Shown here in pieces: positions 1 through 24,000 of a stretch of 24,000 bases of DNA; position 1 is the first letter of the stretch; each line of letters starts with the position of its first letter. Origin of the DNA: Methanofollis sp. W23 (lineage in GTDB: Archaea; Halobacteriota; Methanomicrobia; Methanomicrobiales; Methanofollaceae); contig NZ_JAGGMN010000001.1 in NCBI RefSeq assembly GCF_017875325.1, positions 1,484,140 through 1,508,139 of the forward strand. The letters are read 5' to 3'. Made by a program: the position numbers and the translations under genes. The notes beneath the pieces are model-generated. The model did no database searches and was not told the origin of the DNA. It saw only the letters and a list, made by a program, of their open reading frames with translations.

Positions 1-530
1 ACGTGCCGGGGGCGCTGCCCTCGGACCCAGGATGAAGATGGAGGCGGGCAGGCGAGCGATGATCGTGAAGACGGGATGCGGTCCCTCGCCAATCTTCATC
101 CGCGGGGGGGACCGGGGGGGGCGGCACGCCCCCCGGGTGGAGGATAAAGTTCAAAATTTCTGGAAGGAAGCGTTTCGGTTCGAAGAGATGTTCACCCAAA
201 GAGAACTTCTGGATATGCTCATAATGAAAACAATTATGATTCTCCGGGGTGTCTGGACCCGTGCCCCGCCTTCAAAGCAGGACATTACGTGGGAACATCA
301 TCGAATGGTCCCCCCCGCCTATCCTCCTCGTAGGGGATCCTCGGGGTCCCCCCGGCGCGAGATGACGGTGAACGTTCTGCGATTGAGGGCGGGCACGCCT
401 GATCGGTGTGCCTTCCCACATCCACGTGCCTGGGGTTCTACGCCCTGACCTCCTCGATGAGGAGAGACAGGGAGGAGGCAATGAGGTGATGAAAACCCCT
501 GGTCTGGCTGAGGGGTGCTCTTGCGTCATG
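1..530 (+). repeat. Intergenic repeat family, locus R1 (~1.2 head-to-tail units, cut by the window edge)
   Basis: 'acgtgcc' at 1-7 recurs at 424-430, giving a period of 423 bp. 114-128 'gggggggcggcacgc' is identical to rc(15712-15726). 149-171 'gttcaaaatttctggaaggaagc' matches rc(15671-15693) at 20/23. 275-302 and 312-400 resemble 21545-21573 and 21585-21665. ORFs 32..448 and 408..896 run through it but are R/P/G-rich and their frames are not conserved between copies. Confidence 0.8.
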
Positions 531-633
531 ACCGACCCAACAGAGTTCTCCAGAGAAGGTCCTCACCAGAACAACAATATCGCTCATTTCCAGATAAAAA
601 ACAAAAGAACAAACAGTCTGGAACGTCCAGAAT

Positions 634-1452
634 ATGATCATGGGAAGAAGGCGCCACCTCGCCGACCGCTGTCTCATCTCCTTTGCCCTCATCGGGAGCC
701 TGATCGTTCTCTTCACGCTCCTTGCACTCCTCAACATGGCAGTGGGAGAACTCTCCGACATCCCGCACCTCCTGCGGGTGGCGGCCGACGAGAAGGTCAT
801 CGACACCATCGTCACGACCATGGGAGCGGGTCTGACAACGGTCCTCATCCTCCTCTTCATCGGGACCCCGCTGGCATATGTCCTGGCCAGGACTGATTTC
901 AGGGGGAAAGGACTCGTGGAAGCGATCATCGACATCCCCCTGATGCTCCCGCACACCGTCGCGGGGATCATGGTCTATATCCTCTTCATGCGGCGCGGGC
1001 TCATCGGCGCTCCCCTCTATGAAGTCGGGATCGTCTTCGAGGAGGCGTTCCTCGGGATCATCGTCGCAATGCTCTTTGTCTCGGCGCCGTACTTCGTCGA
1101 CGCCGTGAGGGAGGGGTTCGAGAAGGTGCCGGTCCACCTGGAGAATGTGGCCCGCACCCTGGGGGCCACCAGGTTCCAGGCATTCACGAAGGTGGTGCTC
1201 CCGCTGAGCGTACGCCATATCTTCAACGGCTCTATTCTCGCATGGGGCCGGGCCATCGGAGAGTTTGCCGCCGTTGTCTTCATCGCCTATTATCCGTTCG
1301 TCATCTCGACGCTCATCTACAACACTTTCACGACCGACGGGATTAAGGAGAGCACTTCGGTGGCATTCGTGATGATCGTGGTCTGTTTCGCGGTCTTTGC
1401 AGGACTCAGGATCATAATGAAGCATGTGGGGAGGTACGATGATCGAGTTTGA
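634..1452 (+). CDS. wtpB: ABC transporter permease, tungstate/molybdate (CysTW/ModB-WtpB) type
   Basis: 272-aa polytopic membrane ORF with high GC3. It carries an EAA-loop-like segment 'ENVARTLGATRFQAFTKVVLPL' typical of ModB/WtpB/CysT permeases. It overlaps the downstream ATPase start by 14 nt, suggesting translational coupling. An AT-rich 'gataaaaaa' lies at 593-601 upstream. Confidence 0.85.
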   Translation: MIMGRRRHLADRCLISFALIGSLIVLFTLLALLNMAVGELSDIPHLLRVAADEKVIDTIVTTMGAGLTTVLILLFIGTPLAYVLARTDFRGKGLVEAIIDIPLMLPHTVAGIMVYILFMRRGLIGAPLYEVGIVFEEAFLGIIVAMLFVSAPYFVDAVREGFEKVPVHLENVARTLGATRFQAFTKVVLPLSVRHIFNGSILAWGRAIGEFAAVVFIAYYPFVISTLIYNTFTTDGIKESTSVAFVMIVVCFAVFAGLRIIMKHVGRYDDRV

Positions 1453-2506
1453 GCATGTATCATTGGAACTTGGAGATTTTGCCCTGAAAGACGTGAGCCT
1501 CTCGATCCAGAAGGGAGACCACTACTGTATCCTTGGGCCTTCTGGAGCAGGGAAGACTGTGATCCTTGAGGCGGTCGCCGGGCTTCATACGCCGCGAGAG
1601 GGGCGCGTCCTCCTGCGCGGCGAGGACGTCGGCGACATCCCGCCAGAGCGGCGTGGAGTGGCCCTGGTCTACCAGGACTATTCGCTCTTCCCCCACATGA
1701 CGGTCAGGAAGAACATCGGCTTTGGGCTGCGTCTCAAGAAGGTCCCTGACGCCGAGATCGAGAGGCGGGTGGACAGACTGCTGGAACGCTTCTCCATCAC
1801 CCACCTTGCCGACCGCCATCCTCTGACGATGAGCGGGGGCGAGCAGCAGCGGGTAGCGATCGCGCGGGCGCTTGCGACTGAGCCCGACATCCTCCTCCTC
1901 GACGAACCCTTTGCCGCCCTTGACCCGGTCACGAAGGAGACGCTGATGGACGAACTTGTGAGGGTGAGGAAGGAGACCGGGCTGACCGTGGTCCAGGTGA
2001 CGCACGCGCGTGAAGAGGCGTTGCGGCTTTCGACGCGGATCGCCGTCATCATCGACGGGCGCCTGGTCCAGGAGGACACACGGGAGGGAGTCTTCGACGC
2101 CCCGCACAGCGTGGAGGTGGCGCGGTTTGTGGGGATGGAGAATATCGTCGACGGCGTCGTGGACGAGAGCCAGGACGGGCTTGTCTCGGTCCGTGTCGGG
2201 GACCGGGTCCTCTTCGCCCTCTCAGGCGCACACCCAGGGGCGAAGGTCTCGGCGGCGTTCAGGGCGGCCGACGTGGTCCTTGCCCGCGCCGGAGCAGAGG
2301 AGAGCACGGCGCGCAACCACTTCGACGGCGTGATCACCGAGGTGATCCCGAGGGGCGGCCCTCTCGTCATGGTCAGGCTCGACTGCGGGTTCCCGCTCGT
2401 CGCCATGATCACCAGGCGCTCGGCAGAGGAGAGTAGTCTCGCGCCTGGTGACAGGGTCTCGGTCAGGTTCAAGGCAAGCGCCGTCCTTGCCCTCCCTGCC
2501 GACTGA
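1439..2506 (+). CDS. wtpC: ABC transporter ATP-binding protein with C-terminal TOBE/Mop-like domain (tungstate/molybdate importer type)
   Basis: Walker A 'GPSGAGKT', signature 'MSGGEQQRVAIARAL', Walker B 'ILLLDEP' and H-loop 'VTHAREE'. The N-terminus 'MIEFEHVSLELGDFALKDVSLSIQKGDHYCILGPSGAGKT' fits the WtpC pattern. The C-terminal ~120 aa ('NHFDGVITEV...VRLDCGFPLVAMITRRS') is TOBE-like. Start placed at ATG 1439, preceded by GGAGGT at 1430-1435; ATG 1424 is an alternative. Confidence 0.9.
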   Translation: MIEFEHVSLELGDFALKDVSLSIQKGDHYCILGPSGAGKTVILEAVAGLHTPREGRVLLRGEDVGDIPPERRGVALVYQDYSLFPHMTVRKNIGFGLRLKKVPDAEIERRVDRLLERFSITHLADRHPLTMSGGEQQRVAIARALATEPDILLLDEPFAALDPVTKETLMDELVRVRKETGLTVVQVTHAREEALRLSTRIAVIIDGRLVQEDTREGVFDAPHSVEVARFVGMENIVDGVVDESQDGLVSVRVGDRVLFALSGAHPGAKVSAAFRAADVVLARAGAEESTARNHFDGVITEVIPRGGPLVMVRLDCGFPLVAMITRRSAEESSLAPGDRVSVRFKASAVLALPAD

Positions 2507-2593
2507 CCGTCACTCCCATAACACTCTATTTCCATATTTTGTTCCATGCAGATGAGCGAGAGCCCCCTTGCAGGGAAGACAGGCAGATTGCGC

Positions 2594-3004
2594 ATGCGGA
2601 CCATCGCACGCGGCAGGGTGCAGGGCGTCGGCTACCGGAGTTATGTCGCCGGGTGCGCGGCGAGAATCGGTGTCGAGGGATATGTGAAGAACCTCCCTGA
2701 CGGCACGGTCGAGATGGTGGCCGAGGGAGATGCCGCGGACCTTGCCGCCTTTTTCGAGGGGGTGCGGGCGGAGGGCGAACCGGTGATCGCAGTCGAGGAC
2801 CTGGTGGTCGAGGTCTCGGCACCCACCGGGGAGTTCACCGGGTTTGAGGCGCGGTTTGGAGACCGGAAGGAAGAACTCTTCAGGAGGAGCATGCTTGCCC
2901 TCGACCTGCTGAAGGCGCTCCTGAAGACCGAGCAGGAGATGCTCGCCGAGCAGAGAAAGACGAACGCCCTCCTTGAAGAACTGGTGGCGGCCGGAAAAAA
3001 ATGA
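2594..3004 (+). CDS. acyP: Acylphosphatase with ~45-aa helical C-terminal extension
   Basis: 'MRTIARGRVQGVGYRSYVAGCAARIGVEGYVKNLPDGTVEMVAEGD' contains the acylphosphatase signature (G-x-VQGVG-[FY]-R ... G-[WY]-V-x-N). ATG 2594 gives the usual short N-terminus. ATG 2546 sits only a few nt after the AT-rich 'tatttccatatttt' (2528-2541). Confidence 0.85.
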   Translation: MRTIARGRVQGVGYRSYVAGCAARIGVEGYVKNLPDGTVEMVAEGDAADLAAFFEGVRAEGEPVIAVEDLVVEVSAPTGEFTGFEARFGDRKEELFRRSMLALDLLKALLKTEQEMLAEQRKTNALLEELVAAGKK

Positions 3005-3015
3005 AAAATGGGTTT

Positions 3016-3755
3016 TGTAGAATCGCTCATGACGCGAGAACACGCCTCAAGCATACGGGATGAAAATATTTCGTCGCTTGATCGCTCTTTTTCAAGAGAG
3101 GAAAATCAATGGGGATCGTGTTCCATCGCCGCCCCTCGGCTATCTTCGGTCCGTGGAGGGTCCAGGGGGTGAAACCCCCCGGCGCGAGATGGTAGGGAAG
3201 ATTCTACGATGGAGGGCGGCCATTCTGATCGAAGTGCCTTCCCACACCATCGGCCGGGGGCGCTGCCCCCGGACCCCCGGGGCGAAGATAGGGTCGGGAA
3301 GGCAGAGGGCCGATCATTCTGAAGGTGTTTCTATACTTTGCATATCGCTCAGAAGGCAATCAGACGGCTTCAAGTCCTCTCTCAACCCTCCAGAACCAAT
3401 CTTTGGGATCATTTTCATGGTAAACCCTCGCCCATTCTTGGTGTGAGCGCGACTCATCCGCCTTCCCCCCTCTTCGACTGGGACCGAGGGTCGCCCGGAT
3501 CCCCAGGATGATGATGAAGTTGGGAAGGCAGAACAACCAAACATGAAAAGGGTGATGCCGTCCTCGATCTATCATGTGGCAGGGGAGTTCGGGGGGCGGC
3601 CAGGCCCCCCTCCAGAGAGATTCATCCAGAGGATCTCTACAGAACCAAAAATAACTGGGGGACAATGGTCATGAGACAAAGGTTACGCCCCGGGCATATG
3701 GAGAGAGGAAGATAAGACCTTCCCCTCTGCCATCTTTCTCCTCTGCGAGGGGGCC
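3016..3755 (+). repeat. Intergenic repeat family, locus R2 (one unit plus a second partial unit)
   Basis: 3051-3070 'gcatacgggatgaaaatatt' is identical (20/20) to 21487-21506. 3199-3240 'aagattctacgatggagggcgg...gtgccttcccaca' resembles 21640-21690. 'cgggaaggcagag' occurs at 3295-3307 and 'tgggaaggcagaac' at 3521-3534. 3470-3620 repeats the A-B modules. 3715-3750 'gccatctttctcctctgcgagggggcc' is C-module-like. Confidence 0.8.
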
Positions 3756-4106
3756 TTATACCATCCCAGACATCCCCAGGCACGGATACATGACCCTGCA
3801 CCGCGCCGCTTCCACCGCTCTCATCCCGGCATCCCTGCTCCTCCGGCCCAGGATGATCGCCCGCGCCCTGACCGGGACGGCATGGACCTCGGCAGAGTAA
3901 CCAAGTTGTCCCTGCCAGACAGCATATGCCTCTTCCAGGTCGGTAGTGAGGCAGAGGGTTTCTTTTGTCATCTGGTCGACCACGATATATCGCACCGACA
4001 GACCTCCTGAATGTTCATTAGATCTCATGTATATTCGCTCACTATTAATGATGATCATTTGCCTGAGGTCTCCGGGACCACGAGTACACCATTCTGCCCT
4101 CGCCAC
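3756..4106 (-). CDS. Hypothetical small protein (start uncertain)
   Basis: ORF directly downstream of the response regulator on the same strand. A possible start is GTG at 3995, preceded by 'caggaggt' plus a 6-nt spacer; ATG 4028 is an alternative. GC3 is ~70% by hand count. I recognise no family, and the C-terminal half is R/A-rich and looks odd. Confidence 0.3.
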   Translation of the reverse strand: MARAEWCTRGPGDLRQMIIINSERIYMRSNEHSGGLSVRYIVVDQMTKETLCLTTDLEEAYAVWQGQLGYSAEVHAVPVRARAIILGRRSRDAGMRAVEAARCRVMYPCLGMSGMV

Positions 4107-4129
4107 TGCGACGAGGACAATTCCCTAGA

Positions 4130-5344
4130 CTAGCCTGGGAGAGACGGGGCCATGACACGGCAGATGCCTTGCTCCCCGCCACCAGGCAGAGGAGCGTGCA
4201 GTTCGGCAAAGACCCCTCTCGCTTCCTCGTCCCTTCCCAGGTAGATGGTGCCGTAGAAGAGCACCGGGCACACGTCTCCATCCGCACCCTGGATTGCGAG
4301 GGGATATTCCCTGACTGCGCCATCGGCCATCACCATCTTGCATACGTCCTCTGCACGCCCTGGATCGGTGAAGAGCGAACAGAAATCAGTGCCGATCAGG
4401 GCGGTCCGTCCCAGGCCGGTCAATGTCTCGGTCGCCGCGTTGACGTCGGTGATCCGCCGGTCAGGACCGATGGTCACCAGCGGGTCGATATGTGCCTCGA
4501 TCAGGGTGCGGCGGTACTCCCCGGCCAAGATGAGTTCTTTCTCTGCCTGTTTCTGTGCCGTGATATCGCGGACCGACTCGATCGCCCCGGCGACATTTCC
4601 GTTCTGGTCGTACAACAGGGTTACCTTGGCCCAGAGCACCGCCGGTCGCCCGTCCACCGACGCCTCCTCGGTCTCTGCAATGATCAGCCCCTTCTCCTGC
4701 TGAATGACGGTATAGGCGGCGTCCACCTCTTCGCCGGGATGAAGGAGGGCGTCCACCAGTGTCGGCCTGGAGATGCCGTAAAAGGGAGACGCATAGACGT
4801 GGCCGCCTGTCCCGACAATCTCGCGTGCCGCCACCCCGCTCATCTCCTCCATCGCTCGGTTCCAGGCAAGAATCCTGCCGCCACAGTCGACGGCAAAGGT
4901 CGCATCAGGGAGGTGGTGAAAGATCTCAGAGATCCGGCGTTCAGATACACGGACCTCCTGGTCGGCCTGGTATTTCTCCACGGCCTGCCTGACTGCGTTC
5001 CGCAGTTCTGCAAACTGCGACCTGGCCTCTCCCCCCTTATGGATATAGAAGTCGGCCCCCTGGTTGAGCGCCTCGATCACCACCTCTTCTCTCCCCCGCC
5101 CGGTAAAGATAATGAACGGGACGGTGATCCCGGCACATCTCAGTTCAAAGAGGAAGTCGATCCCATTCATGCCAGGCATCTCATAGTCGGAGATGACCGC
5201 ATCAAACTCCGTGCTCTCGATAAGTCCAAGGGCTTCCTCTGCAGAGGTGCAGGTGGTGACCTGCACCTCGCCGCTGCGTTCAAGAAAGAACTGCGTCATC
5301 TCAAGGATGACCGGTTCGTCGTCGACATGGAGAACCTGCATCAT
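4130..5344 (-). CDS. Response regulator receiver domain protein with two PAS domains (REC-PAS-PAS, no recognisable output domain)
   Basis: Start at the ATGATG at 5339-5344 ('MMQVLHVDDEPVILEM...DAVISDYEMPGMNGIDFL...IIFTGRGREEVVIEALNQGADFYIHKG' is a CheY-like REC domain). Two PAS-like segments follow ('IFHHLPDATFAVDCGGRILAWNRAMEEMSGV...' and 'LIEAHIDPLVTIGPDRRITDVNAATETLTGL...'). The upstream part of ORF 4130..5542 has no domain signal. Confidence 0.9.
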   Translation of the reverse strand: MMQVLHVDDEPVILEMTQFFLERSGEVQVTTCTSAEEALGLIESTEFDAVISDYEMPGMNGIDFLFELRCAGITVPFIIFTGRGREEVVIEALNQGADFYIHKGGEARSQFAELRNAVRQAVEKYQADQEVRVSERRISEIFHHLPDATFAVDCGGRILAWNRAMEEMSGVAAREIVGTGGHVYASPFYGISRPTLVDALLHPGEEVDAAYTVIQQEKGLIIAETEEASVDGRPAVLWAKVTLLYDQNGNVAGAIESVRDITAQKQAEKELILAGEYRRTLIEAHIDPLVTIGPDRRITDVNAATETLTGLGRTALIGTDFCSLFTDPGRAEDVCKMVMADGAVREYPLAIQGADGDVCPVLFYGTIYLGRDEEARGVFAELHAPLPGGGEQGICRVMAPSLPG

Positions 5345-5544
5345 CGCCGCCCCACTCCTCGAGAAGCGGAGGGCCAGGTGATTCGAAGGAGTATGGAAAT
5401 ATTTTTCGCTGAAATCATGCCATTCCATTCTATCTTTTGGTAAAGATATGAGGGACCCAAAGATCCTTCCAGGTATCCGCCAAAACCGAAACTGTACAGG
5501 GGAGGCATGATCACAATTCTTGAAGAGGAGGGTGCCGCCCACTG

Positions 5545-5770
5545 CCCCTCTTCAAAGCCAGCCCCCGCCAGAGAGAGAGAGGTCTGGCTTCTGCCCTCTC
5601 ATCCATATCTTCTCCCCAGGGTTCTGGGGGAAGATCCCCGGACTTCGAGAGAGAGAGAGAAAGTGGTGTTCCCACCATTTGTCCTGCTCAGAAGGACGAG
5701 CACGGATCCACGCACACCCCATAACCATACAGGAATTCTCTTCAGGTATGCTTGAAAGATCCACGCAAAA
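5545..5770. repeat. Intergenic repeat family, locus R3 (short rearranged copy)
   Basis: rc(5662-5689) 'gagcaggacaaatggtgggaacaccact' resembles 21545-21573 'gagcaggacactatatgggaccaccact'. A C-module-like hairpin lies at 5607-5635 in plus orientation. (GA)n tracts sit at ~5572-5583 and ~5647-5661. Confidence 0.6.
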
Positions 5771-5790
5771 GTCTCCTCTCTCCAGGAGAC
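5764..5790 (-). terminator. Hairpin plus T-run immediately after the pLGIC stop codon
   Basis: Minus-strand reading after the stop (5798-5800): 'gtctcc-tggagaga-ggagac' forms a 6-bp stem (5771-5790). It is followed by 'tttt' (plus-strand aaaa at 5767-5770). Archaeal termination typically uses oligo-T. Confidence 0.45.
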
Positions 5791-5797
5791 CGTCCCC

Positions 5798-7627
5798 TCA
5801 CGAGAAGGCCGTGGTGATCAGCACGATCGAGACGATGTACGCGATCGGGTAGAACCAGACCAGCACGCGGTCGAGGCGTTCGGCCACCTCTTTCTGCTCC
5901 TTGGTCGCAAGCCACTTGAGATAGAGGTTGTAGACCACCGTGAGCCCGCTGACCACGAAGGTGGTGATCAGGACGGCGTCAAGGAAGGTGAGATAGCCAA
6001 GGCGGGGGAGGTCGCCGGCGATGGTGAAGTTGAAGGCGATGAAGAGGAGGAGGTTGGCGCTTGCCACGTCGGCACGCTTGCTGTAGTCCTTGAGGAGGAA
6101 GGTGACCCACCCGAGCATGATCAGGATGAAGATCGGGACAAAGATCCTGAGGATATAATACTCAAGGTGCCGCTTCGCATCAAAGCCGAACGAGAACCTG
6201 GAATGGACCTGGTTCTGCTCGACGGTGTCGACCTCGGTCCAGTATCCCGTGATATACCACTCCTCCTCGCCGAGTTGCGTGCCGACGATCGTCTCGCCCT
6301 CCCAGTCGGCATACCTGAAATACTCTTCCGGGTACAGGGCCTGGATCCTGATGTAGAAGGTCTGGGTGTCGAATGGATAGTCCTTGAAGTAGAAGTCAGG
6401 GGCCTGGAAGGTTGTCCAGAAACGCTCAAAGTAGGTCGCCGTACCATTCGAGGTGATGGTGATGAGTTGGTTCTGGGTCCACCTATTCCCCTGCTGGTTG
6501 AAAAGGGTGAACTCAGGCCACCTCGTCCCTTCGGCCTCGACAAAGTCGTCGATCTCCCGGTAGATCTTGAATGGGACGCCCTCTTCCTGGGGGTCGAAGG
6601 CAAGCACAGGGTCGTTCCACTGCATCCTGATGTTGGCGACGGCAGCGTAGTTCTCAGCCTTCTGATCGACATTGGTGATCTGGTCCAACTCCACCGCGGC
6701 CAGGACGGTGACCGGTTCCCGGATCACCTTTCTCCCACCGAGGACGGCGGTGCCGTCGAGCACCTCGGGATCGTTGATCCCGACGCGGAGCCTGAATGTA
6801 CCTTCGCCCTCCCCCGCCTCGACACGGAGGACCAGGCCCTCGGTCTCGTCGGCCCTGAGTTGATACGAGAGCGCCGCCCTGGTCCCATGGTCCAGAAAGT
6901 TTGCCGCCATCATGGGCTTCCCGTCCACGCTCTCAAGGATGAGGACCGGTCTCAGGTCGCCGGAGACCGAGTCCACCACAGCATGAACGGTGTCCCCGGC
7001 CTCGAGGTTCTCGAGCGGGTAGAAGGTCGAGGTCTTGTCGGCGGTGAGATTGCCGCTCCGCTCCTCGGCACCTTTGCCTGCCGGCGGCATCGCAGGGTCT
7101 GGGACGGCAAGGACCACGCCTGGCGTCGGTGTCGCCGTGCCGTAGAGTACACCAGGTGCATCGATCCCGAGCAGAAGGCTATATTCGCCGAAGGTCTCGG
7201 TCAGCGGCGACGAAGTGACAATGAGTGGATAATCGCCGTCTTTCGGGACGACCCACTTGAGGACGGCAGTATGTCCTTCAGCGCTGTCGTCGTCCCAGGC
7301 AAGGAAGAACCGGTCGGCGGCCCCGGTGATCTCCGCGACCGGTTCCCCGCCACCCCTGACCCCGGTCTGGACCATGGTCCAGAACTCCTCTCCCAGGGTG
7401 GTGCGGTTTGTCTCGGGCGGGGCGATCGCGACGAAGGGGTCGAGGTTTCCTGAACTCCGGTTCACCCGCACCGAGATGGTCTCCCCGGCCTGTAAGTCAG
7501 GGAGAAGATAGACCACACCGCCTTCTTCGAGCACCCTGCCTTTGAGGGCCTGCACCTCTTCTGCAGAGACCAGGGCCGGCACGGCAAGCATGAGGCATAT
7601 GACCACGAGCAATGCCCGGCAGTCCAT
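5798..7627 (-). CDS. Secreted multidomain pentameric ligand-gated ion channel (Cys-loop/GLIC-ELIC superfamily) with two N-terminal beta-sandwich-like repeats
   Basis: Start at ATG 7627 gives the signal peptide 'MDCRALLVVICLMLAVPALVSA'. The C-terminal ~280 aa carry the ECD motifs 'NIRMQWNDPVLAFDP' (6590-6619) and 'YPFDTQ' (6362-6379, the Cys-loop position without cysteines). Four TM helices follow: M1 'YYILRIFVPIFILIMLGWVTFLL', M2 'SANLLLFIAFNFTIAGDLPRLGY' (compare GLIC 'IAFNI...LPKTPY'), M3, and M4 'VLVWFYPIAYIVSIVLITTAFS'. The N-terminal ~300 aa contain an internal duplication. Confidence 0.9.
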   Translation of the reverse strand: MDCRALLVVICLMLAVPALVSAEEVQALKGRVLEEGGVVYLLPDLQAGETISVRVNRSSGNLDPFVAIAPPETNRTTLGEEFWTMVQTGVRGGGEPVAEITGAADRFFLAWDDDSAEGHTAVLKWVVPKDGDYPLIVTSSPLTETFGEYSLLLGIDAPGVLYGTATPTPGVVLAVPDPAMPPAGKGAEERSGNLTADKTSTFYPLENLEAGDTVHAVVDSVSGDLRPVLILESVDGKPMMAANFLDHGTRAALSYQLRADETEGLVLRVEAGEGEGTFRLRVGINDPEVLDGTAVLGGRKVIREPVTVLAAVELDQITNVDQKAENYAAVANIRMQWNDPVLAFDPQEEGVPFKIYREIDDFVEAEGTRWPEFTLFNQQGNRWTQNQLITITSNGTATYFERFWTTFQAPDFYFKDYPFDTQTFYIRIQALYPEEYFRYADWEGETIVGTQLGEEEWYITGYWTEVDTVEQNQVHSRFSFGFDAKRHLEYYILRIFVPIFILIMLGWVTFLLKDYSKRADVASANLLLFIAFNFTIAGDLPRLGYLTFLDAVLITTFVVSGLTVVYNLYLKWLATKEQKEVAERLDRVLVWFYPIAYIVSIVLITTAFS

Positions 7628-7803
7628 CCGAGATAGTCCCCCTCTTCGTCCTGGCAGCACCGGCGCGGTGGTCCCCGCTCCTGCCAGCACGACTCTGCTC
7701 TCTACTGCAGAGGACGACATATATGTCTTTCCTCGGTGTCAGGCATGGCGGCCGGAGAGTCGTCTTTTCTGCGGCACATTCTTCCCTGGTATTCCCATGC
7801 GCT

Positions 7804-8052
7804 TCAAAGGGTCGGGTGCGGGGTCAGGGTGAGGTGCTCCCACCGTACTTCGTTCTCCTTCTCGGCCATGATGAGAACCCGGGGTTCACCGATATTTTTC
7901 CGAGATATGAGGTGGAATATCAGATCATACAGGCGATGCAGGAAGGAAATGCATGGTATCTCCAGATAGATGTCGATATCATGCAGGGAGGAGTGCGGCG
8001 TAACGTGAAGGCCCTGTCTCAGGTCGGACGACGGCAACATTTTTAAATTCAT
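7804..8052 (-). CDS. Hypothetical small protein upstream of the pLGIC gene (ambiguous; an antisense ORF also exists)
   Basis: 82-aa ORF in an AT-richer patch. Hand-counted GC3 is ~68% for this frame versus ~58-61% for the overlapping plus ORF 7612..8046. ATG 8040 is an alternative start. No family recognised and no clear promoter. Confidence 0.3.
   Translation of the reverse strand: MNLKMLPSSDLRQGLHVTPHSSLHDIDIYLEIPCISFLHRLYDLIFHLISRKNIGEPRVLIMAEKENEVRWEHLTLTPHPTL
8040..8047 (+). promoter_or_regulatory. TATA-box-like element for the 8087 membrane-protein gene
   Basis: 'tttttaaa' lies ~40 nt upstream of ATG 8087. A G-rich SD-like run 'gggggggg' lies in between. Confidence 0.35.
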
Positions 8053-8086
8053 GGTGGATAGAGGCCGCGGTAGGGGGGGGAATGAA

Positions 8087-8386
8087 ATGATGGCAAAACG
8101 GACCGTGAAGGTGAAGCGTCTTGGGGTGGTCTCGGTCGGACTCTTCTTTGCCGTGCTGATGGCACTCTATGCACTGATCCTCGGGATCATGGTATTTTTA
8201 TTCGGGGACTTTGGCCAGGGGGCCGGGATGCTCCAGACCATCGGGACCGGGATCGCCGGGATCCTTATCAGCGTGATCTTCTTTGCGATCGGCGGGTTCA
8301 TCGGCGGGGCGATCGCTGCGCTCATCTACAACCTGGTCTTCGCGGCCACCGGCGGGATCGAGATCGACCTCGAGATGATGGATTAG
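8087..8386 (+). CDS. Small glycine-rich membrane protein (2 predicted TM helices)
   Basis: 'MMAKRTVKVKRLGVVSVGLFFAVLMALYALILGIMVFLF...GILISVIFFAIGGFIGGAIAALIYNLVF'. GC3 is very high, typical of real genes in this window. A G-run precedes the ATG, and a T5 run at 8402-8406 follows the stop. Confidence 0.75.
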   Translation: MMAKRTVKVKRLGVVSVGLFFAVLMALYALILGIMVFLFGDFGQGAGMLQTIGTGIAGILISVIFFAIGGFIGGAIAALIYNLVFAATGGIEIDLEMMD

Positions 8387-8525
8387 AATCATCTCATCTG
8401 ATTTTTCGAGACCCTCTCTCCAGAACTGAAGGGGGCGCACGATCTCGTATAGAGAGCGGTCAGAGGCGATCCTTCCCATGCGCTCCCCTCAAAAATGATA
8501 ATAGGCCCGAGTGTATACTAAATCT

Positions 8526-8717
8526 ATGAAACAACATCTCAACTCACTGCCCCTCACCCTCTCTCTCCTCGGGATCGCATGCGTCCTGCACTTCATCGGG
8601 AGCGAGTACTATTTCTTCGGTGCGGCACCGACCGGGTTCAGCATTGGGACGCTCGGTCTGATCATCGCCATGATGGGGGTGCTGCTCAGCGGCTACCTGG
8701 CATTGAAGGAAGAGTAA
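8526..8717 (+). CDS. Small membrane protein (2 predicted TM helices)
   Basis: 'MKQHLNSLPLTLSLLGIACVLHFIGSEYYFFGAAPTGFSIGTLGLIIAMMGVLLSGYLALKEE'. GC3 is high. The AT-rich 'aaaatgataata' at 8491-8503 lies upstream. The ORF track begins at GTG 8511; ATG 8526 is preferred. Confidence 0.6.
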   Translation: MKQHLNSLPLTLSLLGIACVLHFIGSEYYFFGAAPTGFSIGTLGLIIAMMGVLLSGYLALKEE

Positions 8718-8759
8718 ACTTTATTGTGACTGCTTCCTATCGACCGAAAATCCACATAC

Positions 8760-9045
8760 AGGGATGAGGGCGCCGGAGGAGTATGCCTCGTGAGTGTGAG
8801 ATGAGCGAGCCTGAAAAATTGCTCGTAAAAAGTTTTAGAGAGATCTCCTTGATGTTTCTCTGTGGCGGAAGCATGCCGCCCCTAATCGTAGAATTTTTCC
8901 TGGAATCTCGCACCGGGGAGAGACCCCCCGGACCCCCACGACAAAGATAACCGAGGGGGGCAATGAAGTGGTGGTCACTATGGTCTCCTGCCGTATGCGT
9001 GATCCAGGGGTTCATGCAAAATTCTACAGGAACGAAATTTTTGAG
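8760..9045 (-). repeat. Intergenic repeat family, locus R4 (inverted partial unit next to the tRNA-Glu 3' flank)
   Basis: rc(8884-8907) 'gattccaggaaaaattctacgatt' matches 21631-21654 at 23/24. rc(8959-8976) 'gaccaccacttcattgcc' is identical to 21563-21580. rc(8991-9016) 'catgaacccctggatcacgcatacgg' matches 21469-21494 at 22/26. Confidence 0.85.
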
Positions 9046-9071
9046 AAAATGAATTTACGAAATGATTGGTT

Positions 9072-9082
9072 TTGAAAAAGGG
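9072..9082 (-). terminator. Oligo-T tract downstream of tRNA-Glu
   Basis: The minus strand reads 'ccctttttcaaa'. The T5 run (plus-strand aaaaa at 9075-9079) lies 25 nt after the tRNA 3' end. Confidence 0.45.
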
Positions 9083-9103
9083 CATCTGGAATGTTGCCCG
9101 GAA

Positions 9104-9176
9104 TGCTGCCATGGGGATTCGAACCCCAGTCGTCGGCGTGAAAGGCCGACATGATTGGCCACTACACTATGGCAGC
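9104..9176 (-). tRNA. tRNA-Glu (anticodon UUC), CCA not encoded
   Basis: Minus strand: GCTGCCA-TA-GTGTAGTGGCCAATCATG-TCGGC-CTTTCAC-GCCGA-CGAC-TGGGG-TTCGAAT-CCCCA-TGGCAGC-A. It has a 7-bp acceptor stem, a 5-bp anticodon stem, the loop C-U-UUC-A-C, a T-arm with TTCGAAT, and discriminator A. Confidence 0.9.
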
Positions 9177-9191
9177 AGAAGTGCCATATTG

Positions 9192-9201
9192 TATATAAAA
9201 A
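9192..9201 (-). promoter_or_regulatory. TATA box for tRNA-Glu
   Basis: The minus strand reads 'tttttatata', centred ~21-26 nt upstream of the mature tRNA 5' end (9176). It stands out in GC-rich surroundings. Confidence 0.55.
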
Positions 9202-9315
9202 TCCTGGTACTTAAATTTTCGGGCGGTCACGGGGCACCGCCCCTCCACTCCTCCACAATCTTCAAATAATGGGATAGCCACAGACGCACGCGCACAAAAG
9301 GGGGGAGCAGAAGAG

Positions 9316-9699
9316 ATGAGTTTTGCAAGTCCGGTCACGATAGTCCACCCGCGGATTGTGGCCACCGAAAAGATCCTTGGCAGGAGAGTGAAGAACGCCC
9401 TCGGTGAAGACCTCGGCGAGATCCACCACCTGATGATAGACATGGGCTCGGGTTCGATCGTCTTTGCCGTCCTCTCCTCGGGCGGGATCATGGGCCTGGG
9501 AGAGAAATTGTATCCTGTACCCTGGCAGGCACTCACCGAAGAGGAGGACGACTTTCTCCTGAAGATGAGAAAGGAAACGATGGAAACGGCACCGAACTTC
9601 GACCACGGCCACTGGCCAAAGGCCGACGACCTCTCGTGGTTCGAACGGGTGTACCGGTTCTACGACTACAGTCCCCCCTGGGAGAGCGAGATCAAATAA
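9316..9699 (+). CDS. PRC-barrel domain protein
   Basis: 'ILGRRVKNALGEDLGEIHHLMIDMGSGSIVFAVLSSGGIMGLGEKLYPVPWQAL' fits the PRC-barrel pattern (G-x-V-x-x-x-x-G-x-x-[LI]-G-x-[IV]...G-x-[IV]...[LV]-P). An SD-like 'ggggggag' lies upstream of the ATG. Confidence 0.8.
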   Translation: MSFASPVTIVHPRIVATEKILGRRVKNALGEDLGEIHHLMIDMGSGSIVFAVLSSGGIMGLGEKLYPVPWQALTEEEDDFLLKMRKETMETAPNFDHGHWPKADDLSWFERVYRFYDYSPPWESEIK

Positions 9700-9704
9700 A
9701 GAGG

Positions 9705-10240
9705 GATCCCTGGACCGTCTGCACTCCCGGGCAAACGAAGATAACGCGAGAAGACCGGAGGTGCTGACGCTCTTGCTCCCCAGAGGGGAGATGACCCTTG
9801 ATTCCGTCTTCCTACCCAGACATCCATGCATTCATCCCTTCTCACGCCACCGCGCCGGGGTGCTGCCCCCGGACCCGAGGGACGGAGAGAGAGACGGGAA
9901 GGCAGAGCGATGATCATGACGATGGGATGCGATCCCCCGTCAATCATCATCAGCAGGGGTTCAGGGGGCGGCACACCCCACGGTGGGTAGGGTCCGGACA
10001 TTCAGGAACGAAAGACTTCAGTTCAAGACGATGGTCAAGCCTCAGGGAGTTCTGGGATCTGCTTTTTGTGTGAATGAGACTCAAACCCCCTTCCCATAGT
10101 CTCTCACCACGGGCTTTGCTCCAGGACTCCGCGGATGAAGAGAGGGCAGGACATGAAAGGCCAGGGGCGGCATCAACGCAGGGATACGCATCAAGAGAGG
10201 TCTTAACACAGCCCCTCAATCACCAGAAAAGAAGAACAAA
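9705..10240 (+). repeat. Intergenic repeat family, locus R5
   Basis: 9895-9938 'cgggaaggcagagcgatgatcatgacgatgggatgcgatccccc' matches 21739-21782 at 41/44. 9851-9878 'cgcgccggggtgctgcccccggacccga' is the A-module hairpin. 9990-10060 resembles the E module at 140-215. A degenerate second A-B copy lies at ~10095-10190. The 5' part (9705-9830) is only weakly similar. Confidence 0.75.
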
Positions 10241-10250
10241 AAGGGGACCC
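10227..10250 (-). terminator. Oligo-T tracts after the ilvE stop (end of the cfb-ilvE transcription unit)
   Basis: The minus strand after the stop (10253-10255) reads 'tcgggtcccctttttgttcttcttttct', with T5 and T4 runs within 25 nt. Confidence 0.45.
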
Positions 10251-10252
10251 GA

Positions 10253-11119
10253 TCAGTAGATCGGGGTGCCTTCCTTCGCGGTGATGGCGGAGAACCCGGC
10301 CATCAACTGCTTGGTGATCGGGCCGGGGGTACCGGTCCCGATGGTCCGGCCGTCGATGGTGACGATCGGGCCAAGTTCGGCCGCCGTGCCGGTGACAAAG
10401 ACCTCGTCGGCAGTATAGAGGTCGAAGTAGCCGACATCGCGCTCCATCACGGTGAGCCCGAGGGCCGCCGCCGCTTCGAGGACGACATGCCTGGTGACCC
10501 CACGCAGGTTGTTGAGGGTGTGCGGGGTGATGAGGACGCCATCTTTGACCAGGAAGAGGTTGTCGCCCGAGCCCTCGGTGATGTTGCCGTGGGTGTCGAG
10601 GAAGATTGCCTCGTCGCCGCCCTTGTAGTTGGCCTCGATCTTCGCAAGGATGTTGTTGAGATAGTTGAGGCTCTTGACATTCGGCGGGAGAGCGTCGGCG
10701 GCGTTTCTCCTGACCGAGACCGTGACGGCAGTAAGCCCCTTCACGTAGAGGTCGCCGTACATCGCGCCCCACCCGGCGGCGATGATGAAGACCGTCGGGG
10801 TGGCGCAACTCCTGGGGTCCAGGCCCATGTTGCCCTTGCCGCGGGTGACCACCGGCCTGATATAGGCGTCCTTGAGGTCGTTCCTGCGCAGGGTCTCAAG
10901 GAGCGCCTCCTTGAACTCCTCCTTGGAGAGGGGCACCTCAAGGTCGATCGTCTTGGCCGAGTCATAGAGCCGGTCAATGTGCTCGTCCAGTCTGAAGACC
11001 CGGCCATTGTATGCCCGGATCCCCTCAAAGACACCGTCACCGTACAGCAGGCCGTGGTCAAAGACTGAGACCTTCGCCTCCTCCTCGGGGACAAACTCAC
11101 CGTTGAGGTAAATGATCAT
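10253..11119 (-). CDS. ilvE: Branched-chain amino acid aminotransferase (class IV aminotransferase)
   Basis: '[58 protein letters not shown]...' is a textbook short-form IlvE N-terminus. 288 aa. It lies 34 nt downstream of cfbB on the same strand. Confidence 0.92.
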
Positions 11120-11153
11120 GAATTATCTGTTGGCGCGATGTGGGTATAGAAGT

Positions 11154-12542
11154 TTATGGTTCGTTCCGCCGTTCCCTGCACCTGGCGACGAATCCACGGT
11201 ACAGGGCGGCGCTTGCCACCGGGTGGAGATGGGTGTAACTCGCGAGTACCTGGCCTCGGACCGCCCCGTCCTTCCTGCCGGCGATCCCGGTCCCTCTGGA
11301 GAGGCGGTAGGCATAGGTCGTCCCTTCGGCAAGGTCGACCTCAGAGTAATGGAACTCGTGCCCGCGGAACCCCCAGTCCCCGAAGGGACATGCCGGACCG
11401 GCACGCCCCTCGACATAGCCCAGGGTCCGGCGGCCCGGGATAGCGGCGTCGCCAGGGAGGACGCCGCACATCTCGTAGACCTCCTCGTGCTCCCGCCCCT
11501 GCCATCCTGATCGGAGGGTGAGACGGTCGGTGAGGTAGACGAGCCCGCCGCATTCGGCATAGATGGGGACGCCGTCTCCGGCCGCGGCACAGAGTCCTTC
11601 TCGCATCCGGAGATTTTTCTCAAGCCCTTCAGCATAGAGTTCAGGATACCCGCCGCCGAGAATATACCCGTCGGCCTCTGGGAACGAGTCGTGGATCGGG
11701 CTGAAAGGAACGACCTCGGCCCCGAGCGCCCCAAGGAGATCGAAGAGGTCGTGGTAGTAGAAGTTGAAGGCCTCGTCATAGGCGACCGCGACCCTGAGGT
11801 CTGGCGCCTCCTGCACCGGCGCAAAGATCTCCCTGACACGCCCCTGCGGGGTGTACTCGGTCATCAGTCCCTTCAGGGTGTCGAGGTCGATGTATGAGGC
11901 GACCACCTCCTTGATGGCCTCGACCCGTGCCAGGAACTCGTCGCCCTCCTGGCCCTCGCGGTACGGGACCAGCCCGAGGTGGCGCATCGCAAGCCGCATC
12001 CCCTCGTCTTTCGGGACCGCCCCGATCACCGGGAGCCCGCAGTAGTGTTCGATGGCTCTGGTTGTTTTGTCACGGTGACCTTCGGTCCTGATGTTGTTGA
12101 GGATGACGCCGGCGACCCTGACGTCGGGGTCGAATCCGGCATACCCGTTGACGATGGCGGCGGCGCTCCTGGTGATGCTCCTGGCGTCCACGACCAGGAC
12201 CACAGGAAGCCCGAGGGCCTTGGCGACCGAGGCGGTGCTGCCTGCATCGCCGGTGGCCTCGGCCCCCTCGAAGAGCCCCCGCACCCCTTCGACCAGGGCG
12301 AGGTCGGCGCCCTCCGCCCCGTGCTCGAAGACCCCCTGCATCTGGGCCGGAGACATCACATAGGAGTCCAGGTTCCGGCAGGGCCTGCCGGTGACCGCCG
12401 TGAGATATGACGGGTCGATGTAGTCCATCGCCACCTTGTAGGTCTGGACCGAGGCCTCCCGCGAGAGGAGAGCGGCGAGGGCGAGGGTAATGCTCGTCTT
12501 CCCGCTGCCAGACCGGTCGCCTGAGATGAGGAGGGCTTTCAT
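11154..12542 (-). CDS. cfbB: Ni-sirohydrochlorin a,c-diamide synthase (CbiA/CobB-family amidotransferase)
   Basis: 'MKALLISGDRSGSGKTSITLALAALL' is the CbiA-type P-loop. The C-terminal GATase-like part contains 'YAECGGLVYL'. 462 aa. The cfbB assignment (rather than cobamide cbiA) rests on clustering with the NflD-like, MurD-like and small CbiX genes. Confidence 0.85.
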   Translation of the reverse strand: MKALLISGDRSGSGKTSITLALAALLSREASVQTYKVAMDYIDPSYLTAVTGRPCRNLDSYVMSPAQMQGVFEHGAEGADLALVEGVRGLFEGAEATGDAGSTASVAKALGLPVVLVVDARSITRSAAAIVNGYAGFDPDVRVAGVILNNIRTEGHRDKTTRAIEHYCGLPVIGAVPKDEGMRLAMRHLGLVPYREGQEGDEFLARVEAIKEVVASYIDLDTLKGLMTEYTPQGRVREIFAPVQEAPDLRVAVAYDEAFNFYYHDLFDLLGALGAEVVPFSPIHDSFPEADGYILGGGYPELYAEGLEKNLRMREGLCAAAGDGVPIYAECGGLVYLTDRLTLRSGWQGREHEEVYEMCGVLPGDAAIPGRRTLGYVEGRAGPACPFGDWGFRGHEFHYSEVDLAEGTTYAYRLSRGTGIAGRKDGAVRGQVLASYTHLHPVASAALYRGFVARCRERRNEP

Positions 12543-12546
12543 CAGT

Positions 12547-13617
12547 TCACTCTCCGTTCATGCTCCGCAACACCGCGCCGAACTCGCTCTCCACGATCTC
12601 CCTCACTCCGAGAGTCTTGGGGTGGAGGTCGACCTCGACGACGACCATGGCATGGCCGATCGCCTTGAGGGGCGCGACCTGGCGCGGGCCGTTGGTGACC
12701 GAGATCGTCTCGATACCGTCGGTGTATTCTGGCGGGACGGCATGGGGCACCCCGACCAGGAAGGCGAAGTCTGGTTTGATCTCCTGGATCCGTTCGCCGA
12801 CGGCCTCGCCGTTCTCCCCATACTCGTCGAGGGCGCCGAGGAGTGCGGGGTCGATCCCCCGCTCTTTCATCCCGGCCAGGATACGAGCGGCGTCGGCCCG
12901 CACCTTGGGGAGGCCGCGGTCTTCGAGGTTGGCAAGATAGGTGATCTCGGCCTCAGGGCAGACCTCGTGGAGGGCGCAGAGTTCGTCGGCGAACATGTAC
13001 GCCGTCTCTTTCTTTGCATTGAGCACCGCGACCCCCTTCTTCCCGCTCCTCGCAAGGTCGAGGAGACGATGGGCGGCACGGTGCTTGAGGTCGCCCCGTG
13101 AAGGCTCGATGTACGGCTGCGAGGCCGCACCCCTGAGACGTTCCACCTGGTTTGCCGCGGCGAGGAGACGGCGCTGCCGTTCGAGTTCGTCCCCGGCGAT
13201 CCACCCGGCCCGTGCGGCGGGCTCGAGGACCGCAAGGACGCCGTCGATGTTCTCCCTGAACCCGGCATGGATCTCGACCCCGATGGTCGGGGTCTCCACC
13301 CCTGAGCCTTCGATGGCCGCCTCGATGTCCTCGCCGATGATCATCGAGACACAGGTCCCGATCACTGCCATCCGCGTCGGAGAGAACTCTGCCTCGGCGT
13401 ACCTGAGCACCCGCTCCAGAACACCCTGGCCACCGAAGATGAACTCGTTCTCGCCGAGCGAGGTGGTCAGGACCCGCATCCCGTCTTCTTCAAGGAGGCG
13501 GGCATGCTTGAACGAGCACCCCGACGGGCCGTGGAGGATGGCCACCTCCACTCCCAGGTCGCGGGCGGTGTACAGGGAGGCGACGATCGAACTTGGCCGT
13601 GGTTGTACGTATTCCAT
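12547..13617 (-). CDS. cfbD: Ni-sirohydrochlorin a,c-diamide reductive cyclase, NifD/K-like subunit (NflD)
   Basis: Nitrogenase component-1-like: 'VASLYTARDLGVEVAILHGPSGCSFKHARLLEEDGMRVLTTSLGENEFIFGG'. Start at ATG 13617 ('MEYVQPRPSS'), 1 nt after the cfbE stop. The ORF-track extension to 13656 overlaps cfbE. Confidence 0.85.
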   Translation of the reverse strand: MEYVQPRPSSIVASLYTARDLGVEVAILHGPSGCSFKHARLLEEDGMRVLTTSLGENEFIFGGQGVLERVLRYAEAEFSPTRMAVIGTCVSMIIGEDIEAAIEGSGVETPTIGVEIHAGFRENIDGVLAVLEPAARAGWIAGDELERQRRLLAAANQVERLRGAASQPYIEPSRGDLKHRAAHRLLDLARSGKKGVAVLNAKKETAYMFADELCALHEVCPEAEITYLANLEDRGLPKVRADAARILAGMKERGIDPALLGALDEYGENGEAVGERIQEIKPDFAFLVGVPHAVPPEYTDGIETISVTNGPRQVAPLKAIGHAMVVVEVDLHPKTLGVREIVESEFGAVLRSMNGE

Positions 13618-13618
13618 T

Positions 13619-14800
13619 CTATCTCCATGTCTTGACGGCAAGGACAATAGTCCCACCGTTGCTCATCTGCTCTGCTCTGCGGATCCCGTCCTCCAGGTCG
13701 GTGGCCGTCACGGCGTCGGGAGGGAGGTCGGCTGCATCGTAGTCGCCGACGACGACCAGGCGGTCTGGGCTGATCGCCGCCACCGCCGCCTGCACCTCCG
13801 CAGCCGGGAAGCCCTCGCAGATGGTCTGGCCTTCGGTCCCGATCACCAGGACAAGAGGGGCGCCGCCCCCCAGGGCCCTGGCGTACGCCGCGGCATCAAG
13901 GGCGACCTCGCGGCAGGCACCGCTGTTGGCGCAGTCGACGGTGAGGCCGCCAGCCTCACGCGAGACCGCCATCCTGCCTGGCAGGGGGGCGAAGGTCGCA
14001 AGCCCGGCCGGGTCGTACCCGAGCAGGCAGGCCGCGGCGGCGGCCAGGTGCAGCGGTGTCCGGTAGCCCCGCAGGGCAAGGAGGGGGTTCTCGAATGAAC
14101 CCTGCACTTTTCCGTACTGGTAGGTGCAGCGCGTCCCTTCGACGGCGGCGACCTCGTCGGCGACGACGCCGCCGGGCACACGCACCCCTTTGGGGACGAG
14201 CACCAGTGGCGCTGCCGCAAGGGAGCGGACCTTCTCGGTAAGAGCCCGCTTCTTCCCGGCGGCACAGGGATAGTCGTCGCCCGAGGTGAGGATAGCAAGG
14301 TCGCCTGCGCCAGAGACTCCAAGAGATTCTTCAGCGACGAGCCAGCCCTCGCACGCGACCGCCTCTTTTGCCGCGGGCAGGACCGAAGCAGGGGTGATCG
14401 AGCGTCTCCAGAGACGTTGACGCGCAGGAAAAAGAGAAGTTTCCATCGAGGTGTGAAGCACCCCACGGCCGCCGAGCACATGTGCCAGGGCCGTCGCCGT
14501 GGTAGTCTTCCCCCTCGCCCCTGTGACCTCGACCATCATCCTTGGGCGGCATGGGGCAAGGAGGCGGCGGACCGCCTCATGATGCGTGACGCACTCCGGC
14601 GCCCGCCCGAGCAGGGGATGATCGGGATCGAGATGGACCGGGGCGACGACCAGGTCATAGGACCGTCGCGCCGCCTCGGCAGCGGGGATCCCGCCCTCGC
14701 CGCGGTAGACATCCACCGCATCGACGGTGTGTCCGGCCTTCTCAAGCGCCCCCGCAATCTCGGTGCCGCCGTGGATCGTGTCGAGGACAAGAATTTTCAT
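13619..14800 (-). CDS. cfbE: Coenzyme F430 synthetase (Mur-ligase family)
   Basis: 'MKILVLDTIHGGTEIAGALEKAGHTVDAVDVYRG' followed by the Mur-ligase P-loop 'VTGARGKTTTATALAHVL'. 393 aa. Its start abuts the cfbA stop (14800/14801). Confidence 0.85.
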   Translation of the reverse strand: MKILVLDTIHGGTEIAGALEKAGHTVDAVDVYRGEGGIPAAEAARRSYDLVVAPVHLDPDHPLLGRAPECVTHHEAVRRLLAPCRPRMMVEVTGARGKTTTATALAHVLGGRGVLHTSMETSLFPARQRLWRRSITPASVLPAAKEAVACEGWLVAEESLGVSGAGDLAILTSGDDYPCAAGKKRALTEKVRSLAAAPLVLVPKGVRVPGGVVADEVAAVEGTRCTYQYGKVQGSFENPLLALRGYRTPLHLAAAAACLLGYDPAGLATFAPLPGRMAVSREAGGLTVDCANSGACREVALDAAAYARALGGGAPLVLVIGTEGQTICEGFPAAEVQAAVAAISPDRLVVVGDYDAADLPPDAVTATDLEDGIRRAEQMSNGGTIVLAVKTWR

Positions 14801-15205
14801 TCAGGCGTCTGCGTTGATTGCTTCCTCGGCGTTCTTGACCATCAGGTCGGCCAGGAGGGGGTCGGGCCCGATGGGGCCGGCATAGACCAGCGGGATCTCG
14901 CCGCCGTTGTGGGCAAAGGTGCCTCTGGTCCCGCCCTCAGGCAGGCCGAGAAGGGCCGGGATGTCCTTGAGGATGTGAACGCCCTTTGCAAGGAAGAGCG
15001 GGACGACGACGAGCATCTCGATATCATCGTCCTTGAAGAGGTTCAGGGCGTCCTCCACCGTCGGGGTGTTCATGGACATGAATCCTGGCCTGACAAGGTA
15101 TTCGGGGTGTTTTTCGGCGATATGGGCGGCGGTCTTCTCGATGAGTTCCTTGTTGTAGGAGAGTTTGCTGCCGTGTCCGACGAGTAGTAATCCCTTTCGT
15201 GACAT
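14801..15205 (-). CDS. cfbA: Sirohydrochlorin nickelochelatase (small CbiX-type chelatase)
   Basis: 'GLLLVGHGSKLSYNKELIEKTAAHIAEKH...MLVVVPLFLAKGVHILKDIPALLGL' is CbiX(S)-like. 134 aa. It is the first gene of the packed cfbA-E-D-B-ilvE string. Confidence 0.88.
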   Translation of the reverse strand: MSRKGLLLVGHGSKLSYNKELIEKTAAHIAEKHPEYLVRPGFMSMNTPTVEDALNLFKDDDIEMLVVVPLFLAKGVHILKDIPALLGLPEGGTRGTFAHNGGEIPLVYAGPIGPDPLLADLMVKNAEEAINADA

Positions 15206-15228
15206 ACACTATTGAGTACTACGTTCGT

Positions 15229-15240
15229 AGCATAAATGTA
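15229..15240 (-). promoter_or_regulatory. TATA-box-like element upstream of cfbA
   Basis: The minus strand reads 'tacatttatg' (plus-strand ataaa at 15233-15237), ~28-32 nt upstream of ATG 15205. This is compatible with a leaderless or very short-leader transcript. Confidence 0.4.
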
Positions 15241-15293
15241 TTACTGATTGGCTTTTCGGCCGCCCCTGGCGCAGTACATTTCAATACTCGGCT

Positions 15294-16250
15294 CTGGAGA
15301 ATTCAAAATGAACTTGGGGTCACACAAATCTCTTGACCCGCCGCCCCCGCATATCCTCTCCCCATAAGGGGTCTGGATGAAATGAGGAGAGAGGCTGGAA
15401 GACAGGGAGACGATTGCTCATTGTGTATGGAGTCACGCCTGGCGCGGGTTTTTCGATCTTCGAGGTCATCCCAAAACTCTCCCGTCCTCCTCCCCCCTGA
15501 TGATGGCGATGGATGAGAATGAAGAGAGTCCTCGGTCCTGATGACCGATCAAGCCAAGGGCGCTTATGGGATATGCTCCATGAAAGTGATCCAGAATATC
15601 GGCCCGTGAGATTCTGATGAAGGGCATATCTCAAAACTCTCCTGGGATGAACATTCCCTTGAACCAGAGTGCTTCCTTCCAGAAATTCAAAACTCCCTTC
15701 TCGACCGGGGTGCGTGCCGCCCCCCCTGTCCTCCCACTGATGAAGATAGGTGAAGGATTGCGTCCCGTTTTCATGGTTTTTTCTCTGCCTTCCCGGCCCT
15801 TTCGCCATCCTGGAGGTCCGGGGGCGGCGGCCCGGATGCGATCGTTCGAGGAAGGCATGGCAGACCAGACCGATCGACGTGCTGCCCCACATAGAGACTA
15901 ATGAATGTTTTCCTGGTTTCTTTCGCCGGGGGGAGACCCTGCGAAACCCCCGCGACGAAGATAGAGGTCAGGTGGCAGGACCCCAGCGAAAAGATAGAAG
16001 AAGGCGATGAATGGATGTTCTCGCTACGAAGACAGGAGAGTTTGACACCATCATCTTTCTTTATCTCTGGCAGAGGGGAAACTCAGGAGAGTTCTTGGAT
16101 GACCTCGATTTCAACCTGGATATCGTCCACAGCATCAAGAATTCCCCTGACCCCCGCCATTCCCGCAGGTCGATGCGGCCACGGAGTTCCCGTCGAGTGC
16201 CGCGAGAGATCGTGCCGGAAGAACCGGGCCTACCTGATGCCCTGAAAATA
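15294..16250. repeat. Intergenic repeat family, locus R6 (two arrays in opposite orientation, tail to tail)
   Basis: Plus-oriented part: 15294-15327 'ctggagaattcaaaatgaacttggggtcacacaa' resembles 21456-21490, and a C-like module lies at 15344-15376. Minus-oriented part: 15783-15796 is rc 'ccgggaaggcagag', rc(15712-15726) is identical to 114-128, and rc(15671-15693) matches 149-171 at 20/23. rc(15920-15990) gives 'ctatcttcgtcgcgggggtttcgcagggtctccccccggcg' (C module). Beyond ~16110 similarity is weak. Confidence 0.75.
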
Positions 16251-16392
16251 GGTGCACCCCTCCAGGAAAGGGGGATATCAGGCGCGATGACCTCAAGCAC
16301 TGCACCTCGCGTGAACGTACCGGCGAGACGTACGCCCTCAACGACCAGTAACAAAAGGGCTTTGTGATGGCAGTGACAACATTTCTGGAAGC

Positions 16393-17529
16393 ATGATCGA
16401 GTGGTACGAGCGCTGCGGATTGATTCTCAACGGCCAGGTGGTGAAGACCCCGGTCGTCATTGCTTCGATGGCAGGGATCACCGACGCCGGGTATGTGCTG
16501 GCCAGAAAAGAGCATATCGGTGCCGCGTTCATTGGGGGATACTCCATCGACGCGGAGACGATGGAGGCGAGCCGTGCAATGGCGGCGGCCGGGCGGGACG
16601 AGTTTGTGTACGATGACCCCGTCGCCGAACTGAAGACGCAGACTGAGGCCCTTGAAGGGTGCGGAGTTCTCGTCGGGCTGAACCTGCGGGGGAGCACGCC
16701 TGCGTCGTACGCGGCGGTCGCCAGGGAGATCGGGGACGGCGTGGTCTATGAGGTCGACGCCCACTGCCGCCAGCCCCAGATGACGGCGCTCGGGTGCGGC
16801 GAGGCCCTGCTGCACGAGCCGCACCGGATCGTCGAGATCGTCGAGGCGCTCAAGGCCCAGGGTGTGACCGTCTCGGTGAAGATCCGTGCCGGGGTCGCGG
16901 ACGACGACGCCGCACTTGCCCGTCTCCTCTGGAAGGCCGGGGCCGACATCCTCCACGTGGACCTGATGGACTTTGGCTATGCACGGATCCGCCAGATCAG
17001 GAATGCCTGCCCGTTGCCGCTCATCGCCAACAACTCGATCACCTCGTTCGACCGGGCAATGGACATGTTCGCCCATGGGGCCGACATGGTCTCCCTTGCA
17101 CGACGCTCGGACGAGCGGACCCTGGCCGGGATCGATGCCGCCATCAGGCGGAGGGCCGACGAGGTCGGGTGGTACAACGCCCCCAAACAACTCTGCCGGG
17201 GCGGCGACATCAGGGCGCTCGCCTTCTGTTGTCTGCCGGTGAAGCACTGCCCGCTCATCCCGTTCCTGGAGAAGGTCGGACTCACCAGGGAGGAGTATAT
17301 GGACCTAAAGGCCAGGGCGGTCACGGGCACGCCCCTTGCTGAGGGGAAGATGACCTGCTTTGGGAGTATGGCCTGGTGCTGCAAGTCGAGTTCACCGTGC
17401 ATGCTGCGCGGGATCGCGGCGAAGACGGCCGGGATCACCGACCAGGAGTATATGCACCTGAAGCGCGATCTCGCCGACAGGATTATGGAGTGCGTCTTTG
17501 ATGAAGTGCCGGAGGAAGACGCGGACTGA
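16393..17529 (+). CDS. NifR3/Dus-like FMN TIM-barrel domain fused to Cys-rich methanogenesis marker domain 9
   Basis: The N-terminal ~250 aa are TIM-barrel-like ('PVVIASMAGITDAGYV...VGLNLRG...YEVDAHCRQPQM...SVKIRAG...ILHVDLMD...ANNSI'). The C-terminal ~110 aa carry 'FCCLPVKHC' (17224-17250) and 'WCCKSSSPC' (17374-17400), with 8 Cys in the core. This matches my recollection of the TIGRFAM marker-9 description (two [WFY]CC..K.C-like motifs, some members NifR3-fused). Confidence 0.8.
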   Translation: MIEWYERCGLILNGQVVKTPVVIASMAGITDAGYVLARKEHIGAAFIGGYSIDAETMEASRAMAAAGRDEFVYDDPVAELKTQTEALEGCGVLVGLNLRGSTPASYAAVAREIGDGVVYEVDAHCRQPQMTALGCGEALLHEPHRIVEIVEALKAQGVTVSVKIRAGVADDDAALARLLWKAGADILHVDLMDFGYARIRQIRNACPLPLIANNSITSFDRAMDMFAHGADMVSLARRSDERTLAGIDAAIRRRADEVGWYNAPKQLCRGGDIRALAFCCLPVKHCPLIPFLEKVGLTREEYMDLKARAVTGTPLAEGKMTCFGSMAWCCKSSSPCMLRGIAAKTAGITDQEYMHLKRDLADRIMECVFDEVPEEDAD

Positions 17530-18322
17530 ACTGGCGCAGCTCGCGATGGCCCTGGAGGTCTCGGCCTCCCCAAAGCCAGGGAACGTGGACCGCGGGCACG
17601 ATTATCCGGACACCCGCCTGGAACATTTCCTGGCCTCCACGATCTTTGCAGGCCGTGCCCTCGCCCTGGCCGAGAAGGGGGAGCCCGGGATCGGCGAGGT
17701 GATCCTGGAAGCGGTAAAGGATACCAACTGCCATGCCGGCGGGAACACACACTTTGGGGCGTTCATCCTGCTCGTCCCGCTGGTCCGGGGCGGCGGGGTC
17801 GAGGGGGCCATTCGGGAGGTCGGGGCCACCACAGTCGAGGACGCGGTGGCCTTCTACCAGGCCTTCGGGGCGACGCAGGTGCGGGTGCTGGAGCGCGACG
17901 CCCTGGACGTGAACGATCCCGCGGCCATTCAAGCCCTGCGTGATGAAGGGATGACGCTCTATGACGTGATGGCCTACTCGGCACCGCGGGACATGGTGGC
18001 GCGGGAGTGGACGAACGGGTTTGCCCTCTCGCAGGAGACGAGGGACCTCCTCTTTGCCCATGGGTCAGGGAAGGAGGCGATCGTGCAGACGTTCCTCGAT
18101 CTCCTTGCAACCCACCCCGACACTTTTGTCGCGAAGAAGTTTGGTGTGGAGAGAGCCGCCCGGACGATGGCGCGGGCCGGCGAGGTGAAGGCAGGAAAGG
18201 TCTCGCTCGAGGACTTCGACGAGGAGTGCCTGGCCGCCGGGGTGAACCCTGGTTCGCTGGCCGACATCATGATCGCGGGGATCTATCTCGCGCTCAATGA
18301 GGGGTGGGAATGGGATTCCTGA
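17498..18322 (+). CDS. CitG/MdcB-like triphosphoribosyl-dephospho-CoA synthase family protein
   Basis: 'ELAQLAMALEVSASPKPGNVDRGHDYPDTRLEHFLAS' matches the CitG-family N-terminal motif (E...PKPG-x-VD...H.D). 274 aa. It overlaps the upstream gene by 32 nt; ATG 17546 is an alternative start. Confidence 0.78.
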   Translation: MMKCRRKTRTELAQLAMALEVSASPKPGNVDRGHDYPDTRLEHFLASTIFAGRALALAEKGEPGIGEVILEAVKDTNCHAGGNTHFGAFILLVPLVRGGGVEGAIREVGATTVEDAVAFYQAFGATQVRVLERDALDVNDPAAIQALRDEGMTLYDVMAYSAPRDMVAREWTNGFALSQETRDLLFAHGSGKEAIVQTFLDLLATHPDTFVAKKFGVERAARTMARAGEVKAGKVSLEDFDEECLAAGVNPGSLADIMIAGIYLALNEGWEWDS

Positions 18323-18879
18323 GAGAGGGGATCAACGAGGTGATCGCCACGACCCGCGGCAATGCCGCACCGATGGGGATCATCTCCCGCAACGGCACCC
18401 TCTCGATGGTCCTCTTCAAGGGTTCCCACACCGAGGCGAATATCAGGCGGGACGGATGGGTGGTCGCCAACCTCACCGCCGACCCGGTGGTCTGGGTGCG
18501 GACGGCCTTCGAGGACCTGCCGCAGAAAGACCTGGTCGCCGAGGTGGTGGCGGGCAGGGAGGTCGAGCGTCTCCGCACCTGCGAGGCATGGGCGGCATTT
18601 GCCGTGGAGGTGAAGCACGAGACCGCCGAGAAGATCCTGGTCGCCCTCACCCCGCTCGCCGCCCCGGTCGCCCTGGAGAAGGGAGTCTGCCCGGTGAACC
18701 GCGGGTTTGCCGGGATCATCGAGGCGACGGTGCATGCCACCAGGTTTGTCCGCACCCGCGATCCAGGTCTTCGGGCCCTCATCGACCACCACCTCGCTCT
18801 GGTGCAGCGCTGCGGTGGACCGCGGGAGTGGGAGGCCGCACGGGTGCTGGAAGGGTTCATCTCTGAGGAAAAGGAGTGA
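18304..18879 (+). CDS. DUF447-family protein (flavin-reductase-like split barrel)
   Basis: 'GINEVIATTRGNAAPMGIISRNGTLSMVLFKGSHTEANIRRDGWVVANL' fits my recollection of DUF447 N-termini (GI.E.I.TT...NaAPMG). It overlaps the CitG-like gene by 19 nt. Confidence 0.7.
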   Translation: MGMGFLREGINEVIATTRGNAAPMGIISRNGTLSMVLFKGSHTEANIRRDGWVVANLTADPVVWVRTAFEDLPQKDLVAEVVAGREVERLRTCEAWAAFAVEVKHETAEKILVALTPLAAPVALEKGVCPVNRGFAGIIEATVHATRFVRTRDPGLRALIDHHLALVQRCGGPREWEAARVLEGFISEEKE

Positions 18880-18882
18880 GGG

Positions 18883-19155
18883 TCACGGGAATACGGAATA
18901 GATCTCTTCTCTGGATTTTACGCGGTAGAAGATCAGGGCACCTGAACTGGTGAGTCTGCATCCAATCCTGTATCTTCCCACCCGTATCCGGTAGAAATCC
19001 GAATGCCCTTTCATCCTTTTGAAATCAAAATCAGTGTAGAGATCGTTGGAGTCTGGTATAGCAGAAAATACCAGTTCTTCTATATTTTTTCTGAGGGGAA
19101 TCGGCACCTTTGTGAGATCTTTTAAAAATGTCTTTTTATAGAGGCATTGAACCAT
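18883..19155 (-). CDS. RelE/ParE-family type II toxin
   Basis: 'KKTFLKDLTKVP...RKNIEELVFSAI...FKRMKGHSDFYRIRVGRYRIGCRLTSSGALIFYRVKSREEIY' matches the RelE/ParE hallmark (L.G....YRiRvGdYRi.y.......i..v.hR.e.Y). The start lies 1 nt after the antitoxin stop. The region is low-GC. Confidence 0.85.
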   Translation of the reverse strand: MVQCLYKKTFLKDLTKVPIPLRKNIEELVFSAIPDSNDLYTDFDFKRMKGHSDFYRIRVGRYRIGCRLTSSGALIFYRVKSREEIYSVFP

Positions 19156-19156
19156 T

Positions 19157-19360
19157 TCAAACTGATTCCTTCATTTTTTTATAATATTCCCGCGCCTCTG
19201 CACGGTCGAGGGGCTCATCATCATCTGCCTCCTCAATGTAGTGTGAAAGGCCGTAATCCTCAATGATGGACTCGATCCGTTCAAAGGTAGAGATATCGAT
19301 GATGACGCCGACCGGGGTATTGTCTTCGGACATCACATACTGACGTTTAATATCAAGCAT
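19157..19360 (-). CDS. Putative antitoxin of the RelE/ParE module
   Basis: 67 aa: 'MLDIKRQYVMSEDNTPVGVIIDISTFERIESIIEDYGLSHYIEEADDDEPLDRAEAREYYKKMKESV'. It is small and acidic, sits immediately upstream of the toxin, and is tightly coupled to it. Start at ATG 19360; ATG 19333 (M10) is an alternative. The longer ORF to 19537 overlaps the neighbouring gene. Confidence 0.7.
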   Translation of the reverse strand: MLDIKRQYVMSEDNTPVGVIIDISTFERIESIIEDYGLSHYIEEADDDEPLDRAEAREYYKKMKESV

Positions 19361-19395
19361 AAGATTCTCCCCGATACACTCTTTCGCGTCTGTTG

Positions 19396-19403
19396 ATATA
19401 AAT
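19396..19403 (-). promoter_or_regulatory. TATA-box-like element for the toxin-antitoxin pair
   Basis: The minus strand reads 'catttatatcaac' (plus-strand atataaat at 19396-19403), 36-43 nt upstream of ATG 19360. Confidence 0.4.
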
Positions 19404-19422
19404 GATGACCAGTCTCCCCCCA

Positions 19423-21381
19423 CTAAAACGGGAAGACCGCATACTGGATGTACCAGAGATATTGCACCAGGGGGATCCAGAAATGATACCCCTCCCAGCA
19501 GAGGGTGGCAAAGCGGAAGTCCACCACCGCTCCCCATGCAAGGGTGAAGAGCATCAGGACCGGGAGGAGGGAGGCAAGGGCTATGGGCCGGGTCTTCCCT
19601 GCGGCCGTGAGGAAGTAGAGGAGAGCGGCAAGGGCGAGGAAGAGATAGGTGAGGGGCATGAGAAATGCCACCTGGCCGCTTATCTCTCCCCCTGAGAGAA
19701 GTTGGAGGACGAGGTAGATGAGGGGGAGGTCGATGACGATCAGCCAGAAGAGGGTTTTCAAGGAGCGCGCGATCTCGACCTCGCCAAACCCGACATACCT
19801 GAGGGCATAGGTCCCGAGCACGACCAGCGGGAGATAGATAGGGCTGAGATAGCGCATGTCAGGGACGATCCCCTGACTCCCTCCCATCCAGGGGATGGAC
19901 TTGAGATAGGCGGCCAGGACGATGAGAACGGTAAGGGCGAAGAAGGCGATGAGTCGGCCGTCACGAGAGGAGAAGGAAGAGCGTCCGGAGGTGTAGAGTT
20001 GGTAGCCGACCGGGACGAGGAGGAGCAGGGCGAAAAAGCCGAAAGAGGAGACCTGGAAGATCCCGGCCGAGCCTGAGTACGAGGGATCGAAGAAGGTGCC
20101 GTAAAATCCTGAGAGGAGATCGCCGGCCGGCGGGGCATAGTGTCTGGCCACCGTCGCCCTGAGGGTGCCGGCCGCAGACGGGAGGCCTGAAGGGGCGGCG
20201 GCGCCGTACCCGGCCACCCAGGGGAGGAGGAGGGGGTGTCCGGTGAGGCCGAGGTTGTTCACAAAGAGCGGGAGGGCCCCGAGCGGGACGCCCGATATGG
20301 CGAGGGCGGTCTTTCCTGACTCGCGCCACCCCTTCCTGACCGAGAGGAGGAGCGCAAAGAGCGCAAACCCCACGAGGAGCGAGGGCCCGAGTTCTGGCCT
20401 GGCCCATGCGGTCCACCCGACGGCGATGAACGCGGAGAAGAGATAGAGCGGGCGGTCTCTGGTGAGGGAGAGGACGAAGCAGTAGATCGCGATCGTAAAG
20501 AAGAGCATCACCAGCATGTGGTCCTTGGCATTCCCGGACCAGAAGAGATAGGACGACGAGGCAAGTGTTGCCACGAGGCCAAAGATCCCCCAGCGGACCG
20601 ACCCGAAGACCTCCAGGAAGATATGATAGACGAGGAGGGCAAAGAGGGCGAAGGCGATAGTGTTGGTGAAGACGATGGCCGCGACCTCAGGATAGACGCT
20701 GACGTCAGCGGGGTGCACCCCGCGCACAAACCAGAAGGGGTGGTACAGGGCCATGTTGAGGACAAAGAGGATGCCCCAGGAGATGATGGCGGCATAGGTC
20801 CAGGGGATCCCATGCCAGCGTGCGTATCTGGGGTACCACCACTCGATCATGAGGACGACGGCAAGGAGGAGTGCCGACCAGAGGAGGATGACAAAGAGGC
20901 GGAAGGAGTCGTCGAAGAGATCGAAGAAGTAGTATGCAGGGAGGGAGAGGGTAGGGAGTGCCAGGGTGTAGCAGAGACAGTCGTGGTGCGAGGCAGCATA
21001 GGCGGCAGAACCGTACGGGTGATACCCGTACAGGAGGTCGTCGCCCTCGACCAGGTGGTTCACCTGGTCTGCGGAGATCCATTCGTCGGTGATGTAGATG
21101 GCCGGGTACGAGATGGTGAGGGCGAGGAGAAAGGAGAGAAGGAGGATCACGAGGTCCAATTTCAGGGCATGCGTCCTCTCTGTCACCTCGCCGTCCCCTT
21201 CTTCAGGGGGACTGCAGGGGAGATCACGTGAATAGGATTCTCTGCATGTTGTATCTCCCTCCATACTCTCGATCACACCGTCTATGATTCTATGCTCATC
21301 TCCTGGAGGATATATACTATTTTTGATATTCTCCCGCCCTCCATGAATGAAATCAGAGTCCAGGAGAGAAAGGGAGGGCAC
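19423..21381 (-). CDS. Large polytopic membrane protein, possibly a GT-C-fold (ArnT/PMT-like) glycosyltransferase
   Basis: 652 aa with more than 12 hydrophobic helices and high GC3. The first extracytoplasmic loop after TM1 carries the acidic 'YITDEWISADQVNHLVEGDD', reminiscent of GT-C loop-1 D/E motifs. The functional call is tentative, and the start is uncertain (ATG 21381 or an internal Met). Confidence 0.8.
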   Translation of the reverse strand: MPSLSLLDSDFIHGGRENIKNSIYPPGDEHRIIDGVIESMEGDTTCRESYSRDLPCSPPEEGDGEVTERTHALKLDLVILLLSFLLALTISYPAIYITDEWISADQVNHLVEGDDLLYGYHPYGSAAYAASHHDCLCYTLALPTLSLPAYYFFDLFDDSFRLFVILLWSALLLAVVLMIEWWYPRYARWHGIPWTYAAIISWGILFVLNMALYHPFWFVRGVHPADVSVYPEVAAIVFTNTIAFALFALLVYHIFLEVFGSVRWGIFGLVATLASSSYLFWSGNAKDHMLVMLFFTIAIYCFVLSLTRDRPLYLFSAFIAVGWTAWARPELGPSLLVGFALFALLLSVRKGWRESGKTALAISGVPLGALPLFVNNLGLTGHPLLLPWVAGYGAAAPSGLPSAAGTLRATVARHYAPPAGDLLSGFYGTFFDPSYSGSAGIFQVSSFGFFALLLLVPVGYQLYTSGRSSFSSRDGRLIAFFALTVLIVLAAYLKSIPWMGGSQGIVPDMRYLSPIYLPLVVLGTYALRYVGFGEVEIARSLKTLFWLIVIDLPLIYLVLQLLSGGEISGQVAFLMPLTYLFLALAALLYFLTAAGKTRPIALASLLPVLMLFTLAWGAVVDFRFATLCWEGYHFWIPLVQYLWYIQYAVFPF

Positions 21382-21439
21382 AACTTCTGATCACCGTGCG
21401 AAAAGAGAGAGACTCCCTCTGACTTCATGCTTGAGAACA

Positions 21440-22030
21440 TTTTCAATTTTCGGCCCTGGAGAATCTGGCATGAACCTGGGGCTCACGCATACGGGATGAA
21501 AATATTAGGTGGTCTCAGGGTTATGGACCCTTGCTCTCTCTCTGGAGCAGGACACTATATGGGACCACCACTTCATTGCCGCCACCTCTCTTCGTTGTAG
21601 GGGGTCGGGGGAGTTGGACCCTCTGTGCAAGATTCCAGGAAAGATTCTACGATTGAAGGCGGCACGCTTGATCACCACGCCTTCCCACACGCGTACGCCC
21701 GGGGTCCTGCCCCCTGACCCCCGGGATGGCGATAGGGGCGGGAAGGCAGAGCGATGATCATGACGACAGGATGCAATCCCCCGCAAATCCCCATCAGCGA
21801 GGGCTCGGGGGGTGGCATGTCCCCTCCCGCCAGAAGGATCCAACGGCGAGAATGATACGAAGGCATGCTCTGAGCCCTGTAAAATATCTCACCAGTCCCA
21901 GAAGTGAGCACGAATCGCCTGCCTTCCCTAATCTCAGGGACGATTTTCAGGGACGTGGCCTCCATCCAATCGCAAAAAAGGTTCAGGGACCTGATTCACC
22001 GACCAGGTCCAGGAAAAAATTTCCGGGGTC
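21440..22030 (+). repeat. Intergenic repeat family, locus R7 (best-preserved full unit)
   Basis: Module order: boundary (21456-21506), D (21510-21585), C (21585-21665), A (21665-21750), B (21750-21830), then a diverged E. See the anchors listed for R2, R4, R5 and R6. It contains spurious ORFs 21505..21843(-), 21509..21757(+) and 21726..22100(+). Confidence 0.85.
22012..22024 (-). terminator. Oligo-T tract after the 223-aa membrane protein gene
   Basis: The minus strand reads 'ccggaaattttttcctgg'. The T6 run (plus-strand aaaaaa at 22014-22019) lies 16 nt after the stop at 22035. Confidence 0.4.
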
Positions 22031-22034
22031 CAGT

Positions 22035-22706
22035 TCACCTCTCCTGCCCTGGTTCCGAGGGACTTGTCGAGGAGGAGAAGTCTTCTCCTGGTCGAGGTGA
22101 TTCATCTGAAGTCTCTTCCAGAGCATCGTCCTCATCAGGATCTTCTTCTTCCAGATACTCCTCCTCGATCTCGGCATGGTATGCCAGCCATGCGACCCCC
22201 AGGACCATAGGCACGCCGACCGGAATCGAGAAGCCCGCAGGCCCATGGAGAAGGGGGCCGTACTGGACGACGACCGAGGCGAGATAGGCGATCCCCGCTC
22301 CCGCAATGAGGAGGGAGAGGAGTTTTTTGATGGACGCATACTCCTCATACCACCTGCAGACAAGATACATGACCGCAGCGACCAGGAGAAGGGTACCGCC
22401 GATCCATAACAGGACCGAGAGGGCGGTCTTCCCCCCAAGGATGCCAGATGAGACATACTCGAAGTCGCGCACGAGAGTGATGAGGTTTGTCCCCAGATAG
22501 GTCTGCTGGTAGCGCAGGAGCGGGAACTGGAGGCCTGCACCCAGGCCATCTCCGATGAGATAGATGTTTGCAGGCAGGACGAGTATAAGGGTAATGAGGG
22601 CGGAGAGCGTGGATTTCGTGATCTTGTGCGCCACTCCCTCTCCGCCCGGCATGGGTATGGGTTCCATAGAGTGTCCAATTGAGTCATTCACAGTCTTCTC
22701 TCTCAT
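22035..22706 (-). CDS. Membrane protein of unknown function with an acidic C-terminal tail
   Basis: 223 aa with ~5 hydrophobic helices, ending in 'AEIEEEYLEEEDPDEDDALEETSDESPRPGEDFSSS'. It lies on the same strand as the two pilin-like genes, 41 nt downstream of them. The alternative frame 21983..22687 is S/R/P-rich and was rejected. Confidence 0.75.
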   Translation of the reverse strand: MREKTVNDSIGHSMEPIPMPGGEGVAHKITKSTLSALITLILVLPANIYLIGDGLGAGLQFPLLRYQQTYLGTNLITLVRDFEYVSSGILGGKTALSVLLWIGGTLLLVAAVMYLVCRWYEEYASIKKLLSLLIAGAGIAYLASVVVQYGPLLHGPAGFSIPVGVPMVLGVAWLAYHAEIEEEYLEEEDPDEDDALEETSDESPRPGEDFSSSTSPSEPGQER

Positions 22707-22747
22707 GATAGGAGAGGAGACGAGATGGAAAGCATCGTTTTTTCTGG

Positions 22748-23140
22748 TCAGATCTGGGTGTTCAGGATGACCTGCGACGATCCATCAAGGTACGTCGCCA
22801 TGACCATCACCTGGTGCGTTCCCCACGGGTCGGCGATCGGCGTGGCATTGGTTGCAGACGCGCCGACCTCGTGATCGAGCCAGTTTGTCTGTTCGACCCC
22901 ATCGATCGTCCAGTTCAGGTGATCGATCTCCCGGTCCCCCATGCCTCCGACATAGGTCACGCTGATTGTGCCGTCTTCGTACTGCGTTGCCGTCGCCCCG
23001 ACGATCCCGTTCTCCTGGAGATCTCCAGTAGAGCCGAAACCAAAGGAGGCAACGATGGCGGCAAGGGTCACCACGACAGCGACCATGAGGATTGTGGCGA
23101 TGGTCGAGGAGACCGCGTCGTCATGTACAGACTGAACCAT
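22748..23140 (-). CDS. Archaeal type IV pilin-like protein (DUF1628 / class III signal peptide)
   Basis: The N-terminus 'MVQSVHDDAVSSTIATILMVAVVVTLAAIVASFGFG' has a short charged leader and a hydrophobic helix. The C-terminus '...DGSSQVILNTQI' parallels its neighbour. An SD-like 'ggtggagg' lies 3 nt upstream of the ATG. Confidence 0.8.
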   Translation of the reverse strand: MVQSVHDDAVSSTIATILMVAVVVTLAAIVASFGFGSTGDLQENGIVGATATQYEDGTISVTYVGGMGDREIDHLNWTIDGVEQTNWLDHEVGASATNATPIADPWGTHQVMVMATYLDGSSQVILNTQI

Positions 23141-23177
23141 GGGCCTCCACCTTCACAAAGAAAAAAGGGGAAGGGGT

Positions 23178-23594
23178 TCAGATGTAGGTGTCCAGGATGA
23201 CCTGGTCGGAACCGTCAGTGAACTTTGCAGTTGCAACGACATGGTTCCGGTTGCCCTTCTCGACGCTCTTATTAATTTTCATTGAGTCACCCACTGTAAT
23301 ATTTCCAGGGAACGGGACTTTATTACCGTCATTGACATTTACAGTGACGTTCTGGACAAGACCAGCATCACTGCCACCCTGATATGTGACAGTGATTATC
23401 TGGTTGCCATTATTATCAACGCTGTGTGATGCAGTAGCAGCGACGCTCTTGGTGCCAGACATGTTGCCTGCCATGCCAAAGACAAACGCGGCGATGACGG
23501 CCGCGAGGATCACCGTGATGGCGACCATGAGGATGACGCCGATAACCGGCGACACAGCCTCGTCATTCTTCTCAAACTTCTCAAACAGTTTCAT
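23178..23594 (-). CDS. Archaeal type IV pilin-like protein (DUF1628 / class III signal peptide)
   Basis: 'MKLFEKFEKNDEAVSPVIGVILMVAITVILAAVIAAFVFGMAG' is the canonical DUF1628 N-terminus ((D/E)-A-VSPVIGVILMVAITV). The C-terminus is '...DGSDQVILDTYI'. Start at ATG 23594 with 'ggtggtga' upstream; the ORF-track start 23633 adds 13 unlikely residues. Confidence 0.85.
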   Translation of the reverse strand: MKLFEKFEKNDEAVSPVIGVILMVAITVILAAVIAAFVFGMAGNMSGTKSVAATASHSVDNNGNQIITVTYQGGSDAGLVQNVTVNVNDGNKVPFPGNITVGDSMKINKSVEKGNRNHVVATAKFTDGSDQVILDTYI

Positions 23595-24000
23595 CGGTTT
23601 CACCACCCTACCCTTACAGGTAGGATAGTACATGCTCTCATGGCACAGTATATGAACATTTTGATTTCATCGGACTTAGATCCAGTGGTCGTTATATATA
23701 TATTTTGATTTGAGTTTTTCAAAACACACCTGCGGGCCAGAAAATCCAGAATTTACGCGCCGATGAGATGCAGCGATGATACCCGGGCCTGCGCCCCAGA
23801 TCCACAGGCATAATCCCTGGAAATACGCGGCGAAATCGGTCCGAACTTCTATGAATATATATAAATGAGCCAGGGGTTTGTCGACCTTGAAGAGCACCAG
23901 GTCTGGGCAAAAAAATATCGCACGATTCTGGTATAAGAACTATCCGCAGATCATACAATGAAATATTTGTTACAACATTTAAAAAAAGAACATTCTGGAG

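What the first reader, a model, noticed from the sequence alone, without database searches (positions are those of the whole stretch)
5798..7627. Archaeal pentameric ligand-gated ion channel fused to a duplicated N-terminal beta-sandwich-like module
The C-terminal half has every hallmark of a prokaryotic Cys-loop-superfamily channel. These are the 'WNDPVLAFDP' motif, 'YPFDTQ' at the Cys-loop position without cysteines, a Pro-containing M1, a GLIC-like M2 ('IAFNF...LPRLGY'), a very short M3-M4 linker and M4. Upstream of the canonical ligand-binding domain, after a signal peptide, there are ~300 extra residues forming two homologous modules. Module 1 reads 'DLQAGETISVRVNRSSGNLDPFV ... GEYSLLLGIDAPGVLYG'. 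Module 2 reads 'NLEAGDTVHAVVDSVSGDLRPVL ... GTFRLRVGINDPEVLDG'. Their pattern resembles pre-peptidase C-terminal (PPC)-type beta sandwiches. Bacterial pLGICs with extra N-terminal domains are known (for example DeCLIC). To my knowledge no methanogen pLGIC has been characterised, and the ligand and physiological role here are unknown. Acidic residues just before M2 ('KRADVAS') hint at cation selectivity, but this is weak.
Basis: partly seen in the sequence, partly recalled or inferred. Interest (0 to 1): 0.65.

Follow-up and report, generated by a model that had tools for sequence, protein, structure and literature searches.

The report
Methanogen copy of the DeCLIC channel
This Methanofollis gene encodes an intact, full-length relative of DeCLIC, a bacterial calcium-sensitive ion channel whose structure is already solved, so the extra N-terminal double beta-sandwich is a known architecture seen here in an archaeon, not a new fusion.

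Summary
The minus-strand ORF 5798-7627 encodes a 609-aa protein with a signal peptide, two homologous jelly-roll lobes, a pLGIC extracellular domain with a Pro-loop, and four TM helices.

An AlphaFold model matches DeCLIC chains at Foldseek E~1e-59 over about 600 columns (36-37% identity).

All published DeCLIC Ca2+ side-chain ligands are present: D63/D113/D114 in NTD1, and E325 with E454-456 at the ECD interface. The pore positions are present too: D520 (2'), L527 (9') and F534 (16').

The two lobes are true duplicates (hhalign 99.8%, E=3e-28). They are PPC-like at family and fold level.

The gene is single-copy and under purifying selection (dN/dS about 0.14). It has no conserved operon partner.

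Its relatives form a methanogen group (Methanomicrobiales plus Methanotrichaceae) set among many bacterial sequences, mostly Chloroflexota. The distribution in archaea is patchy (12 of 401 genomes of the phylum), which fits inter-domain transfer.

Most likely function: a Ca2+-inhibited, pH-modulated cation channel. This is inferred by homology, not shown.

Verdict: a new member of a known kind, of modest interest. The scan has not noted this protein on other DNA.

The parts
5798..7627 (-). Complete CDS of a DeCLIC-type pentameric ligand-gated ion channel (609 aa plus stop codon at 5798-5800)
   Evidence: ORF list and translation. phmmer against PDB: DeCLIC 6v4a, E=3e-121, query residues 19-605. 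dN/dS about 0.14 against two congeners.
7562..7627 (-). Signal peptide, residues 1-22 (MDCRALLVVICLMLAVPALVSA)
   Evidence: Read from the sequence. Model helix 3-14 followed by a low-pLDDT segment at 16-20. Homologues have equivalent hydrophobic N-termini.
7133..7561 (-). NTD1 jelly-roll lobe (residues 23-165) with a two-helix insert and the Ca2+ Site-1 ligands D63, P64, D113 and D114
   Evidence: NTD model with pLDDT 94.5. Foldseek hit to the DeCLIC NTD 6v4b (TMt 0.83). Ligand mapping. Conservation.
7073..7132 (-). Pro/Ala-rich linker between the lobes (residues 166-185)
   Evidence: Sequence TPTPGVVLAVPDPAMPPAGKG. Almost no regular secondary structure in the model: only a two-residue strand at 175-176.
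6740..7072 (-). NTD2 jelly-roll lobe (residues 186-296), a duplicate of NTD1 without the helical insert
   Evidence: hhalign of NTD1 against NTD2 profiles: 99.8%, E=3.3e-28. Models.
6167..6739 (-). Canonical pLGIC extracellular domain (residues 297-487). It holds the Pro-loop YPFDTQ, E325 in the beta1-beta2 loop, and the loop-F triplet E454-E456.
   Evidence: Pfam Neur_chan_LBD at 303-467. sTeLIC 6fl9: E=1e-82 and TMt 0.9. Ca2+ ligand mapping. Conservation.
5801..6166 (-). Transmembrane domain M1-M4 (residues 488-609). Pore residues are D520 (2'), L527 (9') and F534 (16').
   Evidence: Model helices 488-511, 515-537, 548-573 and 579-608. DeCLIC pore numbering from bioRxiv 10.1101/2025.02.27.640520. 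Conservation. dN is about 0 in this part.
5767..5790 (-). Terminator-like hairpin (7-8 bp stem, GGAGAG loop) followed by TTTT, starting 8 nt after the stop codon
   Evidence: Sequence. RNA fold of -15.9 kcal/mol, z = -2.5. This suggests a monocistronic gene, by inference.
7700..7735 (-). Upstream block conserved among three Methanofollis loci (GGAAAGAC-TATATGTCGTCCTCTGCAGTA), a possible BRE/TATA promoter. It contains the ATG at 7720 that the ORF listing takes as the start.
   Evidence: DNA alignment A4. The promoter role is an inference only, and no transcript data were available.

Best explanation
The gene encodes a DeCLIC-family pentameric ligand-gated (Pro-loop) ion channel of a Methanofollis methanogen. 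After export and signal-peptide removal, five subunits would assemble in the cytoplasmic membrane. A large, acidic ectodomain faces the space under the S-layer. In each subunit this ectodomain has two PPC-like jelly-roll lobes (NTD1, NTD2) and the canonical ECD. By homology with DeCLIC, Ca2+ bound between subunits (E325 on the beta1-beta2 loop, E454-E456 on loop F) and in NTD1 (D63, D113, D114) holds the channel closed and stiffens the NTD. Loss of Ca2+, and probably a pH change, releases these contacts and opens a pore gated by L527 (9') and F534 (16'). Cations pass the D520 (2') ring. The NTD tunes gating kinetics rather than forming the pore. Shown here: the architecture, fold, residue conservation, purifying selection and phylogenetic placement. 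Inferred: pentamer assembly, Ca2+/pH gating, cation selectivity and any physiological role.
For: Homology to DeCLIC is end to end (E=3e-121, residues 19-605). The AF2 model (pLDDT 86.6) matches DeCLIC chains at Foldseek E~1e-59 over about 600 columns and sTeLIC at TMt 0.9. All published DeCLIC Ca2+ side-chain ligands (PMC12664993; PMC9897478) map to identical residues in the query. They are conserved in 79 to 88 of the 88 aligned sequences, or of the 87 that have an NTD. In the same 88 sequences the pore positions hold too: 2' is acidic in all 88 (66 Asp, 22 Glu), 9' is Leu in all 88, and 16' is Phe in 86. The ectodomain has pI 4.2-4.5, like the negatively charged DeCLIC surface. dN/dS is about 0.14 overall (NTD 0.17, ECD 0.10, TMD 0-0.05), so all three parts are under selection. 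DeCLIC is reported to conduct cation currents on Ca2+ depletion, to be more active at pH 5, and to have an NTD that speeds gating.
Against: The gating stimulus of DeCLIC itself is still debated. The close NTD-less relative sTeLIC is gated by alkaline pH, according to its PDB entry title. So the direction of pH dependence cannot be transferred. The query's subclade has lost a CxC motif (DeCLIC C371/C373) kept in 78 of 88 sequences, which could alter ECD behaviour. Two backbone-ligand positions of NTD Sites 1 and 2 differ in side chain (G126 to A, Y129 to H). Identity to DeCLIC is only 36-37%.
Confidence: 0.75

Rival explanations
1. It is a DeCLIC-fold channel whose real agonist is an unidentified small molecule (amine, organic acid or metabolite) bound at the orthosteric or vestibular ECD site. 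Ca2+ and pH would then be only modulators.
For: Other prokaryotic pLGICs are ligand-gated. ELIC is activated by GABA (PMC3430861 abstract). sTeLIC, the closest NTD-less relative, has been solved with 4-bromophenethylamine bound (9ewa). The DeCLIC authors say the conditions needed for gating remain open.
Against: No agonist is known for any member of this subfamily. The strongest conservation lies at the Ca2+ ligands and the loop-F EEE, and I did not examine any aromatic ligand box.
Confidence: 0.15
2. The tandem PPC-like lobes mainly act as a binding or anchoring module for an envelope polymer or partner (S-layer, polysaccharide, or surface of a syntrophic partner). Gating would then report attachment or mechanical load rather than free Ca2+.
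For: The best non-DeCLIC structural match is the tandem collagen-binding domain of ColG. The NTD profile also finds the same module repeated up to about 14 times in large non-channel proteins carrying PPC and DUF6055 hits, which I read as likely surface proteins; their location was not checked. The NTD evolves somewhat faster than the rest (dN/dS 0.17).
Against: In DeCLIC the lobes pack against the ECD and bind Ca2+. According to the papers read, deleting the NTD changes kinetics only. No conserved neighbouring gene suggests a partner.
Confidence: 0.08
3. It is a decaying or silent horizontally acquired gene without function in this host.
For: The distribution is patchy, with 3 of 11 same-genus genomes lacking it. 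Some relatives (G083, G104) carry it as two separated matches. No transcript evidence is available.
Against: The frame is intact and dN/dS is about 0.14, with dN about 0 in the TMD. Every key residue is retained. G+C equals that of the surroundings. A terminator-like hairpin and a conserved upstream block are present.
Confidence: 0.02

Closest known systems
DeCLIC (Desulfofustis deltaproteobacterium pLGIC; PDB 6v4a, 6v4s, 7q3g/h, 9ev1-9eva, 9ftg-j)
   Same: Same four-part architecture (NTD1, NTD2, ECD, TMD) and same length class. It aligns over residues 19-605. All Ca2+ side-chain ligands are identical, as are the loop-F EEE, 9' Leu, 16' Phe and the N/W vestibule constriction, and 2' is acidic. 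The model superposes over about 600 columns.
   Different: Identity is only 36-37%. The host is an archaeal methanogen, not a deltaproteobacterium. 2' is Asp rather than Glu. The CxC motif (C371/C373) is replaced by E349/V351, and the mature protein has no cysteine. In the tree DeCLIC sits on a long branch away from the archaeal clade. The query is not functionally tested.
sTeLIC (PDB 6fl9), pLGIC of a Tevnia jerichonana symbiont (host named from my own knowledge), gated by alkaline pH
   Same: ECD and TMD are 41-42% identical (E=1e-82, TMt 0.9). It shares the EEE loop F, E on the beta1-beta2 loop, 2' Asp, 9' Leu and 16' Phe.
   Different: sTeLIC has no NTD (320 aa). It lacks the N/W vestibule residues (R and D instead).
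GLIC / ELIC (canonical prokaryotic pLGICs)
   Same: Same ECD beta-sandwich plus four-helix TMD fold. GLIC matches at E~1e-23 with TMt 0.81.
   Different: Only 22-23% identity, with no NTD. The acidic ring differs: GLIC is known to use E-2' (my own knowledge), whereas here it is at 2'.
PPC domain (Pfam PF04151), e.g. the ColG collagen-binding domains and the Tk-SP C-terminal jelly roll
   Different: The query's own lobes do not reach PF04151 at E<=1. NTD1 carries a two-helix insert. Here the module is fused to an ion channel rather than to a protease.

Membership tests
pLGIC / Pro-loop receptor superfamily | Extracellular ligand-binding-domain profile match above the curated threshold | tested here: met
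   PF02931 scores 42.6 bits against gathering 26, residues 303-467. TIGR00860 gives 4.7e-26 and NF033918 gives 1e-30, both below their full-length cut-offs.
pLGIC / Pro-loop receptor superfamily | Pro-loop (beta6-beta7) motif with conserved P-F-D | tested here: met
   YPFDTQ at 417-422. P418 and D420 are invariant in 88 sequences.
pLGIC / Pro-loop receptor superfamily | Four TM helices with the M1 proline, 9' Leu in M2, and a short M3-M4 linker in prokaryotes | tested here: met
   Model helices 488-511, 515-537, 548-573 and 579-608. P498 and L527 are invariant. PF02932 itself is only weak (E=0.39).
pLGIC / Pro-loop receptor superfamily | Homopentameric assembly forming a central pore | not testable with these tools
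   Only monomer prediction was available.
DeCLIC-type multidomain pLGIC | End-to-end homology including both N-terminal lobes | tested here: met
   phmmer E=3e-121, query 19-605 against DeCLIC 32-632. Foldseek E~1e-59 over about 600 columns.
DeCLIC-type multidomain pLGIC | Two jelly-roll lobes (NTD1 with helical insert, NTD2) | tested here: met
   NTD model with pLDDT 94.5. Match to 6v4b at TMt 0.83. hhalign NTD1 against NTD2 at 99.8%.
DeCLIC-type multidomain pLGIC | NTD1 Ca2+ Site 1 side-chain ligands (DeCLIC D76, D123, D124) | tested here: met
   Query D63, D113 and D114. They are D in 87, 86 and 81 of the 87 NTD-bearing sequences.
DeCLIC-type multidomain pLGIC | Interfacial ECD Ca2+ site (DeCLIC E347 and loop-F E479-E481) | tested here: met
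   Query E325 and E454-E456. E325 is conserved in 87 of 88 sequences and E454 in 88 of 88.
DeCLIC-type multidomain pLGIC | Pore residues: 2' acidic, 9' Leu, 16' Phe | tested here: met
   D520, L527 and F534 against DeCLIC E547, L554 and F561.
DeCLIC-type multidomain pLGIC | CxC motif after beta2 (DeCLIC C371/C373). This is widely conserved but not a published defining feature. | tested here: not met
   Query has E349/V351. The motif is present in 78 of 88 sequences and is lost in the query's three-sequence subclade and in one bacterial clade.
DeCLIC-type multidomain pLGIC | Cation current inhibited by Ca2+ and modulated by pH and the NTD | not testable with these tools
   Requires electrophysiology. 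Known only for DeCLIC.
PPC domain (PF04151) | Profile match of the lobes to PF04151 | tested here: inconclusive
   The query gives no hit at E<=1. Of 75 family NTDs, 36 hit (best 1.7e-6). The NTD profile hits a protein with 10 PPC repeats at 2e-54. The ColG CBD fold matches at E=2e-8.

The most novel reading that the evidence does not exclude
The DeCLIC-type channels of methanogens descend from a single transfer from bacteria such as Chloroflexota that share anoxic, syntrophic habitats. They would serve as external Ca2+/pH sensors that feed directly into the Na+/H+ membrane gradients on which methanogen energy conservation depends. The cysteine-free Methanofollis subclade, which has lost the CxC motif, would be a gating variant.
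Probability: 0.2. Interest if true: 0.5.

Novelty: new member of a known kind. Interest (0 to 1): 0.3.

Why it matters
It extends a structurally well-studied model channel (DeCLIC, described in the 2022 and 2025 papers read here as the only pLGIC with a characterised or solved NTD) to a coherent archaeal clade. It also shows that the Ca2+ ligands in both NTD1 and the ECD are family-wide, which supports the published Ca2+-site assignments. A naturally cysteine-free, strongly conserved orthologue could be a convenient second system for biophysics, for example site-directed labelling. A channel of this kind in methanogens raises a testable question about ion sensing in organisms whose energy metabolism relies on ion gradients. 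It does not reveal a new architecture or mechanism.

Tried and rejected

Literature access: the primary DeCLIC paper (Hu et al. 2020, PNAS) is not held under its DOI or PMC id. Its results are cited only as summarised in later papers.

CxC motif: a literature search for the role of DeCLIC C371/C373 returned nothing relevant.

Operon partner: blastp of the window's ORFs against 20 archaeal loci found neighbours shared only with the closest species, and none across the clade.

PPC by the query alone: there was no Pfam hit at E<=1. Support came only from family members, the profile search and the fold.

Internal repeat by BLASTP alone: it was weak (29 residues) and needed profiles.

Upstream ATG 7720 as start: rejected. 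The 31-codon extension is not kept in frame in L002, and close homologues are annotated at 609 aa.

Plus-strand ORF 6167-7453 (428 aa): I take it as an antisense shadow ORF of a 60% G+C gene. Selection is visible in the minus-strand frame.

Separate archaeal origin for the Methanosarcinales sequence L034: not supported. The tree with all 26 archaeal rows held together is not rejected (p-AU 0.72) and has the higher likelihood.

Full report
**Observation**

The finding's coordinates hold. On the minus strand an ORF is open from 7720 to 5798 (640 aa from the first ATG).

- All quoted motifs are present. A monomer AlphaFold model built on 106 homologues (mean pLDDT 86.6) gives four helices at 488-511, 515-537, 548-573 and 579-608, so the M3-M4 linker is five residues.
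- Pfam Neur_chan_LBD is above its gathering score (42.6 against 26 bits, residues 303-467).
- NCBIfam LGIC_1 and TIGR00860 match at 1e-30 and 5e-26.

**Start codon**

I favour ATG 7627, for these reasons:

- It yields a canonical signal peptide.
- A GAGGGGG run lies 10 nt upstream.
- The closest database homologues are 609 aa long.
- In an alignment of three Methanofollis loci, the stretch between the upstream ATG (7720) and 7627 carries a 1-nt length difference in L002. The upstream ATG is therefore out of frame there.
- That upstream ATG sits inside a strongly conserved block (GGAAAGAC-TATATG...). I read this, by inference only, as a possible BRE/TATA promoter.

Directly after the stop codon there is an 8-bp hairpin followed by UUUU. 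The gene is therefore probably monocistronic.

**What it is**

The decisive result is the sequence search against solved structures.

- The protein aligns from residue 19 to 605 with DeCLIC (6v4a/6v4s; E=3e-121), covering both N-terminal lobes.
- The NTD-less sTeLIC matches residues 302-603 (E=1e-82).
- GLIC matches at about 1e-23.

Foldseek with the model agrees. DeCLIC chains come first (E~1e-59, about 600 aligned columns, 36-37% identity). sTeLIC follows (TMt 0.9), then GLIC (TMt 0.81).

The "extra 300 residues" are therefore not a new fusion. They are the NTD1/NTD2 module already solved in DeCLIC. A separate model of residues 23-300 (pLDDT 94.5) matches the isolated DeCLIC NTD crystal structure 6v4b at TMt 0.83.

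**The duplicated module and the PPC question**

The two lobes are homologous. Pairwise BLASTP sees only 29 residues (E=2e-4). Profiles built from 75 family NTDs align NTD1 to NTD2 with 99.8% probability, E=3.3e-28, over 108 columns. The difference is a two-helix insert in NTD1, as described for DeCLIC.

- The query itself has no PF04151 hit, but 36 of 75 family NTDs do (best 1.7e-6).
- The best non-DeCLIC fold match is the tandem Ca2+-binding collagen-binding domain of ColG (5iku, E=2e-8).
- A profile of the NTD searched against 1.84 billion representatives finds 198 proteins at E<=1e-30. These include non-channel proteins in which the unit is repeated and which Pfam calls PPC. One example is P0211, with PPC E=8e-94 in 10 stretches.

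**Functional residues**

I mapped the published DeCLIC sites through the alignment. Counts are from the 88-sequence alignment, or the 87 of those sequences that have an NTD.

| Site | DeCLIC | Query | Conservation |
|---|---|---|---|
| NTD1 Ca2+ Site 1 | D76, P77, D123, D124 | D63, P64, D113, D114 | 81 to 87 of 87 |
| Interfacial ECD Ca2+ site | E347 and loop-F E479-481 | E325 and E454-456 | 79 to 88 of 88 |
| Pore | E547 (2'), L554 (9'), F561 (16') | D520, L527, F534 | 2' acidic in all 88, 9' Leu in all 88, 16' Phe in 86 |
| Vestibule constriction | N405, W407 | N381, W383 | N in 44 and W in 69 of 88 |

The ectodomain is strongly acidic (pI 4.2-4.5), and the mature protein has no cysteine.

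One family feature is missing. A CxC motif (DeCLIC C371/C373) is present in 78 of 88 sequences. In the query and its two closest relatives it is replaced by E/V or E/S. It is also lost independently in one Gammaproteobacteria/Nitrospirota clade and is absent from sTeLIC. Its role is unknown to me.

**Is it a live gene?**

Against the two closest congeners (85-86% protein identity) dN/dS is about 0.14. By domain it is 0.17 for the NTD, 0.10 for the ECD and 0-0.05 for the TMD. The genome holds one copy. G+C is the same as in the surroundings.

**Organism, distribution and origin**

Named homologues place the window in Methanofollis: 85% identity to M. formosanus. The neighbouring genes have CobB/CobQ-like amidotransferase and nitrogenase-like oxidoreductase domains. 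These are the kind expected of F430 synthesis, which fits a methanogen.

- The full-length type is found in 8 of 11 same-genus genomes and in roughly 27 of 200 other genomes sampled from the order.
- It is found in 12 of 401 genomes of the phylum.
- In species-representative genomes 206 loci were confirmed. The 80 best include Methanomicrobiales, Methanotrichaceae and one Methanosarcinales MAG. They also include many Chloroflexota, Thermodesulfobacteriota, Gammaproteobacteria, Nitrospirota, Zixiibacteriota and Xenococcus.

A quick maximum-likelihood tree of 88 sequences groups Methanomicrobiales plus Methanotrichaceae (SH-aLRT 97). When rooted on sTeLIC, this group lies inside an otherwise bacterial, poorly resolved radiation. 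Holding all 26 archaeal rows together is not rejected and gives a better likelihood (p-AU 0.72).

Together with the patchy archaeal distribution, this fits one (or few) bacterium-to-archaeon transfers followed by losses. The direction depends on a long-branch outgroup and on phyletic breadth, so it is an inference.

Surveys have already recorded archaeal pLGICs: Methanosarcina in PMC549065, and ten further genera in PMC4795631. I found no paper characterising an archaeal one.

**Context**

The downstream gene on the same strand is a REC-PAS-PAS protein. This neighbour and the others are shared only with the closest species and not across the archaeal clade. No conserved partner exists.

**Mechanism**

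By homology, the most likely function is a homopentameric cation channel that external Ca2+ holds closed, both at the ECD interfaces and in NTD1. It would open on Ca2+ depletion and a pH change, with the NTD modulating kinetics (DeCLIC data as summarised).

- The identity of the protein as a DeCLIC-family pLGIC is near certain.
- The gating stimulus is about 60% likely in my view. DeCLIC's own gating is unsettled, and sTeLIC responds to alkaline pH.

Rival readings are listed in the Rival explanations section: an unknown small-molecule agonist, an envelope-binding role for the PPC-like lobes, and a silent gene.

**Verdict**

The object is a new, archaeal member of a known and structurally solved kind. 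Interest is modest.

Noticed in passing
window 6574-6582 (residues 349-351, minus strand); compare L002, L003, L051, L065, L071, L078, L091, L092: A CxC motif after beta2 (DeCLIC C371/C373) is conserved in 78 of 88 family sequences. It is lost in the query's Methanofollis subclade and, independently, in a Gammaproteobacteria/Nitrospirota clade. The mature query protein has no cysteine at all.
   Followed up: partly
proteins P0157 (871 aa), P0160 (712 aa), P0185 (925 aa): Some pLGICs carry three or four copies of the jelly-roll lobe before the Neur_chan_LBD domain instead of two. The number of lobes therefore varies within the family.
   Followed up: partly
proteins P0124, P0151, P0152, P0187, P0211: The same lobe occurs as 4 to 14 tandem repeats in large non-channel proteins. 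These carry PPC and/or DUF6055 (PF19527) hits. They are a possible source of the channel's NTD module.
   Followed up: partly
L002:3325-3327 (gene start equivalent): In the 86%-identical relative (G014) the codon equivalent to the query's ATG start is ATC, and the conserved upstream ATG is out of frame. That orthologue must start at another codon (perhaps an in-frame TTG or GTG a few codons in), or its start is damaged.
   Followed up: no
G083:C23:5893-7718 and G104:C125:12872-15452: In two genomes of the same order the channel gene matches as two separated pieces: adjacent and slightly overlapping in G083, about 1.3 kb apart in G104. Possible causes are frameshifts, pseudogenes, an insertion or assembly errors.
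   Followed up: no
G085, G158, G182, G166, G075, G017, G011, G090: A different family of the same order carries short (open frames of about 330-370 aa) canonical pLGICs. They are only distantly related to this one (E about 1e-11 to 1e-14, 24-30% identity over the TMD and late ECD).
   Followed up: no
window 4130-5542 (-): The downstream same-strand gene encodes a receiver domain plus two PAS domains with no output domain (Pfam). It is adjacent to the channel gene only in the closest relative examined (L003).
   Followed up: partly
window 10253-14800 (-): A run of genes with class IV aminotransferase, CobB/CobQ-type amidotransferase and nitrogenase-like oxidoreductase domains. This is the kind expected of coenzyme F430 synthesis and fits a methanogen genome.
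   Followed up: no

What the first reader, a model, noticed from the sequence alone, without database searches (positions are those of the whole stretch)
16393..18879. Overlapping three-gene operon: NifR3/Dus-like barrel with methanogenesis marker domain 9, a CitG-like protein and DUF447, a candidate uncharacterised cofactor-biosynthesis module
The three ORFs overlap by 32 and 19 nt, implying tight translational coupling and therefore a shared function. Marker domain 9 has 8 core cysteines with 'FCCLPVKHC' and 'WCCKSSSPC'. It is restricted to methanogens and has no assigned function. Here it is fused to an FMN-type TIM barrel of the dihydrouridine-synthase/NifR3 kind, suggesting a metal- or Fe-S-assisted flavin-dependent reduction. 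As I recall, CitG-like and DUF447 homologues are among the genes genetically tied to tetrahydromethanopterin biosynthesis in methylotrophs (unassigned steps). CitG chemistry, which forms an alpha-ribosyl linkage from ATP, would fit attachment of the ribosyl-5-phosphate of the H4MPT side chain. The operon is divergent from the F430 operon. The linkage of marker 9 to this pair is, to my knowledge, not functionally explained.
Basis: partly seen in the sequence, partly recalled or inferred. Interest (0 to 1): 0.6.

Follow-up and report, generated by a model that had tools for sequence, protein, structure and literature searches.

The report
Two cofactor-synthesis modules in one operon
Three overlapping Methanofollis genes form a real, widely conserved operon, but comparison with other archaea splits it into a flavin enzyme that travels with coenzyme F420 genes and a CitG-like/DUF447 pair that travels with methanopterin genes, which gives testable candidates for enzyme steps still missing from both pathways.

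Summary
Three + strand genes overlap at 16393-18879: a Dus/DHOD-like FMN barrel fused to methanogenesis marker 9 (eight invariant Cys), a CitG-like protein and DUF447. All 56 marker-9 genomes in a 121-genome sample of the phylum keep this order.

- **Barrel and F420.** The barrel family (motif E-I-N-A-H-C-R-Q-P-E) lies directly after cofD in three non-methanogen families of the sample (a Natrinema megaplasmid shows the same pair) and in one methanogen family. It sits inside cofE-cofD-(arfA)-barrel in Methanobacteriaceae and inside cofE-cofD-barrel-cofC in Asgard and Thermoproteota. cofD was upstream in 63 of 66 loci, and CitG/DUF447 were nearby in 0 of 80.
- **CitG-like/DUF447 and methanopterin.** The pair co-occurs with RFAP synthase (MptG), often abuts dmrX, and the CitG-like protein corresponds to orf7 of methylotroph H4MPT islands. 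Two complete genomes lost MptG, CitG-like and DUF447 together but kept cofD-barrel.

My best reading is that the barrel plus marker 9 is the missing archaeal reductase for the F420 lactyl side chain. The pair would build the methanopterin side chain. None of this has been tested biochemically.

This scan reached the same two-module reading earlier on other genomes.

The parts
16393..17529 (+). Gene 1: fusion of an MJ0144-like FMN TIM barrel with a methanogenesis marker 9 domain (378 aa)
   Evidence: ORF. Pfam and NCBIfam hits. The N-terminus is conserved in relatives. The AlphaFold model has pLDDT 92.7 and pTM 0.91.
16393..17157 (+). Barrel domain, residues 1-255, of the Dus/DHOD/DPD fold class
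   Evidence: TIGR00736 matches residues 26-237. The top Foldseek PDB hits are DusB/DusC, DHOD B, DPD and DHODH.
16762..16773 (+). H-C-R-Q (residues 124-127), the core of the family motif E-[IL]-[ND]-A-H-C-R-Q. The Cys sits where Dus and DHOD carry their catalytic Cys (this positional equivalence is inferred).
   Evidence: H and C are invariant and R and Q nearly invariant in 34 barrel sequences. The motif recovered 583 relatives in genome contigs.
17158..17529 (+). Marker 9 domain (residues 256-378), a small helical domain
   Evidence: TIGR03277, 148 bits. The domain model has pLDDT 90.6.
17194..17400 (+). Eight-Cys core: C268-x10-CC-x5-C286 and C322-x6-CC-x5-C336, presumed metal or Fe-S binding
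   Evidence: Translation. All eight Cys are invariant in 29 fused and stand-alone marker-9 sequences.
17501..18322 (+). Gene 2: CitG-like protein. The likely start is ATG 17501; the ORF opens at TTG 17498. It overlaps gene 1 by 29 nt.
   Evidence: PF01874, E 4e-65. The CitG and MdcB equivalogs score far below their cut-offs. The closest PDB entry is 3h9p. Start region.
18310..18879 (+). Gene 3: DUF447 protein. The likely start is ATG 18310; the ORF opens at GTG 18304. It overlaps gene 2 by 13 nt.
   Evidence: DUF447_N and DUF447_C. PDB relatives are 2nr4, 2iml and 2ptf. Start region. Relatives are annotated at 189 aa.

Best explanation
The operon is a leftover of an older cofactor-gene string (cofD / barrel / CitG-like / DUF447 / dmrX) and holds two functional modules.

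Module 1 is gene 1. It is an FMN-dependent TIM-barrel reductase of the Dus/DHOD class. I propose it supplies the reduced, lactyl form of the side chain of coenzyme F420. It would reduce the enolpyruvyl C=C bond of phosphoenolpyruvate (giving 2-phospho-L-lactate) or of dehydro-F420-0. A hydride would come from reduced FMN and a proton from the conserved Cys125. That would make it the non-homologous archaeal counterpart of the C-terminal reductase domain of bacterial FbiB. The fused marker 9 domain, found only in methanogens, would bind metal or Fe-S centres through its eight Cys and feed low-potential electrons to the flavin. DPD and class 1B DHOD feed their barrels through Fe-S centres in the same way.

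Module 2 is genes 2 and 3, which would act on the side chain of the methanopterin-type cofactor. The CitG-like enzyme would use ATP as a ribosyl donor and release adenine, making the alpha-linked ribose 5-phosphate on the ribitol. DUF447, a small FMN protein, would do a flavin-dependent reduction, most simply ribofuranosyl-aminobenzene to aminophenyl-ribitol.

Shown here: the gene families, the fusion, the gene order and the co-occurrence patterns. Inferred: every substrate and every reaction.
For: Operon:
- The order barrel-marker 9 / CitG-like / DUF447 holds in 56 of 56 marker-9 genomes of a 121-genome sample.

Barrel and F420:
- cofD lies directly upstream of the barrel in non-methanogen families f13 (8/8), f21 (5/5) and f24 (3/3), and in methanogen family f10 (5/5).
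- A Natrinema megaplasmid has cofD overlapping the barrel gene.
- A metagenome contig reads cofD-barrel-cofC.
- Methanosphaera reads cofE-cofD-GTP cyclohydrolase III-barrel-marker 9.
- In 80 loci from Methanobacteriaceae, six Asgard lineages, Thermoproteota and others, cofD is within 2.2 kb upstream in 63 of 66, cofE is present in 51 of 57, and cofC follows the barrel in the Asgard strings.
- Genus g37 (two genomes, 99% complete) keeps cofD-barrel although it lacks MptG, CitG-like and DUF447.
- In the named control genomes, the barrel and CofD match in M. jannaschii, H. volcanii and M. acetivorans but not in S. acidocaldarius (the barrel model also cross-hits two bacterial Dus genomes). S. acidocaldarius does carry MptG, CitG-like and DUF447.
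- The literature records the gap. The lactate kinase CofB was never identified, and an archaeal dehydro-F420-0 reductase is expected 'elsewhere in the genome' (PMC6450877; PMC8498797; PMC8764529).
- The fold class fits reduction of a C=C bond next to a carboxyl or carbonyl group. The family also has invariant or nearly invariant His, Cys and several Arg residues.

CitG-like/DUF447 and methanopterin:
- The pair is adjacent in nearly all of the 121 genomes.
- dmrX lies directly downstream in f9, f10, f16 and part of f7.
- MptG is present in 119 of 121 genomes, and the two without it are the two complete genomes that lack the pair.
- Methylotroph orf7 in the mch-orf5-orf7-fae island is annotated as triphosphoribosyl-dephospho-CoA synthase.
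- This genome has no CitX and no citrate-lyase ACP.
Against: - There is no biochemical or genetic evidence for any step.
- The barrel family was not found in several CofD-bearing lineages. Representatives of f11, f15, f16, f17 and f22 (96-99% complete) gave only weak, generic TIM-barrel hits. It therefore cannot be a universal F420 enzyme.
- The likely Archaeoglobaceae family carries the barrel unlinked to cofD.
- In Methanomicrobiales, including this genome, cofD is about 800 kb away, while the barrel overlaps the CitG-like gene. That arrangement would also fit a shared pathway.
- The 80 loci are dominated by one family (Methanobacteriaceae), so the number of independent lineages is small, roughly five major groups.
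- The non-methanogen families that carry the pair include haloarchaea (H. volcanii control; Natrinema), which are reported to use folate rather than methanopterin (PMC8305020). Their product is therefore unknown.
- Marker 9 has no detectable structural relative, and its metal content is unknown.
- The co-loss of MptG, CitG-like and DUF447 is a single evolutionary event.
Confidence: 0.5

Rival explanations
1. One pathway. All three proteins work together on unassigned steps of tetrahydromethanopterin side-chain synthesis. The barrel plus marker 9 would do the Fe-S-assisted flavin reduction of the ribofuranosyl group.
For: - The three genes overlap in 56 of 56 marker-9 genomes of the phylum sample.
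- dmrX follows DUF447 in several families.
- The pathway needs one reduction for which no enzyme is assigned (established pathway knowledge, from memory).
Against: - The barrel is never near CitG, DUF447 or DmrX in 80 loci from other phyla, and it follows cofD there.
- The barrel persists next to cofD where MptG, CitG-like and DUF447 are gone.
- S. acidocaldarius has MptG, CitG-like and DUF447 but no barrel match.
- DUF447 is itself a flavoprotein candidate for that reduction.
Confidence: 0.2
2. The barrel acts on a pyrimidine intermediate of the deazaflavin or riboflavin head group, not on the lactyl side chain. Its structural relatives all act on uracil-type rings.
For: - GTP cyclohydrolase III lies directly upstream of the barrel in 58 of 72 loci, all Methanobacteriota.
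- The nearest folds, Dus, DHOD and DPD, all reduce or oxidise C5=C6 of pyrimidines.
Against: - In the non-methanogen (haloarchaeal-type) families, Asgard and Thermoproteota, the barrel sits between or beside cofD, cofC and cofE with no head-group genes.
- No C5=C6 redox step is known in that route (pathway knowledge, from memory).
Confidence: 0.1
3. Marker 9, and with it the fused barrel, serves methyl-coenzyme M reductase activation or F430 metabolism rather than F420.
For: - In 32 Methanobacteriaceae loci, marker 9 starts 1-26 nt after the stop of atwA (MCR component A2, TIGR03269, 888 bits), within 5 nt in 30 of them. It is followed by sirC-like and hemA genes.
- Weak marker-9-like paralogues follow mmp7-mcrC or lie beside a LarC-like gene.
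- In this window the operon is divergent from cfbA-E-D-B.
- Marker 9 is restricted to methanogens.
Against: - Marker 9 is fused to the barrel in all but one of the 56 Halobacteriota genomes that carry it (one contaminated MAG shows it as a 157-aa frame) and lies next to the barrel in Methanosphaera.
- atwA is about 760 kb away in this genome.
- The cfb adjacency was not seen in the loci I fetched from four other methanogen families.
- The barrel without marker 9 sits in F420 strings of non-methanogens.
Confidence: 0.1
4. The database name is right: the barrel is an RNA dihydrouridine synthase-like enzyme that modifies tRNA or rRNA.
For: There is a Pfam Dus match, and NCBIfam names TIGR00736 'MJ0144 family RNA dihydrouridine synthase-like'. 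DusB and DusC are among the top fold matches.
Against: - Scores against the DusA, DusB and DusC equivalogs are 21-45 bits, against cut-offs of 269-395.
- The Dus match covers only profile positions 54-216 of 311.
- The C-terminal helical tRNA-binding domain of Dus is replaced by marker 9, or is missing in the roughly 250-aa relatives.
- The conserved neighbours are cofactor genes, not translation genes.
Confidence: 0.05

Closest known systems
[quoted passage not shown] 2019, PMC6450877)
   Same: The proposed role is the same: FMN-dependent reduction of the enolpyruvyl side chain of F420. The gene also sits with the cofC/fbiD, cofD/fbiA and cofE/fbiB-N equivalents. The Asgard string cofE-cofD-barrel-cofC carries exactly these four functions.
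   Different: The fold is unrelated: a nitroreductase fold in FbiB against a TIM barrel here. The barrel is not fused to CofE. In methanogens it carries an eight-Cys domain. Its activity is untested.
tRNA dihydrouridine synthases (Dus, PF01207) and the MJ0144 family (TIGR00736)
   Same: It has an FMN-type TIM barrel. A Cys sits at the position of the Dus catalytic Cys (N-x-x-C motif). TIGR00736 is the best family match.
   Different: It scores below every equivalog cut-off. It has no Dus C-terminal tRNA-binding domain. Its motif H-C-R-Q-P-E and conserved Arg residues are distinctive. Its genomic context is F420 and methanopterin genes.
Class 1B dihydroorotate dehydrogenase (PyrD/PyrK) and dihydropyrimidine dehydrogenase
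   Same: The barrels are closely similar by fold search. The architecture is also alike: an FMN barrel that reduces a C=C bond and is supplied with electrons through Fe-S centres.
   Different: The Cys-rich module here is not homologous to PyrK or to the DPD ferredoxin-like domains. The substrate is probably not a pyrimidine.
CitG / MdcB, ATP:dephospho-CoA 5-triphosphoribosyl transferase (EC 2.4.2.52)
   Same: It matches PF01874 over its full length. The closest solved relative is the uncharacterised archaeal 3h9p. The proposed chemistry is the same: ATP as ribosyl donor, adenine released, an alpha-glycosidic bond formed.
   Different: The equivalog scores are 20-32 bits against cut-offs of 272-477. 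This genome has no CitX, citrate-lyase ACP or malonate-decarboxylase partner. The gene co-occurs with MptG and dmrX.
DUF447 structural-genomics proteins (PDB 2nr4, 2iml, 2ptf)
   Same: It belongs to the same family (E 2e-26 to 4e-11). These entries were, as I recall, solved with bound FMN.
   Different: None of them has an assigned reaction.

Membership tests
Methanogenesis marker 9 (TIGR03277) | Score above the curated cut-off over the 109-residue domain | tested here: met
   148.4 bits against a cut-off of 96.2, residues 259-366.
Methanogenesis marker 9 (TIGR03277) | Eight invariant Cys including two [WFY]-C-C-x5-C motifs | tested here: met
   C268, 279, 280, 286, 322, 329, 330 and 336. All are invariant in 29 sequences.
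Methanogenesis marker 9 (TIGR03277) | Found only in methanogens | tested here: met
   It is above cut-off in 56 of 121 genomes, by whole families. Among the named controls only M. jannaschii and M. acetivorans match. Four genomes have sub-threshold paralogues.
MJ0144 family (TIGR00736) | Score above the curated cut-off (218.7 bits) | tested here: not met
   123.3 bits. The cofD-linked Methanobacterium barrel scores 265.7 and the Asgard barrel 201.6. All share the H-C-R-Q motif, so this protein is a diverged relative rather than an equivalog.
tRNA dihydrouridine synthase (DusA/B/C) | Equivalog-level similarity | tested here: not met
   DusB 44.9 against 293, DusC 26.6 against 395, DusA 20.8 against 269.
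tRNA dihydrouridine synthase (DusA/B/C) | C-terminal helical tRNA-binding domain after the barrel | tested here: not met
   The C-terminal 120 residues are marker 9. Barrel-only relatives are about 250 aa long. The Pfam match covers only profile positions 54-216 of 311.
tRNA dihydrouridine synthase (DusA/B/C) | FMN TIM barrel with a catalytic Cys | tested here: inconclusive
   The fold matches Dus and DHOD, and Cys125 is invariant. FMN binding and catalysis cannot be tested here.
CitG / MdcB (EC 2.4.2.52) | PF01874 domain | tested here: met
   E 4.4e-65, profile positions 2-284 of 284.
CitG / MdcB (EC 2.4.2.52) | Equivalog-level similarity to CitG or MdcB | tested here: not met
   Best score 31.8 bits against a cut-off of 477, and only the C-terminal 80 residues match.
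CitG / MdcB (EC 2.4.2.52) | Partner genes: CitX/MdcG and the citrate-lyase or malonate-decarboxylase ACP | tested here: not met
   PF03802 (CitX) and PF06857 (ACP) give no match in the 99.7%-complete genome, while both match in the E. coli control. MdcG was not searched.
DUF447 | Both the N- and C-terminal Pfam domains | tested here: met
   PF04289, E 2.6e-26, and PF20766, E 9.8e-15.
DUF447 | FMN binding | not testable with these tools
   The relatives 2nr4, 2iml and 2ptf were deposited with FMN as far as I recall. The ligand was not visible in the tool output.
FbiB C-terminal dehydro-F420-0 reductase | Nitroreductase-fold FMN domain fused to CofE | tested here: not met
   Gene 1 is a TIM barrel and is not fused to CofE. 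The resemblance is one of proposed function and gene context only.

The most novel reading that the evidence does not exclude
The barrel plus marker 9 protein is the long-sought archaeal enzyme that makes the reduced, lactyl part of coenzyme F420. It would be either a PEP-to-2-phospho-L-lactate reductase, replacing the hypothetical lactate kinase CofB, or an archaeal dehydro-F420-0 reductase. Marker 9 would be a new kind of eight-Cys metal-cluster domain, without a relative I could find among solved structures, that couples this reduction to low-potential electron carriers in methanogens.
Probability: 0.4. Interest if true: 0.8.

Novelty: new variant of a known kind. Interest (0 to 1): 0.66.

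Why it matters
Two central methanogen cofactors still have enzyme gaps.

- **F420.** The source of the phospholactyl moiety in archaea is unresolved. The proposed lactate kinase CofB was never found. Bashiri et al. 2019 explicitly left open an unknown dehydro-F420-0 reductase 'elsewhere in the genome'.
- **Methanopterin.** To my knowledge, the side-chain steps after RFAP synthase and the dihydropteroate-synthase-like enzyme have no assigned genes.

This operon and its relatives name one specific, small protein family for the F420 gap and two for the methanopterin gap. Each can be expressed and knocked out in tractable hosts.

Confirmation would complete the F420 pathway for heterologous production and give new targets for methane mitigation. 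It would also assign a function to one of the remaining 'methanogenesis marker' proteins.

Tried and rejected
- **Literature.** Searches for marker 9, MJ0144, TIGR03277, DUF447 with methanopterin, and CitG with methanopterin found no functional study in the held library. The two 2005 papers on methylotroph H4MPT genes are not held. I could therefore not verify that orf19 is DUF447 or which mutants lack dH4MPT.
- **Homologue and Atlas searches.** Word-based homologue searches returned only close Methanomicrobiales relatives or fragments. The ESM Atlas search gave only archaeal DUF447 clusters. The plasmid tblastn gave one haloarchaeal hit.
- **Marker 9 fold.** Foldseek against PDB gave nothing below E 3. 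The VIA-align wide search gave a best Z of 4.2, with generic helical regulators and ABC helical subdomains. Neither is a usable match, and this does not prove a new fold.
- **Complex prediction.** A prediction for MCR component A2 with stand-alone marker 9 from Methanobacterium returned 'no answer' (score 0.00). It carries no weight either way.
- **DUF447 neighbours in other phyla.** In Methanobacterium, Methanosphaera, a Freyarchaeote and a Thermoproteote they were uninformative: RadA, an AIR-synthase-like protein, adenine deaminase, a GATase. Only a Methanopyri genome keeps CitG-DUF447 adjacent.
- **Canonical CitG role.** I rejected a role in citrate lyase or malonate decarboxylase, because no partner genes are present.


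Full report
**What is in the window**

Three + strand ORFs occupy 16393-18879.

- Gene 1 (378 aa) has an N-terminal FMN-type TIM barrel. It matches PF01207 Dus at E 3e-10 and TIGR00736, the MJ0144/NifR3-related family, at 123 bits, below the 218.7 cut-off.
- Its C-terminal part is a marker 9 domain (TIGR03277, 148 bits, above the cut-off of 96).
- Its translation shows C268-x10-CC-x5-C286 and C322-x6-CC-x5-C336.
- Gene 2 is a full-length PF01874 CitG-family protein. It scores only 20-32 bits against the true CitG and MdcB equivalogs.
- Gene 3 carries both DUF447 domains.
- The longest ORFs overlap by 32 and 19 nt. In-frame ATGs at 17501 and 18310, each behind a GGAG-type motif, are more likely starts and give overlaps of 29 and 13 nt.
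- Upstream, across a 1.2-kb spacer, lies a divergent cfbA-cfbE-cfbD-cfbB string. Downstream is a convergent ParE/RelB pair.
- The genome is a Methanofollis.

**Conservation of the trio**

I searched the same 121-genome sample of the phylum with each family.

- Marker 9 is above cut-off in 56 genomes, by whole families. It is almost always in a frame of about 380 aa, that is, fused to the barrel.
- In all 56 the CitG-like gene follows, and DUF447 comes after it. The marker-9-to-CitG gap is under about 130 nt in all but one.
- The operon is therefore real and old.
- CitG-like (118/121) and DUF447 (117/121) are also an adjacent pair in most non-methanogens of the phylum. They also occur in the H. 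volcanii and S. acidocaldarius controls.
- A barrel without marker 9 sits upstream of the pair in families f13, f19 and f21 and near it in f24.

**The barrel goes with F420 genes**

- A Natrinema megaplasmid shows cofD overlapping a 253-aa barrel gene annotated 'dihydropyrimidine dehydrogenase'. CitG and DUF447 lie 2 kb downstream.
- In the sample, CofD (TIGR01819) lies directly upstream of the barrel in f13 (8/8), f21 (5/5), f24 (3/3) and the methanogen family f10 (5/5).
- In f10 the full string is cofD / barrel-marker 9 / CitG-like / DUF447 / dmrX.
- The family is small: 338 representatives at E up to 0.001 among 1.84 billion proteins. It occurs as fused, barrel-only and marker-9-only forms.
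- Contexts of distant members: cofE-cofD-GTP cyclohydrolase III-barrel-marker 9 in Methanosphaera, and cofD-barrel-cofC on a metagenome contig.
- An alignment of 34 barrels shows an invariant H-C within E-[IL]-N-A-H-C-R-Q-P-E, and several conserved Arg.
- Scanning one genome per species with this motif gave 583 relatives, of which the best 80 loci were kept.
  - cofD within 2.2 kb upstream on the same strand in 63 of 66 loci with enough flank;
  - cofE in 51 of 57;
  - GTP cyclohydrolase III adjacent in 58 of 72;
  - marker 9 within 3 kb downstream in 49 of 60;
  - CitG, DUF447 or DmrX in 0 of 80.
- Asgard lineages (Frey-, Jord-, Borr-, Sif-, Heimdall- and Promethearchaeota) and a Thermoproteote read cofE-cofD-barrel-cofC.
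- The exceptions are Archaeoglobaceae and one uncultured archaeon.

**The pair goes with methanopterin genes**

- DmrX (TIGR02700, dihydromethanopterin reductase) lies directly after DUF447 in f9 (4/4), f10 (5/5), f16 and 5 of 14 f7 genomes.
- RFAP synthase MptG (TIGR00144) is present in 119 of 121 genomes. The two without it (genus g37, 99% complete) are exactly the two complete genomes that lack CitG-like and DUF447. They still keep cofD-barrel.
- Among the named controls, MptG and DUF447 match in the same four genomes, and CitG-like in those four plus E. coli. S. acidocaldarius has all three but no CofD or barrel match.
- In methylotrophs the island mch-orf5-orf7-fae corresponds in Methylomonas to mch / glutamate ligase / 'triphosphoribosyl-dephospho-CoA synthase'. 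So orf7 is the CitG-like gene.
- This genome has neither CitX nor a citrate-lyase-type ACP, which excludes the canonical CitG role.

**Structure**

- The fusion folds confidently (pLDDT 92.7, pTM 0.91).
- Its nearest solved folds are DusB/DusC, class 1B and class 2 DHOD, and DPD. All are FMN barrels that reduce or oxidise a C=C bond next to a carbonyl. Two of them (class 1B DHOD and DPD) are fed by Fe-S centres.
- Marker 9 alone folds as a small helical domain (pLDDT 90.6).
- DUF447 and the CitG-like protein have uncharacterised structural-genomics relatives: 2nr4, 2iml and 2ptf for DUF447, and 3h9p for CitG-like.

**Mechanistic reading**

The F420 literature records the gap.
- The lactate kinase CofB was never found.
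- Archaeal CofE lacks the FbiB reductase domain, and an unknown reductase 'elsewhere in the genome' was proposed.
- Archaeal CofC/CofD prefer 2-phospholactate but also accept the PEP-derived intermediate.

A Cys-bearing FMN barrel wedged between cofD and cofC is the obvious candidate to reduce the enolpyruvyl group, either of PEP or of dehydro-F420-0. I infer that marker 9 is an electron-input module specific to methanogens. For the pair, CitG-type chemistry (ATP as ribosyl donor, inversion to an alpha-glycoside) fits the alpha-ribosyl 5-phosphate of methanopterin. DUF447, a flavoprotein, fits the one unassigned reduction, ribofuranosyl to ribitol. These assignments are inferences from context only.

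**Weak points**

- The barrel is not found in several CofD-bearing lineages.
- It is unlinked to cofD in the likely Archaeoglobaceae family.
- The 80 loci over-represent one family.
- The co-loss is one event.
- The non-methanogen families that carry the pair include haloarchaea (H. volcanii control; Natrinema), which are not known to make methanopterin.
- In Methanobacteriaceae marker 9 is translationally coupled to atwA (MCR component A2), not to the barrel. This keeps an MCR-related role for marker 9 alive.

**Earlier work in this scan**

After I had done the comparative work, a look-up showed that follow-up agents had reached the same 'two modules in one operon' reading for this operon in other methanogen genomes. 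Others had proposed a CitG-partnered nucleotidyltransferase for methanopterin synthesis, which I did not test.

Noticed in passing
L062:7871-9944 (Methanobacterium ferruginis) and 31 further Methanobacteriaceae loci: Stand-alone marker 9 (158 aa) starts 1-26 nt after the stop of atwA (MCR activation component A2, TIGR03269, 888 bits), within 5 nt in 30 of the 32 loci. The conserved string is cofE-cofD-arfA-barrel-atwA-marker 9-sirC-like-hemA.
   Followed up: partly
L016:1493-1993 and L012:2580-3035: Sub-threshold marker-9-like proteins (65-73 bits, all eight Cys kept) stand alone. One follows mmp7 (DUF2113) and mcrC. The other lies between an M24 peptidase plus a LarC-type nickel-insertion gene and a radical SAM gene.
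   Followed up: partly
L130:1489-3033 (own genome, C1:152288-153832): The RFAP synthase MptG of this genome is fused at its N-terminus to a chorismate pyruvate-lyase-like domain (PF01947). Open frames of 513-562 aa suggest the same fusion across most of Methanomicrobiales. That would fit a 4-hydroxybenzoate route to the arylamine.
   Followed up: partly
window 10253-15205, - strand: An F430 string runs cfbA (CbiX), cfbE (NF033197), cfbD (TIGR03282), cfbB-like amidotransferase and a class IV aminotransferase. No NifH-like cfbC is in the window.
   Followed up: partly
window 15206-16392: An unusually long (1.2 kb) non-coding spacer separates the divergent cfb and marker-9 operons. Earlier notes of this scan describe GC-rich repeat arrays here.
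   Followed up: no
window 18883-19537, - strand: A ParE-like toxin (90 aa) and a RelB-like antitoxin (126 aa) converge on the DUF447 stop, 3 nt away.
   Followed up: no
G002, G034, G082, G102, G117 (f2) and G097, G107, G112 (f6): Several Methanomicrobiales carry a second, sub-threshold CofD paralogue (140-238 bits) right beside the true cofD. Its function is unknown.
   Followed up: no
L128:5145-8230 (Methanosphaera): DUF447 lies between an adenine deaminase gene and a class I glutamine amidotransferase (PabA/TrpG-like) gene. Adenine is the by-product of CitG-type chemistry, so this may or may not be meaningful.
   Followed up: no

What the first reader, a model, noticed from the sequence alone, without database searches (positions are those of the whole stretch)
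21440..22030. Undescribed ~420-bp GC-rich repeat family fills nearly every long intergenic spacer (7 loci, ~3.9 kb, ~16% of the window)
The coordinates give the best-preserved copy. The other loci are 1-530, 3016-3755, 5545-5770, 8760-9045 (inverted), 9705-10240 and 15294-16250 (both orientations). Direct matches I verified by hand are listed below.
- 9895-9938 vs 21739-21782: 41/44.
- 3051-3070 vs 21487-21506: 20/20.
- rc(8884-8907) vs 21631-21654: 23/24.
- rc(8959-8976) vs 21563-21580: 18/18.
- rc(15712-15726) vs 114-128: 15/15.
- rc(15671-15693) vs 149-171: 20/23.
The modules keep a fixed order (boundary-D-C-A-B-E) but occur as tandem, truncated, inverted and internally duplicated versions. 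The sequence is not protein-coding. Copies differ by single-nt indels (for example 'ggcaggcgagcgatgatc' at 49-66 vs 'ggaaggcagagcgatgatc' at 9898-9916), so the ORF-track peptides switch frame ('GRRAMIVKTGCGPSPIF' vs 'GRQSDDHDDGMRSPVNHH'). No transposase, TIR-plus-TSD signature or CRISPR-like regular spacing is present. The elements sit next to promoters (cfbA, the 652-aa membrane protein) and 3' ends (acyP, PRC-barrel, tRNA-Glu). Possible roles are a structured ncRNA family, a terminator/insulator, a satellite-like recombination substrate or a non-autonomous mobile element. I cannot match it to any family I know.
Basis: seen in the sequence. Interest (0 to 1): 0.78.

Follow-up and report, generated by a model that had tools for sequence, protein, structure and literature searches.

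The report
Mosaic hairpin repeats between Methanofollis genes
The long gaps between genes in this methane-producing archaeon hold diverged copies of a non-coding, hairpin-bearing repeat that differs between close strains; it is real, looks like selfish DNA, and is probably related to a motif reported in 2021.

Summary
Seven of nine intergenic spacers of at least 150 nt carry one repeat family (self-BLAST E down to 1e-33). A family model covers 2,399 nt, 10% of the window rather than the claimed 16%, with no bases inside genes. The window matches Methanofollis sp. W23.

The family is non-coding and matches nothing in Rfam, Pfam, phage, plasmid or viral collections. The "420-bp modular unit" is simpler than described. 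It is a mosaic of one 55-60-nt module (CTGCCTTCCC..TATCTTCATC..GGGGGTCCGGGGG-loop-CCCCCGG) in alternating orientations between conserved linkers; 17 modules lie in the window.

The family also occurs in two other Methanofollis genomes. Related strains (about 90-96% identical in flanking genes) lack 823 bp of it upstream of cfbA. One strain lineage carries a different arrangement after the aminotransferase gene. One other genome holds copies 92-97% alike over at least 350 aligned nt.

"Undescribed" is only partly right. A 2021 paper reported the G-run/C-tract core as interspersed intergenic "rPQS" repeats in Methanomicrobiaceae, including a Methanofollis strain.

Most likely this is a REP/BIME-like or MITE-like non-autonomous repeat. 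No transposase, terminal inverted repeats or convincing target duplication were found. There is no support for a structured RNA.

The parts
1..503 (+). Array S1, cut by the window edge. It holds the 3' two-thirds of one unit (2-174) followed by the first ~310 nt of the next (220-490). It lies upstream of the ABC permease gene.
   Evidence: nhmmer hits 2-174 (model 248-421, E 3e-33) and 220-490 (model 46-312, E 2e-49). Modules at 53-2(-), 82-135(+), 306-360(+), 472-425(-). Linker motif TTCTGGAAGGAAG at 158.
3007..3630 (+). Array S2, about 1.5 units, between the convergent 3' ends of acyP and a 116-aa ORF.
   Evidence: nhmmer hits 3007-3381 (model 2-380, E 1e-75) and 3418-3630 (model 190-402, E 1e-38). 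Modules at 3126-3187(+), 3307-3253(-, 41 bits, the best in the window), 3532-3484(-). The same-strain short-read contig L018 ends at about window 3252, at the edge of the 3307-3253 module.
5582..5776 (-). Array S3, two fragments, between the pLGIC-like gene's 3' end and the response-regulator gene's 5' end.
   Evidence: nhmmer hits 5776-5657 (model 12-131) and 5665-5582 (model 232-312). Module at 5589-5644(+).
8862..9051 (-). Array S4, the first half of a unit in inverted orientation, between small plus-strand ORFs and tRNA-Glu (9103-9177, minus strand).
   Evidence: nhmmer hit 9037-8871 (model 2-221, E 9e-30). BLAST 9051-8991 vs 21438-21494. Module at 8957-8908(-). tRNA.
9827..10150 (+). Array S5, between the convergent 3' ends of the PRC-barrel and aminotransferase genes.
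   Evidence: nhmmer hits 9827-9982 (model 223-380, E 3e-35) and 10069-10150. Modules at 9906-9850(-), 9933-9985(+), 10150-10102(-). In strain contigs L019-L021 this spacer holds a family member in a different arrangement. All three contigs end 202 nt after the stop codon, inside the repeat.
15273..16108 (-). Array S6, between the divergent cfbA and Dus-like genes. It has a boundary piece (15273-15326, plus strand), an inverted unit (15967-15611) and further boundary-like motifs. Bases 15282-16104 (823 bp) are absent from related strains.
   Evidence: BLAST and nhmmer. Modules at 15757-15706(-), 15783-15842(+), 15967-15918(-). Gapped alignment to L019 places the extra DNA at 15282-16104. L002-L004 lack it. 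The more distant L022 has only a 390-bp spacer with no family hit. A 23-nt inverted repeat joins 15460-15482 and 16086-16108.
21434..21945 (+). Array S7, the most complete unit. It runs boundary, linker, module(+), linker, module(-), linker, weak third module, then a truncated extra module start (21917-21945). It lies upstream of the 613-aa membrane-protein gene.
   Evidence: nhmmer hit 21448-21889 (model 2-435, E 2e-116). Modules at 21577-21630(+) and 21750-21695(-). CTGCCTTCCC at 21919-21928.
21695..21750 (-). Example of the basic 55-60-nt module: CTGCCTTCCCGCCCCTATCGCCATCCCGGGGGTCAGGGGGCAGGACCCCGGGCGT. It reads G-run, TCA, G-run, loop, C-run.
   Evidence: Module HMM, 39 bits. 36-module alignment A6. 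The hairpin is paired in 88% of cells against 44-66% in slid controls.
21487..21506 (+). Conserved AT-rich box GCATACGGGATGAAAATATT in the boundary linker. An identical copy lies at 3051-3070.
   Evidence: 20/20 identity. The box is conserved in copies from STE_20. Its function is unknown.

Best explanation
This is a lineage-specific, non-coding, interspersed mosaic repeat of Methanofollis. The window matches Methanofollis sp. W23.

Its building block is a 55-60-nt module: CTGCCTTCCC-N-CCCTATCTTCATC-N-GGGGG-TC(C/A)-GGGGG-loop-CCCCCGG. The second G-run and the C-run can form a 7-bp GC hairpin. The module sits in alternating orientations between conserved linkers. These include an AT-rich box (GCATACGGGATGAAAAT) and the motif TTCTGGAAGGAAG. 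Together they give a higher-order unit of about 430 nt, which occurs whole, truncated, inverted or in irregular series.

The element encodes nothing. I read it as selfish or neutral repetitive DNA that is copied into intergenic DNA in trans. Arrays are then reshuffled by recombination between modules, much like bacterial REP/BIME/REPIN elements or MITE-like elements. It is tolerated because it lands outside genes and, at the one site tested, outside the gene-proximal upstream sequences. It is probably a divergent relative of the 'rPQS plus C-tract' repeats reported in Methanomicrobiaceae in 2021.

Shown here: repetition, non-coding nature, intergenic-only location, module architecture, presence in other Methanofollis genomes, differences between strains, and a near-identical duplicate pair in another genome.

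Inferred: mobilisation in trans, the hairpin as the recognition site, and the type of enzyme.
For: 1. Repetition is far beyond chance.
2. 17 modules lie in alternating orientation. All 2,399 model-covered bases are intergenic and none is in a gene.
3. The family is non-coding.
4. It recurs in Methanofollis MAGs STE_20 and DJKA126. Nine of 13 genome-scan hits were in these MAGs; the other 4 were single hits in unrelated bacterial MAGs. Spacers of up to 2 kb there are filled with copies.
5. Strains differ. 823 bp (15282-16104) is absent from L019, whose flanking genes are 90-93% identical, and from L002-L004. The more distant L022 has a short spacer with no family hit. The 39-93 nt next to both start codons stays conserved.
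6. The spacer after the aminotransferase gene holds a differently arranged family member in three contigs, L019-L021, whose spacer sequences are identical to each other.
7. In DJKA126, two copies on different contigs are 92-97% identical over at least 350 aligned nt, in two blocks spanning about 460 nt of L008.
8. Short-read contigs end inside the repeats at the same points.
9. The hairpins are kept in 83-88% of cells against 41-66% in slid controls.
10. G.T (15) and A.C (11) mismatches are about equal, so no RNA strand is favoured.
11. There is a link to the published rPQS repeats. The same TC(C|A) loop occurs between G-runs. The module HMM gives 11 hits of at least 6 bits in FWC-SCC2 copies against 0.4 in shuffles. 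The linker motif TTCTGGA[AG][GT]GAAG occurs in 6 copies of this family and in 7 of 19 FWC copies, with 0 hits in 763 kb of background.
Against: - No terminal inverted repeats close the unit.
- The only candidate target duplication, TTTGAATGA at the cfbA site, matches 6/9 and 7/9 by eye. The 'empty' alleles carry a boundary-like motif there, so deletion by recombination between direct repeats is not excluded.
- No transposase was found in the window. None appeared among the 25 Pfam families displayed (of 68 matched) for 47 ORFs flanking copies in the MAGs.
- Copies are old. Mean pairwise identity is 65% and the maximum is 84% among the 20 core copies compared. No recent burst is visible in this window.
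- Hairpin pairing does not exceed shuffles in the 36-module alignment. Covariation is only marginal in the 17-copy alignment. The hairpin may simply be part of a conserved consensus.
- Homology to the FWC-SCC2 repeats rests on weak individual scores of at most 11 bits and a consensus-to-consensus z of 2.8-3.7. The FWC copies are not independent of one another.
Confidence: 0.55

Rival explanations
1. The repeat is a host-serving DNA or RNA structural element. The G-run/C-run modules would act as hairpin, triplex or G-quadruplex switches. They could help end transcription, protect mRNA 3' ends, insulate neighbouring genes or bind chromatin proteins, and would be kept by selection rather than by self-propagation.
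For: The hairpin-forming core is the best conserved part of the unit. Locations match the pattern published for rPQS repeats: 3 convergent, 2 tandem and 1 divergent gene pair in the window, against 50%, 39% and 11% in PMC8044849. That paper showed in vitro that oligonucleotides from related Methanomicrobiaceae rPQS repeats form hairpin, triplex or G4 structures. The gene-proximal upstream sequences are left intact.
Against: Close strains do without the 823-bp array upstream of cfbA, and M. fontis has short spacers with no family hit in the region examined. The window copies do not meet the four-G-run quadruplex pattern. In the + orientation, no T-run follows the terminal hairpin in the copies read. 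Arrays of up to 2 kb are far more than any such role needs. Orientation is unrelated to gene direction.
Confidence: 0.2
2. Each unit is a gene for a structured non-coding RNA. The AT-rich box in the boundary linker would act as a BRE/TATA-type archaeal promoter, and the hairpins would be RNA structure.
For: A 20-nt AT-rich box (GCATACGGGATGAAAATATT) is conserved at a fixed place near the unit's start. Conserved sequence blocks follow it in fixed order.
Against: There is no Rfam match, even at E up to 10. Single-sequence folds are no better than shuffles, with z of -0.5 and -1.1. RNAalifold gives a consensus energy of only -2.2 kcal/mol. G.U and A.C mismatches are about equal, so no strand is favoured. 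The middle region pairs differently in different subfamilies by eye. Many copies lack the box or are truncated. The X and X' arms do not co-evolve within copies (p=0.47).
Confidence: 0.1
3. The repeat is a classical MITE. It would be an internally deleted insertion sequence with terminal inverted repeats and target-site duplications, moved by a DDE transposase encoded elsewhere in the genome.
For: It shows presence/absence between strains, with a possible 9-nt direct repeat at the junctions. A 23-nt inverted repeat (91% complementary) lies 603 nt apart inside the cfbA-side array. Its size and non-coding nature fit.
Against: No terminal inverted repeats are shared by the copies. Copy ends are ragged. 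Arrays are irregular and nested. Divergence is high. A clear classical MITE does exist in a related genome (L008, about 110 nt, 12-bp TIR, 9-bp TSD) and looks quite different.
Confidence: 0.1
4. The repeats are decayed remains of a protein-coding gene family or of an insertion sequence.
For: ORFs of 80-190 aa overlap the repeats. One of them is annotated as a hypothetical protein in W23.
Against: Substitutions show no codon periodicity, indels are mostly 1-2 nt, and stops occur in all frames overall. There are no significant Pfam matches. No protein homologue exists among 5.8 billion sequences other than the ORF itself.
Confidence: 0.03

Closest known systems
Repetitive potential G-quadruplex sequences (rPQS) with a 3' C-rich tract in Methanomicrobiaceae (Chashchina et al. 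2021, Front Microbiol, PMC8044849)
   Same: Both are multi-copy, strictly intergenic, show no strand preference and lie mostly near gene ends. Both have a core of G-runs separated by TC(C|A), as in Methanofollis sp. FWC-SCC2, followed by a loop and a complementary C-run that forms a GC hairpin. In both, the module occurs twice in inverted orientation within a unit. The linker motif TTCTGGA[AG][GT]GAAG lies on the same strand upstream of the module in both.
   Different: The window copies have two unbroken G5 runs rather than four G3 runs, so they do not meet the quadruplex pattern. The FWC-SCC2 unit is about 245 nt where tandem, the unit here about 430 nt. Overall sequence similarity is weak. 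The paper described only the 17-21-nt motif and its C-tract, not the mosaic unit, its strain-to-strain variation or its module structure.
Bacterial REP sequences, BIMEs and REPINs with their RAYT transposases (PMC2817692, PMC3116915)
   Same: Both are GC-rich imperfect palindromes, extragenic and high-copy. Both cluster in alternating orientations separated by conserved linkers. Both lack terminal inverted repeats and clear target duplications, persist for long periods and diverge heavily.
   Different: The module is longer (55-60 nt against 20-40 nt). The higher-order unit is long and well conserved. There is no GTAG/CGTC tag. No RAYT gene is known or was found, and this could not be tested genome-wide here. 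The REP literature I consulted does not cover Methanomicrobiales.
Prokaryotic MITEs (Sulfolobus SM1-SM4, ERIC; review PMC10969869)
   Same: Both are non-coding, a few hundred nt long, intergenic, multi-copy and polymorphic between strains.
   Different: The family has no shared terminal inverted repeats and no fixed-length target duplication. Copy ends are ragged and copies form nested or inverted arrays. The review names no methanogen of the Methanomicrobiales among MITE hosts.
BOX elements of Streptococcus pneumoniae (modular boxA-boxB-boxC repeats; from my own knowledge, not checked here)
   Same: Both have modules in fixed order with variable numbers and truncations, are intergenic and non-coding, and are predicted to form hairpins.
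   Different: The sequences and hosts are unrelated. BOX modules are not one palindromic module reused in both orientations.

Membership tests
rPQS repeats of Methanomicrobiaceae (PMC8044849) | Four G-runs of at least 3 G with loops of 1, 3-5 and 1 (A) nt: GGGNGGG-N3-5-GGGAGGG | tested here: not met
   A regex on both strands finds no such motif in the window or in the MAG loci that carry the family. The copies have GGGGG-TC(C/A)-GGGGG instead.
rPQS repeats of Methanomicrobiaceae (PMC8044849) | A C-rich tract just 3' of the G-runs, complementary to the last G-run(s), giving a GC hairpin | tested here: met
   CCGGGGG-loop-CCCCCGG is paired in 88% of cells in 36 modules, against 44-66% when the partner is slid.
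rPQS repeats of Methanomicrobiaceae (PMC8044849) | Central loop TC(C|A), as reported for Methanofollis sp. FWC-SCC2 | tested here: met
   GGGGGTCCGGGGG or GGGGGTCAGGGGG lies in modules at 3278, 8937, 9876, 21722 (minus strand) and at 16155, inside array S6. It is also in 6 MAG loci.
rPQS repeats of Methanomicrobiaceae (PMC8044849) | Interspersed, intergenic only, either strand | tested here: met
   No model-covered base lies in a gene. There are 17 modules, 7 on the plus strand and 10 on the minus strand.
rPQS repeats of Methanomicrobiaceae (PMC8044849) | Sequence homology to the published copies beyond the G/C core | tested here: inconclusive
   Unit HMM against FWC copies gives E of 1e-4 to 0.03. 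Consensus-to-consensus z is 2.8-3.7. The module HMM gives 11 hits of at least 6 bits against 0.4 in shuffles, none above 11 bits. A shared 13-nt linker motif has 0 hits in 763 kb of background. No hit in the five Methanoculleus MAB1 copies.
REP / BIME / REPIN-RAYT | Short imperfect palindrome, extragenic and multi-copy | tested here: met
   The module carries a 7-bp GC stem, occurs 17 times in 24 kb and is always intergenic. At 55-60 nt it is longer than a typical REP.
REP / BIME / REPIN-RAYT | Clusters of palindromes in alternating orientation separated by conserved linkers | tested here: met
   Orientation patterns such as -,+,+,- (S1), -,+,- (S5) and -,+,- (S6), with conserved linkers.
REP / BIME / REPIN-RAYT | Conserved GTAG or CGTC tag at the head of the palindrome | tested here: not met
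   By eye, GTAG precedes the first G-run in only 2 of 36 modules in alignment A6. No conserved tag is present.
REP / BIME / REPIN-RAYT | A cognate single-copy Y1 (HUH) transposase gene flanked by the repeats | not testable with these tools
   None is in the window. None is among the 25 Pfam families displayed for 47 flanking ORFs in the MAG loci. The whole W23 genome could not be searched.
MITE | Terminal inverted repeats shared by the copies | tested here: not met
   No inverted repeat joins the two ends of the complete unit. The left ends of the copies align but have no inverted partner at the right end.
MITE | Target-site duplication of fixed length | tested here: inconclusive
   Only one filled/empty site was available. 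TTTGAATGA in L019 matches TTTCAATAC (6/9) on the left and CTTGGATGA (7/9) on the right, by eye.
MITE | Insertion polymorphism between related genomes | tested here: met
   823 bp at 15282-16104 is absent from L019 and L002-L004. L022 has a short spacer with no family hit. Deletion is not fully excluded.
Structured non-coding RNA family | Match to a curated RNA family, or a consensus fold supported by covariation | tested here: not met
   Rfam has nothing significant, even at E up to 10. RNAalifold gives -2.2 kcal/mol. Fold z-scores are -0.5 and -1.1. There is no strand asymmetry of wobble pairs.
CRISPR array | Short direct repeats at regular spacing with unique spacers | tested here: not met
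   Tandem Repeats Finder finds no array in any spacer. Module spacing is irregular and orientation alternates.

The most novel reading that the evidence does not exclude
The module-plus-linker mosaic could be the first archaeal counterpart of the bacterial REPIN/BIME system. In that reading, a hairpin-bearing non-autonomous element is copied by a single-copy, possibly domesticated, HUH-type or otherwise unknown recombinase. It would be shared in diverged forms across Methanomicrobiaceae (Methanofollis, Methanoculleus, Methanolacinia) as the 'rPQS' repeats. Its G-run/C-run core would serve as the enzyme's single-strand DNA recognition structure, not as a quadruplex.
Probability: 0.15. Interest if true: 0.7.

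Novelty: new variant of a known kind. Interest (0 to 1): 0.42.

Why it matters
Archaeal genomes are compact, so having a tenth of a 24-kb stretch made of one non-coding repeat is unusual. It explains the window's unusually long spacers of 0.5-1.2 kb.

The work gives three practical results:
- It reframes a published 17-21-nt 'G-quadruplex' motif as the core of a much larger mosaic element that differs between strains. That weakens a purely structural or regulatory reading of the motif.
- It supplies a module and unit model for annotating these regions. Short-read assemblies break in them, and gene callers place spurious 'hypothetical proteins' on them.
- It identifies a candidate system in which REP/RAYT-like biology could be looked for in archaea.

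If the element is only decaying selfish DNA, the finding is useful for annotation but not surprising.

Tried and rejected
- Metagenome scan with the hairpin core GGGGGTCCGGGGGCAGNGCCCCC. This was a poor choice of pattern. It returned more than 120 unrelated GC-rich contigs. Only one (L081) had a family match beyond the motif itself.
- My last protein search went to the ORF 21983-22687(-), which found nothing. I had meant to reach sister-strain contigs across the 21.4-22.0 kb spacer through the 613-aa neighbour, so that site could not be compared between strains.
- Look-ups of the 652-aa ORF and of P0121 found no record. Look-ups of the PRC-barrel and 99-aa proteins returned only the window's own strain.
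- A global RNA structure was rejected.
- A long hairpin between the inverted X and X' arms was rejected. Within-copy complementarity is no better than between-copy complementarity.
- Hairpin covariation is marginal in 17 copies and absent in 36 modules.
- There is no association with viruses, plasmids or phages. Five viral hits to a 17-mer were chance: no family-model hits, and four are low-GC contigs.
- The 23-nt inverted repeat at 15460-15482 / 16086-16108 was considered as MITE ends. Its flanks show no duplication, and its right arm is partly ancestral flank that is also present in L019.
- I saw a resemblance to the Methanoculleus MAB1 rPQS copies by eye, but the module HMM did not detect it, so I do not claim it.
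Full report
SETTING

The window carries ordinary methanogen genes:
- an ABC transporter and acylphosphatase
- a response regulator with PAS domains
- a 640-aa protein with a ligand-gated-channel domain
- tRNA-Glu
- a PRC-barrel protein and a class IV aminotransferase
- the F430 biosynthesis genes cfbA, cfbB and two nitrogenase-like genes (one with the Pfam CfbE_C domain)
- Dus-like, CitG and DUF447 genes
- a ParE/RelB toxin-antitoxin pair
- a 613-aa membrane protein and two archaeal pilins

A 190-aa ORF in one spacer is 100% identical to 'hypothetical protein J2129_001348' of Methanofollis sp. W23, on a 2.87-Mb contig. It has no other homologue among 5.8 billion proteins. The window therefore matches that strain. 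The nearest named relative by the aminotransferase is M. fontis, at only 80% amino-acid identity.

Yes.
The repeat finder returns the same families.
One needs a one-base shift.
- An nhmmer model iterated on the window plus related loci has a 435-nt consensus. It covers 2,399 nt of the window (10.0%), with no base inside a gene.
- Seven of the nine spacers of at least 150 nt carry the family.
- The repeat has 58.8% G+C, below the genes at 62.3%. Only its hairpins are strikingly GC-rich.
- Tandem Repeats Finder finds no regular array.

WHAT IS IT MADE OF?

The model matched many places on both strands, which showed that the unit has internal inverted symmetry. Extracting the symmetric part gave a module of 55-60 nt. 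Its consensus is CTCTGCCTTCCCGGCCCTATCTTCATCCTGGGGGTCCGGGGGGCAGCGCCCCCGGCGCG.

A module model finds 17 copies in the window in alternating orientations:
- S1: 53-2(-), 82-135(+), 306-360(+), 472-425(-)
- S2: 3126-3187(+), 3307-3253(-), 3532-3484(-)
- S3: 5589-5644(+)
- S4: 8957-8908(-)
- S5: 9906-9850(-), 9933-9985(+), 10150-10102(-)
- S6: 15757-15706(-), 15783-15842(+), 15967-15918(-)
- S7: 21577-21630(+), 21750-21695(-)

A 36-module alignment from the window and two other genomes shows the layout: a CTGCCTTCCC head, a TATC-TTCATC box, a G-run, TC(C/A), a second G-run, a 5-nt loop, then a C-run.

A full unit of about 430 nt reads as follows:
1. a boundary linker containing GTAGAATC...GCATACGGGATGAAAATATT
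2. module (+)
3. a 70-nt linker
4. module (-)
5. a 28-nt linker (AGAGCGATGATCATGAAGACGG...)
6. module (+)
7. a linker ending in AATTTCTGGAAGGAAGC, which resembles the start of the next boundary

IS IT CODING, OR AN RNA?

It is not coding.
- Substitution rates show no codon periodicity (p=0.43).
- Only 24 of 153 indels are multiples of three.
- Stops occur in all frames overall.
- Ten overlapping ORFs have no significant Pfam match; the only sub-threshold hit was DUF4871 at E=0.011, below its gathering score.

There is no sign of a structured RNA.
- Rfam gives nothing, even at E up to 10 on the isolated unit.
- Single-sequence folds are no better than shuffles, with z of -0.5 and -1.1.
- RNAalifold gives a consensus energy of -2.2 kcal/mol.
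- The two GC hairpins are kept in 83% of cells, against 41-65% in slid controls. Covariation there is marginal: 9 double changes, reached by 13 of 500 shuffles.
- In the 36-module alignment, pairing (88%) equals the shuffled value. The hairpin is a property of a conserved consensus and is not shown to be kept by compensatory change.
- G.T (15) and A.C (11) mismatches are about equal, so no strand behaves as the RNA strand.
- The inverted modules within a unit do not co-evolve (p=0.47).

WHERE ELSE IS IT?

One genome-collection scan with the core CGGGAAGGCAGAGNNNNGATCAT gave 13 hits. Nine were in two Methanofollis MAGs (STE_20 and DJKA126). Four were single hits in unrelated bacterial MAGs. In the MAGs the family fills spacers of up to 2 kb (L013 2647-4431, L015 5077-7061). 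It lies next to housekeeping genes such as those for a proteasome subunit, TBP and FttA. No transposase appears among the 25 Pfam families displayed of 68 matched.

Core copies are 65% identical on average and 84% at most. Copies from different genomes are as alike as copies within one genome.

In DJKA126, two copies on different contigs are 92-97% identical over at least 350 aligned nt, in two blocks spanning about 460 nt of L008. Whole mosaic units have therefore been duplicated fairly recently.

No copy was found in the 14-kb M. fontis locus or the JGI loci examined. None was found in viral contigs, phage records or plasmid records.

DOES IT DIFFER BETWEEN STRAINS?

Look-ups by exact protein brought in contigs from strains about 90-96% identical to the window in the flanking genes.

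Between cfbA and the Dus-like gene the window has a 1,187-nt spacer. The other strains have roughly 330-570 nt there.
- A gapped alignment places 823 extra bases at window 15282-16104 relative to L019.
- L002, L003 and L004 lack them too. The more distant L022 (82% amino-acid identity) has only a 390-bp spacer with no family hit. Insertion in the window's lineage is therefore the simpler reading.
- The 39 nt next to cfbA and the 93 nt next to the Dus-like gene stay conserved. The array sits outside the gene-proximal upstream sequences, which presumably hold the core promoters.
- By eye, the junction shows a possible 9-nt direct repeat. L019 has TTTGAATGA; the window has TTTCAATAC on the left and CTTGGATGA on the right. 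This is weak. The 'empty' alleles also carry a boundary-like motif there, so deletion by recombination between two boundary motifs cannot be excluded.

After the aminotransferase gene, three contigs (L019-L021, from three sequencing runs, identical in this spacer) keep about 90 nt next to the stop codon. They then carry a family member arranged differently from the window's.

All three of those contigs end at the same base inside the repeat. The window's own short-read contig ends inside repeats at about 3252 and at 15904. This fits near-identical copies elsewhere in those genomes. Poor sequencing through GC hairpins could also cause it.

WHAT IS ALREADY KNOWN?

A full-text search found one directly relevant paper. 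Chashchina et al. 2021 (PMC8044849) reported 'repetitive potential G-quadruplex sequences' in 12 of 20 Methanomicrobiaceae genomes. The motif is GGGNGGG-N3-5-GGGAGGG followed by a C-rich tract that can pair with the last G-runs. According to that paper:
- all copies are intergenic
- half lie between convergent genes and 11% between divergent ones
- there is no strand preference
- in Methanofollis sp. FWC-SCC2 the central loop is TC(C|A)

The window copies show the same TC(C/A) between G-runs, the same loop and the same C-run. Their G-runs are unbroken, so the four-run pattern is not met.

The paper's supplementary sequences show two inverted copies of a similar module in each FWC unit. They also show tandem units about 245 nt apart.

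Statistical support for homology is moderate.
- Unit model against FWC copies: E of 1e-4 to 0.03.
- Consensus against consensus: z of 2.8-3.7.
- Module model: 11 hits of at least 6 bits against 0.4 in dinucleotide shuffles, none above 11 bits.
- The linker motif TTCTGGA[AG][GT]GAAG occurs in 6 copies of this family and in 7 of 19 FWC copies, on the same strand relative to the module. It has no hit in 763 kb of background DNA.

I take the two families to be related. The relation is not proven, and the FWC copies are not independent of one another. The paper did not describe the larger unit, its module structure or its variation between strains. The REP and MITE literature I consulted does not cover Methanomicrobiales.

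HOW DOES IT MOST LIKELY WORK?

The anatomy is closest to bacterial REP/BIME/REPIN elements. One palindromic GC module appears in alternating orientations between conserved linkers. It is extragenic, old and diverged, lacks terminal inverted repeats, and varies between strains.

I therefore favour a non-autonomous element copied in trans. The hairpin would be the likely recognition structure. Arrays would then be reshaped by recombination between modules.

The steps from 'dynamic repeat' to 'mobilised in trans by a hairpin-recognising enzyme' are inference. No enzyme was found, and the whole genome could not be searched. A host function (terminator, insulator, DNA-structure switch) is the main rival. 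The 823-bp array is dispensable in sister strains, array sizes are excessive for such a role, and in the copies read no T-run follows the terminal hairpin. These points argue against that rival but do not exclude it for individual copies.

VERDICT

The feature is real and well defined. It is a divergent, larger-scale variant of a repeat whose core motif is already in the literature, and it belongs to the general kind of prokaryotic interspersed palindromic repeats. It is moderately interesting for archaeal genome biology and annotation, and it is not a new category.

Noticed in passing
window 18867-19537: A low-GC island (41-46% G+C against about 62% in genes) carries a ParE-like toxin gene (18883-19155, minus strand) and a RelB-like antitoxin gene (19157-19537, minus strand). 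In the related strain L019 this stretch does not align, and a 145-aa zinc-ribbon ORF sits there instead. It looks like a swapped-in toxin-antitoxin cassette.
   Followed up: partly
L008 5041-5159 (Methanofollis MAG DJKA126): A classical small AT-rich MITE is inserted into the TATC/GAAGATAGG box of one copy of the repeat family. The inserted block is 119 nt including one copy of the duplication, so the element is about 110 nt. It has a perfect 12-bp terminal inverted repeat (GGAGTTACGCAG...CTGCGTAACTCC) and a 9-bp duplication (GAAGATAGG). The sister copy in L011 shows the empty site.
   Followed up: partly
window 5798-7720 (minus strand): A 640-aa protein has a neurotransmitter-gated ion-channel ligand-binding domain (Pfam PF02931, E 6.5e-11). 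This is a pentameric ligand-gated-channel-like protein in an archaeon.
   Followed up: no
window 22748-23140 and 23178-23633 (minus strand): Two adjacent paralogous archaeal type IV pilin genes (Pilin_N) share a 92-nt stretch at 71% identity.
   Followed up: no
window 19423-21264 (minus strand): A 613-aa predicted membrane protein has no Pfam match. The plus strand here shows very strong composition skew (AT skew up to 0.38, GC skew up to 0.31). The listed 652-aa ORF probably starts too early; the L019 homologue is 610 aa.
   Followed up: partly
window 21960-22034: By eye, a 7-bp hairpin (GGACCTG...CAGGTCC) is flanked by runs of A on the plus strand, which are T-runs on the minus strand. It looks like the terminator of the minus-strand ORF ending at 21983/22035. 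It falls inside the coordinates given for the finding but is not part of the repeat.
   Followed up: no
window 21983-22706 (minus strand): Two overlapping ORFs (234 and 223 aa, different frames) look hydrophobic by eye. They have no Pfam match, and the 234-aa ORF has no homologue at E<=1e-20 in the protein collection. Which frame is real, if either, is unsettled.
   Followed up: partly
L019 5551-5836 (spacer between the Dus-like gene and cfbA in a sister strain): This strain's shorter spacer contains its own internal duplication of roughly 90 nt (ATTCCCTTGACCCCCGC... occurs twice) relative to the window. The spacer is structurally unstable even without the repeat family.
   Followed up: no
L018 ends (window ~3252 and 15904); L019, L020, L021 ends: Short-read assemblies of this strain and a sister strain break inside the repeat modules. 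Three independent runs break at the identical base. A 190-aa ORF on the repeat is annotated as a hypothetical protein in W23. Both are practical annotation and assembly artefacts caused by the family.
   Followed up: partly
L005-L017 (Methanofollis MAG loci carrying the family; locus not identified): One of the 47 ORFs flanking repeat copies in the MAG loci matches NrS-1 polymerase HBD (PF22763, E 7e-32), a domain of virus and plasmid primase-polymerases. This hints at a mobile element in one of those loci. Any link to the repeat was not examined.
   Followed up: no
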